From a virus (taxonomy: Duplodnaviria; Caudoviricetes): a DNA stretch of 28,023 nucleotides. Under the pieces are notes generated by a model that was given only the letters and a program-made list of their open reading frames with translations, did no database searches and was not told the origin of the DNA. The stretch is from IMG/VR virus record IMGVR_UViG_3300032274_000036, positions 1-28,023 of that record; one strand, written 5' to 3'. The translations under genes and the position numbers were made by a program. This document shows positions 1 through 28,023 of the stretch, in pieces; position 1 is the first letter of the stretch, and each line of letters starts with the position of its first letter.

Positions 1-145
1 ATCAGCTGCACTTAGATCAGCTCCAATTAGATTAGCCCAACTTAGATTAGTTGTACTTAGATCAGCTGCACTTAGATCAGCTCCACGTAGATCAGCTGAA
101 TATAGATCAACTCCACGTAGATCAGCTACACGTAGATTAGCTCCA
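1..145. repeat. 15-bp-period tandem repeat encoding the pentapeptide units
   Basis: Units like ATCAGCTGCACTTAG / ATCAGCTCCACGTAG; 1-25 is identical to 61-85. Confidence 0.9.
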
Positions 146-177
146 GGCTTTATCGTGTATCCATTCACAATCATCAT
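1..177 (-). CDS. Pentapeptide-repeat protein, 5' part (runs off the window edge)
   Basis: Not in the ORF track. Manual translation from ATG at 177 (AGGAG RBS just upstream): MMIVNGYTIKPGANLRVADLRGVDLYSADLRGADLSAADLSTTNLSWANLIGADLSAAD, an A(D/N)Lxx repeat. Confidence 0.9.
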   Translation of the reverse strand, partial: MMIVNGYTIKPGANLRVADLRGVDLYSADLRGADLSAADLSTTNLSWANLIGADLSAAD

Positions 178-338
178 TCATTCTCCTTTGCAGGCTCATC
201 AATTATCCAACGCTTCAACACCTGAACCTCACCACACCTACCACCAAGCGTGCCTTGTAGCCAATGCTGCCAATAAGCAGAGGTACACATGTTACTTAAC
301 GGTGCGTCAACCATGACTAACATACGTGTCTTCTTCAT
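174..338 (-). CDS. Small hypothetical early protein (54 aa)
   Basis: Manual translation MKKTRMLVMVDAPLSNMCTSAYWQHWLQGTLGGRCGEVQVLKRWIIDEPAKENE. GAGGAG RBS upstream; its TGA overlaps the next ATG (ATGA coupling). Confidence 0.7.
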   Translation of the reverse strand: MKKTRMLVMVDAPLSNMCTSAYWQHWLQGTLGGRCGEVQVLKRWIIDEPAKENE

Positions 339-343
339 ACGTT

Positions 344-553
344 CTACTCCTCACTGTCTCCATCATACTCAAACTTTTGCACTTCATTTTTCAAGAATGA
401 CAACACCATGACAGCCAAGTCATGACTACCATAGAGGTGCATGATATGTGAATGGTTGTTACAGTTGAACTGATACGTAGCCATCGTGCTACCACTGGCA
501 TCATTGACCTTCACCATTTTCCACTCAGGGTTACGCAGTGTCAAGTGTGACAT
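344..553 (-). CDS. Small hypothetical early protein
   Basis: ORF track 344-580; start moved to ATG at 553 (MSHLT), which follows an AAGGAG RBS. Confidence 0.7.
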   Translation of the reverse strand: MSHLTLRNPEWKMVKVNDASGSTMATYQFNCNNHSHIMHLYGSHDLAVMVLSFLKNEVQKFEYDGDSEE

Positions 554-606
554 ACTAGTCTCCTTCTGGGTTGCGTTCACGAGTGTGCACCGTAGTCACT
601 GATATA

Positions 607-1134
607 CTATGCTACTTCTAAGTCAGGCCGGTTAGTTTTAATGAACTTCTTAGCTTTACTAAGGGCCTCAGTTGCAGCGTTGTCTGCCGGTTTCTCTTTA
701 TCACTAGAATATTTGTTGACCACCCGAAGGATAGCCTTCCACATATCATCCGACTGGAAGACATGCTCTTCATCGTTGTTCGCAGACAGGTCAAAGAAGT
801 CAGCCTTCAAGGCACCTTCCAAGTCCAATTCGACTGCGTTCTTACTCTTGTCTTTGACTAGTTTCTTCACATCGAGCACACCACTATCATTCTTAGGATG
901 CGTGATCGGTGCGAAAGCAGTGAGATAAGTGAGATAACCTGAACGCTTCACCACACCACTGCGTGACTTGTCATTCAAGCTATCAAGGATACGCTGGCAC
1001 GGACCAAGGTTGCCGCTTTCAGCAAACTCAACCATAGCCAAGTGACTTGCCTTGACATAGTTCTTGCGTGCGTTAGCGAGCTGACCTTCAGCCCTAGTGA
1101 CCAGTGCGACTACTTGCTTTTCACGTGTTGACAT
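607..1134 (-). CDS. Hypothetical early protein (175 aa)
   Basis: Long ORF, AAGGAAGG RBS, protein-like composition; no recognisable motif. Confidence 0.8.
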   Translation of the reverse strand: MSTREKQVVALVTRAEGQLANARKNYVKASHLAMVEFAESGNLGPCQRILDSLNDKSRSGVVKRSGYLTYLTAFAPITHPKNDSGVLDVKKLVKDKSKNAVELDLEGALKADFFDLSANNDEEHVFQSDDMWKAILRVVNKYSSDKEKPADNAATEALSKAKKFIKTNRPDLEVA

Positions 1135-1140
1135 TTGTTA

Positions 1141-1204
1141 TAGTCCTTCCTTGTTGCCTCTACACTGGCCACTATTGACCAGTGTCAATACAATTGAGGG
1201 ACTA
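1141..1204 (-). promoter_or_regulatory. Long irregular hairpin over the RBS of the 175-aa gene; RNase III-site-like
   Basis: Minus RNA: ACACUGGUCA-AUAG-UGGCCAGUGU (10 bp, one U-G) above an internal loop, with basal UAGUCC/GGACUA. Confidence 0.55.
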
Positions 1205-1207
1205 CGA

Positions 1208-1645
1208 TGCACACACGAGAGCACAACCACAAAGTTAAACCCATAAGCGCACTAGGTTCACACCCTAAAGCAGGTAACTCTACGTTGTTCACAGTTGGCA
1301 CATGCTAGACACACTTAGCTTGTTAGCTGCGTCACCATGACGTAGGTCCGTAGAGGCCCACTAAACTAAGCTCACCCTAGTTTCCTTGCGTCCTTGGGCC
1401 TATGATGCACGCTGTCACCTAGCACGTTTACACTTACTAGCCATGCAACTAAGGCTTGGACTTCATTGCTTGGGTTTATAGACCTAGGCATTTCACTTAC
1501 CTACGGTCACACCAACGCTTACGATATGATCTCCTACGCTGTAACAGTGTAGGCTACTTAGCACTTATTAGGTGCTAAGATGTCTCTACTGTTTCAACGA
1601 TGGGCCGCGTTGGTCACGCTAACCCTATGATGATGGCACGTTGCC
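1208..1645 (-). ncRNA. Candidate large structured non-coding RNA (family not recognised)
   Basis: No ORF of 60 aa or more in an otherwise densely coding genome. Nested helices: 1611-1620/1220-1229, 1482-1487/1252-1257, 1467-1474/1263-1272, 1443-1450/1293-1301, 1417-1425/1302-1310, 1395-1400/1355-1360, 1376-1383/1363-1370. Their wobbles are G-U on the minus strand. Confidence 0.6.
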
Positions 1646-1646
1646 G

Positions 1647-1862
1647 CTACCGTGCCTTACGATGTATCCTTGCGGCAGTCTTCCCGTTGTATTCCCATTT
1701 GTGAGACGTTGCAACTAAGCCTATTTGACCTATATCACGTCCCATGTAGGAAGTCAAACTAGGATGGCAACTTAGGGTGCCAGCGTTGCGCCCTTTGGAG
1801 ACAACGCTAGACAGCATTGCTGCTCTCTTGGCTTGTCTTTCTCTTTTGCCTAGTCTAGCCAT
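1647..1862 (-). CDS. Small basic Arg/Lys-rich protein (71 aa), first gene after the leftward promoter
   Basis: AAGGA RBS; N-terminus MARLGKRERQAKRAA, C-terminus ARIHRKAR. Confidence 0.7.
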   Translation of the reverse strand: MARLGKRERQAKRAAMLSSVVSKGRNAGTLSCHPSLTSYMGRDIGQIGLVATSHKWEYNGKTAARIHRKAR

Positions 1863-1896
1863 CCTGTTTGTTCCTTGCTTGATCTTCTATAGTGTT

Positions 1897-1925
1897 AATG
1901 TAGGGCATCGGAGTCCCATAGTCAA
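1897..1925 (-). promoter_or_regulatory. Sigma70-type leftward (early) promoter
   Basis: Minus strand TTGACT (1925-1920), 17-bp spacer, TACATT (1902-1897), with AT-rich sequence upstream. Confidence 0.7.
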
Positions 1926-2170
1926 GCATAAAAGAGCAATAAAGTAGAAATAATATAGAGGCAATGTTGTAGGCAATAGTGCATGTATATTTACATGTAT
2001 TATTGAGGACACTAGTGCCAGCAATGTCTACGGTGGTTATGGTGGGGCATATTTGCAACACATCGTTACGCTATCGTAACAATCATGTTCACCGGATGAA
2101 CACGGATGCCAAGGTAGAACACCGGAGCCAGTGTAGTTTATTATATATGCATAGTTGACTATAGTGAACA

Positions 2171-2194
2171 GGGGTGGGTAAGGGGGCTAGGGGG
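2171..2194 (+). other. G-quadruplex-forming motif
   Basis: GGGG-T-GGG-TAA-GGGGG-CTA-GGGGG: four runs of three or more G with 1-3 nt loops. Confidence 0.55.
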
Positions 2195-2462
2195 TCTACA
2201 GTGTGTGTTTTACTGATGCCTACATTATCTCACCATAATCCTCTGTAGTCCCATATAGGTATTAGTGTAATATCTACGGGAGTACACCAGTGAGTAGTGA
2301 TGCCCCCTATAGTGCACTACAGAAGAACAACATAGGCAACTTAGGCAGTAGTGTACACATAGTGTATTACAACAACCTAGTATCCTCTATAGAAGGTACT
2401 ATAGTGTATATAGGATGTTGGTGTTCACTTTCAACCCCTATAGGCAACTTTATTTTAGGGGG

Positions 2463-2491
2463 TTGACATCTAGTGTTGGGTGTGCTATACT
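2463..2491 (+). promoter_or_regulatory. Sigma70-type promoter for the packaging/structural arm
   Basis: TTGACA (2463-2468), 17-bp spacer, TATACT (2486-2491), plus extended -10 TG at 2483-2484. Confidence 0.85.
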
Positions 2492-2527
2492 AAGGGTACA
2501 ATGCAACTTCAATAGGGAGCACATAGA

Positions 2528-3130
2528 GTGCAATTCGAGCTAGAGTATCCAGAACACCTAGGTAAACACAAGACTCACACTGGGATCTTCCTTACTCAGA
2601 GCCTCTTCCGAGAGAAGTATTTGCACATAAAGACTGGTGTCGAACCCCTCTGGTGTCTCTCAGATAGTGACCCCTATTGGATTCAAGTGAAGCACACTGA
2701 TGAACAAGGTCGTCATTGGGACGAGGATGGCAACGAAGTCAACATTGTCCCATCCTTGAAGCGTCTCTATATCGAATGTATGGACCCTACAGAGTACGCC
2801 TGTGCCATGAGAGCCTTCGGTAGTTGGAAGCTATGGCAGAAGCTTAAGGGTACTAAATGGTTCTGTGAACACGTAGACCTCTGGAACATCGAACTAGAAG
2901 TAGCTATGCGCTCTAAAGGTATCAACGTTATCATCGATGAAGTAGCTAAGTCAGGTAGATCTAAATATGCTGCAGCTAAGTGGCTAGCAGAAGCTGGATA
3001 CAAGGAAGCACGTAGAGGTAGGCCAACCAAGGATATGCAACAGAAGGAAGACTTGATTGCTTCACAGTTACAAGAGAGAACTGAAGAAGATGCTGCCAGA
3101 ATAGGTTTGATAGTAGACAACGTAGGATGA
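2528..3130 (+). CDS. Probable terminase small subunit
   Basis: Directly upstream of and coupled (ATGA) to TerL; helical, with a basic RRGRP C-terminal patch; GTG start after GGGAG. Confidence 0.65.
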   Translation: MQFELEYPEHLGKHKTHTGIFLTQSLFREKYLHIKTGVEPLWCLSDSDPYWIQVKHTDEQGRHWDEDGNEVNIVPSLKRLYIECMDPTEYACAMRAFGSWKLWQKLKGTKWFCEHVDLWNIELEVAMRSKGINVIIDEVAKSGRSKYAAAKWLAEAGYKEARRGRPTKDMQQKEDLIASQLQERTEEDAARIGLIVDNVG

Positions 3131-4704
3131 ACAAAGACGACTACAGGCCTCCTATGTCTGATCAGATGCTAGCCATCAGAGAGGCAGCAGAGTCAGACCT
3201 AGCCACCTTCATTAAGCTAGTACATCCTCTTACCGTGTTGGGTGCAGTACACGAAGACTGCATCTCTTGGTGGGAACGTCCTACAGCTAAAGACCAGCAA
3301 CTTGTACTACTACCTAGAGACCATCAGAAGTCAAGACTGCTAGCATACAGGGTTATTAGGCATCTAGTGCTCTACCCTGATCATCGTGTTCTCTACCTGA
3401 GTAGCACCTCAGGCCTAGCTGAGAAGCAACTTAAGTTTATGAAGGACATCTTAGAGTCTAACATATTCCGTAGGTACTGGCCTGAGTACGTCCACAAGCA
3501 GGAGGACAAACGTGAGAAGTGGACAGCAACAGAGGTCTCCATTGACCACCCTTTACGCAAGATTGAGGGTGTTAGAGATCCTTCCATTATCACTGGTGGT
3601 CTTACTACTAGCATTACAGGACTTCATTGCGATGTTGCAGCACTGGATGATGTGGTTGTCCAAGAGAATGCCTACACTAGGGATGGCAGAGATAAGGTCA
3701 AGACTCAGTATAGCCTACTTAGCTCTATTGAATCTGGTGAAGCAAAGGAGTGGGTGGTAGGCACACGCTATGATCCTCGTGATCTCTACAATGATATGAT
3801 GGAGATGCAAGAGGAGATCTTCGATGCCAACGGTGAAGTCGTAGGAACTGAGCCTGTCTATGAGAAGTTCGAGAAGCAAGTAGAGGACTCAGGTATAGGT
3901 ACTGGTGAGTTCCTGTGGCCTAGGCAGCAACGCTACGATGGCAAATGGTTTGGCTTTGATCAACGTATCCTAGCTAGGAAGAGAGCCAAGTATCTCAATA
4001 GGACTCAGTACTACGCTCAGTATTACAACAACCCCAATAACCCTGAAGGCTCTGGTGTATCCAAAGAGTACTTCCAGTACTACGATAAAGCCTTCTTGAA
4101 GCAAGAGATGGGTAACTGGCATTACCAGAACAAGAGACTCAACGTTGTAGCAGCTATTGACTTTGCATTCTCCCTTACCAAGAAAGCTGACTTCACTGCT
4201 CTCGTAGTTGTAGGGATAGACTCAGATGGTTTTATCTATGTGTTAGATATTGATAGATTCAAGACTGACAACATAACAGATTACTTTAACACCATCCTTA
4301 GGTCCCATGTCAAGTGGGGATACAGGAAGCTCAGAGTTGAGACTGTAGCAGCACAGAAGATGATCGTAGAGGAACTCAAGAGGTCCTACATTAGGCCCAA
4401 CGGGTTAGCTCTAGCCTTGGATAGCCATAGTCCCAATAGAGCCTCTGGTGCCAAGGAAGAACGTATAGCTGCAATGTTGAATCCACGCTACGAGAATAAC
4501 TCCATCTGGCACTACAGAGGTGGTAACTGTTCTCTCCTAGAAGATGAGTTAGTAGTTGAGCGCCCTCCTCATGATGATATCAAGGATGCTCTAACAGCAG
4601 CAGTAGAGATAGCTGTACCTCCTTCGAACATGGGTGCTTCAGCTAACCGTAGACACAAAGAAAAGATTAAATACCATAGCAGATTTGGAGGAGTAGCAGC
4701 GTAA
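3127..4704 (+). CDS. terL: Terminase large subunit
   Basis: Walker-A-like LLPRDHQKS, Walker-B-like AALDDVV, coupling motif VGTRY, RNase H-fold nuclease motifs AAIDFAFS..DFTA and HDDIKDAL. Confidence 0.95.
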   Translation: MNKDDYRPPMSDQMLAIREAAESDLATFIKLVHPLTVLGAVHEDCISWWERPTAKDQQLVLLPRDHQKSRLLAYRVIRHLVLYPDHRVLYLSSTSGLAEKQLKFMKDILESNIFRRYWPEYVHKQEDKREKWTATEVSIDHPLRKIEGVRDPSIITGGLTTSITGLHCDVAALDDVVVQENAYTRDGRDKVKTQYSLLSSIESGEAKEWVVGTRYDPRDLYNDMMEMQEEIFDANGEVVGTEPVYEKFEKQVEDSGIGTGEFLWPRQQRYDGKWFGFDQRILARKRAKYLNRTQYYAQYYNNPNNPEGSGVSKEYFQYYDKAFLKQEMGNWHYQNKRLNVVAAIDFAFSLTKKADFTALVVVGIDSDGFIYVLDIDRFKTDNITDYFNTILRSHVKWGYRKLRVETVAAQKMIVEELKRSYIRPNGLALALDSHSPNRASGAKEERIAAMLNPRYENNSIWHYRGGNCSLLEDELVVERPPHDDIKDALTAAVEIAVPPSNMGASANRRHKEKIKYHSRFGGVAA

Positions 4705-6572
4705 TGGCAGGACGAACTATTGATGTGATGGATAAGATCGAAGGTGTCGACTCATTCGCACAGCAGATCGCTAATCAGTATCAGGACTGGCAGAACCTGC
4801 GTGACTCATGGTTGGATGAGAAGCGTGAACTACGGAACTACCTGTTTGCAACTGATACCACCACTACCGCAAACAAGACACTCCCGTGGCGCAACAGTAC
4901 TACGCGGCCTAAGCTGACACAGATCAGGGATAACCTAGAGTCCAACTACATGTCTGCTCTGTTTCCTAATGATGATTGGCTAACGTGGATCGCAGATGAT
5001 CAAGATAGCGCTAAGAAGGAAAAGGTAGATCTCATCCAGAGCTACATGCGTTCTAAGACTAGGCCTACTGTGAGCCCCTTCAGGGAGATCATGCATAGTT
5101 TAGTGTTGGACTTCATTGACTACGGTAACGCCTTTGCTACTACCGAGTACGTCAATGAGACACGGCGTATCGTACCGTTGACAGCTGAGGTAGAAGCAGA
5201 ACAAAACGGAGATCAAGAAGAGGATGTACCGGGCTACGTTGGCCCTATGCCTGTTCGTATCTCTCCTCTTAGGATTGTGTTCAACCCAGCTGCACCCACA
5301 TGGGATAGCTCCCCTAAGATCCTTAGGTCAGTTAAGTCCATCGGTGAAGTCTACAAGGACCTAGAAGAGCGTCCTGCACTAGAGTACCAGAGAGATATCC
5401 TAGACCTAGTTAAGCAGAACAGAGAGAAGCTCAAGGCTGTCTCCCGTGATGATCGTATCATGTCTGAAGGGTTCGTCATGGATGGCTTCTCGGACATGCA
5501 CCACTATTACAGCAGCAACAGTGTTGAACTTCTAGAGTTCATTGGAGATATCTATGATGTTCACAATGATAAGCTTTACACTAATCATATTATTACTGTC
5601 ATCGATAGGCTTCATATACTCCGTGTTGTCCCCAATCCTACATGGCGTAAGAACCTCATTAGGCATGTCGGTTGGCGTAACCGCCCTGATAACCTCTATG
5701 CTATGGGGCCCTTGGATAACCTTGTCGGTCTACAGTACAGGATAGACCATTTAGAGAACCTTAAAGCTGATGCCTTCGATCAGATTGCATTGCCTCTAGT
5801 GAAGATCAAAGGGTTCGTAGAGGACTTCGACTTCGCTCCCGGTGAACGTATCTACACTGGTGAAGATGGTGACGTTGAGTTCTTGAGGCCAGAGACTGGT
5901 GTCCTACAGGCTAACCTAGAGATCAGGGAGCTAGAGGATGAGATGGAGATGATGGCTGGTGCACCTAAGGAAGCAATGGGTGTACGTACCCCAGGAGAGA
6001 AGACAGCCTTTGAGTTCTCTAGGTTGGATGCAGCAGGAGCTAGAACGTTCCAGCGTAAGATCAATGACTTTGAAGTCTTTATGGAACGTATCCTGAATGA
6101 CATGCTAGAGACATCTAGACGCAACATGAACACAGAAGACTTGGTTGCCTCTGTAGACAACGACCAAGGAACTATGTTGTTTCAGACAATCACCAAGGCA
6201 GACTTGACAGCCAAGGGCCAGATCTTCCCTATTGGTGCACGGCACTTCGCAGCCGAGGCTAACCAGCTACAAAACATGGTGCAGTTCGCTAATAGTGCCT
6301 TAGGGCAGGACCCATCCGTTAAGGTACACATCAGTGGTATCGGTATTGCTAAGGCAGTAGAGAGACTACTTAACTTTGAGAAGTTCAACCTTGTATCCAA
6401 GAATGTACAATTAGCAGAGAACGCTGAATCACAGCAGTTCGCAGCTGGACTAGAGAGACAGTTGGGTATCGATGAACAGCTAGAGAACGAAGACGCTATA
6501 GCGGCATCAGAAGAAGAAGAAGGAGAAGATCTAGATGAGTCTGAACTCCCATTGGACGAAGCACCTATCTAA
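4704..6572 (+). CDS. Portal (head-tail connector) protein
   Basis: 622 aa directly after TerL; portal-like segments (DFIDYGNAF, YAMGPLDNLVGLQYRID, EMMAGAPKEAMG..TPGEKTAFE); acidic tail. Confidence 0.88.
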   Translation: MAGRTIDVMDKIEGVDSFAQQIANQYQDWQNLRDSWLDEKRELRNYLFATDTTTTANKTLPWRNSTTRPKLTQIRDNLESNYMSALFPNDDWLTWIADDQDSAKKEKVDLIQSYMRSKTRPTVSPFREIMHSLVLDFIDYGNAFATTEYVNETRRIVPLTAEVEAEQNGDQEEDVPGYVGPMPVRISPLRIVFNPAAPTWDSSPKILRSVKSIGEVYKDLEERPALEYQRDILDLVKQNREKLKAVSRDDRIMSEGFVMDGFSDMHHYYSSNSVELLEFIGDIYDVHNDKLYTNHIITVIDRLHILRVVPNPTWRKNLIRHVGWRNRPDNLYAMGPLDNLVGLQYRIDHLENLKADAFDQIALPLVKIKGFVEDFDFAPGERIYTGEDGDVEFLRPETGVLQANLEIRELEDEMEMMAGAPKEAMGVRTPGEKTAFEFSRLDAAGARTFQRKINDFEVFMERILNDMLETSRRNMNTEDLVASVDNDQGTMLFQTITKADLTAKGQIFPIGARHFAAEANQLQNMVQFANSALGQDPSVKVHISGIGIAKAVERLLNFEKFNLVSKNVQLAENAESQQFAAGLERQLGIDEQLENEDAIAASEEEEGEDLDESELPLDEAPI

Positions 6573-6807
6573 GGATGACTATGAGAATCAAGCAGAATAT
6601 GATAAGGCACTAAAGGAAGTAGGATCTTTATTCTCTAACTCGGATAGGTTCAGGGAAGTCTTATATACTATCCTAGGTAAGCGATCAAAAGAGAAAGAAC
6701 AACAGTTAGAGTATGATAGCCCTGGTTGGCCTTATAAGAGAGCAGCACAGGACGGGTACATACAGGCGATGAAAGATATACAGAAGCTTTTAATGGTTGA
6801 CAAGTGA
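6535..6807 (+). CDS. Small hypothetical protein between portal and scaffold
   Basis: 90-aa ORF, AAGGAG RBS, YDSPGWPYKRA segment; position typical of this gene order. Confidence 0.75.
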   Translation: MSLNSHWTKHLSKDDYENQAEYDKALKEVGSLFSNSDRFREVLYTILGKRSKEKEQQLEYDSPGWPYKRAAQDGYIQAMKDIQKLLMVDK

Positions 6808-6830
6808 GTTCCTATAGTGTATACTATAGG
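6797..6830 (+). promoter_or_regulatory. Sigma70-type promoter with a palindrome over the -10 box
   Basis: TTGACA (6797-6802), 17 bp, TATACT (6820-6825); inverted repeat CCTATAGT-gtat-ACTATAGG (6811-6830). Confidence 0.85.
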
Positions 6831-6872
6831 TAATAATAGAGTTCAAACACTATCCAAGGAGGACCATATCCT

Positions 6873-7649
6873 ATGGCGGACCAAGAAAGCAGCTTCTCAA
6901 ATGATGAAAACGTATCACCTGTTGAACGTTTAGTCGGTGAAGACAAGAAGTACAAAACTATTGAAGACTTGGCTAAAGCGGCTATCGAGAAAGACAAGCA
7001 TATTCAACAGTTAGAACATGAGAACGGAGAGTTGCGATCTACGTCCAACACAGGCAACCAAGAGAAGCCCCTTACTCGACAAGATGTAGTGGACCTTCTC
7101 AAGACCGAACAGACGCAGCAAAATACTGAAACTCAGCAGACCACACAGGGGGCACCCCAAGGGGGGGTTCAACAGGGTGGTGAGACAGATATCGCTACAG
7201 TAGTTCGTGAAGTGGTAGCCCAAGACCGAGAAGTACAGACCCGTGAGCAGAACCTTGCACAAGTTGAAACTAAGATGACTGAAGTGTTTGGTACTGCAGA
7301 GAAGAAGAAGGCAGCAGTCGTGGCTAAGGCAGCTGAACTCGGGGTATCTACTGCGTTCCTCGAAGATGCAGCGGCCAAGTCACCGAAGGCTTTCTTTATT
7401 CAGATGGGGATTGATTCTCAACAGACGCCTACACCTCCGTTGACCGATGGTGGTTCAGGTATTATTCCTCAAGCTGGACAACAGCAGCAGGAAGGCAACA
7501 CCACAATTACGGTAGGGCAGCCCCAGACCAAATCGTTCTATGACACTTTACGGAAGAAAGACAAACGTGCTTACTTCTCAGCAGATGTCCAGAACAAACT
7601 GATGAGTGATCGTCAGACCCTAGGTCCGGAGAAGTTCTATGATGTCTAA
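6873..7649 (+). CDS. Capsid scaffolding protein
   Basis: Immediately upstream of the capsid gene; coiled-coil, Q/E/T-rich, KKYKTIEDLAKA motif; AAGGAGG RBS. Confidence 0.8.
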   Translation: MADQESSFSNDENVSPVERLVGEDKKYKTIEDLAKAAIEKDKHIQQLEHENGELRSTSNTGNQEKPLTRQDVVDLLKTEQTQQNTETQQTTQGAPQGGVQQGGETDIATVVREVVAQDREVQTREQNLAQVETKMTEVFGTAEKKKAAVVAKAAELGVSTAFLEDAAAKSPKAFFIQMGIDSQQTPTPPLTDGGSGIIPQAGQQQQEGNTTITVGQPQTKSFYDTLRKKDKRAYFSADVQNKLMSDRQTLGPEKFYDV

Positions 7650-7675
7650 CACACTAACCTAAGGAGACTATTACT

Positions 7676-8617
7676 ATGATGGAAACAAGTAACAGTGGCC
7701 ATCTTATCCGCTCCGAAATCTGGTCGAGTCAGCTCAAGGAAGTTCTTGAAGATGAGTTGTTCGCTCAGCAGTGGGTAAATTGGCTCAGCGAGTTCCCTGA
7801 TGGTGATCAGTTTACTGTCCCGTCTGTTGGTCAGGCGCAGGTAAACGATTATGATGAGAACGAAGCTGTACAGTATCGTGCACTCGATACCGGTGAGTTC
7901 ACATTCACGATTGGCAACTACAAGCAATCGGGGATCTACATCACCAATAAGAACAAGCAGGATCTCTTCTATATGAACCAGCTTGTTAGCTCATTTGTTC
8001 CTAAGATGGAACGGGCAATCATGACTTCTGTTGAGACCAACATTCTTGGCCTTCAGAGTCAACAGACTGCTTCTGATGTCAACGCGATTAACGGTGCGCG
8101 TCACCGCTTCGTCGCTGGTGGCACGGATGAGGTAGTTAAGCTTGCTGACTTCGCTAAGGCGCGGTTTGCACTTAAGAAGGCTAACGTGCCCGATACGAAC
8201 CTGATCGGTATTGTTGATCCTAGCGTCGAAGTTACGCTTAACACTCTGTCTAACTTGACTAGTGTAAGTGATAACCCGCGATGGGAAGGTATCATCACTA
8301 GCGGTATCGCAACTGGGATGCGCTTCGTTAAGAACGTTTATGGCTTTGACATCTACGTTTCTAACAATCTCGCAGATGCTAACGAAACCATTGACTCTGT
8401 CACCACTACTGCAGGTAAGGCGAATATGTTCTTCTCTGCTGCCAGTGATGTACTGCCGTTCATGGGTGCGTGGCGTCAGATGCCCACGGTTGACTCCAGT
8501 TACAACAAAGACTTCCAGCGTGATGAGTACGTAGTTACGGCTCGCTGGGGTTCTAAGCTGTATCGTCCGGAGAACCTCGTCTGCATCCTCAGTGACACTG
8601 ATCAAGTGTACGCATAG
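7676..8617 (+). CDS. Major capsid protein
   Basis: 313 aa after scaffold; HK97-type features (LIRSEIWSSQL N-arm, GDQFTVPSVG, VYGFDIYVSNNL, C-terminal RWGSKLYRPE); high-expression-style codons. Confidence 0.9.
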   Translation: MMETSNSGHLIRSEIWSSQLKEVLEDELFAQQWVNWLSEFPDGDQFTVPSVGQAQVNDYDENEAVQYRALDTGEFTFTIGNYKQSGIYITNKNKQDLFYMNQLVSSFVPKMERAIMTSVETNILGLQSQQTASDVNAINGARHRFVAGGTDEVVKLADFAKARFALKKANVPDTNLIGIVDPSVEVTLNTLSNLTSVSDNPRWEGIITSGIATGMRFVKNVYGFDIYVSNNLADANETIDSVTTTAGKANMFFSAASDVLPFMGAWRQMPTVDSSYNKDFQRDEYVVTARWGSKLYRPENLVCILSDTDQVYA

Positions 8618-8635
8618 AAAAGGAGGATATAAGAC

Positions 8636-9154
8636 ATGGCTGATGCTGAATTGTGGGTTAACGATGATGGTCTTGAAGTTCGCTTCGGATCTGAGCAGGG
8701 CGCTGTTGCCCGAGGTGGCGAGATTGCTGCCTACGGGGAAGAGAAGCAGCTCACTTTGGATGTTGTTGGTACGGAAGTCCCTGCCACTGCATCTCAAGTC
8801 CCCATTGACAAAAATGTTACGCTACCGCCCGGCTCCTATATTACCAGTGCTACGTTCTACGTAGATACTGCGTTTGTAGGCGCTACGGCAACGCTAGATC
8901 TCGGCGTTATGAATGACGATGGCGATGGTACTTTCTCGGTGCTTGATGCTGACGGCATTGATGTCGATATCGCTATCACTGCAATTGATGCAGCTGATGA
9001 TGAGATTGCCTGTAATGGTGCATTGGTTGGTACTTCGCCAGTTAATGCCACCGATGCAACGCTGCCTCTGGTGTTCTCGTATGGGTTTGCTACAGCGGCT
9101 CTTACGGCTGGGCGTGGTCGCCTAGTTGTTAAATATCGTCCGACTGTAGTATAG
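8636..9154 (+). CDS. Probable capsid decoration/minor capsid protein
   Basis: Follows the capsid gene before a terminator; strong AGGAGG RBS; beta-rich with LPPGSYITSATFYVDTAF and GRGRLVVKY ends. Confidence 0.6.
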   Translation: MADAELWVNDDGLEVRFGSEQGAVARGGEIAAYGEEKQLTLDVVGTEVPATASQVPIDKNVTLPPGSYITSATFYVDTAFVGATATLDLGVMNDDGDGTFSVLDADGIDVDIAITAIDAADDEIACNGALVGTSPVNATDATLPLVFSYGFATAALTAGRGRLVVKYRPTVV

Positions 9155-9171
9155 CTACTACTTAAGAGCTT

Positions 9172-9208
9172 GGGGTGTCCTTCTATTAACAGGGGCACCC
9201 CTTGCTTC
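9172..9208 (+). terminator. Intrinsic terminator-like hairpin with a weak U-tract
   Basis: GGGGTGTCCTT-loop-AGGGGCACCCC followed by TTGCTTC, just after the capsid/decoration genes. Confidence 0.65.
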
Positions 9209-9234
9209 TATAACATTGTTAGGAGACACATCTA

Positions 9235-9732
9235 TTGACTACTGATCATAAAGATCTATCTGGTTCAGAGCTACATGAAGCTAAAGGTGTGGACTCAGCC
9301 AGTGCAGATCAAGTCTTTGTAGCTGATGGGGCAGGGTCCGGTGTCTTCGAGAAGATCACTACTGCCTCCATTGACCAAACTAATATATTCAACTTAAATA
9401 AAGTCTACGTTTCACAGCGAGTAGCAGACATTGGCACAGCAGCGTCCACCTTTGCTTTGATGCCTGTAGCAGGGAATATCACACACATTAGATCTGTTGT
9501 ACACGGGACTACTAGTGGCATTGCTGGTTTCACCTTTGAGATTGGAGGTGCTGCAGTCACTGAACCGGGGTTCAACATTGCCTCTGGTGCCACAAATGGC
9601 ACAGTAGATTCTTCTGTACCCACAGGTAATAATACCGTATCTGCAGGGGGTACCTTAGAGATAATCTCTGATGGCGTAGAAGCCAACGCAGTAGAGGCTA
9701 CCTTTATTATTGAAATCACTCAGACAGCTTAA
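9235..9732 (+). CDS. Structural protein (fibre/appendage-like)
   Basis: TTG start after AGGAG; N-terminal H..L...LHE.KG...A...VFVADGAGSG; beta-rich C-terminal domain. Confidence 0.6.
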   Translation: MTTDHKDLSGSELHEAKGVDSASADQVFVADGAGSGVFEKITTASIDQTNIFNLNKVYVSQRVADIGTAASTFALMPVAGNITHIRSVVHGTTSGIAGFTFEIGGAAVTEPGFNIASGATNGTVDSSVPTGNNTVSAGGTLEIISDGVEANAVEATFIIEITQTA

Positions 9733-9772
9733 CTTAGTTGAGTCACATAGTACAAAGAAGGACTAGGTAGAG

Positions 9773-11569
9773 ATGGCTAAGCTGACACTCACTGATCTAG
9801 CTACGATCACAGGCAATGAGACGTCTGCGATTAATGCTATCAATGCCAACAATGCCCTCATTGAGACTGCCCTAGAGAATACCCTGAGCAGGGATGGCAC
9901 TACGCCTAATGCTATGGGTGATAACTTAGATATGAATAACTTTGACATCCTTAACGTGGATGCCATTGATGTTCAGAGTCTGTCCTTAGATGGTCTATCC
10001 ATTGTAAACATGCTACCATCAGTGAACCCTAGAGGCTCATGGGTGACTCTAACAGAATATGCTGTAGGTGATCTTGTCCTAGGTGATGGTGAGCCTAACA
10101 CGTATATCTGCTATACTGCACACACCAGTGGCACCTTTGCTTCTGACAAGGCAGCTAACTGGTTGATCTTCGCTAGTCCTCCGTTGAACACAGAGACCCC
10201 AGAGGAGTTCAATGGAGATAGTGCTACTGTAGCTTTCACCTTAAGTAAAGCACCCAACGATGAAAAAGATGTACTGATCTTCATTGATGGTGTATTCCAA
10301 CAGCATACCACATACTCCATAAGTAGCACTACACTGACCTTCACTGAGGCCCCTCCTACAGGTACAGGGAACATAGCTGTATGGTACATGACTGGTACTG
10401 TATCAGCTGGTTCAGGTAATGTGAACGGTGGTACAGCTGATGATAATGCTGTAGCTCGCTATAATGCTAATGGCACTAACATACAGAACTCCGGTGTCCT
10501 AATTGATGACTCCAATAACGTAACTGGCATTGCCGCCTTGACTGCCACTGGTGCTGTTACCTTAGGTGCAGCTTCATTGATCTTCCCTGCTTCAGATGGT
10601 ACAGCCAACCAAGTAATTGAGACAGACGGTGCTGGTAACTTAAGCTTTGCTACAGTGGCAGGGGGTGCTGGAGACTCATGGGGCGATGTAGTTGATGCAG
10701 ATATCATCCCTGATGCAGATGGCACTAGAGACTTAGGAGCTACTGCTACTCGCTTCGCTGAAGTGTACACTGATGCTCTCTTCATTACAAATAATGTAAC
10801 GGTAGGTGGCACAGTAGACGGCAGGGACTTAGCCACTGATGGCACCAAGCTAGACGGCATTGAAGCCTCTGCTGATGTCACTGATGTAACTAACGTGACC
10901 TCTGCTGGTGCTTTGATGGACTCAGAGTTGGCCTCCATTGCAGATGTTAAAGCCCTGGATCAGAGTGTAGTAAGTGGAGCTGCGCCCACATTCACTACTA
11001 CTAATTTTACTGATGCAACAAATAAGCGTCTTCTGACTGATGCACAGGAGAGCTTAGTAGATAACTCATTACAGAATATTAGTGAAGACACTACACCACA
11101 ACTAGGTGGCTCTTTAGACTGCAATGGGCAGAACATGACTGATGTACAGGAGGTCACCTTTGACATCACTCCTGACACAGACCATACTGCTACAGGGTTT
11201 ACACACAGTGGTCTTAATGCAGGTGAGACTACAACTATCATGGACCTACTTTACCTTAATGAATCTGATGGTGAATGGCATATGGCTAACGCAGTCACAG
11301 CTAGCTCAGCAGAGGCTAAGGGCTTACTTGCTATTGGCTTAGCTGCTGGCACGGATACTACAGCCCTGAAGGTAGCCATGCCGGGTAGCTACGTCAGAGA
11401 TGATACATGGGCGTGGACTATAGGGGATGAGTTGTACGTAGGTGAGACCAACGGTACCATTACAGCCACAGCCCCTAGCACTTCAGGGGATACAGTGCGC
11501 AAGGTAGGCTTCGCTGTTACAGCAGACGTTATCTATTTCAATCCTGATCCTACTTACATAGTGGTATAA
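9773..11569 (+). CDS. Tail fibre protein
   Basis: 598 aa, T/A/G/D-rich; N-terminal anchor-like segment (ALENTLSRDG..PNAM...LDMN) and fibre modules (FNGD..TVAFTL, TLTFTEAPPTG, DGTKLDGIEA, DTTPQLGGSLD). Confidence 0.85.
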   Translation: MAKLTLTDLATITGNETSAINAINANNALIETALENTLSRDGTTPNAMGDNLDMNNFDILNVDAIDVQSLSLDGLSIVNMLPSVNPRGSWVTLTEYAVGDLVLGDGEPNTYICYTAHTSGTFASDKAANWLIFASPPLNTETPEEFNGDSATVAFTLSKAPNDEKDVLIFIDGVFQQHTTYSISSTTLTFTEAPPTGTGNIAVWYMTGTVSAGSGNVNGGTADDNAVARYNANGTNIQNSGVLIDDSNNVTGIAALTATGAVTLGAASLIFPASDGTANQVIETDGAGNLSFATVAGGAGDSWGDVVDADIIPDADGTRDLGATATRFAEVYTDALFITNNVTVGGTVDGRDLATDGTKLDGIEASADVTDVTNVTSAGALMDSELASIADVKALDQSVVSGAAPTFTTTNFTDATNKRLLTDAQESLVDNSLQNISEDTTPQLGGSLDCNGQNMTDVQEVTFDITPDTDHTATGFTHSGLNAGETTTIMDLLYLNESDGEWHMANAVTASSAEAKGLLAIGLAAGTDTTALKVAMPGSYVRDDTWAWTIGDELYVGETNGTITATAPSTSGDTVRKVGFAVTADVIYFNPDPTYIVV

Positions 11570-11574
11570 CAAAC

Positions 11575-12297
11575 ATGGCTGAACTGCTGTTGAAAATAGA
11601 AAACGGGTCCGGCTATGAGGCTGGCGATATTATCTGCGCCTTCTCGCGGATGGCGATACAGTGGACGCACTCAACGCTTCTTTGCCGAGCGGATGCGCCA
11701 TTCACACGCGATGGTTTGCGTCGGGATAATACGCTTTACTGGCACCTGTCTGAGAACACTTACGATTACAAAATGCAGCGGGTAAGTAAAACCGAAGTGC
11801 TGCAAACAGAGATCGCTACGGGCGATACAATCCTTGTTGGGCCGGAAGCAAACGCCAACGGGCACCATATGGATGTAGAACATTATTTGCAGCGCCGACT
11901 GGAATATCCGAGGCACCGCATCTTTGGCACCCCCGGCGCAGAATATTGGTACGCTAAAGAGAGGCCGACGCCTTCAAAGGTTCTAAGCCTGTGGAATAAG
12001 ATCGAGACATTCAGCCCACATAGAGAAGCCGATCACAGAGACTGGCCGCTGACACCAAAAGAGAAGCGGCACTTCCTTGGTATTGGCACTGTGGATATGA
12101 CGCCGCAGGAAGCAGCGAATTTAGTTGCTGCGGTTGAGACTGACGAGGAACGGCCAGTACGCCTGAAGAAGCGTGCCAATTTTGTCGATATCGATACGCT
12201 GGTTAGCGGCAAGACTGGCACGGACGTTCGCAATCCTTCGAAAGAAGTCGATATCCGGCATATTAAAAACGCGCTGAACATTGTGGCGGCGAAGTAA
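11575..12297 (+). CDS. Hypothetical protein in the tail module (atypical codon usage)
   Basis: 240-aa ORF coupled (TAATG) to the next gene; rich in CG-containing codons. Confidence 0.8.
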   Translation: MAELLLKIENGSGYEAGDIICAFSRMAIQWTHSTLLCRADAPFTRDGLRRDNTLYWHLSENTYDYKMQRVSKTEVLQTEIATGDTILVGPEANANGHHMDVEHYLQRRLEYPRHRIFGTPGAEYWYAKERPTPSKVLSLWNKIETFSPHREADHRDWPLTPKEKRHFLGIGTVDMTPQEAANLVAAVETDEERPVRLKKRANFVDIDTLVSGKTGTDVRNPSKEVDIRHIKNALNIVAAK

Positions 12298-13388
12298 TGG
12301 CTACCGAGACAAGATCAATCGGTTCAGGCGGTGGCCGCGACTACAGCACAATCGCCGCTTGGGATGCCGACCTAGACAACGCGACCGAATACCCATCAAA
12401 TCCCGATATCGTTGGCGAGCTATACAACGATGCGTCATTCCCTAACGACTACTTTGATATCATTAATTGCACTACCAGCAACCCGACGAGCATAACGCTG
12501 CGCCCCGCAACAGGGGAAGGGCATGATGGCACAGAGGGAACCGGCGCTCGCATTGTTATGACAGCGGATTACACTGCCAACATTGGCATTTACTCTGATC
12601 CCGGCACTGTAATCGACGGATTAGAAATAGATGGTGGCGGGTTTCATGCATCGAGTGGTGATCGTATTGGCTTTGAGTGTAACGCCACCACTGTGGGCAG
12701 CATTGTCAAAAACTGCATGGTCCACGACGGCGGCGACCCTGCTGAAACCACAAGCCTCGCAGGCTTCATAGCGTTTGACAGTGCTTCAATGAGGGCAACT
12801 TGGCAAAATTGTTTAGCTTATGAGCTAGTCAAGAACGCTGGCGGCTCTCGTGTCGGCATAGGGTTCAACGCGAACCACACCGGTGTTGCTCCCGTCGATG
12901 CGTACTTTTGCACTGTCCACAATATTGTCACAGCCATAAGCACAGACAACACGCACGGTTTTAGGTTCGGTAACAACGCAGCTAAAGAGATTAAGAATTG
13001 CATCTCCATCGGTGTGTCAAATGCGGACTTCACCGTTGGCGCTTCATGTGACGAGAGCCACAATATGTCCAGCGATGCCACGGCTGCTGGCACTGGATCG
13101 CTGACAACCAAGACTGCCGCGAATACGTTTGTCGCGACAGGTGCTTCACCCGACTATCACTTGAAGGCAGGCAACGAAGCCGAAGACGCGGGCACGCCTA
13201 TTACCGGTATAACGACTGACGTTGACGGCGACACGCGCGACGTTACTACGCCCGATATGGGCTGGGATGAGTTCGTTGCGGCGGGTGGTGGTGGGTTTAC
13301 TAAAGTGATCAACGGTGTCTCAACATATACCAGCATCAACGGAGTTGCAGCCTCAGGAATTGCATCAGTAAACGGAGTAGCAGCGTAA
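12297..13388 (+). CDS. Beta-helix (pectin-lyase-like) tailspike / putative depolymerase
   Basis: DYSTIAAW cap, repeated beta-helix-like rungs (IDGLEIDG, IVKNCMVHD, IKNCISIG), capping motif DYHLKAG..A.DAG..TDVDGDTR..PDMGWDE. Confidence 0.65.
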   Translation: MATETRSIGSGGGRDYSTIAAWDADLDNATEYPSNPDIVGELYNDASFPNDYFDIINCTTSNPTSITLRPATGEGHDGTEGTGARIVMTADYTANIGIYSDPGTVIDGLEIDGGGFHASSGDRIGFECNATTVGSIVKNCMVHDGGDPAETTSLAGFIAFDSASMRATWQNCLAYELVKNAGGSRVGIGFNANHTGVAPVDAYFCTVHNIVTAISTDNTHGFRFGNNAAKEIKNCISIGVSNADFTVGASCDESHNMSSDATAAGTGSLTTKTAANTFVATGASPDYHLKAGNEAEDAGTPITGITTDVDGDTRDVTTPDMGWDEFVAAGGGGFTKVINGVSTYTSINGVAASGIASVNGVAA

Positions 13389-13389
13389 G

Positions 13390-13587
13390 ATGATACAGCT
13401 AAGCAAAGAAGACGCAACGATGGTAGTTACAGTAATTGACTTAGTAGTCTCACGTGGAGCCATTAGAGGGCCAGAGATGCTGCAAGTAGGAGGGTTGCGG
13501 CACAGGGTAGCCATTGCTGTGGATACCTCTGTAGAGCGCGAGGAGGCTAGCAAGCTAGCGGAGGACACTGTAGATGGCACTGACTAA
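13390..13587 (+). CDS. Small hypothetical protein (possible fibre assembly factor)
   Basis: 65-aa ORF packed between tail genes with a GGAG RBS. Confidence 0.65.
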   Translation: MIQLSKEDATMVVTVIDLVVSRGAIRGPEMLQVGGLRHRVAIAVDTSVEREEASKLAEDTVDGTD

Positions 13588-14416
13588 GGTCAAGAATGGA
13601 GTCATTGGCGCATTAGCTGTAGACACTGCTGAGTTAGCAGCTAATGCTGTAACTACAGCTAAGATCACAGACGCCAATGTAACCACAGCTAAACTAGCAG
13701 ACAACGCTGTCACCCTTGCCAAGTTAGCAGGCGGAAGCGCAGGTGCTCTGTTGGGCTTCAATGTCTCTGGTGATCCTGCAGAGATTGATGAAGGCACGGC
13801 GGCGCAGGTCTTAACCAGTAATGGCCCTGGTGCTGTTCCTACTATGCAAGCAGCCCCTATTGGTGCATGGGAGTTTCTTGATACAGTAACTATGACAGGG
13901 GGAGCAGCGGCGCTATTAGGGGAAGCTGACACAAATGCTTGGTTTTCTGATAGTACCTACAAAGTATTTAAAGTCTTTTTCTACAATGTAGATTTTAGTG
14001 GTTCAGCTAATATGATGTGCTTTCGTGTTGGAACTGGAGCCACACCTACTATTGATAGTGGTGCCGGCAATTATAACTGGGCTGTAGATTCCCTTAACAC
14101 TAACTCTGCTGCTTTCTCTGGGTCCATAGATAACTCAGATACCTTAGTTGAGATGCAAGTTAACGCTGGTCCGGCTACATCTAGAGGCAATGCCCATGGT
14201 GAAGTAACTATATTCAACCCCAGTAGCTCCACTAAACATACAAGGATTGCTTGGAATATGCAGCAAACAGGTAGTGCTGGGACTCTAGAGCAGCAATACA
14301 GAGGTACAGCCACTTACCTAGAGAATACTGCTATAACTGCAATACAGTTTATAGAACAAGGGGGAGATACAATTGACACAGGTGAGTTTAGACTTTACGG
14401 GTTAAAGGACGCATAA
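13574..14416 (+). CDS. Short tail fibre / receptor-binding protein
   Basis: MALTKV start, repeated AVTTAK(I/L).D units, QVLTSNGPGA.P motif, beta-sandwich-like C-terminus ending GEFRLYGLK. Confidence 0.75.
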   Translation: MALTKVKNGVIGALAVDTAELAANAVTTAKITDANVTTAKLADNAVTLAKLAGGSAGALLGFNVSGDPAEIDEGTAAQVLTSNGPGAVPTMQAAPIGAWEFLDTVTMTGGAAALLGEADTNAWFSDSTYKVFKVFFYNVDFSGSANMMCFRVGTGATPTIDSGAGNYNWAVDSLNTNSAAFSGSIDNSDTLVEMQVNAGPATSRGNAHGEVTIFNPSSSTKHTRIAWNMQQTGSAGTLEQQYRGTATYLENTAITAIQFIEQGGDTIDTGEFRLYGLKDA

Positions 14417-14417
14417 T

Positions 14418-14705
14418 ATGCCAGACTTCCATCAAACAAGCAAGGGCATAGTTCCTTTCACTCCTGAAGAGCAAGCAGAAGTAGATGAACGTAGGGCCAA
14501 ACGATCCTCACAAGCTGAACAAGATAGGCTATTTAACAAAGTTGCTGATGAAGCACGTAGATCAGAGTACGCCTCTGTAGGTGATCAACTGGCTGCAATA
14601 TGGGAGGTCTTAGAAGTCCTACGTCCACGCAATTCTATGCCAGCTAAGGCTAAAGAAATCCTAGATGCCATAGATGCCACCAAAGCTAAGCACCCTAAGA
14701 GGTAG
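14418..14705 (+). CDS. Probable tail fibre assembly chaperone
   Basis: Follows the fibre gene; RRSEYASVGDQL...I...KAKHPK pattern typical of small proteins after phage fibres. Confidence 0.55.
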   Translation: MPDFHQTSKGIVPFTPEEQAEVDERRAKRSSQAEQDRLFNKVADEARRSEYASVGDQLAAIWEVLEVLRPRNSMPAKAKEILDAIDATKAKHPKR

Positions 14706-14707
14706 AC

Positions 14708-14983
14708 ATGGAGGAGCGTAGATCACAGGATGGCAGGAGAGATAAACTATTTGAGCTACTACAGGAAGCTAGAGATGCAGCTATACGCAATGAAACTAAC
14801 CTTGAAGGCTTCAAAGAGTCACTAGAGCGCCGTAGAGGCTATATAGATATAGCATTTGATAAACATGAAAATAGAATAAACTCTTTAGAGAGAGCTAGAT
14901 GGATACTAACAGGTGCTGTTGGTATTATGGGTGCATTCGGAGCATGGGCACTTAAGAAGATTGGACTAGGAGGACTACTTTAA
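14708..14983 (+). CDS. Small membrane protein, possible holin
   Basis: Coiled-coil N-terminus, one C-terminal hydrophobic helix (WILTGAVGIMGAFGAWAL) followed by KK. Confidence 0.5.
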   Translation: MEERRSQDGRRDKLFELLQEARDAAIRNETNLEGFKESLERRRGYIDIAFDKHENRINSLERARWILTGAVGIMGAFGAWALKKIGLGGLL

Positions 14984-15756
14984 TGCCACAGAGAACACTA
15001 TTGGATATGACTCAGGGCATCTTAAGCGCTATGGAGTCCGATGAAGTCAATGCTATTTCTGATACGGCTGAGTCCCTTCAGGTAGCTAACATCATCAAGA
15101 ATACCTACTATGATCTCATTAGTAACAAGACTATCCCTGAACACCAAAAGCTATTTGAGCTAACTGGCCTAGGCGATACTAACTATCCTACTATCATGAA
15201 GCTAGAAGATGATGCTGTGTCCGTAGAGTGGGTGTCCTACGATAAGAGGAGCAGTGCTACAGACACGGATGTCAACTTTGTTCAAGTACCCTACTGCCAC
15301 CCCACTGTGTTCTTAGAAAGAACCAACAAGAGGAACTCCGATGATGATGATGTTATCGTTACTACTGACACCACCTACACGAATGATGTGTCGCTGCTTA
15401 TCAGGACTGATGAGAACCCTCAGTTCTTCACTACATTCGATGATCAGCATCTGGTATTTGATTCCCACGATAGCACCATTGACACTACACTTACTGGTAC
15501 AAAAACTCAATGCTGGGGTACTATAGAGCCTGCCTTCTCTTTGACTGATGCATTCGTACCTGACATCGACAGTGATTTCTTCCCTTATTTGTTCAATGCA
15601 GCCAAAGCTGTATGCTTCGCTGAGCTTAAACAACAGGAACACGCTATTGCTATTGGATTAGCTAGGTCACATAAGCAGAAGTACCAGAATAATAAGCATA
15701 GGATTAAAAGAGCTAACGATCAACATAGACCCAACTATGGCCGTAAGAGCCGATAA
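14983..15756 (+). CDS. Tail adaptor (T7 gp11-like tail tubular protein A)
   Basis: TLLDMTQGILSAM...VNAI..T.ES..VANII N-terminus; size and position upstream of the nozzle. Confidence 0.7.
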   Translation: MPQRTLLDMTQGILSAMESDEVNAISDTAESLQVANIIKNTYYDLISNKTIPEHQKLFELTGLGDTNYPTIMKLEDDAVSVEWVSYDKRSSATDTDVNFVQVPYCHPTVFLERTNKRNSDDDDVIVTTDTTYTNDVSLLIRTDENPQFFTTFDDQHLVFDSHDSTIDTTLTGTKTQCWGTIEPAFSLTDAFVPDIDSDFFPYLFNAAKAVCFAELKQQEHAIAIGLARSHKQKYQNNKHRIKRANDQHRPNYGRKSR

Positions 15757-15766
15757 GGAGGACACA

Positions 15767-16012
15767 ATGCGTGATGGGCAAGTAGAGAGTGAATACCTAG
15801 AGACCTATGGCGGAGGTAAGTATGGGGCTAAGTGGAATAAGAGTAATGGTATGATTTACTTTGAACGCTTACAAGGTAGGGGCCCATTGCCCGAGAGCCT
15901 ACGTGGGGCCTACACTGCAACTCAGTTCACTGATGCTGCCTACAATGCCTACGTACGTTCTAAAGATAAGCCTGCAGTTAAACAAAATAGTTTCGTAAGC
16001 GTACAGGAGTAG
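15767..16012 (+). CDS. Small hypothetical protein
   Basis: Start moved from 15737 to ATG at 15767 after AAGGAGG; GPLPESLRGAYT segment. Confidence 0.7.
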   Translation: MRDGQVESEYLETYGGGKYGAKWNKSNGMIYFERLQGRGPLPESLRGAYTATQFTDAAYNAYVRSKDKPAVKQNSFVSVQE

Positions 16013-16017
16013 CATTA

Positions 16018-18240
16018 GTGACTGACGGCTACGCTGGTACCAAGCCTATCAACACCTTTGTGGCAGGGTTGATAACAGAGGCTGGTCCCCTTACATTCCC
16101 ACCAAATGCCTCCCTAGAGGAGAGCAACTGTTATCTACAACGTAAGGGTAACCGTCGCCGTCGCAAAGGTATTGACTTTGAAGCCAGCTATACCACTAGT
16201 TCCAGCGATGCTGTAGCTGATGCTATTATCCAAGAGAAAGCTATTGGTACTGGTGAATGGAGAGCAGTAGCAGGGAGTGGTAATAGGAACTTCGCTGTAG
16301 TACAGATTAATAAGACTCTGTTCTTCTATGACATGGCCACACAGGCGCTCAGCACAGGCCTCAAGAGCTTCACTGTAGACCTCGGTACCTTCACTGCTCC
16401 CGGTGCCACAGAGGTGGGTACTGAGCCTGTAGATATCAGCTATGGCTCTGGCCTATGCTTCGTTGCAGGTAAACGTATTGATCCTTTCTTCATTGAGTAC
16501 AGCAGTGACGATGATGACATTACATCTACTCCTATTGGCCTACTCATTAGGGACTTTGATGGTGTAGAGGATAACTTAGAGCCTGATGAAGAGCCTGTCA
16601 CTCTCACCACTGAGCACCACTATAATCTGAAGAACCAAGGGTGGGCACCTCCTGCCACTGGTGAGAATGATCCTATTGATACTTACTTCTCTAGTAAAGC
16701 AGAGTACCCCGGTAACAATAAGCAGTGGTGGACAGGTAAAAGCTCCACTGATACCTTTGATCCTAACTTGCTAGCTAGGTTTGAAGCTGGTAACACCCTT
16801 GCTCCTAGGGGCAGGTTCCTCCTTGATCCCTTCAATAAGGACAGGAATACTGTATCTGGCCTTACAGGTCTTACAGTAGTTAAAGAGGATAACCGCCCTA
16901 GTCACATTCAGTTCTTTGGTGGCCGGGTGTGGTACCTAGGTGTTGAGAGTGAGAACATCAATGGCCATGTGTTCTTCTCTCAGGTAGTAACCAAGAGAGA
17001 CAGGATTGGCAAGTGTTATCAGAGTAGTGATCCTACTACTGAAGAACTCAATGATCTCTTAGATAGTGATGGTGGTGTCATCGTTATCCCAGAGATGGGC
17101 AACGTTAAGGGCACTTTTGTTACAGGTAGGTTCCTTATTATATTTGCTGACAATGGCATCTGGTCTATCTCTGGTAATGGTACAGATGAAGCCTTCGCTG
17201 CTGACTCCTTTGCAGTAGATAACGTTACCTCCATTGGCTGTGTAGGTGGTGACACCATCGTTAATGCTGCCGGTGTAGTCCACTGGTGGGCAGAGGATGG
17301 TATCTACAGGCTGGAGGGAGACCCTGTGAGTGGCAAGCTGGTGCCTAAGAGCATGACACAGCAGACCATCGAGACATTCTTCTTAGAAGATATCCCTGAT
17401 CTATCTAAGGTGTTCTGCAGAGGAGTCTACGATGCTAAGTCCAAGCGAATATTCTGGCATTACGCTGCTAGTGCTCCATCTGGCAATACTGACCGGTGGA
17501 AGTTTGACTCTGTTCTTATCCATGATACGAGCTTTGGGGTCTTCTACCCATGGGGCATCGCACCTCTGGCTTCTGATAGCCCTTATATCGTTGGTGCCTT
17601 TTCTGTACCTGCTGTTGTCCTTACAGAGACAACCACTAATGTGGTAACTACAGCCGGTGGTGATCTCATCGTAGACAACGTTGGAACACAGGTGACCACT
17701 ACACGTAGGACCACTAGTGCCCGTACAGTGACAGACAACACCTTCGTTAAGTGGCTATGTGTTAGCCCGGCCTCTGCTGATAACCGTTGGACCTTCGGTG
17801 AGTTCAACAATACAGCGTTCCTCGACTGGTTCTCTAAAGACAGCACTGGTATGACATACAGTAGTTACTTCATTACAGGACATGATCTCTTTGAGAACCT
17901 ACGTAACAAGCAGTCGCCTCATGTTAGGTTCTTCTTCGATAGAGCAGAGTCCACTGGTGCCTCTACTTCAGCAGGCAGTTGCTTAGTTAGGTTCAGGTTT
18001 GACTGGGCAGATGATGAAGCGTCAGGTAAGTGGTCATCGCAGGAACAGGTATACGCTAACAAGTTCAAGTTAGACAACTCTATTATCTCTGAAGTACCTG
18101 TTGGTTTCCCTGTGGTAGTGCGAAAAGCTAAGTTCAGAGGTAAAGGCAGGGCCATCTCAATCAGGTTTGACTCTGAGACTGGCAAAGACTTTAATCTATT
18201 TGGTTGGGAGTATGTCATTGAAGCAGGAGCCAACGTATAA
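16018..18240 (+). CDS. Tail nozzle (T7 gp12-like tail tubular protein B)
   Basis: 740 aa, beta-propeller-like strands; NTFVAGLITE start, RRRRKG, FFGGRVWYLG, C-terminal KFRGKGRAISIRF...FNLFGW. Confidence 0.8.
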   Translation: MTDGYAGTKPINTFVAGLITEAGPLTFPPNASLEESNCYLQRKGNRRRRKGIDFEASYTTSSSDAVADAIIQEKAIGTGEWRAVAGSGNRNFAVVQINKTLFFYDMATQALSTGLKSFTVDLGTFTAPGATEVGTEPVDISYGSGLCFVAGKRIDPFFIEYSSDDDDITSTPIGLLIRDFDGVEDNLEPDEEPVTLTTEHHYNLKNQGWAPPATGENDPIDTYFSSKAEYPGNNKQWWTGKSSTDTFDPNLLARFEAGNTLAPRGRFLLDPFNKDRNTVSGLTGLTVVKEDNRPSHIQFFGGRVWYLGVESENINGHVFFSQVVTKRDRIGKCYQSSDPTTEELNDLLDSDGGVIVIPEMGNVKGTFVTGRFLIIFADNGIWSISGNGTDEAFAADSFAVDNVTSIGCVGGDTIVNAAGVVHWWAEDGIYRLEGDPVSGKLVPKSMTQQTIETFFLEDIPDLSKVFCRGVYDAKSKRIFWHYAASAPSGNTDRWKFDSVLIHDTSFGVFYPWGIAPLASDSPYIVGAFSVPAVVLTETTTNVVTTAGGDLIVDNVGTQVTTTRRTTSARTVTDNTFVKWLCVSPASADNRWTFGEFNNTAFLDWFSKDSTGMTYSSYFITGHDLFENLRNKQSPHVRFFFDRAESTGASTSAGSCLVRFRFDWADDEASGKWSSQEQVYANKFKLDNSIISEVPVGFPVVVRKAKFRGKGRAISIRFDSETGKDFNLFGWEYVIEAGANV

Positions 18241-18691
18241 CATAACATTCGCTATAGAAGCGGTAACTCCAGAGTTCATCTTAGACGAACTAGAGCCACT
18301 AATCTTAGAGAACCATGCAGAGCTAGATGATCCCGATGAACCCTTAGATCCAAACTATGACATATATGTTACTATGTACCAAACAGGTAATCTAAAATGT
18401 TTAAGTGTAAGGGACGAAGGGGACTTAGTAGGCTACGCTGTTATCCTCTTAAGTGAAGACATGAGGAATATAAGTAGAACAGTAGCAGCAATAGATATCT
18501 TGTACTTAACTGAGCAGTATAGGCGATACGATGTATCACGGAGATTCTTCTCTTTTATACATAAAGTCCTAAAGCAGAATGATGTAGCTTCATACAATAT
18601 AAGTGTAAGGAAAGACAAGAGGGACTTCTCTAAGTTACTAGAGCGTTTAAGTTTTACTGAACTAGAAACAGTATACACGAAGAGGATATAA
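18212..18691 (+). CDS. GNAT-family acetyltransferase-like protein
   Basis: GNAT pattern VRDEGDLVGY...IDILYLTEQYRR...LLERLSFTE. Start uncertain (18167, 18212 or 18218). Confidence 0.75.
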   Translation: MSLKQEPTYNITFAIEAVTPEFILDELEPLILENHAELDDPDEPLDPNYDIYVTMYQTGNLKCLSVRDEGDLVGYAVILLSEDMRNISRTVAAIDILYLTEQYRRYDVSRRFFSFIHKVLKQNDVASYNISVRKDKRDFSKLLERLSFTELETVYTKRI

Positions 18692-18694
18692 AAC

Positions 18695-19204
18695 ATGGGT
18701 GCAGTAGCAATCATTGGCGCAGTAATCTCTGCAGCTGGTACAGTAGCTCAAATTAGTGCAGCTAAGAAGAGAGAGAAAGCTGAACAACGTAGGTTCGCAG
18801 AGACAGTTGCATCCGATGAGCGCAGGGTAGCCCTAGAGAAGCGCAGACAGGACGTACTGGCATCTCGACAGAAGCGCGCTGCTGCTGGACAAGCTAGGCG
18901 TGCACAGGGCCGTGCTGAGAACCTGATTGCTAGTTCTGGTGGTGGTGGAGCTATTGGTCAGACTGGTTCTACGCAGCCCGGTGTAGCAGGTAATATTACC
19001 TCACAGTTGAACTCCAATAACAGCTTTGTCAACACTGTTACCAGCTTGGGCAACCAGATTACGGGACAAGTAGCAGAGACACAGCGTATTGCAGGCCAAC
19101 CTATCACTGCAGGTAACAGCCTAGCGGCCTTCGGAGGTGCAGCTAAGAGTATTGGTGGCTTTGTAGCCTCTAATGCTGGTGCTATAACAAAAGCGTTAAG
19201 TTAA
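18695..19204 (+). CDS. Small internal virion (ejection) protein
   Basis: Hydrophobic Ala/Gly N-terminus (MGAVAIIGAVISAAGT), coiled coil, Gly/Ala-rich C-terminus, as in T7 gp14-type proteins. Confidence 0.65.
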   Translation: MGAVAIIGAVISAAGTVAQISAAKKREKAEQRRFAETVASDERRVALEKRRQDVLASRQKRAAAGQARRAQGRAENLIASSGGGGAIGQTGSTQPGVAGNITSQLNSNNSFVNTVTSLGNQITGQVAETQRIAGQPITAGNSLAAFGGAAKSIGGFVASNAGAITKALS

Positions 19205-19219
19205 TAAAGGGAACCTTTA

Positions 19220-22200
19220 ATGCCCGAGATGACAGAGCTAGAAGCTAAGTTAACTCCGATTGATGCTGAGTTCAGCACCGATACAGTTAACCCTATGTCC
19301 GCAGAACGTAAGGACAATACTGTGTTATTGGCTGCAGCTGCTACCTCTGATCGCCCAGAGAACTTCCCTGAGCAACGTAGGTTACATAAGGCTACCTTAG
19401 ATCACACCACCGAGGATGATCTACGCCTGTCTATGTCTGACCTACATAATGAAAGAGATCAAGCTGCTATGGCTGAGGCTGTAGCTGACATGATCTTCAA
19501 CCCAGACAGAGATGCCCAAGAACAGGCTATCATTGAGTCCTTCCAGACTACAAGGGAGATACTACAGGAACGTGAGACCTACGATGCCTTGGAGATTGAA
19601 GGTATCCGTAAGATCATTGACTTCTCTCTAGAGCACCCTGAGTATGTCAACGCTGCTGCACTGATGGCAGAGGACCTTGCTCGTGGTGATGCCTCTGACT
19701 GGATCTCTGATCAGCTAGAGCGTTCCTCTATTATTGCACGTGAGGCTGCTCGTATCCAAGAGGAACATCAAGAGAGCTCACTAATAGATACTATTGTAAA
19801 CTATGCTGCCACTATTATTCCTCTTAATAAGCTGACAGCTAGTGATGATATTCCCGGCGCATCCTTCTGGAACCTCAGTGGCTCTAATGTTAAAGGTGCC
19901 AGTGAGACCCTGATGAATATGCCTCGGTCAGAGTTTAATAGAGTGTACCCTGAAGTGTTCAAGACCATCCGTGAACAAAGTGGTTTCCTAGGAGAGAACC
20001 CTCTGATTGCCCAAGAACTCATTAAAGGGTTACAGGGTATGTCAGAGCAAGATGCTGCTAACTCTAATATCTTTGATGCAGTGGATATAGCCTCAGTTAT
20101 ACCAGTGTTCACCGGAGTAAAACTGGCCAAGGCTGCATTCCTCAAGGCTGCTTCTCGTCCTGCTGCTGTAGACGCAGTAGAAGCTACACTACGTGGCTCT
20201 GATGAAGCAGTGCTTGCAACTGATGACGCGCTGGAGGCAACCATGCCTTCAGGGATGAAGTTACCTGATGGGGTTAATTCTCCCTCTGTTGGTGAAGCAG
20301 TAGCACGCAAACTAGAAGTACAGAAGGAGGTGATCGAACGTCTACGCTCTGCTACCCTTGGTGGAGCACCCGATGTCCCTAGGCTGACACCAGAGGAGCT
20401 ACTCGCTGCTGTGGATGCCACAAAAGAGGAGGTATTAAGCAGGTTTGGGAAGGCAGCGACAGTTGACTTCTATACAGAACAGAGTGTACGTGCAGGCATT
20501 CCCTTTAAGAACGGTATAGCTAAGCTAGGCTACATCGTAGGGCGTAAGGATGGGCATGGCTTTGCCTCTGAAGGTACAGCTCAGGCAGCTATAAAGAGGA
20601 ATGGTATTGGTGATGGTGAAATAGTCTATGACCAACATAGTGGCACTTACTTCATCAGAGGCAAGATGGATGTAGCCGAGAAGAACTTTGCTACCATGAA
20701 GCACACGGATGTCACTGAAGGTACAGTGATGGGTTCATTCTTACGCTCCAGTGCATCTATCTTACCTGAGTATATGCAGCGCAGGGCAGTAGCAGCTGAC
20801 TTCTCACAGAGTGCAATGCATAGATTAATGCAGCCTATCGTTAAGGACCTAGGTAGCCTCAATAGGAAACAAAGAGAGGGTGTTAATGCAGTTATAGTTA
20901 GAGGCAGAGATGTAGATAATAAGTGGTATAACCTAACTGAGTTCCATAGGGAGTTCAGACAGCTTAATGGTAGAGCACCAGTGGACAAGGAAGTCCAAGG
21001 GTACTACTCCCTTAAGAACCTGAATGACTTTGAGTACTACATGCGTAACCATGCTGAGTACATTAAGAGTGCAACAGAGGGGTGGCAGACTGGTAAGCTA
21101 GAGCATGTCAACTTCAGCATGTCTACACGTAATGTACGCAAGGTAGAGCAAGTACCTGACCTACGTGGGACTACCTTGTTCGATGTAGACGCTGGTGTAT
21201 TCAGGTTAGGCTCTGACTTAGTGCCTGCTGACATCCAACAGAAGATCACGAAGGGTGGTTATGACCTATTTAAGGTACAAGATGCTAAGCTAACTGCTAA
21301 AGGAGGCAAGCCAGTCAAGTATGTCCTAGCTAAGGCAGGTCAGATGCAGCTAGAACCACTGCAGTATCAGCAATTGCTCTATAGGCCCGGTGGTCATCGT
21401 ATCTACAGGGGTACTGTGTTCGCTAAGCAGGCTATAGTGGGTAGTATTACCTCTGCTGGTGGCAGGGTAATGCGCTATATCCACAATCCTAAGACTCATG
21501 CTGTGTTTACCACCAAAGGGGAAGCAGATACATGGGTGGCACGGATGGAAGAGGCCAGAGATGCCTTCGTTAGGCACGAAGCAGGTACTTTAGGGCGTAA
21601 TGAAGCAGATGAGATTCTAAAGAGGGCTGGATTTGAGGATGGTGTTGATGAGTTCCAAGAACATGTAACTAAGGGGCGTATAGTTAAGGATCAGAAGTTT
21701 GAGACTATTAGAGATGGGGAAAATCCCTCTGTATATAAGAGCATCTTGGATGAGAATGGTAACTTAGACCTACGGGAGGTCTCTGATAGTAGACCTAGTT
21801 GGATGGAGGACCACGGTAGGCTCTACTATTCCAAGAGAGGGGCTGCTCTGGCGGGCCCACAGGATGAACTGGCTGAGACCATTGATCCCTTCAGGGCTGC
21901 TAACAGGGCAGTAGAGAATGCCATGCAGACATCCTCTTATATCAACTATAAGGTCAATGCTGTCCAACGGTGGATGAAAGAGTTCGGACACACCCTACCT
22001 AAGAATGAAGGTGTATCAGACTTACAACGTTTCTGGTCTGCAGGGGCACTACAGGGCGATCCTACCCTAATTAGAGCAGGGGAGCGCAGCCGTAGGGCCT
22101 TGATGAACCAGCTTGGCCACCCCACTAAGGCAGGTAGGGACTGGCAAGAGAGTATGGTTAGCTTTGCTGACTTCGTAGAGAAGAAGGTACCGGGTAAGCC

Positions 22201-23818
22201 GGGCAGTAACATGGCTAGAGGCATCTTAGACCTACAGAGTAGAGACCCTGTAGCCTCTCTGAAGGGCTTGACCTTTGATGCCAAGCTTGGTCTCTTCGAT
22301 CCTTCGCAGCTTATAGTGCAGACACAAACTGCTGCTGCGATGATGTCTATTGATCCTTTGAATGCACCTAGGTTCTTCAGGGATGCTTTCCCTATGCGCT
22401 GGGCTGCTATCAATATAGATGATAACATCCTTGCTGCAGCTGCTAAGATGTCCTCTATGGACGCTGATGAGTTTAAGGCTATGGTTAAGACAATGCGTAA
22501 GAGTGGTGCAGCCGACCCTAATGGTGAGCTTGTTCTCTTAGATAAGCACCCAGGTATATCTGCCTCGTATATGGGTCAGAAGCTAGACAACTTTAGGCAG
22601 AAGGGACGTATCTTCTTCTATGAAGCTGAGCGTCTCAATAGGATCTATGGTTGGCGTAAGGCATGGAATGATCTACGCAACGAAGGGGCCACCGTAGAGC
22701 ACCTTAGTACACCAGAGGGCAGGGCACAGCTGAGTAGCTTGACTGACAAGTACACTATTAACATGGTGTCTGCCTCTGCTGCTTCATGGCAGAAAGGCGC
22801 ATGGTCTGTGCCTACGCAGTTCCTTAGCTACCAAGCTAGGTTCATTGAGAACATCCTACCTAAGGGCCTCGGTGGCAACCCGCAGTGGACCTCCGGTCAG
22901 AAGTTAGCACTAGTATCTGGGCAGCTGTTCCTCTATGGCTCTGCTGGTATCCCTGCTGGGCGTGCCATAGCTGAGTATGCTAAGGATAAGCTAGGGTTAG
23001 AGTTTGAAGGTGATAACTTCGCAGACAACGTAGCCCACAGAGCCATCCTAGGCGGTGCTATTGACTCTATGATCTACGCTAGCACCCTAGGTGAGGTCGA
23101 TGTAGCCTTCGGTGCACGTGCAGCCATCATAGGCAAGGGCCTGTCTGACCTCGGTAGTCGCCTTATGGGTACAGATGTGGGTAATAGTAGCTTCCTAGAG
23201 GTAGTCGCTGGTGCACCCTTCGGTGTCCTAGGTGATATAGGCTCAGATACAGCTAACTCTATGGCTGAAATGTACAGGGTAGCAGCTTCAGGCACAGCTA
23301 GTGTCACTGATATCCTCCCTGAGATGCTGAGTGACATCGGGGATAACCTCAGTGTCCTAAGTAGAGCACAGAGGGCCTACCATGTCATCAAGTATGGCGA
23401 GTGGATCAGCCAAGAGTCAGGTAAAGCTATCACTAGTGCCACTCCGATGGAAGCCTTCGCTGCTGCCCTCGGCATCCAGCCTAGGGACATAGCTGAGATT
23501 GACTGGATGAGACATCAGATTGATGAAGACAAGACATTCACTAAGGATATGGCTAAGCGTGTACGTCAGCTGCAACTAGAGGCCCTTCGTGCACGTGGGC
23601 AAGGGGATGTTGATACTTACAATAGGAAACTCAGGATAGTAGTGGCATTAACACAGCACCTGCCTAGCCCTCAGAGGATGAAGATACATGTAGCAGGGTC
23701 TAGGTTGCCTAATCATGCCACTGTAGTAGAAGAGATGAAAGCAATGGTCTTGCGTACGCTTGGTATAGACGCTGCACTCAGTGGAGCATCAGAGAACACT
23801 AACAGGAGAGAACAATAA
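19220..23818 (+). CDS. Large internal virion (ejection) protein
   Basis: 1532 aa, largely helical, hydrophobic Gly-rich segments near the C-terminus; position after nozzle, GNAT and small ejection gene. Confidence 0.65.
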   Translation: MPEMTELEAKLTPIDAEFSTDTVNPMSAERKDNTVLLAAAATSDRPENFPEQRRLHKATLDHTTEDDLRLSMSDLHNERDQAAMAEAVADMIFNPDRDAQEQAIIESFQTTREILQERETYDALEIEGIRKIIDFSLEHPEYVNAAALMAEDLARGDASDWISDQLERSSIIAREAARIQEEHQESSLIDTIVNYAATIIPLNKLTASDDIPGASFWNLSGSNVKGASETLMNMPRSEFNRVYPEVFKTIREQSGFLGENPLIAQELIKGLQGMSEQDAANSNIFDAVDIASVIPVFTGVKLAKAAFLKAASRPAAVDAVEATLRGSDEAVLATDDALEATMPSGMKLPDGVNSPSVGEAVARKLEVQKEVIERLRSATLGGAPDVPRLTPEELLAAVDATKEEVLSRFGKAATVDFYTEQSVRAGIPFKNGIAKLGYIVGRKDGHGFASEGTAQAAIKRNGIGDGEIVYDQHSGTYFIRGKMDVAEKNFATMKHTDVTEGTVMGSFLRSSASILPEYMQRRAVAADFSQSAMHRLMQPIVKDLGSLNRKQREGVNAVIVRGRDVDNKWYNLTEFHREFRQLNGRAPVDKEVQGYYSLKNLNDFEYYMRNHAEYIKSATEGWQTGKLEHVNFSMSTRNVRKVEQVPDLRGTTLFDVDAGVFRLGSDLVPADIQQKITKGGYDLFKVQDAKLTAKGGKPVKYVLAKAGQMQLEPLQYQQLLYRPGGHRIYRGTVFAKQAIVGSITSAGGRVMRYIHNPKTHAVFTTKGEADTWVARMEEARDAFVRHEAGTLGRNEADEILKRAGFEDGVDEFQEHVTKGRIVKDQKFETIRDGENPSVYKSILDENGNLDLREVSDSRPSWMEDHGRLYYSKRGAALAGPQDELAETIDPFRAANRAVENAMQTSSYINYKVNAVQRWMKEFGHTLPKNEGVSDLQRFWSAGALQGDPTLIRAGERSRRALMNQLGHPTKAGRDWQESMVSFADFVEKKVPGKPGSNMARGILDLQSRDPVASLKGLTFDAKLGLFDPSQLIVQTQTAAAMMSIDPLNAPRFFRDAFPMRWAAINIDDNILAAAAKMSSMDADEFKAMVKTMRKSGAADPNGELVLLDKHPGISASYMGQKLDNFRQKGRIFFYEAERLNRIYGWRKAWNDLRNEGATVEHLSTPEGRAQLSSLTDKYTINMVSASAASWQKGAWSVPTQFLSYQARFIENILPKGLGGNPQWTSGQKLALVSGQLFLYGSAGIPAGRAIAEYAKDKLGLEFEGDNFADNVAHRAILGGAIDSMIYASTLGEVDVAFGARAAIIGKGLSDLGSRLMGTDVGNSSFLEVVAGAPFGVLGDIGSDTANSMAEMYRVAASGTASVTDILPEMLSDIGDNLSVLSRAQRAYHVIKYGEWISQESGKAITSATPMEAFAAALGIQPRDIAEIDWMRHQIDEDKTFTKDMAKRVRQLQLEALRARGQGDVDTYNRKLRIVVALTQHLPSPQRMKIHVAGSRLPNHATVVEEMKAMVLRTLGIDAALSGASENTNRREQ

Positions 23819-25845
23819 TGCCTAAGTTTGATGAAATACTTAGTGAACCCACAGCACCGGCTCCTATTAGGCAGCAGGGCTTCTCTGCCCCTGCTACTGC
23901 GTCTACATCTGAGGCCATCGCTGCTGGTGTAGGCAGCTTAGCCGACTTAGCCTCTGCTGGCCTCTCCTTTATGCAAGAGCAGAAGAACAAGGAGGTCACT
24001 GATGCTGTCATTAAAGCACATAGTGCCAATCAGGCAGCTACTGAGCAAGGTAACCAGAATAGTCTAGCTCAAGAGGCTAATCGTAGTAAGATCAACAGGG
24101 ATCTACAGAAGCAGTTCCCTAATGATCTAGCTTTGATTGAATCTGCTACACATCAGCTCTTCACTGGTAACAGCTTGATTGCTCAGAATGCTAGGAAGGC
24201 AGATGCAGCCGCTTCTATCATCACTCAGGACATTGCTACTGGCTTTGCCATCGGTGACTCAACGATGACTAATGAGGAAGCAGAGGCCCTAGGTAGAGGG
24301 CATCGCATCAAGATTGCACAGAGTAAGATTGAAGTTGAGAACATTGAAAGGCAGATTCAGAGGAATCAACTTGATGAAGTAGGGAAACAGAATGCTTTCA
24401 CTGCTATCTCTGATATCATTATAGATCAAGTTCTAGTCCCTGCTAATCGAATCCCTGAACTTGCTAGTAACGCTGTCGCTGCAGGGCCTGAGGCTGAAGC
24501 TAACTTCATGGCTACCTTGGCCCCTCTAACCAACCAAGCTGTGACTACTTACATAACGCAGTCTAGGCAGACAGTGGCCTACCGTGCACTCACAGGTAAG
24601 GCTAGAGAGCAGGCAGATAAGGAAATAGAGAAAAACGCCACGATGGTCAGGGATATGTTCGATGCATCCAAGGGCGTCCTAGCAGTGAAGGCCTCTGGTG
24701 AGGCAATGAAGCACTTCAGTACTAAGCTGGGTTTGAATGCATCAGAGTCTATCCGTATGTCGTCCTTCATTAAGGATGTGCTAGGTGAGCGTGCATTTGC
24801 ACAATTCGTTACGTCTGAGTTGCTGTCTAATGTGGCTACAGTTGATGAGTTCAGGACTCGTATTGGCTCTGCACTACAGGACCTAGGTAGTCTGTCACCC
24901 ACTGAGGTTAACAGCCAAGGCCTACGGTTGACTCAGATGCTTAAGTACCTAAAGAAGCCAGAGATGGTACGAGAGATCAGCTCTAAAGAGGAAGCCAACC
25001 AAGTCCTAGGTAGTGCATCGGCGCTAGCTGCTGCACAAGAGAAGAATTCCGGTGAAGCACTGCCTGATGGTCAGATCAACAACTGGTTTGAACAGAGATC
25101 TATGATGAGCGTGGCTGCAATGGAGCATGTTAGTGGCGCTCAAGCCTTGAATCACGTAGTTAAGGACTTCAACAAAGAAGGCTTCCATGCACGCCTAGAG
25201 GAACTGAATAAGGTAGACCCAACTAGAGCAGATGCCTTAGGTGACAACACAATCACCGTAGGTAACAAAGCACTATGGGCTACAGCTATGGCAGCTAAGG
25301 ATAGTATCAAGTATAACCCTGATACAGGTAAGTTTGAACCTCAAGTTAAATCTAGTGCACGTGGTATAGCACAGCGTGGTCAAGAGACATTGAACAAGAG
25401 AGCCAACATAGCTGCTACAGAGGCCAACAATGCAATTGATCTCATCGTTAGGCTTAAGGGCTTCGATGGTACCCTAGGTAAACTAGAAGACAATGAGCTA
25501 AGGGATGCCATCGTTGCGACAGCTATGGGCAGGACTAACATTCCTCTGGTGCAGGAAGGTAAGAAGCTACGTGACTTCAACGTAGACTCCTCTGCACTAA
25601 CTACGCAAGCTAGTAGGCGCAGTAGGTCCTTGAATGTAGCCTTCGAAGAGCAACTAGGTGCAACTGCTGATGCCCTTAGAGGGTTCATCAGAGGTGCTAA
25701 TATAGAACGCCCTGAGACACAAGAGGAACAGCAAGTAAGTAGTGTTGAGCCATCACAAGTAAATACTGGTAATAGTGCCAACAACACAGGTGCACCTTTG
25801 AAGAAGGTTGAACGCAGGAGAATCGTTAATGTCCGACCTAAATAA
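23818..25845 (+). CDS. Internal virion protein
   Basis: 675 aa, Ala/Gln-rich helical, N-terminal AIAAGVGSLADLASAGL; coupled (TAATG) to the previous gene. Confidence 0.6.
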   Translation: MPKFDEILSEPTAPAPIRQQGFSAPATASTSEAIAAGVGSLADLASAGLSFMQEQKNKEVTDAVIKAHSANQAATEQGNQNSLAQEANRSKINRDLQKQFPNDLALIESATHQLFTGNSLIAQNARKADAAASIITQDIATGFAIGDSTMTNEEAEALGRGHRIKIAQSKIEVENIERQIQRNQLDEVGKQNAFTAISDIIIDQVLVPANRIPELASNAVAAGPEAEANFMATLAPLTNQAVTTYITQSRQTVAYRALTGKAREQADKEIEKNATMVRDMFDASKGVLAVKASGEAMKHFSTKLGLNASESIRMSSFIKDVLGERAFAQFVTSELLSNVATVDEFRTRIGSALQDLGSLSPTEVNSQGLRLTQMLKYLKKPEMVREISSKEEANQVLGSASALAAAQEKNSGEALPDGQINNWFEQRSMMSVAAMEHVSGAQALNHVVKDFNKEGFHARLEELNKVDPTRADALGDNTITVGNKALWATAMAAKDSIKYNPDTGKFEPQVKSSARGIAQRGQETLNKRANIAATEANNAIDLIVRLKGFDGTLGKLEDNELRDAIVATAMGRTNIPLVQEGKKLRDFNVDSSALTTQASRRSRSLNVAFEEQLGATADALRGFIRGANIERPETQEEQQVSSVEPSQVNTGNSANNTGAPLKKVERRRIVNVRPK

Positions 25846-26464
25846 CCAACAAGAAGAACCCATGCAAGGTGAAACTATAGACGTAGTCTTGCCCAGCGGT
25901 AGAACTATAGAATATCTAGCACCACCGGGATTAGACTTCGATCAACTTAATGCACACGTTAACAGCTTAGACTGGGATGCAGCTGAGCGCGACTTAGACA
26001 TTGAAGATACTACCAAGGTTACCAACAGAGTGCAAGATAGTGTCAGCAGAGGCATTAAGTTGAATAACCCAGGTAACATACGTAGGTCTAAAGAGAAATG
26101 GGAAGGGCTATCATTAGAGCAGAAAGATGGTGAGTTCTTCTCCTTTGAGTCACCTGAAGCAGGGTTAAGAGCTATGGCTAAGATCCTGCAGACGTACAAA
26201 AATAAACACAAGATTGATACAGTGGATGGGGTTGTGTCTAGGTGGGCTCCCCCTAATGAGAACGACACAGTCTCTTATGCTGACTTCGTTGCAGCAAGGA
26301 TGGGGATCAACCCCAGTGACCCTATTAATTTGGAATCACCGGAGGATCTGGTACCTCTCATGAAGGCAATGACGTTTATGGAGGTAGGGGAGAATTACGA
26401 AGAGGACACAATACGTGAAGGTGTCCGTAGGGCAGGCATAAAGTTAGTAGAGGGAGAACAATAG
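25829..26464 (+). CDS. Lysozyme-like putative peptidoglycan hydrolase
   Basis: RGIKLNNPGNIR...F.SPEAGLRA...Y...RWAPPNENDT..Y...E.G signature; start moved to ATG 25829 after AGGAG. Confidence 0.75.
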   Translation: MSDLNNQQEEPMQGETIDVVLPSGRTIEYLAPPGLDFDQLNAHVNSLDWDAAERDLDIEDTTKVTNRVQDSVSRGIKLNNPGNIRRSKEKWEGLSLEQKDGEFFSFESPEAGLRAMAKILQTYKNKHKIDTVDGVVSRWAPPNENDTVSYADFVAARMGINPSDPINLESPEDLVPLMKAMTFMEVGENYEEDTIREGVRRAGIKLVEGEQ

Positions 26465-26465
26465 A

Positions 26466-27092
26466 ATGCTACAGTGGCAATATCAGCCTTTTGATGTAGT
26501 TTTATTCAGTGGTAAAGGTCTCGTATCACGTGTGATCCAACTTGGAACGGGGAGTGAATGGTCTCATGTTGCTCTGGTGGTACCTGATAGCACTCAAGAG
26601 GATGGTGTAGCTCTTCTGGAGAGTACGACACTGTCGGACGTACCTTGCCTTGATGCTGGCGTTCCAATGAAGGGGGTAATGAGGGTTCCCATTGAGGAAC
26701 GCGTGAGTACATATGATGGGAAGATTGCTGTACGTTCGATAGAAGGTCCAGTAAGTCCTGCTCAGGTTCTACAGTGTGCGATTGAAGAGAAGACTTATAT
26801 GGGCAGGCCTTACGAGGAAAACCAACTTGAGCTTGCGAGTTCTGCTTTAGATGCAACAGGACTACTGACCAATCAGGAAGATATGTCTTCAGTGTTCTGC
26901 TCTGAGTTAACAGCCACTGTACTAATCGCATGTAATATCCTTTCTAAAGATAGGGCTACAAATGAGTACACCCCTGCTGACTTCTCGTTAGAGGACGGCA
27001 ACGTTCAGCTTAGGGATGGGTACTCATGGGGTGAACAGGTAGTAGTCAAGGAAGAGAAGCAGCTTAGCTTCCTACAGAGGCTACTTAGTTAA
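26466..27092 (+). CDS. Permuted papain-like amidase (YaeF/YiiX, peptidase C92 family)
   Basis: DVVLF, WSHVALV (His), GRPY, FCSEL (Cys), YTPADF; His precedes Cys, the permuted NlpC/P60 order. Confidence 0.85.
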   Translation: MLQWQYQPFDVVLFSGKGLVSRVIQLGTGSEWSHVALVVPDSTQEDGVALLESTTLSDVPCLDAGVPMKGVMRVPIEERVSTYDGKIAVRSIEGPVSPAQVLQCAIEEKTYMGRPYEENQLELASSALDATGLLTNQEDMSSVFCSELTATVLIACNILSKDRATNEYTPADFSLEDGNVQLRDGYSWGEQVVVKEEKQLSFLQRLLS

Positions 27093-27553
27093 ATCATCCC
27101 GTAGCGCAACTTATTCAATGTAGTGTACTCCTCTGTGACATCCCCTTCTTCAAGGCTGTCACCCATATGTTGTGACTCTTTCATATCTCCCAGTAGGCCA
27201 TCTACTGCCTGTGATAAAGTGGGTTGCTCATCTAGGTAAGAGTAGGATGCAGCAGCGTAGACAATAATATCCAACAGTTCCTTCTGGGCCTCATCTGGTT
27301 GAAAGTGATTCAACTCTGGGGCCTTCTTCATGATCTGTCCTAGTGGGAACTCGATACCCCCTAGCATACGTTGGATCTGCATGATAGGCTGCTCATTGAA
27401 AGGTAGCCCCATGCCATGACGCTCTGCTCCCTTGCCCTCTGATGCACGCTCGAATGCTTTCATCAAGGCATAGAGAAGTTCATCATAACCCTCCTTCTGT
27501 TTCATCGCTGTTTGCAACATCTGTGATATCTTTAGGCTGATTTTTGATTGCAT
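27089..27553 (-). CDS. Phage hypothetical protein (GKG.ERH motif, helical)
   Basis: ASEGKGAERHG..LPF.EQPI...GQIMKKA.E...ELLDIIVYAAA; start uncertain. Confidence 0.7.
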   Translation of the reverse strand: MQSKISLKISQMLQTAMKQKEGYDELLYALMKAFERASEGKGAERHGMGLPFNEQPIMQIQRMLGGIEFPLGQIMKKAPELNHFQPDEAQKELLDIIVYAAASYSYLDEQPTLSQAVDGLLGDMKESQHMGDSLEEGDVTEEYTTLNKLRYGMI

Positions 27554-27860
27554 CTAATTGTTCCTTGCTCATTATTAAAGGTCTGATTGCAAACTCCTGT
27601 CGCAGCATAGACATCCTTGCATCCACTGCATCACCGAAGTTCTCTAAGCGGTCTCTAGGTAGGCAAATGTGTAGGTACTGTGCCAGCCTCATGTAAGCTG
27701 ACACAGCGTGCTCTATTGCCTCTTGTGGTTCATCGTCCCATACTCCTATCTCTTCTAGGTCATCCTCTAAGGCGGCGTGGACTCCTGCTTTGGACATCTC
27801 TGGCCACCTAGAGGCAAAGTAATCTGCTATGCTCAATAGGGAATCAACTTGTTTAGGCAC
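27483..27860 (-). CDS. Hypothetical protein
   Basis: 125-aa ORF, GTG start after AGGA, directly downstream of the RyR-domain gene. Confidence 0.7.
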   Translation of the reverse strand: MPKQVDSLLSIADYFASRWPEMSKAGVHAALEDDLEEIGVWDDEPQEAIEHAVSAYMRLAQYLHICLPRDRLENFGDAVDARMSMLRQEFAIRPLIMSKEQLDAIKNQPKDITDVANSDETEGGL

Positions 27861-27870
27861 AGTTAGTTTC

Positions 27871-28023
27871 CTATCCTACCATATTAGACAATGAATGTAC
27901 TATCTGCCTGAAGATGTAGTCCTTAGCTTGTTGCTCTACAGGAAGCTCATTAAAGGGCACATAACAAGGGTGTTCCTTCTTTACTTCATCTTTAACAGGA
28001 CCATACTTCCACCCAGCTTCAGT
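27871..28023 (-). CDS. RyR-repeat domain protein, 3' part (starts beyond the window)
   Basis: Not in the ORF track. Manual translation TEAGWKYGPVKDEVKKEHPCYVPFNELPVEQQAKDYIFRQIVHSLSNMVG*, matching the RyR signature GW.YG...D...K.HP.(L)VP(Y/F)..L....K/D. Confidence 0.85.
   Translation of the reverse strand, partial: TEAGWKYGPVKDEVKKEHPCYVPFNELPVEQQAKDYIFRQIVHSLSNMVG

Follow-up and report, generated by a model that had tools for sequence, protein, structure and literature searches.

The window, by which we mean the whole stretch of 28,023 nucleotides analysed in this study, is a 28-kb contig from a phage, and its plus strand encodes terminase, portal, capsid and tail proteins. The large terminase shares 59.6% identity with its counterpart in Lentibacter phage ICBM1, a member of the Zobellviridae, and judged by the terminase sequence the phage of the window is Zobellviridae-like. 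On the minus strand, a run of small early-type genes extends leftwards from about position 1900 in the order promoter, gene 1, long gap and ORF2 (Table 1). As a scan of the window returned 7 promoter-like sites against 4.9 expected, the single sigma70-like match in front of gene 1 is weak when taken alone; promoter-like sites were found 30-100 nt upstream of gene 1 in 9 of the 17 loci that carry this gene.

Table 1. Features of the early region, in minus-strand order, with positions in the window
Feature	Position	Strand	Details
Sigma70-like early promoter	1897..1925	-	TTGACT-17-TACATT; about 35 nt before gene 1; 9/12 matches
Gene 1, Arg-rich 71-aa ORF	1647..1862	-	syntenic homologues in 17 distinct loci
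Whole non-coding leader between gene 1 and ORF2	1135..1646	-	512 nt
H1, small hairpin	1602..1625 (hairpin 1619-1607)	-	GCGU-GACCA-ACGC; probability 0.78
HA, long irregular hairpin	1537..1599	-	contains the 1557-1579 hairpin of the first-pass annotation
Pc, 5' strand of the long-range stem closing the core	1516..1524	-	constrained folds
Motif M	1470..1515	-	UUGG/CCAA outer stem; UG opposite AUAAAC internal loop; inner hairpin GACC..GGUC
D2, irregular hairpin arm	1390..1461	-	minimum-energy fold; inner helices 0.70
D3, hairpin	1363..1383	-	AAACUAGG/CUUAGUUU; probability 0.95; named in the first-pass annotation
D4, long irregular 3' arm of the core	1269..1362	-	fold
Pc, 3' strand	1241..1249	-	best partner of the 11 nt preceding M; then GUUUAA
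Long hairpin pairing the Shine-Dalgarno of ORF2	1140..1205	-	GUAGUCC/GGACUAU probability 0.99
ORF2, 175-aa helical protein, phrog_1448 family	607..1134	-	model pLDDT 92.5

Further features surround this region. A C-rich tract at 2171-2200 on the minus strand resembles, by eye, the opening 50 nt of the terminal repeat in ICBM1, and the physical left end of the genome therefore probably lies near 2210, the contig being permuted. The early operon includes a gene for a pentapeptide-repeat protein (179 aa), located at 1-177 of the window and complete in L006 (4955-5494). The phage of the window and the relative closest to it both have, in the early operon, a gene for a large protein (L006 7458-8522, L007 2025-4277) whose N-terminus we take from its motifs to be of the GHKL-type ATPase kind.

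Gene 1, ORF2 and the gap between them

A first-pass annotation of this DNA had placed a long gap in the early gene run at 1208-1645. The gap does exist on the minus strand, its extent being 1135-1646. As that annotation had also held, the region appears non-coding, with no ORF of at least 50 aa inside it; ARAGORN finds neither a tRNA nor a tmRNA there, and the gap has no match in Rfam, the best E-value in the window being 1.7. With the Rfam 15 covariance models, no hit attained the gathering score either in the window or among the leaders of 15 relatives; this comparison covers put, ROOL, GOLLD, OLE, tmRNA, RNase P, introns and ribozymes to the extent that they are included in Rfam 15.

Blastn of the gap against cultured phages gave no match, and nhmmer and blastn against the first relatives retrieved an identical copy only. 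Since direct DNA searches were thus empty, relatives were sought through the flanking proteins, using ORF2 homologues, a gene-1 peptide pattern, small-terminase homologues and a second ORF2 subfamily, which together yielded 17 distinct gene-1 loci. Seven of these (L004, L007, L008, L009, L046, L058 and L135) came to light independently of the peptide pattern, so that the conserved start of gene 1 is not just a product of the search. In 12 distinct loci, namely the window, L004, L007, L008, L009, L046, L058, L011, L022, L018, L135 and L128 (the ORF2-family gene of the last being assigned by eye), gene 1 is followed by a gap of 356-512 nt and then by an ORF2-family gene. In the L012, L013, L017 and L131 groups a gap of about 100-180 nt leads from gene 1 to another gene that is not ORF2, and the sequence of L132 ends before the gene downstream of gene 1. 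The long gap accordingly tracks ORF2 and not gene 1, as all four gene-1 groups devoid of ORF2 have the short gap only. The flanking genes of L044 are close to those of L011, and this locus has neither a gene-1 nor a motif M match (see below). In L012, L013 and L015/L017, a second promoter-like site, one copy of M and a gene resembling a homologue of ICBM1 gp5 replace the long RNA and ORF2. Matches to the tmRNA family and to tRNA lie near the early region at L130 254-345 (-) and L132 1808-1879 (+).

Members of the gene 1 family are 67-96 aa long and carry 6-11 arginine and lysine residues among their first 25 (lambda N has 7). The structure model shows a helix at residues 6-25, a middle part of low confidence and a helix at 60-70, with a mean pLDDT of 65. 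Gene 1 has no match in Pfam, PHROG, PDB sequences or the atlas, and a single query of cultured phages found none that carries it. When its profile was compared with lambda N, the resulting probability of 0.46% (E-value 0.13, 10 columns) amounted to no homology. The gene-1 pattern matched 20 times in bacterial genomes; on inspection none of the matches had a gene-1-like continuation, and they were treated as chance and counted as background in the motif scan described below. A basic ORF upstream of ORF2 in Vibrio phage BA6 was likewise considered, and is not detectably related to gene 1.

ORF2 belongs to phrog_1448, a large family of early genes with 486 clusters (50% identity, E<=0.001) distributed over Autographiviridae, Zobellviridae and others, with many cultured lytic podophages among them. 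A phrog_1448 gene is often the first gene after a long leader. Fold searches with ORF2 returned no informative solved structure, the best Z of 6.7 being to designed helical repeats; its model matches uncharacterised viral proteins only, the atlas offers unnamed viral clusters only, and a search of the ORF2 alignment against genomes gave no match.

Folding of the leader and the repeated motif M

Neither the arginine-rich gene 1 nor the repeated motif M had been noticed in the first-pass annotation. M has the general form N-G-U-G, an inner hairpin of free length and R-U-A-A-A-Y-C-N', with GUG standing opposite the RUAAAYC internal loop at its core. In the window it is part of the minimum-energy fold, with probabilities of 0.47 for the outer stem and 0.93 for the inner one. 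Canonical M is present in 13 of the 17 gene-1 loci; it was not found in L131 or in three of the 12 long gaps (L008, L009 and L128). An extra copy occurs in gene 1's own 5' leader in seven of the 17 loci (L011, L022, L018, L046, L135, L012 and L132), the window having no copy upstream of gene 1, and in the short-gap loci a copy lies downstream of the internal promoter-like site.

Covariation was assessed over 19 copies of M, picked and excised by hand; these include related pairs, and the counts therefore overstate independence. Pairing is canonical at the first variable outer pair in 17 of the 19 copies (permutation mean 9.0, with 0 of 5000 permutations reaching 17), at the outer pairs taken together in 45 of 57 cases against 8-21 when slid, and at the inner pairs in 49 of 60 against 17-30 when slid. 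The L017 copy contains one G-C to C-G swap. Within the loop, G.A is seen in 19/19 copies and U.U or U.C in 18/19. A descriptor of M gave 15 distinct matches in 38.6 kb beside gene 1 as compared to a single one in 1.67 Mb of other sequence (141 sequences, both strands), although the descriptor was tuned on these same loci. L135, which was obtained after the descriptor had been written, has gene 1 and two copies of M, one of them directly after a promoter-like site. A motif-first scan of viral contigs returned 120 loci with 71 distinct matches, 67 inside long ORFs and four non-coding; one of these four is L135 and three lack a gene-1 or ORF2 match, so the scan added no new family member and no convincing M apart from gene 1. 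The small hairpin H1 is a short form of M, having a U-A pair followed by G.A, and is found at the start of the gap in 5 of 16 regions scanned (the window, L004, L007, L008 and L018). Considering the co-occurrence of gene 1 with M, along with the arginine-rich helix, M is likely the site at which the gene-1 protein is predicted to bind, and that the protein does bind it we judge to be rather probable. A divergent gene-1 homologue is found in L128 (1792-2176), where the long gap seems, by eye, to carry a different repeated loop with CCCGAA before CC; this may possibly represent a co-varying pair of protein and RNA. Literature searches, in which Fremin 2023 was covered in part, returned no description of the element. 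Three M strings had no match in three of the six supplements of that study (PMC10690425), and M may be present among its candidates.

Sequences of the long gaps scarcely align except in the pairs L046/L058 and L011/L022. A MAFFT alignment of eight gaps (43% column identity) was unusable, and helices were therefore anchored on motif M. The stem Pc, of 7-11 bp, is found in all nine anchorable loci with differing stem sequences, and is individually significant at 0.05 against shuffles in five of them. Its 3' partner is located 54-71 nt upstream of the ORF2 start in eight of the nine loci, while the window, with its extra hairpin, has it at 106 nt; in most relatives the sequence that follows is ACAUAU/AUAUAU-like. 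When Pc and M are enforced, at a cost of 0-2.2 kcal/mol in 9/9 core domains, a common plan appears, in which Pc closes a junction whose arms are M as the first, one or two in the middle and a long one on the 3' side. The excised core domains measure 241-307 nt. One or two arms occupy the D2 position in all nine loci folded, and the long 3' arm is predicted in all of them with no conservation of its sequence. In the fold of the full-length window, Pc has a probability of 0.001 and costs 7.3 kcal/mol (-179.6 vs -186.9), as the segment with its 5' strand (1536-1519) pairs preferentially with 1268-1253; the arms enclosed are the same with either pairing. The 5' arm of M extends Pc in several free folds, which suggests that M is only marginally stable.

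Outside the core, an HA-like long hairpin was observed in L004, L007, L008, L009, L046 and L058 and was not seen in L011, L018 and L022. At the other end, a hairpin over the ribosome-site region of ORF2 is predicted in the 12 loci folded; by alignment, the top of the one in the window (1185-1162) is an insertion relative to L007.

This architecture differs from the one first drawn for the gap. All seven helix strings named in the first-pass annotation occur in the sequence. Its nested long-range helices, however, have pair probabilities of 0.0 (1620-1611/1229-1220), 0.001, 0.001, 0.0 and 0.026, and enforcing the whole set gives -166.1 kcal/mol against the minimum of -186.9, a cost of 21 kcal/mol, while disrupting motif M as well as the hairpin domain at 1461-1390, which have the backing of relatives. 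For GGCCCA/UGGGCC, the copy scored at 1606-1601 has a probability of 0.023 and is probably not the one that was meant, the copy near 1400 being assessed in the constrained fold only. The supposed C(UACG)G loop is a helix strand, CUACGG, in the minimum-energy fold. Of two 5' hairpins, that at 1579-1557 is stable (0.99), whereas 1553-1533 forms the 3' side of a single long helix spanning 1599-1537. Of the helices first drawn, only the hairpin at 1579-1557 and D3 hold.

Over the originally proposed span, folding is better on the minus than on the plus strand (z -2.15 vs -1.55), the effect being modest, and over the full gap the values are -3.15 and -2.27. Three control stretches of 360 nt from the window gave z-scores of -0.8 to -1.7, and folding energy alone is therefore weak support. 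Five gaps (L046, L058, L007, L008 and L018) have z-scores of just -1.1 to -1.7. Early leaders of loci lacking gene 1, taken as the 360 nt upstream of their first early genes, also fold below shuffles, with z < -2 in seven of nine: L044, L075, L040, L024 (LUZ19), L026 (BA6), L027 (phiAB1) and L003 (ICBM1) range from -2.3 to -4.7 and have no M. These may be separate structured leader families. They also fit the idea that the gap is a generic leader that protects or processes the transcript of the first-injected DNA, with specificity confined to M and only loose selection for folding elsewhere, an idea in keeping with the weaker z-scores and with arm lengths and sequences that vary freely. A generic leader would nevertheless hardly keep Pc in position in 9/9 anchorable loci despite unrelated stem sequences, or place M always in the first arm, and we consider this explanation very unlikely.

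The bias between strands bears on a further alternative, namely a DNA-level element near the genome end such as an origin or a signal for ejection or packaging. Judging by eye from the C-rich tract, the distance from the gap to the physical left end is probably no more than about 1 kb. However, folding favours the sense strand over the antisense in 8/8 gaps and then in three of four further ones, Pc uses G.U pairs on the transcribed strand in 5/9 loci, and the non-canonical pairs of M described above recur from copy to copy, all of which speak for RNA and leave a DNA element highly improbable. The proposal of an undescribed structured RNA on the minus strand is borne out by synteny and covariation, even though most of the helices first assigned to it are not, and in our judgement there is little doubt that the structured RNA is real.

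Possible function of the module

No sigma70-like promoter was found inside any of the 11 gaps examined and no minus-strand terminator inside the gap of the window, so that the RNA is most simply a part of the first early transcript. Given these observations and a structure that reaches the ribosome site of ORF2, a cis-acting element fits better than a free-standing ncRNA, the two options that had been offered for the gap; that its action is antitermination, as also suggested there, is something we infer. Our preferred reading, to which we would assign a probability of roughly 0.45, is that gene 1 and the gap constitute a cis-acting protein-plus-RNA antitermination module with a logic like that of lambda N/nut or conAn. 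It is drawn from the position of M beside promoters and its occurrence in several copies, together with an arginine-rich first gene and a conAn-type layout. The gap would be transcribed by host RNA polymerase within the first early transcript, presumably as one RNA, and the gene-1 protein would bind motif M on the growing transcript. M would become more stable on binding; its outer stem is only marginally stable and would compete with the extension of Pc. The gene-1 protein and the folded core would then act in cis (cf. conAn2, put) and, most likely, keep the host polymerase from terminating as it passes along the early genes. In L012, L132 and L135, where M overlaps or abuts the start of gene 1, the same binding would likely also autoregulate the translation of gene 1.

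The output step, antitermination itself, appears to be the weak point of this reading. Downstream terminator-like sites are not enriched, with 17 in 42.2 kb of gene-1 operons as compared to 13 in 38.4 kb without gene 1, these being counts of intrinsic sites from a scan to which Rho-dependent sites are invisible. No conserved boxA was found, a one-mismatch match occurring in 3/17 loci (at -76, +251 and +311) when scored against the lambda-type sequence only, by which a host-specific boxA could be missed. A terminator right after gene 1 was also considered and found no support, as the hairpins there mostly have no free U tract. Also counting against this reading are the association of the long gap with ORF2 and not gene 1, the folding of leaders devoid of gene 1, the three of 12 long gaps without canonical M, the absence of an M copy upstream of gene 1 in the window and the low probability of Pc in its full-length fold.

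The lack of terminator enrichment would suit translational control, in which the gene-1 protein on M represses its own synthesis and opens or closes the ribosome-site hairpin of ORF2 and the polymerase is unaffected. This would explain why M overlaps the start codon of gene 1 in L012, abuts the Shine-Dalgarno in L132 and L135 and lies just upstream of the ribosome site of the next gene in L013, and it could make use of the near-isoenergetic alternative partner of M's 5' arm and of the hairpin predicted over the ORF2 ribosome-site region in the 12 loci folded. In the long gaps, however, M is about 240-335 nt away from the ORF2 start within a separately closed domain, and as Pc ends before the ribosome-site hairpin, no predicted helix joins the two. 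The upstream copies of M in L011, L022, L018 and L046 begin 54-72 nt before the start codon, beside the promoter, and the pairing that buries the Shine-Dalgarno has a value of only 0.26-0.81, calculated without a shuffle control. On balance, translational control as the sole output seems rather unlikely to us.

Another explanation starts from the self-contained nature of the core, which is flanked by long irregular hairpins and could be cut out, for instance by RNase III at HA and at 1205-1140, to give a discrete RNA, possibly a particle with ORF2 and/or the gene-1 protein aimed at a host target. The association of the long gap with ORF2 in 12 loci and its absence from 4/4 gene-1 groups without ORF2 would agree with this, as would several ORF2-family genes without gene 1 that also follow non-coding leaders of 350-600 nt. 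Yet the missing internal promoter and terminator argue against a discrete RNA, the primary sequence of the core is hardly conserved beyond M, the ORF2 homologues of LUZ19, BA6 and L061 directly follow another gene, and the ORF2 fold shows no sign of RNA binding; we regard a processed RNA as distinctly unlikely.

Returning to antitermination, we would put forward, still more tentatively, that the module is an unrecognised bipartite system of processive antitermination, with a new family of arginine-rich adaptors, a new internal-loop motif, a core of 250-300 nt and no lambda-type boxA, serving early expression and possibly transcription-coupled entry of the genome. Such a small module of one 70-aa protein and one 45-nt RNA would help in understanding how these uncultured phages seize the transcription of the host within minutes of the onset of infection. 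Were the output translational instead, gene 1 and M would make an undescribed pair of arginine-rich peptide and RNA, and would call attention to phrog_1448.

Relation to known systems

By the features compared here at the level of sequence, the module belongs to neither lambda N/nut, conAn, put nor any Rfam family, while sharing traits with several of them. In pLS20, according to the available sections of the conAn paper (PMC8191782), the ConAn1 protein gene is followed by an RNA of 260-600 nt that is 30-40% conserved and has a closing inverted repeat. The present loci are alike in having a protein gene at the start of the operon followed by a poorly conserved intergenic RNA (260-600 bp there, 356-512 here) and an inverted repeat around a central region, which measures 238 bp in conAn and about 220-280 nt in these phages. 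However, Pc has 7-11 bp as against the 20 bp of conAn2, the equivalence of the two being our inference. The conAn systems described there belong to Gram-positive conjugative plasmids with a ConAn1 of 172 aa, whereas gene 1 is a phage gene whose arginine-rich product has 67-96 aa. Operons of the conAn type hold many terminators (23 predicted in pLS20), unlike gene-1 operons, and a repeated protein-site motif is absent from the conAn description in those sections. Tblastn of gene 1 and ORF2 against plasmids gave no match; ConAn1 orthologues are only 13-33% alike. The same portion of that 2021 paper (PMC8191782) names put and EAR as the only other RNA-based antiterminators.

The resemblance to lambda N and to Gp17 of mEp021 lies in the first early protein, which is small, mostly unstructured and provided with an arginine-rich helix at its N-terminus, as reported in the accessible parts of PMC8632103 and PMC11893012, where the N-type systems are those of temperate coliphages. 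As in lambda, where nutL precedes N, a promoter-proximal RNA site occurs in several copies and lies upstream of the protein's own gene in 7/17 loci here. H1 also recalls lambda boxB in its stem closed by U-A and its five-base loop G...A, although this resemblance extends to 5/16 regions with loops of different length, and the main motif M is an internal loop. Unlike lambda N/nut, gene 1 has no sequence homology to N and the loci show no conserved boxA of the lambda-type sequence scored, and the main site is a 2x6 internal loop within a large multi-arm RNA instead of a hairpin loop. The Gp17/nut system of mEp021 is non-lambdoid, as far as the parts of its description at hand go, and here the phage is Zobellviridae-like.

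With HK022 put, as described in the available portion of PMC9378689, the module shares a promoter-proximal structured RNA in an early phage transcript and a proposed cis action on the RNA polymerase of the host; put has two stems and works without any phage protein, whereas the present RNA is far larger and travels with a protein gene. ROOL, GOLLD and OLE, in the partial accounts used here, are similarly multi-arm RNAs of several hundred nucleotides in phage DNA. The present RNA differs from them in having no Rfam match (window and 15 relatives), very little primary conservation and no promoter or terminator of its own, and in being fused to a downstream ribosome site. HIV Rev/RRE combines an arginine-rich peptide with a multi-stem RNA of about 350 nt that has a long-range closing stem and a non-canonical internal loop as its primary site, and functions in eukaryotic nuclear export; its likeness to gene 1 and the gap is an architectural analogy only, with no homology implied. 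If the module is the bipartite system tentatively put forward above, the logic of N-like and conAn-like systems would be joined in one module in Zobellviridae-like phages.
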